A stretch of 64,000 bases of DNA. It comes from Octopus vulgaris (lineage: Eukaryota). Made by a program: the position numbers and the translations under genes. Shown here one piece after another: positions 1 to 64,000 of the stretch. Under the pieces are notes generated by a model. The model ran no database searches, was not told where the DNA came from, and worked only from the letters and a program-made list of their open reading frames with translations. The stretch's first letter is position 1. The number at the start of each line of letters is the position of its first letter. The stretch covers positions 35,588,001 to 35,652,000 of the forward strand of contig OX597815.1 in NCBI GenBank assembly GCA_951406725.2, in the 5' to 3' direction.

Positions 1-1974
1 CTGAAGCTGGCATAACTTTTATCCCATTTTCAAATATGTACCAATAAAATAAACTTGTTCTGCTCTTCAAAATCTACAGCTTTGTTTCAATATAAAAATT
101 CTTTGATAGAACCTTTATATAAGGTGATGGATTAGCAGTAATGAGCACGTTGGAAAAACAGTATTTGTTCCAGCTCTTTATGTTCTGAGTTCAAATCCTC
201 CCATGATCAGTTTTGTCTTTCACCCCTCCAGGGTTGATAAAGTTAAATCAATATCAGTCAAGTACTAGAGGTAATAGTTTCAAGTAACCCCTCCCCTCAA
301 AACTATTGGCCTTGTGTTTAATTTATAAAAAAATTATTTGAACCTTTTGTAAGTGATGGAAGCAGTCAGACATTAATCTAAATACTTTAGAGACATCAAA
401 CAATATTACTTGCTTATTTAATTCTGGTGCTTTACATTCTGAGATCAAATCTTACAAAGGCTGACTTTATCTTTTGGGGTCAATAAAATAAAATACCTGT
501 CAAGCAACTAGAGTTGATTTCATTGACTATATGCTCCTTTAGAATTCTGGTCTTGGGCCAATAGTTTGAGTTCATTTCCATTCAGAGTCTACTCTATTTT
601 CCATCCCTGCAGCCTCAATAAAATACCAAAAAATATGTTATGGTCAAATTTATTAAATAATATTTTTATATTAAAACAATTAGTGAAGGGACAGACAAAA
701 ACACTGGAATGTTAAAGTATGTGTCAAGTTGTATTTAATTTCATACGTCAACATTTTAATTTCAAATCCCACTGGAATCAATTTTCAGCCTTTTATCTTC
801 TAAAAGTCACTAAAATAAGTACCAAATACATGATGTAATTGACTTAAATGACATTACCCATCCCTACACATCTTTGGCCCTGTGCTGAAACTAAATATTA
901 TCTAAGCATTCTTCTGCCTCAATAATGATTTCTAACAGTCAAAATTGCCATATATCATAAGGAAAGAAAGCAAGTTATTGATGAACCCCATTATTTAAGA
1001 GTATTCAACATTACAGGTTACGTCAATACAATTTTGACATATTGTTTTATATGTTAAAATTCCATCATGAAGCCAATTATTAAATGAAATACAATATTTC
1101 AACAGAGCTAATTCATTGTGCTAAGAGAAAAACCACAGTTCAAGGTCACTGGTGAAAGTTTGCATTGGCAAAACTACTTAATAAGATTCATAAAACAAGG
1201 AGGGGATCAGTTTTGATATTTCTCATCTCATCCATGTGTATACTAGTTTTTTGAACCGGTACATGTTAACCCTGTGTTGTAGGAAGTTGTATTAGGAAAG
1301 GCATCCTGCTATAAACCAATGTCCCACAAAAGTTCAATCTTGTTCATCCTGGCACAGGAAAGCAGACATAAAAACAATGACTTTGTCACAAGTACCATCG
1401 ACTATAACAAATATTCTCCTCACAAACTTAATTTATGAATGTTATGTCATAGAGTAGTTTCCACTGTTAAATGAAATAGTATATTCCTTTGAATATGCTA
1501 TGATATGCTGTTTATTTACACTACTGTAGATTTGGCTTCTCTTAACCATTTTACCCAAGTAGTGATATTCGTGAATAATGAACTTCCCCTTTCCCTCATA
1601 CTTTTACTCCTCATCTTCTAGTGTACAGCTGTTCCTTTGGAGTTCATAGTGTTGCAAGTTGCATTGCAACCTCAGTAATGCTGGTGGTATGGAAAAGTAT
1701 CTAATACACACTATAAAGTGGTTGGTATTTGGAAAGGCATCCATCTGTAGAAACCATGCCGAAGCAGACACTGCAATACAATGCAGTCTTTGGCCCCATC
1801 AGATCCCTTCAAACTATTCAACCCATGCCAGTATGGAACATGTACATTAAATTATGATGGTGGTGATGATGATGAACCCTTACACACTAACATGTAATAG
1901 ATATGATCCAATGACCAACAGATATTTACTAATATATGTTTATTTATATGTACTAATTTTCAAATGCTTTTCAG

Positions 1975-2095
1975 AACATTTTCCATGGTTCTATGAGTCT
2001 TGACCAGCTATATTCTGGTAGGCCAACAACTTCCTTGTGTGGTAACAAATCTCCTGTGTCTGGCCTCTATCTTTGTGGCAGTGGTGCACACCCAG
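1975..2095 (+). CDS. PYROXD2: PYROXD2-like oxidoreductase, penultimate coding exon
   Basis: ttttcag acceptor and gtatg donor. The 121 nt translate [40 protein letters not shown](G), matching the PYROXD2 C-terminal motifs NIFH.MSLDQL and [15 protein letters not shown]. Not in the ORF track; upstream exons were not found in the window. Confidence 0.93.
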
Positions 2096-2302
2096 GTATG
2101 TTTATTTTTTGACTGGAAGCTTACCTATATGATACAAAGCATTTGTAGTAATATTCAATCATTCTTTAATGAATTGGCAATTTTAAACTTACAAAGATTA
2201 TGAGAAATTGAGATAAAAATCTTGCCTGTTATTTTGTCTTTTATTCTTCATCTAACTTCTATGATTTTTAGGTATTTATTTAATATTTTATCTTTGATTT
2301 AG

Positions 2303-2376
2303 GTGGAGGTGTGATGGGTGCAGCTGGGAAACTTGCCGCTGAAAAACTTCTGAAAGATCTGAAGAAACTAAAGTGA
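2303..2376 (+). CDS. PYROXD2: PYROXD2-like oxidoreductase, terminal coding exon
   Basis: Follows a 207-nt GT-AG intron in the correct phase and reads (G)GGVMGAAGKLAAEKLLKDLKKLK-TGA. AATAAA at about 2514 and 2633 downstream. Confidence 0.93.
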
Positions 2377-4529
2377 AAACAATTCTTTTCTCTTCTAGTG
2401 TGAGATGAGGAAAATTTTAGTCTTCTGTTATAATTCCTTTGACACTTAGGATGCACAGAAGGAATATTAACTAACTACAGTATTTAGCTGATATTTTCTT
2501 TCATCAGCTCCAGAATAAAAGCAAAGATTGACCTCCAGCTCACAAAAGGCCATAACTAAACCCTGTTAGGCATTTTGTCTGCTGCTGTAATGATTTTGTC
2601 AACTGAAAAAGCATAACTAAAAAGGATGATAAAATAAACTAATGAAAAACTGAGGGAAAAAAATAACACAAATTTAAGACCTATATGTAATATATTGATT
2701 TCTTTCAACTTGTCTCTAAGATCCTACAGTTTCATGAGTGAAGAAATATAATGCTCAGGCATTCAGGCTTTTCCCAAAGGTGCTTGCAGTTTATGTAAAT
2801 GAATCTTTGTCAGTTTCAGCAATGTATATTTCAGTTGTTTAATCAATTGAACTATCTATTGAAGACAAATGTAAGTAATTAAATGTTCCACAGACACATG
2901 TATTCATAGCATAATTCTCAAACAGAATCATCATGACACAGTATGTGACAATGACGGGCCCTTTGAATCATGAGTAAAATCCATCTGATGGGTTTCTACA
3001 ATTTCTAGCTTTTCAATTCTATTCACAGCAATGGGTCTACCAGGGATTATGGCAAAAGATACCCCACCTTGTTCAAGATGTCAATGGTTGTAAGATTGAA
3101 CCTGAGATCTTACAATTGAAACTGGAATTTCTTAGCTTATATGAAAAATAAATGGCATAAAACAAGAATCAAAACCATATTGTCATATCTGTTTACCAAA
3201 ATATAGATAGATAGAGAGAGGGGGGGAGAGAAAGAGAGAGAAATAACAGGATTTTATGAAGTAGGGGCAGGTTGGATTGATTAAATCTGTTGATCTCAAA
3301 GGAATGAAAGAGAAGGTTGGCACCAATCTATAAATTCTATAATTCAGTCTCCAAATTTTGTTGACTTGCCTTTTCATTTTTGGTTTATTAAAAATTAATG
3401 CAGCATTATGAATATTTATTGCAGACCTACGCAAACTTGTTCTAAATTAATCTAAACATAAATCTTTGATTTGTCATGTTATGTATGAGGTGGATTGTTT
3501 GACGTCAATGTTACACTGTTTTAAGTCATCCTTGTTGGCTGAATGGCTGAATTAAACATAGCATCCGACACAAAACAATAAGATGCCAACAAAGAATTTT
3601 TAATGAGCTTTTCATGATGTATCCAATGACTTAATAAATGGGTAGTTTTACAGGAAAGTCTAAATATGTCAACGTCCTACATTCTACCTTTCAAAAACTC
3701 TTGTCTTGAAAACAAAAACAATAAAAATGTTCCAGATTTTGGTCTCTGTAAGAATGAGATCATGAGTAACAGAAAACTGATATGGGAAGATATAATACAA
3801 ACTGATACTTTTCTGTTTGTATATAAATATAATACCATTCACCATCTGCTACACATGATTATGTATGATCAAAGTATTTCTCCCGCTACTACCACTAATA
3901 GCATTTCAGGGTAGAATATTAACAGAAGGGTGAATACTTGCTTTTGACTTGTTTATCAAATATCTCATGTCTGTACCCATAATTTAAAATGTGTTCTACG
4001 TAAGTAGCAACCATAGTCATGTGTTGAGTTACAAAGAAAAAAGTAAATCAAAGCAGAGAACTTGACATGCTGGTTTATATTCCCAACTGTAAACATTCTA
4101 CTTAACATTGTCAGTGTCCCTCAAAAAGTGAAAATGTGCACTCTAATTTCTCCAACTTTATATCCAAAACATGTTGCCTGTAAACAAAAATTTAGTATAT
4201 TCTATATACCTACATTGATTTGTATATCATAATAATTTATGACAATGATGCTACACTGGTATTTTGTTTTTTTAGTTTGAACCCTCAGGTCTTTTAGCTT
4301 ATACACCTCCTAGATTGATTTTGCTTTTCAACCTCTGACATCTTGAAAACAATTCCAGTTATATAATTTGAGTCAATATTACATTACCTAGTTGAAAATA
4401 CAATGTATCTGTTTCCTATAGATGATGTCATTGAAATATTTACAATAATACTTTTTCAAAAAAGTAAAAAAATTTTTTTTCATAAAATACTGATAAATTA
4501 TTAATAGTAAATGGTGGCACATAAAAATC

Positions 4530-4768
4530 ACCATTTGAGCGTGGTCGTTGCCAGTACCGCCTGACTGGCCCTCATGCCGGTGGCATGTAAAAGCACCCAC
4601 TACACTCTCAGAGTGGTTGGCATCAGGAAGGGCATCCAGCTGTAGAAACTCTGCCAGATCAGATTGTAGCCTGGTGCAGCCATCTGGTTTGCCAGTCCTC
4701 AGTCAAATTGTCCAACTCATGCTAGCATGGAAAGCAGACATTAAATGATGATGATGATGATGATGATG
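4530..4768 (+). mobile_element. RTE-LINE-tail-derived short repeat ending in (GAT)n
   Basis: gttggcatcaggaagggcatccagctgtagaaac...catgctagcatggaaagcagacattaaa(tga)n. The same tail follows the RTE fragment at 5220-5670; decayed copies at about 1280-1380 and 1680-1875. Confidence 0.7.
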
Positions 4769-5219
4769 TCACAAAATATGGCTTTATAATTTCAAGTTCA
4801 GTATTTTTGACATTTACGTTTTTCGTAAAGCATTTAAATAAATTTCACTAAAACTCTATAAAGCCAATACTTAACCATGTTTTATACTGCCTTTGTGTAA
4901 TTAATTGAAAATTCAAAAATTGGAAATTAGATGGTCTTTCAACCATTTAATTTTGTGAAATTAGATGGTTGAAAGACAAACCTCAGTGTTCCACAGCTGA
5001 CATTCCTCTACAGATAGTATTTATCTCCACTCAAACGTGAATGTTCTATTAGAAGAAACTTTATTGCGTTAGTTACCACAAGGGAAGCTCTTATATTGTC
5101 TTTGGGTACAAAATGCACTCTTGTTTATATCACTAGTGGGGAATTAGATCCCTGCTACCTCCAACTCTGAGACCACCAAATCACGTGATTTTGACCTTGT
5201 TTGGTCTTGTCAGGCAGCA

Positions 5220-5670
5220 TATGGATAAGGACAGCTGCATAAAGGGCTGAGCTCTAATTGTGGAGGGTACCTGTGGAAGGGGTAGACCCAGGATGATGTG
5301 GGACGAAGTGATGAAGAAGGATCTCTGGATGCTGAGTCTCACTGAGGAAATGACAAGGGGCTGGGAGTTGTGGCAATTAGCTGTACTTGATAAGATGCAT
5401 CAAGCTAAGTAAAAATGCTGTCTTCCACACATACAGGTTTGTCTTTTCAGATGCTAGTGCCATTTAAAAAGCACCCATAAGGATGCTGCATTAACACACG
5501 TGTGTCAGTACTGCATAAACGCACCCAGCAATTGGCATTAGGAAGGGCATCCAGCCATAGAAACTATGCCTCAGTTGGAGTCCAATAGGCTCCCTGCTCA
5601 CCAGCTCCATGTCAAACTGTTCAACCCATGCCAGCATGGAGAGCAGACATTAAATGAGGATGATGATGAA
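5220..5670 (+). mobile_element. RTE-clade LINE 3' fragment
   Basis: Translates VEGTCGRGRPRMMWDEVMKKDL...EEMTRGWELW (RTE GRPR..W C-terminus), then 3' UTR and (GAT)n tail. Confidence 0.75.
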
Positions 5671-6447
5671 GGCCTGCTCACTCCCTCAATTTATACATTG
5701 TGTCTGGTGAGACTGGTGTTCTCTGAAAATGTTCAAAAACCCCAAATCCCCAGAGCATTACTGCGAGTGATTTCAAGGGAGTGGAATAGGCAAGTGTTCC
5801 AACAAACATCATCTGACATGTCAGTAAGAATACTAACTCAAAAACCTATTTTTTTATCAGCACACCTCTCACAAATGTCTCATAAATTGGAAAGCTAAGT
5901 TATCAAGATTGCAATATTTCAGTGTCATATTTCATTCAGTTACGGGGAGGGGGAATAATGTCTCATCCATTTCTGTCACATGCTTAGAGTTAAGTATTAG
6001 CTACAGACATGCTTTGGCCATATTGGAGCCTCACTAGTGGGGCATAATCAAACTTGATCAGGGGCATTTCCGAAAATATTTGCGAAGATTTTAACCATTT
6101 GCATAATTAAAAAGAAATAATAAATAAAATAAGCTAAGGGAAATAATTCAATTGCTCTGATGGCATGAATTTGGAATGACGTACGCAAGTTTTTGTTTTT
6201 TAAATTGAAATCTCCCTCGTAGTTGGAGAAAGAAAATAAAAACTTATCAGCAATTGTTAGTAACTCTCACTATTTTCGAACGAGCTGTGGTTGATTTCAT
6301 TATGCTCCTACGCTTATTAGAGTTATCCTGTTATCTCGGACTCCATCTAGCCAGTAGTAACAAAACAGATATTTGTGATTTTATTTTTTTGTCATATCAA
6401 GTCATGCGCATTTGTCTGTCAATGATTCAGCATTTATTGTCAGATAT

Positions 6448-6847
6448 ATTCTTTTCTACTCTAGGCACAAGGCCCGAAATTTGGTGGGAGGAGACCAATC
6501 GCTTAGATCTACACCAGTACGCAACTGGTACTTAATTTATCGACCCCGAAAGGATGAAAGGCAAAGTCGACCTCTACGGGATTTGAACTCAGAACGTAAA
6601 GACAAACGAAATACCTATTTCTTTACTACCCACAAAGGGCTAAACACAGAGGGGACAAACAAGGACAGACAAACGGATTAAGTCGATTACATCGACTCCA
6701 GTGTGTAACTTGTACTTTATTTATTGACCCCGAAAGGATGAAAGGCAGAGTCGACCTCGGCGGAATTTGAACTCAGAACGTAGCGGCAGACGAAATACGG
6801 CCACGCATTTCGCCCGGCGTGCTAACGTTTCTGCCAGCTCACCGCCT
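6448..6847 (-). mobile_element. tRNA-derived SINE family A, dimeric
   Basis: Head ggcggtgagctggcagaaacgttag, B-box gagttcaaattcc, and core gcctttcatcctttcggggtc(g/a)ataaa..aagtac present twice. The core resembles the Meta/MESC SINE domain as recalled. Confidence 0.85.
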
Positions 6848-7302
6848 TTATTATCATTGACTTCTTCATTCCATCTCGCCAGTTACACAAAGAGAGAGAG
6901 AGGGGGGATGTCCACCCTTTCCCCATATGCGCCGGTTTCTTTTTTACATTCTTGAACATCGCGCATTTGATCGAAACCTTGTCTGATTCTTATACTCGTC
7001 CAGTTGTGGGACTGTAGATTAATTTATCTATTTAAGTGACAGATGATAAAGCTTAGTTAACCGTTGAAAAATAACCTGTTTACGAGTCAATACTGAGCAC
7101 TTAACTTCAATGACTGCCACTTTGTAAAATGTTCCGGTGTAGGTTGTTTCTTTATGATATTTTAATGTTGAGGAATATTTGGAGAATAAGTGAAATGGGT
7201 ATTGAAGTATTGGTGTGATGTTAATCAACGTGATGTCCTATAATCAAATCAACTCCAACGTTGTTTAGATAACATTTATATTAACAGAAGTGTATCACAA
7301 TA

Positions 7303-7676
7303 CTAGTAGTATCGCCCGGCGTTGCTCTGGTTTGTTTCAACACTTTTGAATTGGAATTTTTGAAAAGTAAAACTTTAGCATTATGTAGCTTGTTATTCTC
7401 TTTAAGTGAACATTTTTCTGGTTGAAATAAACCGAAAAATGGCGACACAGCAGTCAAAAAATCGTAAAAAATAGGGATTTTCATAGAAAAAACTTCACCT
7501 TTTTTATGTAAATAATTTTTGGTGTTAACATGGTCCGATTTGAATTTTATCTTCTACAGAATGAAGAGCAAGCCTTTTTCTATCATACTCTCAATTTTGG
7601 TCAACTTGCGCCGCAGGGTCTTGAAGGCTACCGAACCTGCCACACACAGACAACTTCAGCTTTATATATATATAGA
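7303..7676 (-). mobile_element. Non-autonomous Helitron
   Basis: Minus strand starts TCTATATATA and ends with a hairpin (cc.gagcaacgccggg) then CTAG. Inserted between A and T, no TSD. Termini shared with 54530-54928. Confidence 0.85.
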
Positions 7677-8596
7677 TTTACATAATTACATAGTGGCTTG
7701 CCTATAGTGTATTGGTGATGTGCTACAAGCAAGTGTAGTTCGTAGTTGCATTACTAATAGAAAGGATTAGTTTTGCGTGAGAGGTGGGGAAAATACTTTA
7801 TCATTGTCGATGATGCTTTTTATCTGCGGTTGAAAAAACTTGTCAGTGCAACTTGTATGCACCTCTGGCTTGTTTTTCTTTAAGAATTAGCTGGTTATTC
7901 ATTTGTGCAGCGCAAGGTGAGGATATTGTGTTTGTGGTACGTGTTTAGAGAAGTGCATTGAAGGTAAAGTAATTCCTTTTAACACGTGTCTAACAGCAAT
8001 CAAGAATCCTGGAGACTTCTCGAACTTTGTGCTGACTTGGAGCAAATGCAAAAATTAATTCTACCCGAGTAAGTGAAACGAATACGTAAACGTTTAACAG
8101 TCATTGTTTTAAGTTAGTAGATACCACTGTGTATAAGTGGCAACAGCTCAACGAGAGTCCAGTTGTTGTTTAACTCAGTCGACTTAGACCCATTATCAAA
8201 GGCATTTCAACTACAGGAACTCCGACAGAAGTTTCATAAGGAGCATTAAAACTTCTTTTGGGATCAGGGAGAGGGAATCTCCTTTCAAACTTTGAGGAGG
8301 CGGGAGTTTTTTTTAGAGAGAGAAAGAAGTCAATGAACAGGTCGCGGTCTCAAAACGACGAAAATATTTTGACAAATTAAATTTAAATGTTGAAGTGAAT
8401 CTAACGGTTTTTGTGTGTTTCTTAAATGGCTTATAAACACTTTCCACGCTGCAATTATTTTCGTTCCAGCACACGATCTCAGATCAGGTCACTTGCTATG
8501 CAAGTACATCTCCGTAAGTCATTTATTAAATGTCAGTAAATGGAAATATATTAAATGTTTTCAAATTTGGCTTTGTATCTGTTTTAGGAATGTTTC

Positions 8597-8667
<71 letters not shown>

Positions 8668-8668
<1 letters not shown>

Positions 8669-9207
8669 GCATGCCATCAAAGTGACACTGGGGTAAAATA
8701 TACCAAGCCCAGTATAGCCATCATGACTACCTGTCTGATAAGGGTACACCAGGCACATGCATCATAACCATATGTGCGTGACATGGTGATCTCATATCAA
8801 GATAAACAGCACATGATCTTGCAGGTGAGGCCCAGTTAGAATTTTCTTCTGGTCGAGTAACCCATCCCTCTCAAAAGGTCACTGAATAAGGGTTGTTTAA
8901 GTATGTTGAATGAAACACCCATGCTTCCAGAGGTGAATTATTCAAACCCCAAAGAATCCCTCTCAACACATGGCTATGATGCTCCCCCACTACTTCTGCT
9001 CGTGATCAGAGATGCACATATCGTCAGCTACTAAGGGACATGCTCAACTGGTTACGGTCAAACAACTGACAAGCAAATCTGTGGTATTGAGCAGAACATT
9101 TGCTGTAGCCCATCTTTTATACCAAGACAAAACAATGTACATGATAACACTTCCAATCAGTTAAGATCAGAAGCCACCAGAGACACTGCCTGGTACTGCA
9201 TCAGGGC

Positions 9208-9209
<2 letters not shown>
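8668..9209. mobile_element. Non-coding element of about 540 bp embedded in (TAA/TTA)n
   Basis: Complex sequence with long (TAT)n arrays directly on both sides (8598-8668 and 9209-9279); no credible ORF. Confidence 0.6.
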
Positions 9210-9253
<44 letters not shown>

Positions 9254-9281
9254 GTTATTGTTATTATTATTATTATTATCT

Positions 9282-9543
9282 AAGGCAGCGATCTGGCAGA
9301 AACGTTAGCACGCCGGGCGAAATGCTTCGCGGTATTTCGTCTGCCGCTACGTTCCGAGTTCAAATTCCGCCGAGGTCGACTTTGCCTTTCATCCTTTCGG
9401 GCTCGATAAATTAAGTACCAGTTACGCACCGAGGACGTTGTAATCGACTTAATCCGTTTGTCTGTCCTTGTTTGTCCTCTTTGTGTTTAGCCCCTTGTGG
9501 ATAGTAAAGAAATAGGTATTTCGTCTGTCATCACGTTCTGAGT
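9282..9543 (+). mobile_element. SINE family A plus start of a second unit
   Basis: Head, B-box, core and tail ...gtaaagaaata followed by ggtatttcgtctg. Confidence 0.85.
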
Positions 9544-10333
9544 GGCAATGTATAGGTATGAGTAAAAAAAGAAAAAAGAAAGAAAGTATAACTATACACT
9601 TCAGCAGGCAGGACAAGACACGTTTGTACTCGTTTTGTGGATTAGTTTGATATAACAAGAGGATGTGGAGAAATGGAATGATATAATTATCGATATGAAT
9701 CATTGTTGACGTCATTAGGAAAACTTAGCTTACACATATACACTAAAAAATTCAATAAAAATTACAATTCAGGCAATAAACTATAAATATGTACATTGTC
9801 ACAATCAGGTACACATACATATATACATATACATATACATAATTATATGCTGACGTAAACGTAGACATTACACAAATAAAAATGGTAATATAGCATTACA
9901 TCCTCAATATTTATGACCATCACACATATTCTTCTAAATCTCTGACGACCTTTCATGGTGATCATATATTTTTTTACATTCCAAAACTCGTCATCACAAA
10001 TCCGGGTTTTCTTTACAGACAGAAATTTTCACCTTGAACAGATAGACGTAATGTATAAATGGTTGATGTGATCATCACGCATTCACATTCTTGAGAGGCA
10101 GTCACTCACCACCAGCCACTGAAGGAGCCACGAAGTGGTCATTCGATGTGCTAGAGACAGTAGGTAAATCTCTCAGCTACAAACTATCGCCTTAAAAATA
10201 GGAATAACCACATTTCATAATGTAGTCCCCAACCGAAAAAAAAAGTAATAATAATAAACAAGATGTTATTTCATGGTTGGACTGGGCCTTTAAAAGTGGC
10301 GTTCCAGAACCAAGACATCCAAGGAAAGACCCC

Positions 10334-10407
<74 letters not shown>

Positions 10408-10751
10408 AAAAAAACTCCCGCCCCCTTAAATTTTGAGAGGAGACTCCCTCTCCCTGATCCCAAAAGAAGTTTTATTGCTCCTTATGAAACTTCTGTCGGA
10501 GTTCCTGTAGTTGAAATGCCTAAGTCGACTGAGTTAAACAACAATTGGACTCTCGTTGAGCTGTTTCCACTTATACTCAGTGGTATCTACTAACTTAAAA
10601 AATGCATGCCTCCGAAACGTATTTCCTACACTCATCTCTCTTCGCGCATTCTAACAATGTCATAGCTCCCGGATTCTAAGCGCTTCGAAACTTATAGCAA
10701 TATATTTGGAATGCAGGGGAAAGGGGAAAAGTTAGTTACCCACCCTTTTAC

Positions 10752-10945
10752 TATTATTATCATTGTTACATTTCTCAAATTGATTGTATGTCGATATCTT
10801 TTGATCAGGAGCGAGTCATAACCATTGACCATGGGTCCTGTGAACTTTCTCATTCCAGTTACATTGACACAACTCTTCTCAAAATATTGGCTGTTCCAAG
10901 TAGTGCTGTTTTTCTGAAGTATCGGTGTTGATAGTGAATACAAGT
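10752..10945 (-). mobile_element. R4/Dong-like (RLE) LINE extreme 3' end
   Basis: KTALLGTANILRRVVSM* (R4/Dong-type C-terminus), short 3' UTR, then (TAA)-like tail. Confidence 0.75.
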
Positions 10946-11034
10946 TTGTCGAGCTACTTCTGAAATTAGTTTGTTACGGTTCCAAGTGCCCCTATTACAA
11001 GAGGTATAACCTCCACCTTCTACAGTTCCATAAT

Positions 11035-11960
11035 AATTATTATTCAGTAGTCTTATTTTAATCACGTACTTTCACTGCAATACCGAGCGCAACTCTGTGC
11101 TGTGGTTTGTTGTGATACTCTTATTTTTACAGTATTGAACGTGTTTTACGTAGGATGTGTGCGGTGCCTATTAGTGCTATTTTCTGTATGTTATATATAC
11201 TTGTTAATCCTGATATTTTTATTATGTATTTGTCTGAATATGCTTTTATCAAACCTAATGCACATGGCCTAGTGGTTAGAGCAGCGGTCGAGGGATCGCG
11301 GGTTCGAATCTCAGACCGGGTGATGTGTGTGTTTATGAGCAAAACACCTAAGCTCCACGCGGCTCCGGCAGAAGGTAATGGCGAACTTCTGCTGACTCTT
11401 TCGCCACAACTTTCTCTCACTCTTTCCTCCTGCATCTTGCAGCTGATCTACGACAGACCGGCGTCCCGTCCAGGTGGCGAACCTATTCGCTAAGGAAACC
11501 GGGAAACTGGCCCTTATGAGCCAGGCATGGCTTGAGAAGGAACAAACAATGCCTCGATTATGTGAGGAATTATTTCTGTTTTTAAACTCCACATTCGAGT
11601 TAGCTTTATTTCCAGAGTTTTGTATTTTGAAGAGAAACATTATCATCTGTTGGTATTGATCCATTGATTAGAAAGCACTTGTTTTCTTGTTGATCTCTGA
11701 CAACTATATCCGGCCTATTGGTCTTAATTTCTGGCATATCCCAGAGTATGGTTGCTTTCTCATTTTCTGTGACCTTTTCTTGTGTGTGCCTATAACATCT
11801 TTTTTCTGTTATTACTCCATAGAGTTGGCATAGCTTCCAGTGTATATAGATTATAACTCTGTTGTGTCTGAATATATTCCTTTTTAGTCAGACTGGGCAG
11901 CCAGAGACAATATGATTTATTGTTTCTTGTCCATCTCCACATATTCTACAGTTACTTGTA
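11035..11960 (-). mobile_element. R4/Dong-like (RLE) LINE 3' fragment, interrupted by a SINE
   Basis: Minus strand gives CRICGDGQETINHIVSGCPVL (CCHC), ILWDMPEIKTNRPDIVV (PD..D endonuclease) and IQKIALIGTAHILRK; ends in (TAA)n. Contains stops and frameshifts. Confidence 0.85.
11259..11549 (+). mobile_element. tRNA-derived SINE family B, tail type 2
   Basis: A-box tggcctagtggttaga, B-box ggttcgaatc, tail ...gagaaggaacaaacaa. Second copy at 40572-40875. Confidence 0.85.
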
Positions 11961-11964
11961 TTTC

Positions 11965-12140
11965 GGATCTTTTCCTTTTGATGGACGGAATTCAACACAA
12001 TTTCTAGTTAACTAAACAATTTGAAACTTCGTATACTGGTAGAATGTGTCAAAAGAAAACATTATTTTCACTTGGCTTTTTTGAGAAAATTGTAATTTGT
12101 AAGTTTAACGTAGTTTAATTCTTCGAATTTTAACCAATGA
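11965..12140. repeat. Unclassified interspersed repeat (GGATC-ended)
   Basis: Homologous in reverse orientation to 13340-13528 (aaacttc...actggtagaatgtgt; aaccaat). Confidence 0.6.
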
Positions 12141-12217
12141 ATTGCCAGTATTGAACTCCTAATGAATATATAACAAATGCTGTATATTTGTTTAAATAAT
12201 CAAAAATGAAATACGTA

Positions 12218-13692
12218 GTAGGCGGCCTGGTGTGTGTTCGCTTTCGGGTTACGGTCTGTTATAATTTTTTTATCTGAAGTTTATAGTTGGATTGCCATTG
12301 ATTTTGTTGCAGGTTTTCCCTTTTGGGATCACTTTTTAAAAAAAATTATTTAAAACTGTTAGTGTCTTGCGACACATTGTTAGCTTTCACAGGCTTGTTT
12401 CCTGTTGGCTTCCCCCTTTGGTGGGTGAAGCGTTTACATTTTGTGTAGGATGTCCAACACAAAATGGATGACAACACATTTTACGAGCCCTGGGAGAGGA
12501 CTACACAAGTGATTCCGGTGACAGTACGGACGCGGCACGAAGAAGGATGAAACGTTACAACATCAAGCCTGAGGCAGACAAGAAGTTCCAGACATTTCTT
12601 CAGGGGAAGAGAGACAACGTGAGGCTAAATCCCACCAAGAAGGTGATGGAAGGAATTAAGAGAACAACAATTGTTTAAAGGACGCTATGTTTGAAGACCA
12701 GAAAAATAGAGATAGCGTCAATAGAGGACATTGAAAAGCATTAAAGCCTATTATGTATAAATTGGTGTACGTTAAGCGCGGAAGAAAGTTTGGAACGGTG
12801 GAGGCGCAGTTTGTGACTGAGAGCGATGCCATCATGCAAACAAGCAGATTAGCTCTTTTACCGTTATGTCTCAGCAAAAGAAAGACGAAAATAATGATAA
12901 ACGGGTTCGATCCGGAAATCAAACCAATGTGGCACCTGGCGGCGGCCTTCGCCAACATAAAAGAAGTGACTCTATTGGAGTTGGAAGAAAAAGGTACCCA
13001 GAACTGATGTGGAAGGGGCGTAAGAACAACAATCCAGGCCACACCAACAGATATTGATAGCATACCGGAGTTTGTTATCCTTCCCTATGATACAAGAGTG
13101 AAGGTCGCTGCTCAGGGCAGAGTACCAAAGTGCTTCGGATGTGGGCAGAAAGCCAGATGGAAGCAAGTATGAAGCAGGAGGAGGTGATGGTGGAGACAGA
13201 GAAAGACACACCGTCTACTTCAAGGGTTAAGGTTTTAGGGTTAAGGTTGTCATAAATAACAGTGACAAACAAAATATACACCGCCGGAAGTTCTTGTTGA
13301 CAAACAACAGCAGTAATTTTATTCAGCTGAATACACGTCATTGATTGGTTGAAATTACCGAAATACAAGAACTTTGACGTGAAATAACATCGTAAATATA
13401 AGTTTTTCTTAAAAATGCGAAGAGTAAAAGATATTTTATATGACACACATTCTACCAGTGTCCGAAGTTTGAAAGTGTTTAGTTACAAAAATTATTTTTT
13501 AACTCAGTAGGTCAAAAGATAAAGATCCAAAAAATGTTCAATGATGTTGCTTGGATGGTGGGGCACGGGTGACTATCATTTCACCTTTTCATTTATTAAT
13601 CATACATCTGCTCATTCGATTTTTTTTCGGCCCCATATGTAATGTCCTGTATTGTCCCCTCTTTGTTGGTTCCTTGTGGACAATAGAAAGAA
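12218..13692 (+). mobile_element. ORF1-only Tx1/L1-like non-LTR element, copy 1 (decayed)
   Basis: T-rich 5' UTR; RRM-like KRGRKFGTVEAQF...LLPLCLSKRKTKIMING; truncated zinc knuckle QGRVPKCFGCGQK near 13110-13150; 3' tail ttgtcccctctttgttggttccttgtggacaatagaaagaa. No RT seen. Confidence 0.7.
13205..13528. repeat. Unclassified repeat with telomere-like motif, nested in the ORF1-only element
   Basis: gggttaaggttttagggttaagg near the left end, aaagatcc at the right end; related to 11965-12140. Confidence 0.55.
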
Positions 13693-13702
13693 TGAGTACG
13701 TA

Positions 13703-15952
13703 GCTGGTGGTTTGAGATATTCGTATCGGAGTTAATTTTGTCGTGTTATTTGTTAGACGTAAGTCACTTTGTTGAATATTTGTTGAAGGTCTCCCTTCGG
13801 CGGTGTACCCAAGATTATTGATTGTTACTATTGAAATTGTTGATTATTGTTATTTTTGAATTGTTATTTTTTTCCCCATTGTGGGAAAAATGGAGAAGGT
13901 GCCAACAGGAGGCCACAGCTATGCGGCTTCAACCGGTAGAGGAACAGAGGTTGATGCGCTGGAGTTGCAATAAGTAAAAGTCGAGCCAAAGAAAATGAAA
14001 GAATGTGAGAAATTGCTGGAAAAGGAAGGAAATACACTGAGACTAACGCCGCCTGCAGAACTTACAAGTAATGTAACCAAAAGGATAGTGAATTTATAAA
14101 ACACTGAAGGTAGCAAGCAGAAAGATCGAATTTGTAACAATCGAGGCTATTGAGGAATGGTTGAAGGAAATAAAGAGGCTGACCACGTTCATTAGCAAAG
14201 GAAGAAAGTACGGCACTGCGGAGGTGCGTTTCGCGACGGAGGATGAAGCGATTAAGCACTCCACAGTAGCCATAAGAACAGAGGAATGGGTACTTTTGCT
14301 GTCCTATTGTGGCAAGCGTGTTGCCAGAGTAAGAGTTAGCAAAGTGCCACCAGAGATAAAAGAAACATGGCTTATGGCAGCCATTATGTTTAATATGGAG
14401 GAGGAGGCCAAGATTCTCAAGGCCACAAGAACCAAAAGGGTGAACTATTGGGGATATGGCATAGAAATGGCCATTCAAGCGAATATAGAAGACCTCAATA
14501 GAATTGCGGAAGAAATAGTTCTGCCTGAGGACGTAAGGCTGCGAGTGGTGGTGAAAAAGGTCACATTACGGCGAGGTGCCCCCAGAGAGAACAACAGATG
14601 AAACAGACTGAGAAGCAACAAAGTGCAGACCAAGTGGTACAAGTCGAGGTAAAGGAGACAAGAACGGATGAAGAATTTACGGTAGTAAAAAAAAAAACGA
14701 AAGAGAAGTGATAGAGTAAGCTCTCCGTCAGCGAGGCAGAAAAAGAAGAAAGAAACGGTAGAGAAAGAAGTTATGAAGGAAGTCAGAAGGAAGGAAAATA
14801 AAATGGTGATTGACAAGGAGATCGAAAAGGAACTTGAAAAGGAGATCGAAGAGGAGTTTCAGAAGGAGGAGGATTCAGGAGAACAATTAAAAGGAAGGAA
14901 GGAAGCACTCCGTCGGTTACGACGATGAGGGTTCCGGTTGATCCGAATCAACGGAACAGCCTGCTCGTGAAATTAAAGTGTAAGTGGCTGAAAACTTCAC
15001 AGACACGTGTACCCTTAACGTAGTTCTCGGGGATATACAGCGTGTCACAGAGAGTGACAAGGCCGGCCCTTTGAAATACAGGTACAACAGAAACAGGAAG
15101 TAAGAGAAAGTTGTGGTGAAAGAGTACAGCAGGGATCACCACCATCCCTGCCTGAGCCTCGTGGAGCTTTAGGTGTTTTCGCTCAATAAACACTCACAAC
15201 GCCCGGTCTGGGAATCGAAACCGCGATCCTATGACCGCGAGTCCGCTGCCCTAACCACTGGGCCATTGCGCCTCCACGGAGAACAATTAAACGAGGGTGA
15301 AATGGAGAGATTATTCAGAATGGAAAGAGAAAAGGTACCAGCAGTGGAGCAGGAAAAGGGAAAGCAAGTAAGAAAGCCCCCAAAATATCGATGGAATTTT
15401 GTGACATAGGCGAAAAACAAGGAAACAGAACAGAAAATAATGAAATTTAAGTCTATCATAAGGGTGAAGCTGCCCATTGTTGTGTATTCGGAGAATGTGA
15501 AGGCCATTGTGGTCGACAGGGAGAAATACAACAGGCTAAGAGATGTGTGTGGAGAGGGAATTGATCCGCCAGGAGTAGCGGTGCAGTTCGATGGATTACC
15601 ACCAGTAGTGGAACTGAAAGATCTCGAACCTTTTATGAAATATTAAAAAAGGAAAAAAGTAAGTGAAATTGTTTATTTGAAAAAAAGAAAAGAAGTAAAA
15701 TTGTTTTATTTAAAAAAAAAAAAGAGAGAGAGAGAAACGATGATAATGGGAAAAAATAAAGGAAATTGAACGATTGTAAACAGTGTATTAAACGTTCAAA
15801 TGGTACTGCATGAGGAGTGGGGCCCATGCAGCCATTTCATTTTCATTATATATCTTCATTTTCATTCGCTTTGTTTTTGTCCCCACTGTGATGTTCTGTC
15901 TGTGACCTTGTAGTGCCCCCTCTGTGTTATGGCCGTAGAGTCAAATAAAGAA
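13703..15952 (+). mobile_element. ORF1-only Tx1/L1-like non-LTR element, copy 2 (decayed)
   Basis: ORF 14161-14601 (SKGRKYGTAEVRF...LLLSYCGKRVARVRVSKVPPEI) is homologous to copy 1; E/K-rich continuation to about 15646; tail tgccccctctgtgtt...aataaagaa. No RT seen. Confidence 0.7.
14892..15277 (-). mobile_element. tRNA-derived SINE family B, tail type 1, full length
   Basis: Starts gtggaggcgcaatggcccagtggttagg and ends (ttcc)n. Perfect 14-bp TSD ggagaacaattaaa at 14878-14891 and 15278-15291. Confidence 0.92.
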
Positions 15953-16517
15953 CAGTACGTATAAGCGGTCAAGAAAATAAATACATAATTAAAAACCGCC
16001 AGTCACATGGCATGTGTGAATTTCAGGTGTACTCGTCTGCTTTTTTTTTTTATATATATATTGTTGATTACCCCTTCTCCTTTCTGCTGTTGGTTGTGCC
16101 TCCTTCGCAGTTTACAGCTATTTGATCTTTGTTCCTATACCGGTGCTTGCGAAATAAGCAAACTACAAAACTTAATACACACCCACATCATACACAGAGG
16201 ACGAACTGACACATTACAAAGCCGATATGTTTTCCACTCCAACAATGTATCTACTCAACATTCGTCGAAAAAACAAACTACAAGATAAGACTATCTTATT
16301 TACATAGTTGCTTGATTACAGATACTAGGTTTGAGCTATGTTCTCTACAACCCACTCATGCACTGAATTTCCTCAATCTGGTTACAAATGATTTCCGCCA
16401 GAACAGACATTTTATCTATCAATCTTATCGCACCCGTTTCCTGATTATACCGATTGTTAAAGGATGTAAAATGTATTTTAATATACTGTCCAGGTAAAAA
16501 GTGGTGAACTGGCAGAA

Positions 16518-17040
16518 TCTTTTCTACTCTAAGCACAAGACCCGGAATTTTGGGGAAGGGGGGCAGTCGATTAGATCGACCCCAGTACGCAACTGGTACT
16601 TAATTTATCGACTCCGAAAGGATGAAAGGCAAAGTCGACCTCCGCGGAATTTGAACTCAGGACATAAAGACAGACGAAATACCTATACAGAGGGGACAAA
16701 CAAGGACAGACAAACGGATTAAGTCGATTATATCGACCCCAGTGCGTAACTGGTACTTATATAATCGACCCCGAAAGGACGAAAGGCAAAGTCGACCTCG
16801 GCGGAATTTGAACTCAGAACGTAGCGGCAGACGAAATACCTATTTCTTTACTACACACAAGGGGCTAAACACAGAGAGGACAAACAAGGACAGACAAACA
16901 GATTAAGACGATTATATCGATCTCAGTGCGTAACTGGTACTTATTTAATCGACCCCGAAAGGATGAAAGGTAAAGTCGACCTCGGCAGAATTTGAACTCA
17001 GAACGTAGCGGCAGACGAAATACCGCTAAGCATTTCGTCT
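16518..17040 (-). mobile_element. SINE family A, trimeric
   Basis: Three tandem core units. Confidence 0.85.
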
Positions 17041-17054
17041 GTGTCTACGTGGAG

Positions 17055-17570
17055 TTCAAATTCCGTCGAATTCCATCCTTTTGGGATCGATGAAATAAGT
17101 ACCAGTTGAGTACTGGGGTCGAGTCAATCGAATTGCTCCCACCCACCCAAACTGCTGGCCTTGTGCCAAAATTTGAAACAAATATACTACCCAGGTAACG
17201 CGGCGAGCTGGCAGAACCGTTACGGCGCTGAGTAGAATGCTTAGCGGCATTTCGTCCGTCTTTATGTTCTGAGTTTAACTGCTGCCGGTGTCGACTTTGC
17301 CTTTCATCCTTTCGGAGTCGATAAAATAAGTACCAATTGAGTACTGGGGTCGATGTAATTGACTTATCCCTGAAATTGACAGCCTCGTGCCAAAATATGA
17401 AATCAATGCACTACCCAGGTGAAGCAGTGCCGGGTTGGCAGAATTAGTAGAGCATGGAAACAAAATGCTTTGTGGCATCTAATTGTGATTCTTTATGCTC
17501 TGAGTTCAAATTACACCGAAGTCAATTTTGATTTCTGTTCCTCCCGATCGATAAAATAAGGGCCAATAAA
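17055..17570 (+). mobile_element. Cluster of older SINE family A copies
   Basis: Repeated gagttcaaatt / catcctttcgg.gtcgataaaataagtacc motifs, diverged. Confidence 0.7.
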
Positions 17571-18411
17571 GTACAAAGATCAAAATACTCAATTATACCC
17601 AGCTCAACGCACTCAAAAAGTTTCTGACCTGGTGACAGCAATGCTAGAAATCAACAATAATTTGGAAAGAGTATGGTCAATGGAATCTGCGATTTGGCTT
17701 CAATTCTCAACCTACGCAGTCAATAAAGTCGAGAAAGAAAAGGCTTCAGGTAACTGACATGGACAGATCTCCATAGAAACCACATGTAGTTGATTACGAA
17801 TAAACAGCTCAAGCAGAAGCCAACTAATGCCTGTTGTCGATATGGCTTTTGAAACCGGAAACTAACTGGCAGATCCTTCAATTATTATATCAAACTAACT
17901 CTTTCTGAAAATGGTTACTCAGAGGAGGTCGTTTTAAGAATTTTCTGTATGTTAATCAATTTTGCTCCACTTGTTTTCAGTTGGGGTATGTTAGTCGCAA
18001 AAAGTGCTCTCATTACATCTGATTAGGTTACGTTTTCCATAATATAGGTTGTAGATGTTCCCAGATTAAGTTGGACATATGGAGTTCACTATCAGGTACT
18101 CACTGAAAGAGACTTAGAACATTGTAAATGGTTTATGACAACCCGTTGTCAAAGTGGGACGACTGGATGCAGCTGTTTTGGCGCTGGCCGTCTGGCACAG
18201 GAGTTTTAGCTCCAAATCCATTTTGTACCTGACTAGAGCTTCTCTCCGAACTCCAGGGAAATTTTGCTAAAAATGTAATTGGCTATTCCCAAACGTGTTA
18301 TAAATTGCAAGAATTTCATGTAAACTCTTCTAAATTGTTAATGTATACCTGACTTTATTTTCACAAATACAAAGTTTTTACATTATTTATCAAATGCATT
18401 AGAGATTACTA

Positions 18412-18590
18412 CTGTATTTGATGGCAAATAAGACGCATTTTTTATTTCAAAAAATGTCTTAAAAAATTGCCTGTATATGGAGTTGGGCCCATAATACATG
18501 CTTAAATGCACTAAATTCTTTCTTTTTAAGACGCGCTACCGAAATTGAGATGCGTTTATGACCGTGCATCATCTATGCCATCAAATATGG
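18412..18590. mobile_element. Tc1/mariner/pogo-type MITE
   Basis: TIRs ctgtatttgatggca / tgccatcaaatatgg, each flanked by TA. Confidence 0.7.
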
Positions 18591-18892
18591 TAAATTTTAT
18601 CTAATGCCAATTATGGTTTTCTCTCGCTTTCATTCGCATCACACCCTTTCACTTCGTCACAGGCCATTTTATGTACATAATACGAAAGATCACCGAAACT
18701 TGTATCAAATTACCCTTTTGGATTTAAAACTTTAATCCGCTTGACATTCTTTCGTTAAGAGTATATAAATTAGCCGACGACTTGTTCTCTACTTATATCT
18801 ATGAGAGTTCAAATGGTGTATGTACACAATGTGTCATTCATCTACTGTACTAGATATTATCATTTTATTTCATTTTCTGGTTTTTGAGGCGC

Positions 18893-19215
18893 AGGCCACT
18901 GCACGGGGTCTTGATTAAGTGTCTTCTGCTATAATCTCGGACCGACCAATGTTTTAAGAGTGAATTTGGTAAACGGAAACTGTGGAATCCCGTCGCAAAT
19001 ATATAGACATATGTATGTATAAGTATGTCTTTGTGATATATTCCAGTGATTGTCCCCACCACCATTGGTTGACAACTGGTGTTGGTGTGTTTGTCCTCGT
19101 AACTTAGTGGTTCGGCAAAAGAAATCGATATAAGTACCAGACTTTGAAAAATATGGTACCGGGGTCAGAGCGGCATCCCCACTGTAGTCCAGTGACGAAA
19201 ACAAGCCAAAAGATT
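18893..19215 (+). mobile_element. SINE family C (decayed)
   Basis: aagtgtcttctgctata...gaatttggtaaacggaaactg...cttagtggttcggcaaaaga, as in 61707-62118. Confidence 0.75.
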
Positions 19216-19668
19216 TACAAGGCACAGACAGACGGACATTTCATGCTATATAATCCGTTCATTTTAATTTTGGGATTTTAATAAGAACTAATAGACATGC
19301 ATACATACATGCAGACATATATACATGCATACATACATATTCATACCAACAATAATTGGATCACTAGGTTTTGTTAGTAAATGCTTAAATGAGAATCTGG
19401 ATACACTGGGATTTTCAGAAAGAGAAATCGACCGGCTAATTCGTAGTGCAATCTGTGAGTGGAACAGTAAAAATATGTAAGACTTTTCTCAAGTTCCAAG
19501 GGTGAATTTGTGTTAACTACATCCCAAAGATGCAACCTCGTATCCTTCTTGGAAACCGGCTCCCTCTTCAGTGGAAGATTTATAATACTTAAAAAATAGA
19601 AGAAACACATACAGATATACATAACAAATAATAGAAACGGAAAATGGAGTATACAAGAAACTTTATTG

Positions 19669-19774
19669 CTCTCGATGATCGTTTCGACCCATTCTGCATC
19701 GATCTCTTGCGGGTGGGATACTGTACAACTTGTCGTGATGCATCCTTCGATGCAGAAGTGCCTCGTCAGGTGAG
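19669..19774 (-). ncRNA. Type I hammerhead ribozyme motif (Penelope-type)
   Basis: Minus strand: CUGACGA, stem II containing uucugcaucga/ucgaugcagaa, GAAAC-GAUC-AUC, then AATAAA. Cleavage triplet is AUC rather than GUC. Confidence 0.65.
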
Positions 19775-20079
19775 GTTATAAGGGGTATCTGGTTAAATAA
19801 ATTTTGTTTAACTCGGTTTTAATACAGCATGTTGTTAGTGACCATAGGTTTAAGCCGTTGGGCAGGAATGGCGAGGGACAGATTCCGTTGCTATATTACA
19901 GACAGCTGTCTACATTCTTTTAGTAGTAAATCAAAGACAGGATTTTTTTTATATTACCGATAGTTCTCCGATACCAATTCTCTTGCTTCATTGCTGGACA
20001 TTTTATATATTCCTCACGAAAGTTTGCCAACCATCTATTTATTTGTATATAGATATTTAGATGAACTTGCTAGTGAGAT

Positions 20080-20460
20080 GAACCATATGTTAATCTAGGT
20101 AAGATGTTTTCCATTCGTTCCGAAGAAGTTCTTACGTTTGCTCGGACATCTCCAGATGTGTTGCCACCAGCATACATAATAGATGACATGTCACACGATT
20201 TATAGATTCTTGTTTTAATCTCTAGTTTGAAACTGTTAATCCCAATCTTTAATGGTTTTCCTATCCATACCAGCGACTGCTTTGATTCTTACGAGGTGAA
20301 ATAAATATCGAAGATGCTTATAGTACCACGAAGAAACTACAGGAGCTACTCGGAAGGTTTGGAAGCTCTTCTCTTAAATCCATTGCCATGTTGGAAACCC
20401 TTCTGTATCATCAGCACGTATATCAGGGTCACAACCATTTCGCTTGTACACTTCGCATGA
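20080..20460 (-). mobile_element. Possible highly decayed RTE-like LINE fragment
   Basis: LEIKTRIYKSC..SSIMYA-like peptide and an ADD motif; heavily disrupted. Confidence 0.35.
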
Positions 20461-20760
20461 GTTAGACAGCGAGAACTAAGTTAGACGTCGCCTGTGGAAG
20501 GGTTCTACCCGCGGTCTCTTGAGCTGGTTTCAGCTGTCATGACTATCTCCTTGGTGTTAACGATTTTGTCATATATTTTGGTAGACATATTTATCGATGG
20601 CGGTAAAACGTAGTAAAAACTGTTTCAGTATACAAAAGGAAGGGAAAGTACTCAATACATGCTGTAGAGTAGGTTCCCAGATGATTATTTCGCTCCGACT
20701 ATACCCTAGTCAGCATATCTCGCAACGTGCAATATTAAACAAAACAAAACTGTGTACGCG

Positions 20761-20796
<36 letters not shown>

Positions 20797-21619
20797 CTCT
20801 TGCTCTCTCTCTCTCTCTCTCTCCCTCCAAGCTTCCATACATAATTACGTACATGTCTACCTACATACATATGATCATACATCCGTATGTACATACACAT
20901 TTATGATACTAATAAATTGATATAAAAGTAGACACATACACACATTCATGCACTCACTCACATGATTGCTCATATCCGTAAAATACACATCGTTTAAAAA
21001 CTTAGATAAGGAAATTTTGACCTCCCAATTACATATATACACATATACATTCAACACTCTTAACTATTTCATACATGACATACAGGCATACATACCCCAC
21101 ACACACACACTCACATAGCGTGCACGCATACACAGATTCTGGATTCCATAATTGCTCTCTGTCTGTCGCATAGATATCTACCATGAAACCAGTTCCAATA
21201 TGGCGAGGTTAAGCATTAGCCATTAGCGTTTAAGCTACCGTGTAGACAATCTTGTTTACATCTTAATGAATAATTTTCTGTTATTGTTGCGCGTCATCTT
21301 GGCAGGAAGAGGCGAACGACCTTCGATGAGTTGTTAAAAAGCAAAGAAATTGATTAGTTGCATTTTGATCCCAAGCTGCCGGAAGTCTCTCGAAAGGTCT
21401 AATTTATAATGGAACTAAATACATTAGAGTATAAGACTACATATTTATTTACTATTTAGAAATATAATCACTGCCAGGCTTCCATATGAAAGAAGCCTTG
21501 CAGTGATTATACGTAAGCGCTGCTTCCGCTCACACACACATACACACGCATACATTCACACGGTGACTGAGATTAACAGTTAATAGGCTGATTATTTTTG
21601 TTTGATTTGTATATTGTAT

Positions 21620-21847
21620 CTCTTTTATCTTTTTATTTGTTTCAGTCGTTAAACTGCGGCCATGCTGGGGCACCGCCTTGGAAAATTTTGAGAACAATGA
21701 ATCGATCCCAGTACTTATATCTGATTTTATTTTAAGCTTGGTTCTTATTCTATCAGTCATTTTGCCGAACTGCTAGATTACGGGACGTAAACACACCAAC
21801 ACTGGTTGTCAAGCGACAGGGGAGATAAACACAGATACGCGCGCGCG

Positions 21848-21886
<39 letters not shown>

Positions 21887-21985
21887 ATATATACATATAC
21901 AACAGGACTGTTTAAATTTTCGTCTCCCAATTTCACTTAGAAACCCGGAACCATTTGGCTGGGAAGTAAACTTCTTATCACACAG
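21620..21985 (-). mobile_element. SINE family C (decayed)
   Basis: tttcagtc...gcggccatgctggggcaccgcc and acgggacgtaaacacaccaac motifs. Confidence 0.75.
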
Positions 21986-22153
21986 CTTGTGTTTATTTTA
22001 GCAGAATACTTTGTTATAATTATTGCTGGCATCACTAATCGTTTATTCTAAATTGATGCATTTGGGATTTGAAAACAAAAAGGTATTAATTTCATACTCG
22101 AGAGAACTATCATGGGTATGGAACCGCCTTATGAGTGTGAGCACATACCTTCG

Positions 22154-22223
22154 CCATTAGAGTCTGACGAGTCAGCCGTAGGGCTGAGCCTTTATATATA
22201 CGAAACCATTGGTCACGCTATGG
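22154..22223 (+). ncRNA. Type I hammerhead ribozyme motif, canonical core
   Basis: Helix I ccauuagagu/acgcuaugg; CUGACGA 22164-22170; stem II closed by GU...AC; GAAAC-CAUUG-GUC with predicted cleavage after 22214; AATAAA at 22249; (TA)n from 22292. Confidence 0.8.
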
Positions 22224-22292
22224 CCGGATATATACTTAATTGCATATAAATAAATTACTGTTCTATGCTTTAGAGTGTGCCTATTTTTCGGA

Positions 22293-22329
<37 letters not shown>

Positions 22330-22360
22330 ATATATATATATATATATTATACACTGGCGG

Positions 22361-22409
<49 letters not shown>

Positions 22410-22539
22410 CTCTCTCATGCACCAAATAGCAGTTGCTAAAAAGCCTCCATGAAGTGAAACCAAGTAGCAACACCAAATGGCGGTGCCCCAGCATGGCCAC
22501 AGCTCATAAGCTGAAACTAGAATCAATCAATCAATCAAT

Positions 22540-22606
<67 letters not shown>

Positions 22607-22612
<6 letters not shown>

Positions 22613-22985
22613 GTGAAGGGAAGAAGTGGAGCCGAACGAAGATTCTACAAAATTCCTTTTTATTATTTTCTACACATGTTTCAAAGGCTGCAAATTCCCA
22701 AATTCGGATTGTATAAGGAGACCATTCTGCAGCTTTCTCTTCAAGAAAATCCAGGTGCCATTTTTACCATGGGCTCCTAGGGAGCGTTTTGTTCGAAAAG
22801 CTTGCTGCGCATTTGTTTTGAGATTTTAAATTCCTGGATTTTCCTGAAGAGAATGCTGCAGAATGGTCTCCTTATTCAATCCGAATTTGGGAATTTGCAG
22901 CCTTTGAAACATGTGTAGAAAATAATAAAAAGGAATTTTGTAGAATCTTCGTTCGGCTCCATTTCTTCCCTTCACTAAATATATA
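22607..22985. repeat. Inverted pair of Penelope-type pLTR fragments (arms about 150 bp, spacer about 77 bp)
   Basis: 22607-22755 is the reverse complement of 22833-22985 with few mismatches; abuts (TA)n; each arm carries a hammerhead motif. Confidence 0.85.
22838..22923 (+). ncRNA. Type I hammerhead ribozyme motif
   Basis: Helix I auuuuc/gaaaau; CUGAAGA 22844-22850; stem II gaa.gcugca/ugcagc.uuu; GAAAC-AUGU-GUA. The mirror copy on the minus arm has UUGAAGA. Confidence 0.75.
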
Positions 22986-23131
22986 AAACTTCAATTATCC
23001 GCGCTAAAGCACGGGGGCGAAACCCCATGGTCGTAACCTCAACCGTGTCTTTTCTGGTGTGATTTTTGCTACACAGGTATCGGTTAAATTTTGAATAATC
23101 CATAACAAGATAATTCATTTATCCATTTCAT

Positions 23132-23187
<56 letters not shown>

Positions 23188-23601
23188 ATTATATATGTTT
23201 TGGGCATTATTGGCTCAGACTTTGACTAATTTAATACAATCGATTAAGTAAATATCCTAGTAAATAGTTGTTGTTGACTAAGATATATTCAGGTATACGT
23301 AGTTTGTCCAGATATCGTTTGAAAGTTATGAGATCTTTATATTTGACTTTGTTTTCGAGGGAGGGGGAAAACGAATGCATCGACCCCAGTACTCAACTGG
23401 TGCTTATTTTATCGACGCCGAAACGATAAAGATTGTTACCGCTAAGCATTTCGCCCGGCGTGCTATAAGGAGACCATTCTGCAGCTTTCTCTTCAAGAAA
23501 ATCCAGGTGCCATTTTTACCATGGGCTCTAGACCCCGAAAGGATGGAGCGTTTTGTTCGAAAAGCTTGCTGCGCATTTGTTTTGAGATTTTAAATTCCTG
23601 G

Positions 23602-23687
23602 ATTTTCCTGAAGAGAATGCTGCAGAATGGTCTCCTTATTCAATCCGAATTTGGGAATTTGCAGCCTTTGAAACATGTGTAGAAAAT
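23602..23687 (+). ncRNA. Duplicate hammerhead motif
   Basis: Same sequence as 22838-22923, 764 nt downstream. Confidence 0.7.
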
Positions 23688-23895
23688 AATAAAAAGGAAT
23701 TTTGTAGAATCTTCGTTCGGCTCCATTTCTTCCCTTCACTAAATATATAAAACTTCAATTATCCGCGCTAAAGCACGGGGGCGAAACCCCATGGTCGTAA
23801 CCTCAACCGTGTCTTTTCTGGTGTGATTTTTGCTACACAGGTATCGGTTAAATTTTGAATAATCCATAACAAGATAATTCATTTATCCATTTCAT

Positions 23896-23951
<56 letters not shown>

Positions 23952-24144
23952 ATTATATATGTTTATGTTTGGCATTATTGGCTCAGACTTTGACTAATTT
24001 AATACAATCGATTAAGTAAATATCCTAGTAAATAGTTGTTGTTGACTAAGATATATTCAGGTATACGTAGTTTGTCCAGATATCGTTTGAAAGTTATGAG
24101 ATCTTTATATTTGACTTTGTTTTCGAGGGAGGGGGAAAACGAAT

Positions 24145-24895
24145 GCATCGACCCCAGTACTCAACTGGTGCTTATTTTATCGACGCCGAAACGATAAAGG
24201 ACAAAGTCGACCTCGGCGGAATTTGAACTCAGAACGTGACGAGGGACGAAATACCGCTAAGCATTTCGCCCGGCGTGCTAACGATTCTACCAGCTCGTTG
24301 CCTTGTTTCCGAATAACATTCTTTTCTATTCTAGGTACATGGCCCGAATTTCTGGGTATGGAGGCCAGTCGATTAGATCGATCCAGTATGCAACTGGTAC
24401 TTAATTTATCGACCCCGAAAGGATGAAAAGCAAAGTCGATCTCGGCGGGATTTGAACTCAGAACGTAAAGACAGACGAAATACCTATTCCTTTACTACCC
24501 ACAAGGGGCTACACACAGAGGGGACAAACAAGGACAGACAAACGGATTAAGTCGATTACATCAACCCCAGTGCGTAGCTGGTACTTAATTTAACGACCCC
24601 GAAAGGATGAAAAGCAAAGTCGATCTCGGCGGAATTTGAACTCAGAACGTAAAGACAGACGAAATACCTATTTCTTTATTACCCACAAGGGGCTAAACAC
24701 AGAGGGGACAAACAAGGACAGACATAGGTATTAAGTCAATAACATCGACCCCGGTGCGTAACTGGTACTTAATTTATCGACCCCGAAAGGATGAAAGGCA
24801 AAGTCGACCTCGGCGGAATTTGAACTCACAACGTAACGCAGACAAAATACCGCTAAGCATTTCGCCCGGCGTGCTAAAGTGTCTGCCAGCTCGCT
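24145..24895 (-). mobile_element. SINE family A multimer (three units plus an adjacent monomer)
   Basis: Repeating units of about 183 bp joined at aaatacctatt. Confidence 0.85.
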
Positions 24896-25040
24896 GCTTT
24901 GTTTCTGAGTAATATTAAGAAGGGAATAAAAACGCATGGCCTGTTGAGGAAAAGTAATTGTGTTGCAATGCGATTATGTTTGGTGAACCTGGATTGCGTA
25001 TAGAGGAGAATCCGAGCCTTTCCTGACCATTTGTGTAGAC

Positions 25041-25274
25041 CAGTGGTTCTTATATATATAAGATTTTATTGTTCGAATTTATGTGCAATGAATTGTTTAT
25101 ACTTCTACAATACGCAAGATACTGTAATTTTGGTGGGACAGTTCCTAATAATATTTAATTTATAAAAATACAGTTAGATAATTTTTTTATATACAGTAAA
25201 TAACTATGGAGGTCCAGTAAAGTTAATAAAGGAATCACAGGGGTCCATAGGCAAAATATGGTTGAAAAACACTG
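25041..25274. mobile_element. hAT (Charlie-like) MITE
   Basis: Termini cagtggttct / gttgaaaaacactg; degenerate 8-bp TSD gtgtagac / ctgcagat (5 of 8 match). Confidence 0.55.
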
Positions 25275-25771
25275 CTGCAGATAGTCAACGGCCGATGAGT
25301 TTGACGTGGCTATAAGTTCTTAGGACTCTACCCAGATACATACATACATGCATACATACATACACACGTACGTACGTACGTAGTGAATAGCTTCCTAGAT
25401 TCTTAGTCAAGATTCGAACCCCTACGAGGTCCTTCCTATTCTTCTCGGCACTTGCGCTAATTTTTCGTTTCTTAGCTGCCTTGACCTAAGTTTGACTTGA
25501 ATGGTTAATGAAAGAAGAGAAACTAATATGTATGTGGCAGTAGACTCTCAAAAACTCGTTCTTGAAGAAAAAATGCCGAGAATAATAGAAAAGAATTCGT
25601 AGAAAAATCTAGACTGAGTTTCGAATCTAGGAAGCTATTCGAGGTTGGTAGGTAGTGTAATCTTTGTTTTTAATGTTCGGTAATAATAAAAACAATTTTA
25701 CTGTAATCTTATGGGTTACTATATACATTTGTAGAGTACAAATTTATTATTCTTATACAAGAATGTTGTTG

Positions 25772-25816
25772 ACAGTGACTTCGAAGTTTCGGCCAGCTAA
25801 GCAATCGTCGAACTGC
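25772..25816 (-). ncRNA. Degenerate hammerhead motif
   Basis: Helix I gcagu/acugu and GAAAC-UUCGAA-GUC are intact; the core reads UCGACGA and stem II is decayed; next to (TA)n. Confidence 0.45.
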
Positions 25817-25817
25817 A

Positions 25818-25900
<83 letters not shown>

Positions 25901-26409
25901 TGTATGTATGTATGTATGTATGTATGTATGTATGTATGTATGGATGGATGGATGGATGTATGTATGTATGTATGTATTATTATTTTTTTTAAGAAAAAAG
26001 ATAGAGTAGGAGTGTGCGATTGTTAATGAGCACATTACATGTGCTCAGTGGTGGACAACATTGACATAAGTACAATCCACTGCGTTAAGGGTGTATTGCA
26101 TTCCTGAGTTTGCCGCAGGGCGAAATCGTGTAATGAGGAATTAATTTTCTCATTGATTTTACAAACGGTTTTGAAAAAAGAAGAAAAGCTTCAGAACCTC
26201 TTTTAATTATGAAAATATTTTCAAGATGTAGATAGTACAATATATTTATATAAAAACATTTGAAAATAAATACATTAGAGACTAGGCATGACTCATAATA
26301 TTCTAAAGGGGTACGTTTTTACTTCGAAAGATGTTGACTAAAGTGTGAGGATGCGGGACACTATCTTCTTCCGTACAGTTTAATCATCATTAATATCTAG
26401 TTGATTAGT

Positions 26410-26620
26410 AAGGTGGCGAGCTGGCAAAATCGTTAGCACGCCGGATAAAATGCTTAGCGGCATTTCATTCATCCTTACGTTCTGAGTTCAAATTCCCCCG
26501 AGGTTGACTTGCCTTTTATCCTTTCGAACTCGATAAAATAAGTACCAGTTGAGCACTGGGGTCGGTGTAAATCGACTTCTCAACTCCTCCAAAATTGCTG
26601 GCCTTATGCCAAAATTTAAA
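26410..26620 (+). mobile_element. SINE family A monomer (older tail)
   Basis: aaggtggcgagctggcaaaatcgttagc head, B-box and core. Confidence 0.8.
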
Positions 26621-26779
26621 ATCAATATTTAGATAGGGCGTGAAGAACTTATCCATAGTTGTTTGATATTTATGGTGCATCATCCTCAATGGTGGAACTA
26701 TCCACTTTGTAGACACCACATATAATCTTTTTTTCCTTCCCGATTGCGGTCGTTATCAGCAAAAACTTAAATGCCCTCT

Positions 26780-28032
26780 GGTGCTACTATAGTGTGATAT
26801 CTACCTTACTATTTGTGATCTACCGTAAATGGCAATGCACTCTACCAAACAACCCACTTACGGCCTTCAGCAATTAATTCTAAGCTATTTAGTTGTTCAC
26901 ACTAGCACCATGCTGGCCAGAGACTTTTACTCAAGTGATGATGAAACGGTGTCTTTTTTTGAGAGAGCACAATCTTATTGACCAGGTAGGAAATGTGTCT
27001 CCTTGTCATAAATGCGGGACACAAATGAAAAAAAAAAAAGAAAGAGGATTAGAACCGGAGAATTCTGGCCAATATTGAGATGTCCAAATAAAAGGCGCCA
27101 AGCTCAGTTCGGGAAGGAAATCAGTTTTTGCACTATACCGTCTTAAATGGGAAGATGAATAGCAGATTGAATGTGTTAAAATTTTAGAATTATTGTCCTA
27201 TTTTATTCACGAAATCCTGATGAGTACTTTACTGGAAAGTTGCCTACTACTATTACAGACTGGTTTAATATGTGTCGTGAAGTTTGTAGCGTGATAATAT
27301 CACACCAAACGAGGAGTGAAATGATTGGTACACAGGAAAATCCTATACAGATCGACGAGGCATGGTTTGCTGGTTGTTGTAAATATAACTGTGGTCGTAT
27401 GTTGACTGGTGATCAACCTCCGAACTCAAAGGAATCTGATGACGAACTTAGAAGAACCATGGGGCATAAATGGCCCCTGAGTTTTTGGTCTGTAAAATGG
27501 GCTTGATTGTCGGTACTTTTATGTTCAACGAAGAGATAGGGTCACTTTGATTCCTATCATAGAACGTGAATGTAAGCTTAGCTCTATGAGTAGCCGTCCT
27601 ACCGTTGCTTAAAGAATATCGGCTATCAGCACAAAACCGTCAATCATCAAGTGTATTATATGGACCCGACATCAGGACCTCACATACAAGCTTTTGAGCG
27701 ATCGTGGCTTGAGGCCAAGATTGAAATATTCAAGAAAAAAAAGAAGCGTACCTACTCAACATTTTCAATCACTTTCGGATCATTATTGTTGGAAAATACT
27801 TAGGAAGAACGATGACCTGTTTACTGCTTTTTTTTAATGATATCAGATCAGTTAACAAACACTAAAATCAATATCTGATGATTTAAAAAAAATTATATAT
27901 AATGTGTTACTGATTTTGAATAAATTTTACACAAGCTGTTTGTTATACTCCTTTCTTCTTCTAGTATAAATGTTTAATGATTTTTAACATATTTCACATT
28001 ACCAACATTTGGTAGATATCATATCATGGTAG
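26780..28032 (+). mobile_element. Merlin (IS1016/IS1595-related) DNA transposon relic
   Basis: Fragments PCHKCG, DWFNMCREVC, IQIDEAWF..KYNCGR, VQRRDRVTLIPII and GYQHKTVNH...HIQAFERSW, with multiple frameshifts. TIR-like 26784-26805 versus 28011-28032 (18 of 22 match). Confidence 0.88.
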
Positions 28033-28039
28033 AAAATTA

Positions 28040-29164
28040 ATGGCGCGCTTAAAGTAGAATTTCGCCGACTTAGGATCTTACCACACTTGTGTGTTACTGA
28101 AATGTTTAACAAAATACTTAACTATTTAACATAGTGAGATGAATATTAGATGACTCACTAAAACCTTCATATAAATGAATAATTTTGACGTCAGTTTCCT
28201 ATCAGGGAACACATTTCAGTTGATCGTCAACAACGTCTCTCTTCTGTCTGCCATCCCTTCTCTCTTTTATGTGTGTGTTTGACATAAATACAGAAACGAA
28301 TACCTCACTAAACTAGAACATCAAAAGTCATGATTCTCACGATCCTCCAGTAAATTTCCCATAATTTTATAGGTTCCGAAATACCGCCAGAAAAACTAGC
28401 TGTGATAATAGGCCATCGATGTACACAGTCGTAAAGGTGCTTGACCTCTGCTTAGGATATTGCATTCATGATCACAAAATCTTGATTTCGATTCTACCAA
28501 CTTCACTTAAATTGATTGCAAAGAATATTACAAACGTTTTGGCATTTATAGAGGAAGGTGGGTGCTACTATTGTATATCCAACATCCATTATGTAGATAT
28601 ACTATAGTAGAAAATGGATGTTGGATATACAATAGTAGCACCCACCTTCCTCTACAAGTGCCAAAACGTTTGTAATATTCTTTGCAATCAATTTAAGTGA
28701 AGTTGGTAGAATCGAAATCAAGATTTTGTGATCATGAATGCAATATCCTAAGCAGAGGTCAAGCACCTTCACGAGTGTGTACATCGATGGCCTATTATCG
28801 CAGCTAGTTTTTCTGGCGGTATTTCGAAACCTATAAAATTATGGGAAATTTACTGGAGGATCGTGAGAATCATGACTTTTGATGTTCTAGTTTAGTGAGG
28901 TATTCGTTTCTGTATTTATGTCAAACACACACATAAAAGAGAGAAGGGATGGCAGACAGAAGAGAGACGTTGTTGACGATCAACTGAAATGTGTTCACTG
29001 ATAGGAAACTGACGTCAAAATTTATTCATTTATATGAAGGTTTTAGTGAGTCATCTAATATTCATCTCACTATGTTAAATAGTTAAGTATTTTGTTAAAC
29101 ATTTCAGTAACACACAAGTGTGGTAAGATCCTAAGTCGGCGAAATTCTACTTTAAGCGCGCCAT
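28040..29164. repeat. 1.1-kb palindrome (arms about 551 bp, 22-nt spacer)
   Basis: 28040-28590 is the reverse complement of 28613-29164, with about 8 differences counted by eye. Confidence 0.97.
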
Positions 29165-29249
29165 ATAAGCCCGCATAATTTTTTAATTCTTGGTTTCAGA
29201 AAACTTGTGTACTCAGAATTTGTGTACTCCACACGGGAATTCACACAAC

Positions 29250-29826
29250 TATATATGAATATAAGTATACATATATATATATATATATATACATACACAT
29301 ATATATATATACACACGCGTATATTCACACATATATGTATACACACACGCACACACATATATATACACAAACAAACACACATATATATACACATATATAT
29401 ACATATATATACACATATATATATACATATATATATATACACATATATATACACATGTATATATACACATATATATATACATATATATACACATATATAA
29501 ACATATATACATATATATACATATATATACACACACATAAATATATATACACATACATATATATATATACATACATATATATATATATATATATACATAC
29601 ATACATATATATATACACATACATATATATATATATATACATATATACATATATACATATATACACATACATATATATATAAACATATATACACATACAT
29701 ATATATACACACACACATATATATACATATATATATACACATATATCTATACATATATCTATATATGTATGTATATATATACATATATATATAAATACAT
29801 ACATATATATACACATTTATACATAC

Positions 29827-29858
<32 letters not shown>

Positions 29859-29860
29859 TG
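29250..29860. repeat. Compound (TA/CA)n microsatellite
   Basis: Direct reading. Confidence 0.95.
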
Positions 29861-29884
29861 ATGTGAATAAACTTTAAATTCCGT

Positions 29885-32378
29885 CAGTACGCAGTGAGTT
29901 TATGAGTGGGATAAATAATTTGTCCTGTGATGCAAGCTGGAGGTTTTTCAAAGAAAGAGTGTACGAGATTTGTAGTAACATTCTTGGCTTTGTTGTAAAA
30001 AAAAAAACACCAAGTTTGGTTTGACGATAATGATGAAGTTAATCTTATCTTAGAGGAGAAGCGAAAGGCAGTGGCTACATATTTCAAGGCTGTAAAAGCA
30101 ACAGTGCAGAGGAATTGGTGGTGTGATAGATGCGATAAAATCCAAGAAGCCTCAAATGCTAACAATTCTAAACTTTTTTACTCTCTTGAAAAATGTTTAT
30201 GGACCAGTTTCATCAAAGGTTGTGCCACTTCGGTGCAAGGATGGCACAGAATTATTAACAAATCCTAAAGATATTGTTGGGAGGTGGAAAGAACATTTTG
30301 ATGAGTTGCTCAATAGACCCACTGAAGTTGATCTCTCTTTTCTTGATAATATACCCGAGAGACCAATAAAACGTCTTATAGCAGAAGTTCCAAACCTGGC
30401 TGAAATAAAAGCAGCAATTAGGAAATTGAACAATGGAAAAGCCCCTGGTATGGATGGACTAGATGCAGTGATATATAAATATGGTTGTGATCATCTTTGT
30501 GCAATGCTGACGGATGTGATTCCTCCGGATTGGCGTGATGCAACTATTGAGATACTATATAAATCTAAAGGTGGAAAGGATGTTTGTGATAATTATCGCG
30601 GCACCTGTCTGTTACCTGTTGCTGGAAAGGTCCTTTGTAGGTTAATGCTGGATAGATTGCTTCTGCACATTGCTGATGAGGTTCTACCAGAATCGCAATG
30701 TGGGTTTAGGGATAGTAGTAGTACTATTGATATGATATTTTCGGCTAGACACTTGCAAGAGAAGTGCATCGAACAGGATATGGACTAATACCTGGTTTTC
30801 ATTGACCTAACAAAAGCGTTTGACTCTATCAATAGAATTGCACTTTGGGAGACCCTAAAAAGCTAGGATGCCCTGAAAAATTTGTGAGAATTTCATAACA
30901 AGATGGAAGTGAGAGTTAATGTTAGGGGTACCTTATCAGATCCAATTTCTGTAGAAAATGTTCTAAAGCAAGGTGATATTCCTGCTCCTGCACTGTTTGC
31001 TATACATTTCGCAATAGTCTATCAAATAGCTTTTAAAGATTGCCTTGAAGGGGTCTACATAAGATATAGGACAACAGGAAAACTGTTTAATCTCAAAAGA
31101 CTCTGTGCCAAAACGAAAGTTCTGCATTCTCACCATGTTGAGTTTCTGTGTGCAGATAATTGTGACCTGTTGGCACATTCTCAGAAAAATATGCAGCACA
31201 AAGTGAATGCGATTTCTGCAGCATGTGCAGTATTGGGTCTAACAATCAATCTAAAAAAAACTGTTGTAATGTACCAGCCCGCTCCCTCCAAGATGTATGT
31301 GGAACCTTTTATAACTGTGAATGGTCAAAGGTTGGAGACTGTACCTAGATTTAGTTATTTAGGAAGTACCTGGAGCACTGCTGGTCTTGATGATGAAATT
31401 TCATACAGAATCAGCAGGGCTAGTAATGCTTTTCGTAGGATTGATAGGCGTCTGTAGAAACAACATAATATATCTTCACGGATTAAAGTGAAGGTATGTA
31501 ACACATGCGTCTTCCCATCAATGTTATATGGAAGTGAGGCAAGGGTTGTTTATTGTAGGCAGGTAAGGTAATTGGAACGATTTCATCAATACTGTCTGAG
31601 AAAAATTTTGGGGATAAACTGAAAAATGTCCATTAATAATGTGGAGGTGCTTGAGAGGAGTGGCAGTAGAAGTATAGAGTCAATGATTTTGCAAAGACGT
31701 TTGAGGTGGGGGGAGAACATTCGGTAAGGATGAGTGATGAGCGACTGCCCAAGCAGCTATTGTATGGTGAGCTGGAAGATCGTAGGTGACCAGCGCATAA
31801 GCCTAAACTAAGGTTTAAGGATTGCGTTAAAATTGCTCTAATAAAGAGAGGAATTGCAGCTTGTAATTGGGAGAGGGAGGCACAAGACCGTGATGGATGG
31901 GGGAAGATAGTGCATGATAGTTGTTCAAGGTTTGAGAGGGAGAGAGTGAAGTATGAGAGAATAAGGAGGGGGCTTAGAAGGGGGGAACCTGTGGAAAGAG
32001 AGAGAGTTTTGCTTTTTATATGTGTGGCTTGTGGGCGGAGGTGTTTGAGTCGTGCAGGCCTGGTGAGCCACGAAAATTCTTATAGAAATCGACCCATGAT
32101 AAACAATGATGTGGCTATTAAAATTCATAGCAAAACGTGTCTAAAATGTGGAAAGGTGTGCCTCTCAGTTGGAGGTTTAAAAAGATATGTTAAGAGAGTG
32201 CATATGGTGGCACCTGTTACTCCTGCCAGCCAGCACAGTTGTCTAGTATGTAATAAAATGTGTAAAACACTGGCTGGGCTTAAAAGTCATATAAGAGCAT
32301 CACATGGCAACAATCATGAATCATGTCAGTAAGTCTTCTTGGCAATGGTTTTTCTCGTGCAACGAGGATGCAGCTGTT
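29885..32378 (+). mobile_element. RTE-BovB-like LINE, 5'-truncated, ORF2 pseudogenised
   Basis: RWKEHFDELLN, GKAPGMDG, DNYRG, LPESQCGFR, FIDLTKAFD, LKQG, LCADNC (decayed YADD), FSYLGS; C-terminal C2H2-like fingers; stops and frameshifts. Confidence 0.95.
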
Positions 32379-32473
32379 ATATGTATATATGTATGTATAT
32401 GTATGTATGTAAATATATATATATGTACGTGTGTATATATGTATGTATATGTATGTATGTACAAATATATATG

Positions 32474-32529
<56 letters not shown>

Positions 32530-32569
32530 AGTATATATGTTTATATATATATATATATATACACACAAA

Positions 32570-33083
32570 AAAGATAGATGGCATGACAGGCCTCGACTAT
32601 TGGGGTCGACTAGAAAAGCTAAAACTCTATTCTCTCCAACGTCGTCGTGAGCGCTACATCATCTGCATGATGTGGAAAATATTCCATCAGCATTGCCCAA
32701 ATGATGTTGGCATCACCTTTAAGGTACATCCAAGGCTTGGGCCCCGTGCCATCCGCCCAAAACAAAAATCGCACTCTCATCTCATAACAACAATACGGCA
32801 CAATTATTTCACCTCAATTGGCCCCGCTCCCTTTAACATTACACCAAAACACATTAAAACAGAAACTGACCCTATAGGGTTCAAGAAGTCTTTGGACAGA
32901 TTCCTTCAAGAAATCCCGGATAAACCCCCTACACCCGGATATGTCTCTGTAAACAATAACTCTCTACTTGAGTGGGCCATAGTGCCCAAATTCTGACTTG
33001 AAAGACTTCACCAGGTGGTGCTATTAAGTTAGACATGGCCTGGGCCAATAATGGCCGAAACCTATCAAAGTATCAAAGTAAAG
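32570..33083 (+). mobile_element. CR1-group LINE 3' end
   Basis: Open to 32996: [22 protein letters not shown]...FKKSLDRFLQEIPDKP; short 3' UTR ending (tatcaaag)2. Confidence 0.85.
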
Positions 33084-33117
33084 TATATGTGTGTGTGTGT
33101 GTATGTATGTGGGGGGG

Positions 33118-33471
33118 TGTAGAGGCGCAATGGCCCAGTGGTAAGGGCAGCGGACTCGACGTTGTAGGATCGTGGATTCGATTCCCAGACCGAGTGTTGT
33201 GAGTGTTTATTGAGCGAAAACACCTAAAGCTCCACGAGACTCCGGCAGGGGAGGGGGGCACCCCTGCTGTACTCTTTCACCACAACTTTCTCTCACTCTT
33301 TCTTTCTGTTTCTGCTGTACCTGTATTTCAAAGGGCCAGCCTTGTCACACTCTGTGTCACGCCGAATCTCCCCGAGAACTACGTTAAGAGTACACGTGTC
33401 TGTGGAGTGCTCAGCCACTTGCACGTTAATTTCACGAGCAGGCTGTTCCGTTGTAACAGACGGAGTGCCAG
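33118..33471 (+). mobile_element. SINE family B, tail type 1
   Basis: Homologous to 14892-15277. Confidence 0.88.
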
Positions 33472-33479
33472 GTAATATA

Positions 33480-33540
<61 letters not shown>

Positions 33541-33613
33541 GTATATATACATCTGTATATATATTTGTATATATATATATATATGTTTATATGTATATAT
33601 ATATATATGTATA

Positions 33614-33653
<40 letters not shown>

Positions 33654-33735
33654 TATATATATGTATATATATATACCTTATATATATATATATGTTTATA
33701 TGTATATATATATACCTTATATATATATATTTATA

Positions 33736-35083
<1,348 letters not shown>

Positions 35084-35086
35084 TAT

Positions 35087-35173
<87 letters not shown>

Positions 35174-35174
<1 letters not shown>

Positions 35175-35450
35175 CAGCTCATCCCATATGTTCTGTCCGA
35201 TTTTACCTTTTTTAAAATTGAATGAAATTTAATAGTATTTTAGAATGTCTAATGGAATTAAAATTATTTTTATGCATTTGTGTACATTTAAACTAATTAG
35301 ATATTATAATACAGAATAATAAAATTAAAATTTCTTTGAATAAAACCCTTTCTAACATGTAAGTATCCAAATAACATTTAAGGCACATAATGCTTTATGA
35401 GTACAAAAAAGGAAAGTCTGCAGCCGAAGCGACTCGAAACATACACTCAG
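35174..35450 (+). mobile_element. Mariner transposon 5' fragment
   Basis: HLRHIMLYEYKKGKSAAEATRNIHS matches the mariner N-terminal HTH; candidate TIR after TA near 35174. Confidence 0.75.
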
Positions 35451-36185
35451 AGATCTTCGATGCTGCCATCCCGAACTACAACCGGGCTCTGGCTGCCAGC
35501 GATTTTAAGGATAGTATTAGTTACATACCAGACCCTATCCCCACCAAGGGAAAGCGCCACCGGAAAGTACTGTGGTTCACACTGCCATTCTCTTTAAGCA
35601 GTAGATAAGAACTTCCTTTGTTTAATTGATAGACACTTTCCTCGTACCAATATAGTTTACGAAATATTTAATAGACATACTCTGAGACTATCTTTTAGCT
35701 GTGCACCTAGATTAAAAAAAGATTTTAGTAGGTAGACCCAGACCCAAGACTGAAGCATGATGCTCATGTAGGGTTAACACAACTTGTCCACTAAACGGCC
35801 AATGCAATACAGAAACAGTTGTTTCCGAGGCAGAAGTACAGCTTCAGGACCCAATGGACAACCGATCGTGCAGAAATATGTGGAGGCAACGGAAGGCCCC
35901 TTCAGAACCCGCTATAATAACCACAAGTCCTCATTTAACATTCTAGAGAGACTAACGCCACGACCCAAGCCAAGCACAACTGGGCTTTAGAAGAAAGCAC
36001 CACGGAGTACAGCATAAAGAGGAAGATCATGGAAAGATGCAATCCGTACTTCAATAGTAGCAGGAAGTGCAGACTATACGTGGCTGAGAAGAGATCGATT
36101 TTAAAAGGTACCTAACACCCAGATGTTTACCTCAGTAACAGGAGCGAGGTGTTTAGTCCTTTTCTGCATGAAAAAAAGTATATTC
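35448..36185 (+). mobile_element. Penelope-like element C-terminal linker and GIY-YIG remnant
   Basis: EIFDAAIPNYNRAL, RKVLWFTLPFS, CSCR..CPLNGQC, YVEATEGPFRTRYNNHKSSF, KCRLYVAEK; frameshifted. Confidence 0.85.
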
Positions 36186-36702
36186 TGTCGTACCTACGCG
36201 ACCCACCATGACTGCAACCACAGGTCCCGTGCCTCGACCTTCCGTAAACGACCTCCCGCCAATGCCCTTGGGCCCACCAAAAAGATTTTGACCAAGACAC
36301 ACACCAACGCACCCATGTACACACGCCCATCCCCATAAGGCGGACACCCCGCATATAATTATCCTCCAGCACATACACCCTCACGTAAATTGTACCCCCA
36401 CATATAAACAGACACCCCCCCACACACACACACACACATACACATATATTACACACCGTACCTAATATATAAAAAACACCAAAGTGTTGTCCTTTACAGA
36501 AAGAAAACAGAGCAACGAACACAGCGCTATATATATCTACACCCCGCGAAAAATTTATACATATGACACCGCTACACATACTATACACCACGCAGAAACA
36601 CCACATTATTAATACAAACTCTTGCCGACTTCACAACATACCTAACCAAGGGACATAACTCCCAGCTAAATCCCTGGGCCTTTTTTTCATTTCACCGACA
36701 CA

Positions 36703-36852
36703 CGACGGGCTTCTTTCAGTTTTCCGTCAACTAAATCCACTCACTTTGATCAGCCCGAGGCTATCGTAGAAGACACTTGCCCAAGGTGCCATGCAGTGGA
36801 ACTGAACCCGGAACCATGTGGTTGGGAAGCAAGCTTCTTACCACACAGCCAC
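36703..36852 (-). mobile_element. SINE family C, 5' half
   Basis: gtggctgtgtggtaag head and caccttgggcaagtgtcttct CORE-like segment. Confidence 0.85.
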
Positions 36853-36891
36853 GACCACATATAAATCTCTGAACGAGGTATAGGGCACAGA

Positions 36892-37126
36892 AGGCGGCGA
36901 GCTGGCAGAAACGTTAGCTGGCCGGGCGAAATGCGTAGTCGTATTTTGTCTGCCGTTACGTTCTGAGTTCAAATTCCGCCGAGGTCGACTTTGCTTTTTA
37001 TCCTTTCGGGGTCGATAAATTAAGTACCAGTTACGCACTGGGGTCGATGTAATCGACTTAATCCGTTTGTCTGTCCTTGTTTGTCCTCTCTGTGTTTAGC
37101 CCCTTGTGGGTAGTACAGAAATAGGC
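36892..37126 (+). mobile_element. SINE family A monomer with TSD
   Basis: 13-bp TSD atagggcacagaa at 36880-36892 and 37127-37139. Confidence 0.9.
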
Positions 37127-37245
37127 ATAGGGCACAGAAAGTGTGTCAATAGCCAGCTGGAGATGATGTTCTCCCGGAGCTACAAGCTACAGTAGCATCC
37201 ACCCTTAGTGGTTAGCCACATTTAAGTGGCAAATATACTTCAAAA

Positions 37246-37344
<99 letters not shown>

Positions 37345-37691
37345 TATTGTGTGTCTTGCTTATAGGAAAATAACGAGATGGACACAGTTGAAATACTTTC
37401 AATCATAGGTTTACTTAATCAGGACCATCCCGAGATTAAACAACAACGACAATCAAATATTTATCCGCTGATATTCATTTTATCAATTAAACTATTACTC
37501 ATTCTCTGAATGTGAATCTCCCATAATTAACATCTAACTGATTTTTTTGACAGTTTTATCCCAAACTAACATTACTGATTTAAGTAGGTAGCTGTGTGCG
37601 TCAAATTCATAAGCACTGAGTACTCAACTATAACCACGGGTTAATAAATTTCAAGTGCAATGATATAGCCTCTAGGATGTCTATAATGTGT

Positions 37692-37744
<53 letters not shown>

Positions 37745-38499
37745 TGTGTGTGTGTGTGTTTCACTGTAGAAGTTCCATTCCCAAATTAAATGCAACTGAA
37801 TACAAGTAAGGCTTATCTATTCCTTTATTTAAAATACGATACGTCACAAAGTCTCTTTATTTTTGAAGTCAGAAAAGTCTCCAGAATACATCAGCTTACA
37901 AAAAAACCTGTCTATCTTTAGTAATCACTAGTGTATCTTTCAGAAACAAAATATTTGTATCTAGAAAACTTTTCGTTCTTGCGACCTTAGACTACACTCA
38001 AAAACATTTATGCACACGTACACTTATCAGCGTTTGTATAACTATTTTTGTTTGTGGATAACTGCGTAGTGAGTGCAAATTTTGTTGTGTAGATGTCACG
38101 TATGCACTCATAACACCGACCTGTGTCTACCTATTGAACTACAGCAGTACAAGATAATATATTAAACAAATGTTATCAGGGAAGATAACACTCATCTGCC
38201 ATAAATATAGTAAGATCCTGTTAGTATTAGAATATTTGGTTACAAATTTCTAGAATGAGAAAGCTAAGTATGGCAATACTGAATTCATGAACTGAAACTA
38301 GATTAAACTAAACAACGATGGTCCAACGGCAACACCTACAAAACATAGGCAGGACCATTATTGAAATAAATAATCTGCTTGCGTCAGATATGATAGAGAA
38401 ACCGTGTTTCATGAGCTGGAATCAAAATAGAAATCCACTACGCAGTCGTTTGATGTGCTGGAGATAGTAACCAAATCTCTATCGAATTACTCTCACAAA

Positions 38500-38653
<154 letters not shown>

Positions 38654-39683
38654 AACGGTGGTTATCATAGCAGCATTGCCTTTGACCATCGTCCACTCGA
38701 TTCAGTTGGAATCGTCGGGAAAAACAACCTAATCTGCTAGAGTGTATTTTAGTCATATTTACTAGTTATTCCTATCAGCACTACATACAGCACCTAACAG
38801 CCAATACTGTTTCTAGCATCTCCAAAACAATGCCATAACAATCGTTACCACCACTACTGTCACCATCACCACCAAAAGGAATCAGGGAACTTCTGTCTGA
38901 TCAATCGACCTGTTAGAAACTGAAACCAAGTTTCCCTCAAACCATACCCGCCTTTCTTGAAATTCTAAGAAGGAGAAATTAGATAATGCAATCTTAGATA
39001 CACTATATTCGATAAAAAACGGTATGGTCAAGTTTGGGACACCTTTGATCATAGGTTTAACGCCACCGAGGCTGACTTGGAGCAAAACAGTAAGAACAAC
39101 ATTAACAAAGCAACAACAACCCAACTACAATCATTACAAATGCCATTGCGACACCTTCTACCACAACCGCTAACCCACCATGACCATCAACATCACCATC
39201 ACCACTGTCATAACCACCATAACTACCTAGCAACAACCCAAACACCACCACCACCACCATCACTGTATTCATCATCATCATCGCTATCAACACTATGAAA
39301 ATGTCCTATAACTTGTATCGGATCGTTATAATTCGAACCCCGTCTTCGTGGCATTTCCTATGGGTCAATCATGCCCTTATCGACTAAGGAGGGGAAAATC
39401 TCAAATACGAGATGCAGCTGAAACCAAATGGCTTAATCAGGTATCGAAACTGCATCACATTTACTCCAAAGGACTTTACTAATGTGTGGTTGGTAATATT
39501 AGTGCATTTGTTGCCCAGTTTAACACCAACATCTGGTCCTTGGAGGGCTTTAACAGTGTCCGATTACCTGACTGGGGCTAAACAACAATAACTATTAAAA
39601 GTACCAGCAATACACTTTCTATCCAACAACACTGCACTATCACTATTAATATTAGTCTTCAATCCCAATACACCACCAATCAA

Positions 39684-39763
<80 letters not shown>

Positions 39764-40186
39764 ATACTACTACTAATACCATGAAAACAATGATCCAATC
39801 ACTGTCATCATCATCATCATTGTTATAATCGCGACCACACGCCCCATAACTCCCTAACAACAATACACCACCATCACTCACCAATGAAATTTCACAACCA
39901 ACACCACTCCCCGCCCACAATAATGCCCCTACTTTTACTACTACTACTACTACCACCACCACCACCACCACCACCACCATCACCATTCCTCATCAGATAT
40001 TCGGATTGCATGTATTAGAACTGAGTTTCAGCTTTGAAGATAACTCAATGTATCGAGGCATTGCTTCTAGGAAACGTTCACTGGTCCTACAAAAAATAGC
40101 GTTCAAATCTCTTTCAAATCACACCCTAGAGGATCAAGAGAAGAAGGATATATTGAGAAATGTAGTCCTAGATACACCATATCTGA

Positions 40187-40217
<31 letters not shown>

Positions 40218-40571
40218 CCACAGTATGATCAAGGCTACAGCCTAATTTGATCATGGCTCATCAAACAGAGGTAAAACAAGAGCGACAAGGATAACTATCT
40301 AAGGAGGAGGAAGAGGAGGAGGACAGCAACAATAACAATTACAACAGCTAAAAGTCACAAGTCATGATTTCTACCTCCAGTCGCAGGGAAGCTTTGCAAA
40401 GGTCGTGGGTGGTGCTCTTCCTCCTCTGACTAGGCCATAAAATATAAATTTAATTAAAAATGTCCTTGTTTAATAATACATTTACATGTGCGTGTGTATG
40501 CACGCGCGCGCGTGTATTTATATATGTGTATATCTATATAAATATGTATACATATATACATGTATGCATAT

Positions 40572-40875
40572 ATTGTTTGTTCCTTCTCGAGCCACCCCTG
40601 GCTCATAAGGGCAGGTTTCCCGGTTTCCTTAGCGTATAAGTACCCCACCTAGACGGGACGCCGGTCCGTCGCAGATGAACTGCAAGATGCAGGAGGAAAG
40701 ATGAGAGAAAGTTGTGGCGAAAGAGTCAGCAGAGGTTCACCATTACCTTCTGCCGGATCTGCGTGGAGCTTAGGTGTTTCGCTCATAAACACACACGTCG
40801 CCCGGTCTGAGATTCGAACCCGCGATCCCTCGACCGCGAGTCCGCTGCTCTAACCACTAGGCCATGTGCCTCCAC
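40572..40875 (-). mobile_element. SINE family B, tail type 2
   Basis: Homologous to 11259-11549. Confidence 0.88.
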
Positions 40876-40978
40876 ATGCATATATGTATGTATGCATGTA
40901 TGTATGTATGTATGTATGTATGTATGTATGTATGTATGTATGTATGTATGTATGTATGTATGTATGTATGTGCATGTA

Positions 40979-41019
<41 letters not shown>

Positions 41020-41200
41020 CATGATAGACCGCTAACCATTATACATTCTTCATTTTCTCTCCTTGTTTCTTTTTGTGGAAGAGCGCAGGCTCGAAACGTT
41101 AAAAACTTTTTCACTTCCCGAGCGTTATACTAATACATCTGTTTGTTGTCTACACCACCTGCCTTCGTCTTAAATTTGTTTGTTTTTTGTGAATTCACCC
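41020..41200 (+). repeat. Probable Penelope pLTR remnant between (TA)n tracts
   Basis: gaagagc-gcag-gctcgaaacgtt resembles hammerhead stem II plus GAAAC; CUGA is lost. Confidence 0.45.
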
Positions 41201-41231
<31 letters not shown>

Positions 41232-42064
41232 GACACACACACAAACACATACACGCAAACATACACACACACACATACACGCACACATATACATATGTAT
41301 ATAATCACCACCATCGAGATGGCTATCAAGGCCGCCGTCACTACTTCCACCAACACCAATATCATCTTCAAAACCACCAACAGCGAAGTCAAGGTTTTAT
41401 TGTTTCTTTACAACAGTCGTTGAAACTAAAATCGCAAGACACTTGTGTCACTCTCTTTCTCTCTACTATTATATCTTGTTCACCTTCCTTTCTTCCTCTC
41501 TCTCAATTACTTCTTATTACTTGACCTTTCTTTATATTCATTCTTTTTAAGTGAAATTATACTTCATTTACGTCATCGGATGCCATATGTTGCCAAATGT
41601 CTGCATGCGTGCGCCTGTATGACTGTGAATATGTATATGAAAATAATGTGTACGAGTATATGTGTGCATGTGTACATGTGCACGTACGTGTCTGTGTGTG
41701 TAGGTTAAAGATGCACACGTGCTTCATAGTAAGCCTTTTGATTCATTTAGAAAAGGAAAACGAGGAATTTTTTTTTTGAAGTGTCCAATAATTAATTAGA
41801 ATTTAACGAAAACTATAACAATAAATATCTGTGTAGGAAATAAAATGAGATGGTGGGGTATCTCGAACATCATTTAGGAGACACACGGACGCACACGCAC
41901 AGTTATGGCAAAACATAAGTCTGTATGTATGCAAATAGTGATAAATCTTATTGCTTCCCAAGCACATATTTCCAGGTTCAGTACCACTGCATGCCACCTA
42001 CAATCTCGGGTCGACAAAAGTCTTGCGAGTGGATTTGGTGGACAGAAATTGAAAGAAGCCCGTC

Positions 42065-42101
<37 letters not shown>

Positions 42102-42132
42102 CAAAATAAGCAACAAGGATATCCATAGTTAA

Positions 42133-42224
42133 TGCAATACGATCGTTTCATGCGACTCCATTTAACTGATCAATGTAATCATTTCATTACATCAATTTAA
42201 AATGTAGAGCAATCTTCAGCTGCA
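42133..42224 (-). ncRNA. Type I hammerhead motif (left arm)
   Basis: Mirror of 42423-42514; CUGAAGA and GAAAC-GAUC-GUA intact. Confidence 0.65.
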
Positions 42225-42422
42225 CAAAGACATAGAATTTAATTAAATTAGAAGGACACATTAGTATAATTTTACCTAAAATCTCCAACAGGATAAGGAG
42301 ATAGACAAAAAACATGTTTTACCAACATCATAGTTGTAACTTATCATAGTTGTAACTACACATTAGGTATAATTATACTAATGTGTCCATCTGTTCTAAT
42401 TTAATTAAATTCTATGTCTTTG

Positions 42423-42514
42423 TGCAGCTGAAGATTGCTCTACATTGTAATTTGATGTAATGAAATGATTGCATTGATCAGTTAAATGGAGTCGCATGAA
42501 ACGATCGTATTGCA
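42423..42514 (+). ncRNA. Type I hammerhead motif (right arm)
   Basis: Helix I ugcag/uugca; CUGAAGA 42428-42434; stem II uugc/gcau (U-U at the base); GAAAC-GAUC-GUA. Confidence 0.68.
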
Positions 42515-43252
42515 TTACCTCTGGATATCCTTGTTGCTTATTTTGATTTAAATCACTTTATTTTGAAATTGTATGGATAATACCGTACTAAATTCTGGTG
42601 CCTCAACCTAAGTACCATATTCATCTGAATCTAAATTTATATATATATATATATATATAATGTGTGTGTTTGTCACCCACCACCGCTTTCCAACCGGTGT
42701 TGGTGTGTTTACGTCCCCGTAACTTAGTGGTTCGAGAAAGGGATTAATAGAATAAGTACCAGGCTTTAAAAAAATTGTACTGAGGTCGACTCATTCGACT
42801 AAAAATTCTACAAGTCGGTGCCCCAGCATGGCTGCAGTCTAATAACTGAAGCAAGTAATAGATAAAAAGAATAGATGATTTGCCATAAACATCCCCAAGA
42901 AATAACGATAAAATAAATCAAATATTAATCAATGGCATAGTTAGTGTGTGCGGCCCGAAACAGCCCTTGTTTCCCCACCTGCTCACGGCCCCACCAATCT
43001 TATACAGGCTTATACAACAAACTCAAAATACCGCCCCACCATAATAGCGTCGCCCGGACGAACCGTCTCCAAGTACCCGCTCCCTAACTATTCTATTGAT
43101 ATTAATTCATGAGGTTCATGCAGAACCGTGAGACTCCAAACAATAATTTGTCTGTCCATTCTAAATACGTTCTGGAAGATTCTGGTCGCAGTTATTTTTC
43201 ATCATTGGAGAACATTTCCTTTTCGATAACGTCAATGACCAGTGTAAAAGAA

Positions 43253-43304
43253 CTTAGCGACATCGTGGTGTTTCAACCTTTTTGAGTGTCTCCTCAGATA
43301 AAGC
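43253..43304 (-). ncRNA. Type I hammerhead motif (weak helix I)
   Basis: CUGAGGA-GAC...GUU-GAAAC-ACCACGAU-GUC; diverged inverted relative at about 43557-43595. Confidence 0.55.
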
Positions 43305-44413
43305 TACCCGGACCGATAATTCTAAAAGGAGTACAGGCCCTTGTTTATAGAAATCAGCAAACAAATTATTTACTGGTATATGTTTATGTCTGCGAAACAG
43401 ATGATAATTCATGAGGCACACACAAAAAGCGAGAATCCAAACAAAAAAGTATGTATTCATTCTCAAGGCATTTTGAACACAAACATCTTGTTCTTTTTGT
43501 TATTGGAGAAGAGCCTGTATTCTTGTTAGATTCATCGGGCTGACGGAGTAGCTTCGACTGAGATGCTCAATAAGGTCGAAACACCGTGGTTTCTCATGTT
43601 CCCTTACATTTGTGAATTGCATGTGTTTTGAACAGACATCGACTAAAGAGAGATATTCTCAGACAAAAAAGAAAAAAAACCACAAAGATCAGATATTCTC
43701 ATTAGAAACTTCTAGGATATAGGGTGCACTGAGTATGAATAAATACATCATTGTAAATCAAATATCTTAAATGAATCTATGAATGGATGACATCTTAACT
43801 ACGATGTAAATGATGGTTTTAATAAGAAAAGCTACAAGAAAAATATAGACAACAAAATAGAGTAAGAACATAAGTAAGAAATTAGTGGTGACGAATAAAA
43901 GCTAAACAGAAATTATTCATCACAACGGCTTTCATTCAACATGTTCAGTCTATGTATCTAAGATCTGAATGAAAGACATCGTTTTCTACAGAGGCATGCC
44001 ACCTACATCATCGCATGTCTGTTGACTCTGTCTATGAAGAATAGATGGTGCTGTTGTTTGCTTCCATATCAGCGCATTTGTTTGTGTGTGAATGTATGCA
44101 TGTGTATTTGTATATGTAAGCGTGTGCGTCAAGAATCGTGTCTGTTTGTCTCTTACGAAGAGAGAAAATATGGCAATCGCTGATTCCAGTCATTGTTTGA
44201 ATACACTTAATCTGGTTCTTTGCGTTCTGAGTTCAAATCCTGTTATAGCCTAGATGTGTGGTAGACTTCATTCGTCGCCCAGTTTAATACCATCACTTAA
44301 TTCTTGGCTACCTTTAATTGAGTCTATTCTATTGCAAGAATTCAGGCCACAGTGTCTCCTGCTTGATGATAACAGTATGTCTGTTTGTCTGTCTGTCTCT
44401 GTCTCTGTCTGTC

Positions 44414-44487
<74 letters not shown>

Positions 44488-44873
44488 GTCCCGTAGATCC
44501 TATAAAGATTCTTTCCTGACAGAAAGATTTAAAAAAAAAACCGCCTTCGAATGTCGTATCATTTCCTTTTGATGGTAACTACTAGCGTCGAATTACACAA
44601 ATCATTAGAATCATGAGAGCGGAGCAAGAGCTCCTTGCAAACTATTCCTTGGTTGATAACCAGGGAAAGATACACATCCAGAGAAGTTGCGCAGCTTTAG
44701 AGCAAAAGATCATCAGACGAAAAACTTTGGCTTATCAGCAGAAGGTCCATGCATGGCTATGTTGTCAGAAAACTTCAACGTGAGATAGAGAGAGGTGGGG
44801 AGCCAAAGAGACAGAGATAACTAGAACACTCTATTTATCAAGCAACTGTTATATTAGCTCTTTGAACGGTATA

Positions 44874-45027
44874 AGTAGCGTAGCTGGGGGAGGGGGTCAG
44901 CCCCGGGCGACGCTTTTATGGGCAACATTTTTGGATCTACTGTAAAAGCTTGAATAGGCTTGGGAGCTCGGAAGGTTTGCACATTCTAGGCTTGCCTTGG
45001 GAGGCACACACTCAAGCTACTCCACTG
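44874..45027. mobile_element. Small MITE (CAGTGGCGTAGC-type ends)
   Basis: Imperfect TIRs agtagcgtagct / agctactccactg. Confidence 0.5.
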
Positions 45028-45754
45028 AGTGCATTTACAGGATCTAGTTTTTTCCTTTGCAAAATATGCATTTTGTTTTTAAAAAGAAGTAAAAAATCTT
45101 AAAATCGCCTATATTAATGTAGCCTACCAGTCTCACTGCTTTGAAGGTATGATGATGTGGAGAATAAAGTTACAGAGGTTTAAAAATCGAAAAAAAAAAA
45201 CTGTATTTATAGCTAATAGCGAGACAGAATTTCTTTTTTTTCTTTTTTTTTTCTTTTTTTTTTTTTTGCGTTTAGCGGAGCGGTGTCGACTTCAAGGTTG
45301 TACCCTGTGAAATTTATAGTTTAGCGTCTGACCTGTACATTGTAGGTTTCTAAATAAACAGAAATACCTAATAAAATCAACATGTATCATCTTACTATTT
45401 CTTTTGTCTCTTCATTCATTGTATTTTTTATTATTTTTTAAAAATTTGCTATATTAATATATTTGTCTGAATACCCTAACCACTAAGCCACGCGCTTTCA
45501 CATGTTCCTGTTGAAGCCTGTCTAAAACTTTATTTGTCCATTTGTGTACCAATCATGTAAAGTTGGACTTCATGAAACCTGAAAAGTCACGACTAATTAT
45601 GAAATTAATTTACAATTCACTAATAGAAAAGTGAAAATATGTAAAGCATTCCAAAAAATTTAGACCTTTGTAGATACATATTCATGCGCAGAGACCTAAA
45701 AGCATATACGGTAAAACATACAGAACCACACATGCAATAACACCATGCGTGCAC

Positions 45755-45785
<31 letters not shown>

Positions 45786-47067
45786 TGTATGTATGTATGT
45801 ATGTATGTATGTATGTATGTATGTATGCATACATACATACATACATGCATACATACATACATGTGTATATGTATATACACACATACATGTGTATGTGTGA
45901 AAAAAATATATATAAATACACACATACATTTATATATGCATACATGGCTAGCTAGTTAATGTTTTCTAAATTCCATTGAAAACAGACTTTTTTCAGTTTG
46001 CAAACCGGCTCTTTTTCTATTGGTGAGAAATTTTAATGATAAAGCCAGGCGATCATACATACATACATACATACATACATACATACATACATACATACAT
46101 ACATACCTTATGCGTATTTCAGTATTATGTATACATGTCATGTATTTGCGTACATCGTTAATGTATGTGTGCGTGTGTGTGTGTGTGTGAAAGGGGCATT
46201 TGTCTTCAAAACTCCAAAGTTGAGTAACGTTTTTCATACTTGGATTTGTAAACTACGGTAAGAGTAACACTGGTCAACAAAGAATTTGTCCCAAAGAAAA
46301 GAATACCTGTAACTCGTGTGTTTTTGCATGCAGAATTCAAAAATAATGTCAAATTATCTGTATCACCAACAGTTTCTCTGTTCCCCGATGTCCCTCTCAG
46401 TTCCTGTTACGTAGGCTAAATTTCAGTTAAGCTGTTGAAACGTGAAGCTAACGGTTTAAGAAATACTCTTAATTTAGATTTTTATGAATAGAATTAACCT
46501 AGTGAAATCATAAATCCAGCTGAGTCAATGAGTCCCGAAAGAAGAATCAAGTGTGAAAAATCAACACAGACAACAGTGAACCACAATACAGCGTGCGGTT
46601 GTCATGGTAACAAGCTGCTAATGTCACGCCGTCTGTTGATTGGCTAAAATTACCCAAATTTCCCAACTTTAATTCCAAATAACGTCAGATTTTAAAATTT
46701 ACGTGATATAGTAATTGGTTGATCGTAATCAACATTCAAAATTGCATCGATACGCCCAAACTGAAAGCAATCTGAGCAAAATTATTTTCCTAACACAGAA
46801 AATAACAAAATACATGATGCAGAAAAAGGATAGAGACGCAGATTAAAAAACACCTGAATACACTTTCGTGGGAATTGATACTTTATATGTCACACATATC
46901 ATAAGTAATTATCTAGAGAGGCCTCCTGATGCTATCTACGTATGAAGCATAATGAGGTGGCTAAACACGGCACGTTGCGAAAATGACAGTCCTGGAGAGG
47001 AAAGGAATTTCAGTGATGTAAAGAGCGATATCCATAAAAAGGAATACGCGTGGAATATTTCTGTTTC

Positions 47068-47376
47068 TGGCACTCAGTCGATTACGACGACGAGGGCTCA
47101 ACGGAACCGCCAGCTCGTGGAATTAACGTGCAAGTGACTGAGCACTCCATAGACACGTGTGCCCTTAACGTAGTTTTCGGGGAGATGCAGCATGACACAG
47201 AATGTGACAAGGCTGGCCCTTTCAAATACAGGTACTACTCATTTTTGCCAGCTGAGTGGACTGGGGCAACGTGAAATAAAGTATCTTGCTCAAGGACACA
47301 ATGCGGCGCCGGGCGGGAATCGAACTCACGACCTTACAACCGTGAGCCGAATACCCTAACCACTAAGACACACGCT
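47068..47376 (-). mobile_element. tRNA-derived CORE-type SINE with family-B type-1 tail
   Basis: cttagtggttagg A-box, gagttcgattccc B-box, CORE-like ttgtgtccttgagcaagatacttt, then the same 3' tail as 14892-15277. Confidence 0.8.
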
Positions 47377-47904
47377 TTCACATGTTCCTGTTGAACCTCT
47401 GCAAAATGAAGGCACAGCAAATTTGACAATGATCCGGAACGAAGAAAAAGTGCACATTAGTCGCATTCAATTGTCGGTTGTCTTGCAGATTTAAAGAAAA
47501 AAAGGAAAGCCTGTCTAAAACTTTATCTGTCCACCTGTGAATATATTGGCCTGCCTCAGTACCAATCATGTAAAGGTGGAATTCATGAAACCAGAAAAGT
47601 TACGACTAATTATGAAATTAATTTACAATTCACTAATAGAAAAGTGAAAATATGTAAAACATTCGAAAAATTTAGACCTTTGTAGATACATTATATTCAC
47701 GCGCAGAGACCTGAAAGCATATACGGTAAAATATACAGAACCACACATGCAATAACATCCATGCGTGCACACATATATGTGTGTATATATACATACATAC
47801 ATACATACATACATACATACATACATACGTGTGTATGTGTATATAAACACACATACATGTGTATGTGTGAAAAAATATATATGCATATATATATATATAT
47901 ATAT

Positions 47905-48218
47905 CACCGTGATCACCGTGATCACCGTGACCGACCAGGCTATCAGATGTAGTTACACATCGCTGGTCACAATGTGTTCGCATTGTTTTAGCCTTCGAAT
48001 GACGCCACCCCGCTGGCTATGCGAGCAGGCCAACAGAAGAAAGAGTGAGAGAAAGTTGTGGTGAAAGAGTACAGCAGGGATCACCACCCCCTGCCGGAGC
48101 CTCGTGGAGCTTTTAGGTGTTTTTGCTCAATAAACACTCACAACGCCCGGTCTAGGATATCGAAACCGCGATCCTACGACCGCGAGTCTGCTGCCCTAAC
48201 CACTAGGCCATTGTGCCT
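47905..48218 (-). mobile_element. SINE family B, tail type 3
   Basis: Family-B head and body, different tail ending (cacggtgat)n. Confidence 0.8.
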
Positions 48219-48509
48219 TTGCAAACTGAAAAAAGTCTTTTTTCAATGGAATTTAGAAAACATTAACTAGCTAGCCATGTGTGCATGTATAAATGTGTGC
48301 TTGTATTCATATGTATATGCATACATATTGATATATATATATATATTTATATATATGTATTATATATACATATATATAAATATATATATTTATCAATATG
48401 TATGCATATACATATAAATACAAGCACACATTTATACATGCACACATGGCTAGCTTGTTAATGTTTTCTAAATTCCATTGAAAAAAGACTATTTTTTTCA
48501 GTTTGCAAA
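48218..48509. repeat. Near-perfect palindrome of about 290 bp
   Basis: tttgcaaactgaaaaaagtc...catattgata mirrored about a TA-rich centre near 48362. Confidence 0.92.
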
Positions 48510-48850
48510 CCGGCTCTTTTTCTATTGGTGAGAAATTTTAATGATAAAGCCAGGCGATCGTACATACATACATACATACATACATACATACATACATACA
48601 TGCATGCATGCATGCATACATACATACATACATACATACATACATACATACATACATACATACATACATACATACATACACTAATTACACGAGTGCGAAC
48701 AACATCCACACATCCACCCACATATACGCACACCATATATTCACACATACCCACGAATCCTAAGAACTGTCTTGATTCAAACAAACAAGCCTTATCAGTT
48801 TCTTAGTAATCGGCTTCATTTCTCCAAAATAGAACTTAACTATTACTTAA

Positions 48851-48916
<66 letters not shown>

Positions 48917-49084
48917 TACAGTCGAATAAAGAAAATTTGGACCTCGGAACTCTACATTCAATAAAGCAGAGGCCCACAATGTGTTTACAGTGCCAGTGCT
49001 CATGCCGACATTCGGGCCGCTTAATGAGATCCGAGCCATTGATGTGAAAACCCGAAAAAATACTAACCAGCACACATAATTTCC

Positions 49085-50550
49085 ACTTCGACAGTGACTC
49101 AGTCCGCCTCTAACGAAAACGAGGCGGCAAAAGATTCACATCGATCCAGACTGCCTTTGAATGTTGTTTCATATCCCATCGGCAACTCTTGTCGAAGTGC
49201 ATCACTTGACAAAGTTTGTATTCATGACGCTGATAACATCATAAGACACGGAAAGCAGCTCATTGAGCAGCACTCCTTGTCTGATAACCTTCAATACTTG
49301 CCCAAAGAAGTCACACGACTCTACTGCTATGTATCATCAGATGAAAATATGAAAGTATGTCAGCAGGATATGTTAATATATTTATTTCTTTACTACCCTC
49401 AGTGGGCTTAACACAGAGGTGACAAACAAGGACAAACGGACCAAGTCGATTAGATCGACCCCAGTGCGTAACTGGTACTTATTTAATCGACCCCGAAAGG
49501 ATGAAAGGTAAAGTCGACCTCGGCGGAATTTTAACTCAGGACGTAACGGTAGACAAGATACCGCGAAGCATTTCGCCCGGTGTGCTAACGATTCTGCCAA
49601 GCTCTGAGATGATAGTAACATTGATCGTCAAAGCAGTCTATCATGGACCGACTAAATTACTACCTCACACTTTGAAGAGTATGCGTTTGCAATCTAGGAA
49701 CAGGGAATATCAACCAAATACCTGATGCACAAAAGGAGCAGAGATACAGGAAAAGCTGCAAAATGTGACAACCGATGCAGACTTTGTGGAGTTAACACCG
49801 AACATATCACCCACATCATAAGCATTTGTCGGAAAATGTAATCACGGTATTATCTACCGATGAGACATGATGTTGTAGCTCGGACACTGTATAATGAAAT
49901 CCGTCGGAAGGATAACCGCGAGGACAAAGAAATAAGAACCCACAGTATGGAGGAAGCCAACGCTACTCATCATAAAAAGGAGACTCGTAGAATGTCCCAG
50001 AGAAAACCTCAATAAAACCTAAACAAATAGACCTGACACAATGATTTGGGATAGAGAAGAGAAACTGTACAGTTCTGGAAATCAGCAGCCCAGCGGATGC
50101 TAACATAAAGCTAAAGATCAGCGAAAAACAAAATACCTACGTTGAAATATTGAGAAATTTGACGCTACTCTATCCAGATTACAAGTTGAGGCTTGTACCT
50201 GTAATTATTGGGACATTGGGATATGTGACACACTACCTAAATGCCAATTTGAGAAATTAGGCTTCTCAAAACTAGAAAAGAAAAAGCTGACTCGAAGACT
50301 GCAGATCCAATCCATCACTGGAACTGTAAAAATCTGTAAAACTTTCCAGAAGTTTATCATTTAAATATACATGAGCATGTCTAGATATGCAACTATAAGC
50401 ACAAGAAAACACACAAATCTGCGCATATACATACATATAAAAATATCCTGTTGATGTTTGTTGAAATTCCAATGAAAGAACCTTGGATCTAGGTTAGAAG
50501 CCGGTTCTTTCTCTATTGGCAAAAAAAAATTTGAAATAAAACTGAATAAT
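49085..50550 (+). mobile_element. RLE-type (R4/Dong/NeSL-like) LINE 3' portion, decayed, with SINE A at 49381-49603
   Basis: RL*RKRGGK, CRLCGVNTEHITHIISIC, RHDVVAR, RPDTMIWDRE, VPVIIGTLG; ends aataaaactgaataat. Related pieces at about 44590-44775 and 54218-54308 (-). Confidence 0.85.
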
Positions 50551-51545
50551 GACATTCATACATACACATATGAATACATATACACATACACACATGCATA
50601 CATACATACATATGTTAGCAACCGGGTTGAACATACATACACACACATATGCATACACCTACATACGTATATACGTACGTACGTACGTATGTATGTATGT
50701 ATGTATGTATGTATGTATGTATCTACGTATATACGTACGTACGTACGTACGTATGTATTGTCTGTCTGTCTGTCTGTATGTATGTATGTATGTATGTTAG
50801 CAACTGGTTTGAACCCTCTCAAGAACTTCAATTAAACTGAAAAATCATACTACGCATATACATGCAAACATGCATGCCTACACGATGGCTGTCTACCATC
50901 CGTGTCAATCTCGTTTACAACTCATGAACCGTAAAGTATTGCTTCAAGTCCGCTAGCGAGTGTTAGTCTTTATTGCATACCGCGCATACCGATCAGTAGC
51001 ATTTATATGAAAAACTGCTTGGTTACCCACAATTCAATCGAATCATACCCGTTCTTCGAGTAGACAACTGAAGCTTGATCAAAATTATTTTACAGGCTCC
51101 TTACGCGTGGGTTGGGTTTTACCTGCTTACTTCTAATTGGTAAACTTATACACGTCACCAAATATCTAACCGTCAATAGACTTTCAAATATTTATATCAA
51201 TGGAAATCGCCTGACAATGTAACGTTAACAAAAGATAACTGTATGGGAACTTTTTATAATGAACTGAGATTGCACTTCACATAATTTACTTTTTTAATTT
51301 TCGGCGGAATAAAAGATTAGGTTTTATATCACACAGTAATTCAACTTTTAATCCTCTCCAAACAAAGAGACCCAGCAGGCGTTTGAATTCAGAATTCTCC
51401 CGCTTTCAAATACTTCCCACAACCACCACTACTACCACCACCACCAAAAGCAAAGAGCTCTATTTACTCCTCTGATAGATACATTTATTCTTGGAGTGCA
51501 AACATAAACAATTGTTGTTGTTTTTTTATCGAACGAGCCTAAATA

Positions 51546-51779
51546 CATATTTCGTTATTACCCACAAGGGGCTAAACATAGAGGGGACAAACAAGGACAG
51601 ACATAGGTATTAAGTCGATTACATCGACCCCAGTGCGTAACTGGTACTTAATTTATCGACCCCGAAAGGATGAAAGGCAAAGTCGACCTCGGCGGAATTT
51701 GAACTCACAACGTAACGTCAAACGAAGTACCGCAAAGCATTTCGCCCGGCGTGCTAACGCTTCTGCCAGCTCGCCGCCT
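51546..51779 (-). mobile_element. SINE family A monomer
   Basis: Head, core and tail. Confidence 0.88.
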
Positions 51780-51899
51780 AAATACAGTTGAAGGAAAGGT
51801 TGGGTATGTAATACAGATTCAACCAGAGCTAGCTGAAGGCATTGGCAACTTAGGCAGTCTCCTAGGGCCATGCGTGCTAGGGGACTCTAAATCATATTC

Positions 51900-52272
51900 T
51901 TTTCTTTTCTTTATTTCTTTTATTTGTTTCAGTCATTTTACTGTGGCCATGCTGGAGCACCGCCTTTAGTCGAGCAAATCGACCCCAGGACTTATTCTTC
52001 GTAAGTCTAGTACTTATTCTATCACTCTCTCTTGCCGAACCGCTAAGTGACGGGGACGTAAACACACCAGCGTCGTTTGTCAAGCGAAGTCGGGGGGACA
52101 AACACAGACACACAAACTTATACACACACACACACACACACATACGACGGGCTTCTTTCAGTTTTCGTCTACCAAATCCGCTCACAAGGCTTTGGTCAGC
52201 CCGAGGTTATAGTAGAAGACACTTGCCCAAGGTGCCACGCAGTGGGACTGAACCCAGAACCATGTGGTTGGA
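51900..52272 (-). mobile_element. SINE family C
   Basis: Homologous to 61707-62118. Confidence 0.88.
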
Positions 52273-53778
52273 AGAGAAAAGAGTTACATGTGTTGTAATT
52301 GACATGTATCCGAGGATAGTGGAAATAATGGTTTCTAACATTGATACAAAATCTTATTTTTGAGGTGGTGGGAAGGAAACGTAGTTATTAAATTGATCCC
52401 AGTATTTGGTTCATACTAATTTTGTCTTTCCAGGAAGAATGCAATGCAAAGTTGATCAAAGCGAGGAAAAGACAAAGTATGGTTTTCCACAATAGACATC
52501 CGCCACACAGGTGGTGGCACACAAACCACCATACAATGACCCCCAAGAACTATGCCAATTGGGCGCAAACTCCTTGTAGAGCTTCCTATGCTGGATAGGT
52601 TAAAGGATGGGGGCCAAACTAATATTGGTTTCAAATTTTTAGTACAATGCCAGAAAGTTCGGGAGAAGGGTTAAGTCGATTACATCGATCTCAGTGCTCA
52701 ACTGGTGCTTATTTTATAGACCCCGAAAGTATTAGAGGCAAAGATGGCCTCAGCAAAACAAAGAAACCAGAACGTAAAGACGGATGAAATGCCGCTAAGC
52801 ATTTTGCCCGGCGTGCTAACGATTCTACCAGCTCACTGTCTTACGCCAAACTTATATTGACCACCAAATGGATTTGCTTAAGGCCAACAACACTAACTAG
52901 AAAAAAAAAAAGCAAAGTTACAGAAGTATCGATGTTAGCTCAAAACCAAACTACAGAAAAACCGTCGATGGCCTATGCTTCATAGGAAGCGAATGACTTA
53001 AGTTAAATATGTAACGATAAATATGAATACGATCACAAATTTTGGGGAAGCGAACGGTCGATTAAATCAACCTCAGTAACTGATACAAACTTAAGGCTGG
53101 CGGGATTTAAATTCAAAAAATGTAAAAGGACGTAGCTAAATACCGCCCGATATTCTATCCGATGCTCTAGTATAAAGAGATTTGAACGCATCAGTACAAA
53201 TTAAGAACATTTACGTTTATATCTGCACTTACTTGTTTAGTAACCTCGCCTCCCGTTCAGCTCTACTCATCACACCTAATAAACTGAAAAGCGTTTCAAG
53301 CGTGACTATCCCATCTTTCACTCAAACGTAGTGTATCTAGAATTACATTACGTAATGTGTTCTTCCTACTTAAAGACGGTGGTTGTATGATTAGACGGTA
53401 ATTGGACTGCCAGTGGAGCAGATACGTAAAGACTCCCGCGAGCATCATGTTTGCCAGAAAATTACTACGATAGAGGAAATCTGAACTGACATAAATCTTA
53501 AATAAACATACACTGTATAGAGGTGCCTGTGTGTACTGCGTGTTGAGGCATGTCCACGGTTCTTTATAACGAATATATATTATACTGTTCCCAATAAAGG
53601 TAGATATAAATATATATGTTCAATGGACAGCTAGGTCGGTAAATTAAGAATCATTTCAAACGGTTTATATGTATTAACACGTCATTCGGTTATTCGAGCT
53701 CTGTGAGTCAGTAATATTTTATCACCAACACACACGTACTTACACACGCGCACACGGAAGTATACGTTACAGTGGGTG

Positions 53779-53856
<78 letters not shown>

Positions 53857-54127
53857 GTGTGTGTGTGTGAAAACCTAATTAAAAATTATCTAATTAAAAC
53901 TTAAAACTTAGAGAACAAATTCACCTAAACCGGAAAGAAATATGTTAATTTAGGTTAGAAAACACTTTACGAAGATATATGAGTAAGTTTTAATTTTTAT
54001 AACACTGTGGCTGTATAGAACTTAATCAGAATTTCCGCTAGGTATGTTCTGTTAGTATTGACAAACCACTCATACAGGAAGCCGACTAGATAATGATAAT
54101 CTACGTCAATCTCTAACTGTACACACA

Positions 54128-54200
<73 letters not shown>

Positions 54201-54529
54201 CGCACGTGTGTGTAGGTAATTATTCAGTTTTATTTCAAGGTTTCTTGCCAATAAAGAGCCGCCCTCTAACCTAAATCCAAGGCTCTTTCGTTGGAATTTC
54301 AACAACAACGAGGTACTTTAGTGTCTGTATATGCAGTATTTTGAATCGTATGTATGTATATATGCATACATGCATACAAACACTCGCATACTAATACAGT
54401 GAACCCACGTTAAACCGTACTAATAGGGTGGATGATAATATTTTTTAGCTGATTCTCTGATTAAACCAAAACTATTGGGATAATAATTTAATTGGGTGTC
54501 TTTCAGTCAGGAAGAAAATTTAGTACCCA

Positions 54530-54928
54530 CTAGCAGTATCGCCCGGCGTTGCTCGGGTTTGTAAGAGAAATAACTATATAAGCATTTTTAGAGAGTTATA
54601 GCCAAAAAATAGCAAAAAAATGCATTAAAAATGGAAAAAAATTAAGGTAAATTTTTGTTATAAATCGTTGACACATCGTAGATATTTTTAGAGAGTTACT
54701 TCCCTTATATAATAGCGAAAAAAAATGCATTAAAATGGAAAAATATGATGGTAAATTTTTTTTAAATCGTAGACTCATCGTAGACGCGCGCTAATACCCA
54801 GAAGGGCTCGATATGACTCACGACTTTAAGATACCCGCTTTTGGTTAAACTGCACCGCAAAATGTGGGAGTAGTTACGAATCTAAATCGTAGGAGACAGA
54901 CACACAACTTCACTTTTATATATAAAGA
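54530..54928 (-). mobile_element. Non-autonomous Helitron
   Basis: 5' TCTTTATATATA; 3' hairpin cccgagcaacgccggg then CTAG; inserted between A and T. Confidence 0.87.
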
Positions 54929-55036
54929 TATAAGCCACGTAGTTATATACACATACTTTGTTATATACACATTCTTAAAAGAAAATGTTATTTTGAACAC
55001 AACATTTATAAAGAATAAAATATTTTTTGGTTTTTC

Positions 55037-55700
55037 TTAACCCTTTCGTTACTATATTTCTGACCAAAATACACCCCTTATGTGTTTCAATTAATTTCTA
55101 ACGTAATCATAAATTCAGTCTGGTTTCATTAAACATTTATAACTTTTTTATTTATCAATGTATTAACGTGAATTTTGGAAGATAATTTAATGAAATGTTC
55201 TCAACCAATTCTATACTATAATTTTTGTCACAAAGTGACTCTAATTGCAGGTAGATACAGGTAAATTCAACAAAATATAAAATTATTAAAATTTTGTTCA
55301 AACATCGCTATAGAAAATGGGTTATTAGCTAATATTCAATTGGGTATACAACAAAATTTTACGATAGAATTTGTTATTCTGGGTAACTTTCTGATACCCA
55401 TAATAATATTTATGGCAAAATAGGCCTTAATTTCATTTAATGTTGTGGGAAATAACAAACTATCCTTTCTTTCGCTTTGTTTACGTTTAGCGTAACGGTT
55501 CGTTTCCGCCATAATGATTTCAAATGGGCTCATTCGAAAAAGTAAAAAGAAATAGTCGAAGGCTTTACTCTTCTGGGAAAGTCTGTGGCTTGGTCCAGTT
55601 TCTTCAGAAAAATCACCGAAAGAAACAGTTTTTAAATTTTCACTCCATTCAGGTGCCAATTCATTTTCTTTATCGCTGTCGGAGCTCTCGGATTCACTGT
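55037..55700 (-). mobile_element. piggyBac-like transposon, deleted derivative
   Basis: TTAA+CCCT end at 55037. ORF 55336-55659 (FDYFFLLF..EIIMAETNRYA..TTLNEIKAYFAINIIMGIRKLP) resembles the piggyBac transposase N-terminal half. Other end not found. Confidence 0.8.
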
Positions 55701-56130
55701 TTTCACTTTAATCGTTGCACACTTGCAAAGAGACAGGAGGAGATATTAGGGTGATAGCATCAGTGAAGCAGATCGCTCCCTTTTTGTGTGTGTGTGTGTG
55801 CGTGTGCTATAGCCCACACTAAGAAAAGCACTTGACTAACACACCAGAATGTGAGTTTTCTCTAAATTTTGCTTAATTGGGGTTGAAATTTTAAAAACTG
55901 GACCTGGCACGACCCGATTTATTCTACTCTTAAAAATGCTAGGTAAATTGTAATTGAAGAAATCCTATATTGTAGATTTCTATAAGAGACAAAGGGAGGC
56001 AGATAAAATCTGCCTTTTATAATAACAGATGACTCTACATGGCCGGCGAGACCCCGACTTTCCGCCGCCGCCCAGCCCGCCCCAACCAGGCCTTTCGCGA
56101 TACCCTTAAAGTCGTGAACGTTCAGCACCT

Positions 56131-56209
<79 letters not shown>

Positions 56210-56595
56210 TGTGTGTATTCTTTTACTTTTATTTTTTTACTTGTTTCAGTCATTTGACTGCGGCCATGCTGTAGCACAACCAACTGGGCCTCTGCAACTA
56301 CTAATAGTAAGGAGGAGGCAGAGAGGCAGAGAGGAAAATATTCTCAAGCTGAGAAGGTGACCTGAATAATTGCAATCGTGGATTGTGTAAAGACATACAA
56401 GATTCCAGGAGTGGTTTTTAACTGGGAGACAAATTACGTATAACCACCCATGTGTCAATATCATCACCTGCAGGTTTTACAAGGTTCAGATGATTAGGAC
56501 GAAGTTGAAGAATGAATCGGACCTTTGCGATGTTTCTGCTCGTTGGTGCCAATCCTGGGTAATGTGGTACTTTTAAGGTTCTGAGATACTCTTTA

Positions 56596-56824
56596 CTCAT
56601 TTACTCTTTTACCTGTTTCAGTCATTTGACTGTGGCCATGCTGGAGCACCGCCTTTAGTCGAGCAAATCGACCCCAGGACTTATTCTTTGTAAACCTAGT
56701 ACTTATTCTATCGGTATCTTTTTGCCGAACCGCTAAGTTACAGGTACGTAAACACACCAGCGTCGGTTGTCAAGCGATGTTGGGGAGGGGGACAAACACA
56801 GACACACAAACATATACACACACA

Positions 56825-56866
<42 letters not shown>

Positions 56867-57025
56867 TACGAAGGGCTTCTTTCAGTTTCCATCTACCAAA
56901 TCCACTCACAAGGCTTTGGTCGGCCCGAGGCTATAGTAGAAGACACTTGCCCAAGGTGCCACGCAGTGGGACTGAACCCAGAACCATCTGGTTTGGTAAG
57001 CAAGCTACTTACCACACAGCCACTC
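56596..57025 (-). mobile_element. SINE family C, full length
   Basis: Homologous to 61707-62118. Confidence 0.9.
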
Positions 57026-57135
57026 TTGGAACATCTGAAGTTTCCACTAAGATATTGTTAACCAAGGGATTCTCGTTTGACAGAAAGGGTGGTGAGATTG
57101 ACGACATCGATATCCAGCGTGAATACTTATTGGTT

Positions 57136-57365
57136 AATACCTATTTCTTTATTACCCACAAGGGGCTAAACACAGAGGGGACAAACAAGGACAGACATAG
57201 GTATTGAGTCGATAAAATCGACCCCAGTGCGTAACTGGTACTTAATTTATTGAACCCGAAAGGATGAAAGGCAAAGTCGACCTCGGCAGAATTTGAACTC
57301 ACAACGTAACGACAGACGAAATACGGCTACGCTAAGCATTTCGCCCGACGTGCTAACGTTTCTCG
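57136..57365 (-). mobile_element. SINE family A
   Basis: Core and tail. Confidence 0.85.
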
Positions 57366-57651
57366 GCAAAAAATAAATACATGGTGAAGGATTCGTGGTC
57401 TTGTTCGAATACATGCCATAGAATGAACTCCATTGTATACATCTAAAAACCGATTAGCGGTGGTAAACCAGGTGGCATATTGGGATATTCATTGACATAA
57501 CACTGGGTTGCCTCTCGCACATACACTTCACCATCTGATGATAGATGTTTTATCATATATATATTTTGGGAACAATGGCATCATCGATTATATATTTTCT
57601 CTGGTTCACTTACATTTCGGAGAATAAGAGTGAGATGGGAATGTATGTTTC

Positions 57652-58297
57652 GACTCTAGGTCAACACAAATCGAGAAGACTCTATGGCAACACTAATCGA
57701 GAAGACTCTATGGCAATACTAATCGAGAAGACTCTAGGGCAACACTAATCGAGAAGACTCTATGGCAACACTAATCGAGAAGACTCTAGGGCAACACTAA
57801 TAGAGGACACTCTAGGGCAACACTAATCGAAAATACTCTAGGGCAACACTAATAGAGAAAACTCTTGGGCAACACTAATCGAGAAGACTCTAGGGCAACA
57901 CTAACAGAGAAGACTCGAGGGCAACACTAATCGAGAAGACTCTAGGCCAACACTAATCGAGAAGACTCCAGGGCAACACTAATCGAGAAGACTCTATGGC
58001 AACACTAATCGAGAAGACTCTAGGGCAACACTAATAGAGGAGACTCTAGGGCAACACTAATCGAAAAGACTCTAGGGCAACACTAATCGAAAATACTCTA
58101 GGGCAACACTAATAGAGAAGACTCTAGGGCAACACTAATCGAAAAGACTCTAGGGCAACACTAATCGAGAAGACTCTAGGGCCACACTAATCGAGAAGAC
58201 TCCAGGGCATCACTAATCGAGAAGACTCTAGGGCAACACTAATCGAAAAGACTCTTGGGCAACACTAATCGAGAAGACTCCAGGGTAACACTAATCA
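57652..58297. repeat. 26-bp minisatellite, about 25 copies
   Basis: Consensus gactctagggcaacactaatcgagaa; contiguous units without spacers. Confidence 0.95.
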
Positions 58298-58990
58298 AAG
58301 GTTTTCTAATCATGACTACTCCGGTTTTTAATTATTTATTTATTTATTTATTTATTGTTGTCTTTACAGTCGTATCTAAGACTACATGAATAATGTCCGA
58401 ATCTTATTTAAAGTTGGGATTTGAAGGAGATTTGGCTACTATTTCTAATAGATCGAACAACCACCTTAGAGGCTTCCTCGTTGGCTCTGGTGAATAATAC
58501 TTGCGTGGTGCTCTCCCAGCATGTGATAGGAAGGCTGGTATTGAGAGTAGGGTTAGCGGGGGCTGCGAGTGCATTGCTTGCACCTGGAGCATTGACGCGG
58601 AATTGGTAATGCAGATTGACTACTCAGAGCATCCTGATTAAGTTTAAAAATACACTCATACGGAGAAAAGATGACGAGGAGGAAGAAGCGAAAGAAGGGA
58701 ATAAGGAGGAGAACAACAAAGAGGAATAGGAGGGTAGTGCTGATATATTTCGCTCACCAATTTTGGTATACATTTCACCATCGAATAATGGATGTTTTAT
58801 CATATATATATTTTTGGAACTATGGCATCATTGATTAGATATTTCCTCTGGTTCACTGACATTTCGGAGAATAAGAGTGATATGGGAGTGTGTGTGGATT
58901 GACCCAACAATTTACTGAAATTTCAATGATGATGATAAAGATGATGAAGATAATAATGGTGACGGCGACGTCGCCGGCGACGATGACGAT

Positions 58991-59497
58991 TATAATGATG
59001 ATGATAGCGTGGAGGGCGGAGAGCTGGCAGAAACGTTAGCACGCCGGGCGAAATGCGTAGTCGTATTTCGTCTGTCGTTACGTTGTGAGTTCAAATTCCG
59101 CCGAGGTCGACTTTGCCTTTCATCCTTTCGGGGTCGATAAATTAAGTACCAGTTACGCACTGGGGTCGATGTAATTGACTTAATACCTATGTCTGTCTTT
59201 GTTTGTCCCCTCTATGTTTAGCCCCTTGTGGGTAATAAAGAAACATATAATGATGATGATAGCGTGGAGGGCGGCGAGCTGGCAGAAACATTAGCAGGCC
59301 AGGCGAAATGCGTAGCCGTATTTCGTCTGTCGTTACGTTGTGAGTTCAAATTCCGCCGAGGTCGACTTTGCCTTTCATTCTTTCGGCGTCGATAAATTAA
59401 GCACCAGTTACGCACTGGGGTCGATGTAATTGACTTAATACCTATGTCTGTCTTTGTTTGTCCCCTCTATGTTTAGCCCCTTGTGGGTAATAAGGAA
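58991..59497 (+). mobile_element. Two tandem SINE family A copies duplicated together with 5' flank
   Basis: Both are preceded by tataatgatgatgatagcgtggag. Confidence 0.88.
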
Positions 59498-60010
59498 AGA
59501 AAAAATGGTGGTGACAATGATGATTATCTTGACAACGACCGCAACTACGGCGACAACAACGACGTCACCAAAGACTGCGAGGACGACGATGATATATTTC
59601 TTGTACGTTTAACGATGGTAATAACCATGACCCGACGACGACGACGACGACGATGGTGAGGATTATTAGCGTTTAACATGACAGGAATAGTAGCAGTAGT
59701 TAGTTTCAGCAAGTGAAAAAGAAAACAAGTGTATGACCTACTCACAACATCCTAATACGTCACACATTAGTTAGTGTATGCGCGCGCTTGTATGTACGGG
59801 ATCTTTTACTCGTTTTAGTCAACGGACTAACGTCCATGCTGGGGCATTGCCATAAAGGATTTTAGTCGAAGAAATCGCCCCCAATTTTTTCTTTTGGAAG
59901 GGCGGGGTTGTCTTTTTAAAGTTTGCTATTATATATCGGCCTCTTTAGGCTAAGTTACAAGGACACCCGATGGCAAACCGTGGTGGATAACAAACACAAA
60001 GACACAGGCA

Positions 60011-60087
<77 letters not shown>

Positions 60088-60088
<1 letters not shown>

Positions 60089-60301
60089 AGAGGTGGGGGC
60101 GAAAAGTTCCTGGCTTTGGGTAAAAGAAAATGCAGGATAATCAGTTAATTATGATTTTATTCAACACGTTCCCCACTCAGATACACACACTTATTGCAGC
60201 GGTCCTTCTGATCCTTTTAAGCCCTGAAAAAGAACTCAGAAGGCTGGACCTCCAGCCAGGCCTTTCGCGACACCCTTAAAGTCGGGAACTTTTCAGCCCC
60301 T

Positions 60302-60307
<6 letters not shown>
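60088..60307. mobile_element. Mariner-type MITE
   Basis: Imperfect TIRs gaggtgggggcgaaaagttcctggcttt / aaagtcgggaacttttcagcccctcctcg; a related right end lies at 56085-56135. Confidence 0.65.
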
Positions 60308-60364
<57 letters not shown>

Positions 60365-60375
60365 CATGTGTGTGT

Positions 60376-60589
60376 ATTCTTTTACTTTTATTCTGTTACT
60401 TGTTTCAGTCATTTGACTGCGGCCATGCTGTAGCATCATCTTTAGTGGAACGAATCGACCCCAGGACTTATTCTTTGAAAGCCTAGTACTTATTCTATCG
60501 ATCTCTTTTGCCGAACCGTTAAGTTGCATGAACGTAAACACACCAATATCGGTTGTCAAGCGATGGTTGGGACAAACACAGACACACAA

Positions 60590-60590
<1 letters not shown>
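60376..60590 (-). mobile_element. SINE family C, 3' half
   Basis: Tail homology; another decayed piece at 59803-60010. Confidence 0.8.
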
Positions 60591-60679
<89 letters not shown>

Positions 60680-61007
60680 GTGGGGTCATAGGGTTGTGAG
60701 GGTTGTAATATAATATTTATGGCCATACCTAGTCATGAGCTGTCAACTCACTCTATTCTTTTATTTAAGATAGACACAGTCGTCTAGGCTCAGATTTATT
60801 AGCTGATAAAGAGATATATGAATTAGAAATGAATTACAACCCTTACAATCCAATGGCTCCACTATACTCCATGTGATTCCTATAAGTTGTAGTCTATTCC
60901 TAGCTACAACAACAACAACATGAATTTCCTCCATCTTTTTACTCTGTTAAATTATTTAAGAAAAATTATATTAATGTGTCCTACTTGATAAAATTCCACT
61001 TATTTGG

Positions 61008-61091
61008 GCAACTGAAGATAGCACTGCATTTAAACTGATGTAATGAATGCATTGTTCAATTAAATGGAGACGCTAGAAACGGTCGTACTGC
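61008..61091 (+). ncRNA. Type I hammerhead motif (same family as 42423)
   Basis: CUGAAGA 61012-61018; stem II uagc/gcua; GAAAC-GGUC-GUA; helix I gcaa/cugc (one mismatch); (TA)n at 61200. Confidence 0.65.
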
Positions 61092-61198
61092 ATTTGATAT
61101 TCTGTTGCTTATTTTGATTTTACTCACCTTACTTCGAGGTATGCGGATAATACCGGACTGACTTAGTGCTTTAACTTAAGTATCTAATTCAACTAAAT

Positions 61199-61263
<65 letters not shown>

Positions 61264-61706
61264 CAAAAGATGGGGTGTATTTCCACGCAGGAAAAAATAA
61301 AGGCAAATTTGTTGTTGAAAATGCACCTAAATTTGAAAAACTTGTAATTGCTTGAAATAAATTTATTTACATATATACCAAATAAGTTTCAACAATACGT
61401 TTTGTTTATCAATGGTAAAAGTTTTAAATTATGAATCAGAAAAACAGCATTAAAAGTTTCAATGTTGACAAATTAAAATGTTCGTAACAGACAAATTTAG
61501 AACATTGAATTAGGAAAACATGTTCAGAAATTTCGATGTCGACAAGTCTAAATGTTCATAACAGTCAATAATATTAGACCTGTGCATCAATTTATTTGAA
61601 TGTACAAAGCTCATTAGTGTTAGTAGTAATCGACAAGAAATGAATATCATAAAACTTTTAATCATACTGAGTTAAGAGGGAAAAAGACAAGGGAAAAAAT
61701 GGAGAT

Positions 61707-62118
61707 AGGCGCAGGAGTGGCTGTGTGGTAAGTAGCTTGCTAACCAACCACATGGTTCCGGGTTCAGTCCCACTGCGTGGCACCTTGGGCAAGTGTCTTC
61801 TGCTATAGCCCCGGGCCGACCAATGCCTTGTGAGTGGATTTGGTAGACGGAAACTGAAAGAAGCCTGTCGTATATATGTATATATATATATATGCATGTG
61901 TGTGTGTGTTTGTGTGTCTATGTTTGTCCCCCTAGCATTGCTTGACAGCCGATGCTGGTGTGTTTACGTCCCCGTCACTTAGCGGTTCGGCAAAAGAGAC
62001 CGATAGAATAAGTACTGGGCTTACAAAGAATAAGTCCCGGGGTCGATTTGCTCGTCTAAAGGCGGTGCTCCAGCATGGCCGCAGTCAAATGACTGAAACA
62101 AGTAAAAGAGTAAAAGAG
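61707..62118 (+). mobile_element. SINE family C, full length (tRNA-like head, CORE-like domain, internal microsatellite)
   Basis: aggcgcaggagtggctgtgtggtaag; ggttcagtccc B-box; caccttgggcaagtgtctt; tail (gtaaaaga)n. Confidence 0.9.
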
Positions 62119-62599
62119 ATAGTAAAAAAGGGGATTTGGTTTACTTTCTCTGATCCTCTTTTCGTCGTGCGTAGGAACTTTCGCTTGTAGCGATGTGCTT
62201 TGGAATCCGGTGTATTTATAATTTATTCCGCGAGCGGATCTGATTTTTTATTCATTAAAGTACAGGTGCGTCTTGTTTTTCTGGTTGTCAAGTTTGTCGT
62301 TCTGCCTGGTTGGCTTCCTTGTGGGGTACGGGCATCAGTCTTTCCGGTTGATTGATTCTCTTAAAGTGTCATTTTGTTGTATTTGCTGATGTTCGGTTTC
62401 GATTTGTCTAGAGTTAGGCGACGTCAGCAACTAGCGTTTGTAAAATTTCATTGGTCTAGACATAGGTGACGTCGGCAATTGGTGTTTGTATGGTGATTTG
62501 GAGTTGCAGTTTCGAAACCCGGGTGGAAGACTTTTACTAAAGTATTTAAAATTGTTTGTTGTTCCTAGTTATTATTTTTGTTTTTGTGGAGAAATTGAA

Positions 62600-64000
62600 C
62601 CTTTTTCCCTTTTTCTCTTTAGTGTTTTTTCTTCTTTCTAAAGCTGTGCTTTATATTTTTTAATGAACACACTTTCCTTATTTAAACGGAATTGGGTTGA
62701 TAGAGAGGGAAGATATGGTATTTCAGGTTTATATTTACAGGGCATTGGTCTAGATGTTTGCTTACGGGAATTAGTCTGTCCCTCAAGGTTAAACTAATTT
62801 GACCTATGTAGTCTCCACCACACTCTCCACATTTGGGAACATAGACTAAGTTCTTCAAAGCACAGGGGAAGTGATTTTTTAATGGTAAAACTTTGACCTG
62901 ACCTAAATTTGTATGTTGAGCCCTCTAAGAGGAAGATGCAAGTTCTGCAGTTAGGGCGGTTGCGTATTTGGCTAATGAGGTTGTATTTTTGGTGGGTAAT
63001 TTGGCGCTGGTGAATAACTTTTTTTAGGGATTGCGGTTGTCTTTTGCTTTTAATAATCCAGTATTTCCAGTGCCTTTTCTATTCGTGGGTCCTTCATATG
63101 GAGGGGTATATTTTGGTGGGTGATGTTTTATGCTTCCATGTTCCTCAGAGTGTGTGTTGATATGAAAGATAAAGTTTTCAGTGTGTCATGGTGCCTTCTT
63201 GTTTTCCGTAATTCTTGGTTGTCTATCATTTTTGCGCATTCTATTCCGTTTTTTATTAGATTGGCCGGGTATTTTCTATCTAGTAATGTGTTTTTAAGTT
63301 CTTGGAGTCGCTTTTCTCGGGTTTCAGGATATGATGCAATCGTGCAAATTCTTCCAGCTAAGTTAAACGATATATTTATTTTAGTATGTTTTGGGTGGCA
63401 GGAGGAGAATAGAAGATATTGTTTTGAGACCGATGGTTTGAAGAAGATGTCGGTTTCAATCTTAGTATCTCTCTTTATTATTAAGATGGCCGGGAAGGGT
63501 AGTTGTTGGTGGTTGTATTCCATAGTGAATTGGATACTGTGATCAATGCTGTTGATTAAGTTTTTAAATTCTGTGAGTTGTTCAATGTTATGCGGCCAAA
63601 GGATGAAACAGTCATCCAGATAGCGTTTCCAGTTGGTAAGTAGGTATTTTTGGAAATTTTCCCCAAATTTTAATCTTGCGTGTTCGTATATTTGGACTTC
63701 CAAGTATGCCATGACAAGGTTGGCAAAAGTAGGTGCTACTCTCGTTCCCATCACCGTGCCCGATTTTTGTCTATAAGGGTTTTCGTTGAAATTGAAGAAG
63801 TTGTTCTGTAGAATGAACCTTATTCCTTCAACGATGAATTCTTTTCCAATTTGGTCAGGAAAGTCATTTGAGAATTTTTCAAGTCAGTATTGCTTGGCTA
63901 TTATTCCGAATTCGTGAGGAATCGAGGTGTAGAGGTTTATTACATCGAATGAAACCAGAAGGGAGTCCTTGCTGGTTTTGCTCGGGAGATACTTTAAAAA
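62600..64000 (-). mobile_element. Penelope-like retroelement RT plus GIY-YIG, decayed, runs off the window
   Basis: LVSFDVINLYTSIPH, GTVMGTRVAPTFANL, WKRYLDDCF, YLLFSSCHP, NLVYVPKCGECGGDYIGQ; in-frame stop and frameshifts. Confidence 0.93.

What the first reader, a model, noticed from the sequence alone, without database searches (positions are those of the whole stretch)
28040..29164. 1.1-kb near-perfect palindrome abutting a Merlin transposon, with Merlin-TIR-like sequence at its apex
The arms (about 551 bp, about 8 differences, 22-nt spacer) start 8 bp after the Merlin right TIR-like sequence. At the centre, ggtgctactat (28561, mirrored ending at 28642) is identical to the first 11 nt of the Merlin left end (26780). 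The spacer reads gtagatatactatagtagaa, a further inverted TIR-like copy containing the mini-palindrome tactatagta. Inference: an inverted duplication made by aberrant transposition or hairpin opening at a Merlin end, or a Merlin-derived foldback element. Arm divergence argues against a simple read-foldback artefact. No TSD found.
Basis: partly seen in the sequence, partly recalled or inferred. Interest (0 to 1): 0.75.

Follow-up and report, generated by a model that had tools for sequence, protein, structure and literature searches.

The report
Fold-back copy inside dead Merlin end
A 550-base stretch covering the tip of a long-dead jumping gene and the DNA beside it sits next to a backwards copy of itself; the palindrome is real and single-copy, and it likely arose from one ordinary DNA-copying slip rather than from the transposon's own enzyme.

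Summary
The palindrome is real: arms 28040-28590 and 28613-29164, 7 substitutions plus 1 indel, 22-nt loop, single copy in G000. Contigs from other runs show the left junction, the apex and both arms' alleles.

The apex (28591-28642) is the Merlin's own right end: two forward subterminal units ending in the terminal repeat, followed by a decayed 8-nt target duplication. The right arm is native DNA. The left arm is a reverse copy of the last 30 nt of the element plus about 520 nt of flank, inserted between two subterminal units, with 4-nt microhomology.

Neither breakpoint lies at a transposase cut site. The arms are about ten times younger than the family, and no close intact transposase was found. 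An outgroup contig runs through the right arm without folding back.

Best reading: a one-off template switch (type 1-4-3-2), equivalent to a single-copy Pack-TIR made without transposition. Two of 31 other copies of the family also carry inverted self-copies, one at the same repeats; enrichment is not shown. This scan noted the same kind of event in other genomes. Ordinary; low interest.

The parts
26621..26779 (+). Left part of an older dispersed repeat (R) that the Merlin split
   Evidence: In 12 of 28 loci found with the arm, this stretch lies directly beside the match to 28644-28712; the alignment runs across the empty site
26772..26779 (+). Left copy of the decayed 8-nt target duplication (TGCCCTCT), inferred
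   Evidence: Spacing in repeat R fits an 8-nt duplication; 4 of 8 identical to the right copy (sequence)
26780..28043 (+). Broken Merlin-family transposon: left terminal repeat, transposase remnant with stops and frameshifts, first right subterminal unit (about 28012-28043)
   Evidence: Family of dispersed copies; ends aligned; tblastn to PF12762-bearing frames; translations
28040..28043 (+). Outer junction; ATGG fits both the Merlin unit and the reversed right flank
   Evidence: a random inverted join gives 4 nt or more in 2.0% of trials; bridged by a contig of X20
28040..28590 (-). Left arm: derived reverse copy of 28613-29164
   Evidence: It begins inside a third repeat that continues only beside the right arm; 4 arm-specific changes by outgroup
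28591..28612 (+). Loop: single-copy part of a forward Merlin subterminal unit
   Evidence: Aligns with right-end units of L049, L058, L048 and L054; spanned by the X1 contig 28560-28643
28613..28642 (+). True right end of the Merlin (terminal unit ending GTAGCACC); first 30 nt of the right arm
28643..28650 (+). Right copy of the decayed target duplication (CACCTTCC), inferred
28643..29164 (+). Native flank forming the rest of the right arm: repeat R (28643-28712), a second repeat fragment (about 28709-28783), sequence with no other match found, and the start of a third repeat
   Evidence: colinear in the outgroup contig of X11
29132..29252 (+). Third dispersed repeat running across the outer end of the right arm
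   Evidence: All 10 of 10 loci examined align across 29160-29164 (38 other matches)

Best explanation
The left arm is a reverse copy of the Merlin's right end plus about 520 nt of flank, inserted inside the element's right subterminal repeats, likely by one template switch during DNA replication or repair long after the element had died. Inferred steps, read along the bottom strand: synthesis ran leftwards through the flank and about 52 nt into the element. It then switched to the complementary strand 22 nt behind, either by folding back on itself or by using the other strand of the fork. It copied about 550 nt in reverse and returned to the Merlin template at the shared ATGG. The result has the order 1-4-3-2 of the four-point model. 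Both arms have since changed independently. No function is indicated.
For: Shown: the layout is Merlin body, reversed Z, loop, Z, flank. The host repeat is continuous across the element through the right arm. The third repeat continues only beside the right arm, 10 of 10 loci. The arm is single-copy. The outer junction has 4 nt of microhomology, chance 0.020. By that outgroup, 4 of 8 arm differences arose in the right arm and 4 in the left. The arms differ by 1.3%, while family copies lie a median 7-8% from their majority and the closest sampled pair differs by 6.2%. In one search, matches of 50% identity or more had open frames of at most 165 aa, and frames of 300 aa or more were under 50% identical. 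Known: type 1-4-3-2 creates an inverted repeat (PMC5453318, passages). [quoted passage not shown]
Against: The ancestral letters at the apex were not seen: the outgroup's 75 further letters were among rows the tool did not print. The apex microhomology (ATT, about 3 nt, chance 0.061) is therefore inferred from family units, and a unit may have been lost. The apex region folds no better than shuffles (z 1.19 and -0.04), so no strong priming hairpin is shown. The copied piece is far longer than the short events in the passages read of PMC5453318, which also argue for inter-strand rather than fold-back switching in apes. The breakpoint sits near a terminus, which PMC8277862 expects more from repair after excision. 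Arm depth is about twice the unique Merlin depth in X1 (85.5 vs 48) and X2 (99.8 vs 53.8) but not in X19 (8.19 vs 7.45). Genome searches score only the best candidates, so a young copy or close transposase could have been missed.
Confidence: 0.72

Rival explanations
1. Same copying event, but started by transposase. The element was excised or nicked in trans by another Merlin enzyme, and gap repair from the right flank folded back 52 nt into the element before finishing.
For: The switch lies very near the right end. In L132 an inverted 173-nt internal copy sits between the last subterminal unit and the final 7-8 nt of the terminus, with the 8-nt target duplication intact. Many copies are internal deletions. 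Intact Merlin frames of 298-357 aa exist in the genome.
Against: The arms are about ten times younger than the sampled family. The terminal repeat had already mutated when copied: both arms share a change at 28631 that the outgroup lacks. Intact frames are under 50% identical, and my scan for terminal repeats in the 10 best PF12762 loci returned no GGTGCTAC-type end.
Confidence: 0.18
2. Direct aberrant transposition: hairpin opening at the end, or sister-chromatid or hybrid-end transposition, made the inverted duplication.
For: The duplicated piece contains the terminal repeat.
Against: These routes put a breakpoint exactly at the terminus and usually leave a new target duplication (recalled, not from a call). 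Here the breakpoints are at 28040-43 and about 28590, the terminus-flank junction is copied intact, and no direct repeat flanks the palindrome.
Confidence: 0.05
3. It is an independent Merlin-derived foldback element or MITE inserted next to the Merlin.
For: Palindromic families are common here, and unchecked earlier notes describe Merlin foldback families in this genome.
Against: Single copy. The arms are a patchwork of local repeats colinear with the host site. The Merlin termini are at the centre, not at the outer ends.
Confidence: 0.02
4. Assembly or library fold-back artefact.
For: No listed contig spans the whole structure. The apex is bridged in 1 of 4 runs laid, with just 31 letters on each side.
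Against: The left junction appears in X20 (27967-28296, 2 differences) and, with only 30 letters on the arm side, in X2 and X19. Both arms' alleles at four sites appear as paired contigs in X1 and X19. X3's contigs break at 29164, as expected if the arm has two neighbours. These runs come from five studies; one may be the source of the assembly.
Confidence: 0.03

Closest known systems
Four-point template switch, type 1-4-3-2 / 3-2-1-4 (PMC5453318; passages seen)
   Same: Same order of switch points; creates an inverted repeat around an uninverted spacer from local sequence.
   Different: The copied piece here is about 550 nt; the passages read concern short mutation clusters and favour inter-strand switching.
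Single-copy Pack-TIRs made by transposition-independent gap filling (PMC8277862; passages seen)
   Same: An old terminal-repeat element holds a nearby filler between intact ends, single-copy, with short microhomology, arising after the family stopped moving; the outgroup appears to lack the filler.
   Different: The filler is the element's own end and adjoining flank, reversed, so a near-perfect palindrome results; the breakpoint is subterminal, not internal.
Fold-back inverted duplications in human (PMC3907307; passages seen)
   Same: Single-copy spacer between the copies and a few bases of inverted microhomology.
   Different: Those are megabase-scale, have spacers of 766 nt or more and go with terminal deletions through a dicentric; this one is 0.55 kb with a 22-nt loop and the locus continues on both sides.
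Merlin superfamily (PMC8101967; passages seen)
   Same: The host element has 5'-GG termini, terminal repeats of about 26 nt, 8-nt target duplications, internal tandem repeats and IS1595-type transposase remnants.
   Different: The palindrome itself is not an element; the window copy is broken and carries the filler.

Membership tests
Merlin superfamily (host element 26780-28642) | Terminal inverted repeats of 24-462 bp starting with GG | tested here: met
   The 26-nt family terminus was found at left and right ends: 8 matches with up to 1 mismatch, 0 in the reversed control; ends aligned
Merlin superfamily (host element 26780-28642) | 8-9 bp target site duplication | tested here: met
   8 of 8 in L040 and L047, 7 of 8 in L041, 8 of 9 in L055: the 4 copies with both ends called. 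Also L054 (7 of 8) and L053 (8 of 8), read. The window copy is decayed, 4 of 8
Merlin superfamily (host element 26780-28642) | DDE_Tnp_IS1595 transposase domain | tested here: inconclusive
   Window fragments give no Pfam hit. The sister copy L032 hits PF12762 at E 0.0012, below the cut-off. PF12762-bearing frames match L032 at E down to 6e-15 and the window at E 3.5e-6 to 0.009. Too decayed for a direct call
Foldback transposon / MITE (palindrome 28040-29164) | Multiple dispersed copies with shared outer ends | tested here: not met
   Only the two arms match over their length
Foldback transposon / MITE (palindrome 28040-29164) | Target duplication at the outer ends and insertion into a host sequence | tested here: not met
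   No direct repeat at the ends; the right outer end lies inside a repeat that continues unbroken
Template switch type 1-4-3-2 | Inserted piece is the reverse complement of nearby downstream sequence, spacer not inverted | tested here: met
Template switch type 1-4-3-2 | Ancestral state known from a relative, fixing all four switch points | tested here: inconclusive
   The outgroup contig shows no fold-back, but its letters before 28595 were not displayed
Single-copy Pack-TIR (gap filling) | Single copy, nearby source, microhomology at a breakpoint | tested here: met
Single-copy Pack-TIR (gap filling) | Capture after the element's activity ended; filler-free element at the outgroup locus | tested here: inconclusive
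   Ages fit and the outgroup has the element's right end with its flank; the filler-free junction was not read directly
Hairpin opening or alternative transposition | Breakpoint or symmetry axis exactly at the element's terminus | tested here: not met
   Axis near 28601, terminus at 28642; outer junction inside a subterminal linker. The criterion itself is recalled

The most novel reading that the evidence does not exclude
The palindromic subterminal repeats of this Merlin family are a lasting fold-back hot spot that keeps making inverted self-copies long after transposition stopped. The three cases have arms that differ by 17% (L132), 3.7% (L131) and 1.3% (this one), and two break in the same right-end repeats. 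Such events would be the raw first step toward the mirror-armed Merlin elements noted elsewhere in this genome.
Probability: 0.2. Interest if true: 0.45.

Novelty: new member of a known kind. Interest (0 to 1): 0.2.

Why it matters
As it stands it is a well-resolved, datable example of a known repair or replication scar, with an outgroup. A 550-bp, 98.7% identical inverted repeat with a 22-nt loop has persisted in runs under four organism labels (A, B, D, E), although such repeats are recalled to be unstable in yeast and human genomes. If the family-wide hot spot held up, it would give a route from ordinary Merlin copies to foldback elements without transposase. No gene, RNA or function is tied to it.

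Tried and rejected
Pfam on the 80-aa frame in the left arm and its mirror in the right arm: no hit.

Folding of the apex and subterminal units as single-stranded DNA: no better than shuffles.

Gene context: Pfam on 105 open frames of the window gave only mobile-element domains and one sub-threshold CAMSAP CH hit at 5542-5895. The CAMSAP CKK exons lie on C4, so that hit was dropped. No host gene was identified, and short exons would have been missed.

Hot-spot test: 2 of 31 other family copies carry inverted self-copies (33 loci, with L035/L047 one copy and L031 the window). I did not count three other 'IR near' rows: a 65-nt 76% hairpin beside L138, and flanking repeat pairs at L146 and L042. 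None of 23 further loci of related or intact Merlin families had such a repeat over the transposase match. The difference is too small to mean anything, and a background rate for single-copy events was not obtained: only 2 of the background repeats were searched.

X20 lacks cover at 29177-29200 and X2 at 28376-28433; holes prove nothing.

Literature: three searches listed no paper on this locus or on such events in this family. Only passages of four papers were read, and no supplements.

Full report
Observation. The palindrome is as described: arms 28040-28590 and 28613-29164, 7 substitutions in 551 columns plus 1 indel, and a 22-nt loop. A search of the window's genome (G000, 2.8 Gb, C2) with the left arm returned only the two arms over their length, plus 37-73-nt matches to two older repeats. 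The organism is likely an octopus; this rests on unchecked earlier notes and recalled repeats, not on a test here.

The neighbouring element. 26780 onward belongs to a dispersed family about 71-91% identical to the window copy. It has GG-starting terminal repeats and 8-9-nt target duplications in all 4 copies with both ends called. Its decayed transposase is related to PF12762-bearing frames. These features fit Merlin as described in passages of PMC8101967. The family's right end carries one to four tandem subterminal units of about 30 nt before the terminal unit.

Where the element really ends. In the window the first unit ends at 28043. The apex, 28591-28642, aligns in forward orientation with the remaining units and the terminus of L049, L058, L048 and L054. 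The element split an older repeat: 26621-26779 and 28643-28712 lie side by side in 12 of 28 loci. The spacing at the empty site matches an 8-nt duplication, TGCCCTCT versus CACCTTCC, 4 of 8 identical with four transitions. The element therefore spans 26780-28642, and the left arm lies inside it.

Which arm is the copy. The outer end of the right arm falls inside a third repeat that continues to about 29250; 10 of 10 loci align across that point. On the left the same repeat is cut off and joined to the Merlin unit at ATGG, which fits both sides; random inverted joins reach 4 nt in 2.0% of trials. The right arm is native and the left is the inserted reverse copy.

Is it real. Seven public runs were laid as contigs, on single-arm stretches. 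The left junction appears in X20 (27967-28296) and, with 30 letters on the arm side, in X2 and X19. X1 and X19 each show paired contigs carrying the left-arm and right-arm alleles at four sites. Arm depth is about double the unique depth in X1 and X2 but not in X19. X1 has a contig across the apex (28560-28643, 1 difference), the only one among the 4 runs, and X3's contigs break at 29164. No listed contig spans everything, and one run may be the assembly's source. The junctions and allele pairs nevertheless come from five studies and four organism labels.

Age. X11 (organism C) has one 768-nt contig covering 28595-29206 with 44 other letters in 647 laid (about 6.8%; 35 nt counted twice because of a local tandem repeat). 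I infer that C lacks the fold-back. Against C, changes at 28655, 28800, 28827 and the extra base near 29021 arose in the right arm; those mirrored at 28658, 28770, 28775 and 28997 arose in the left. The event is thus about one fifth as old as the split from C. Family copies lie a median 6.8-8.1% from their majority in three regions, the window copy 6.4-11.4%, and the closest sampled pair differs by 6.2%, against about 0.6% per arm. No close intact transposase appeared among 145 matches.

Mechanism. Shown: the layout, the direction of copying, the outer microhomology and the relative ages. Inferred: one two-step template switch, order 1-4-3-2, which passages of PMC5453318 describe as creating an inverted repeat. 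Whether the strand folded on itself or used the other fork strand cannot be told, and the apex does not fold better than shuffles. The whole fits single-copy Pack-TIRs formed by transposition-independent gap filling (passages of PMC8277862). It resembles in miniature the fold-back duplications of PMC3907307 (passages). Repair after excision in trans remains the main rival, because the switch lies 52 nt from the terminus. Hairpin opening and alternative transposition would need a breakpoint at the terminus (recalled), and there is none.

Other copies. Among 31 other family copies, two carry inverted self-copies. L132 has a 173-nt internal piece, 29 differences, placed between the last subterminal unit and the final bases of the right terminus, with its target duplication intact. 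L131 has 298-nt arms with 11 substitutions and a short loop; no right end or second target copy was found within the 10 kb fetched. None of 23 further Merlin-related loci had such a repeat over the transposase match. Long inverted repeats are common in arbitrary DNA here (33 rows in 399.9 kb), and the 2 searched are high-copy families, so a fair background is missing. A hot spot is possible but not shown.

Novelty. Three paper searches listed nothing on this locus. Unchecked notes of this scan describe the same kind of event in other genomes and Merlin foldback families in this one; I did not test them. Verdict: a real, single-copy template-switch duplication inside the end of a dead Merlin, a new member of a known kind, interest 0.2.

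Noticed in passing
L132:4097-4626 (G000:C6, about 12.228 Mb; also L053): A Merlin copy of this family with a 173-nt inverted internal copy (83% identical) inserted between the last subterminal unit and the final bases of the right terminus; 8-nt target duplication intact.
   Followed up: partly
L131:3413-4030 (G000:C23, about 8.297 Mb; also L060): A deleted Merlin copy folded back on itself: about 300-nt arms, 11 substitutions, short loop, then unrelated repeat sequence; no right end found in 10 kb.
   Followed up: partly
L083:2097-3646 (G000:C1, about 20.002 Mb): A young high-copy palindromic element with about 650-nt arms; several copies repeat one arm at about 359-nt steps.
   Followed up: partly
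L112:5402-5924: A very young MITE-like family with 217-nt arms, many copies 99-100% identical, some in tandem arrays at about 560-nt steps.
   Followed up: partly
window 42099-42548, 22603-22985, 48218-48509: Further palindromes of 290-450 nt, about 90-95% identical; the first two stand next to TA runs and are probably MITEs.
   Followed up: no
window 28346-28463 in run X19: Left-arm and right-arm allele contigs have depths 2.7 and 5.3 and total arm depth is near the unique depth, which could mean one chromosome lacks the left arm; depth is too low to say.
   Followed up: no
window 28708-28742: The outgroup contig (X11) carries these 35 nt twice in tandem; the window has them once in each arm.
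   Followed up: no
G000:C1:98627956-98628789, C14:35685503-35686525, C7:81031323-81034177, C1:70340766-70342365: Pairs of PF12762 matches on opposite strands within 0.5-3 kb; possibly mirror-armed Merlin elements of other families.
   Followed up: no
window 30096-32329, 35375-35605, 55339-55707, 63131-63883: Remnants of a LINE-like element (reverse transcriptase, downstream zinc fingers), a Mos1-type HTH, a DDE_Tnp_1_7 transposase and another reverse transcriptase.
   Followed up: no
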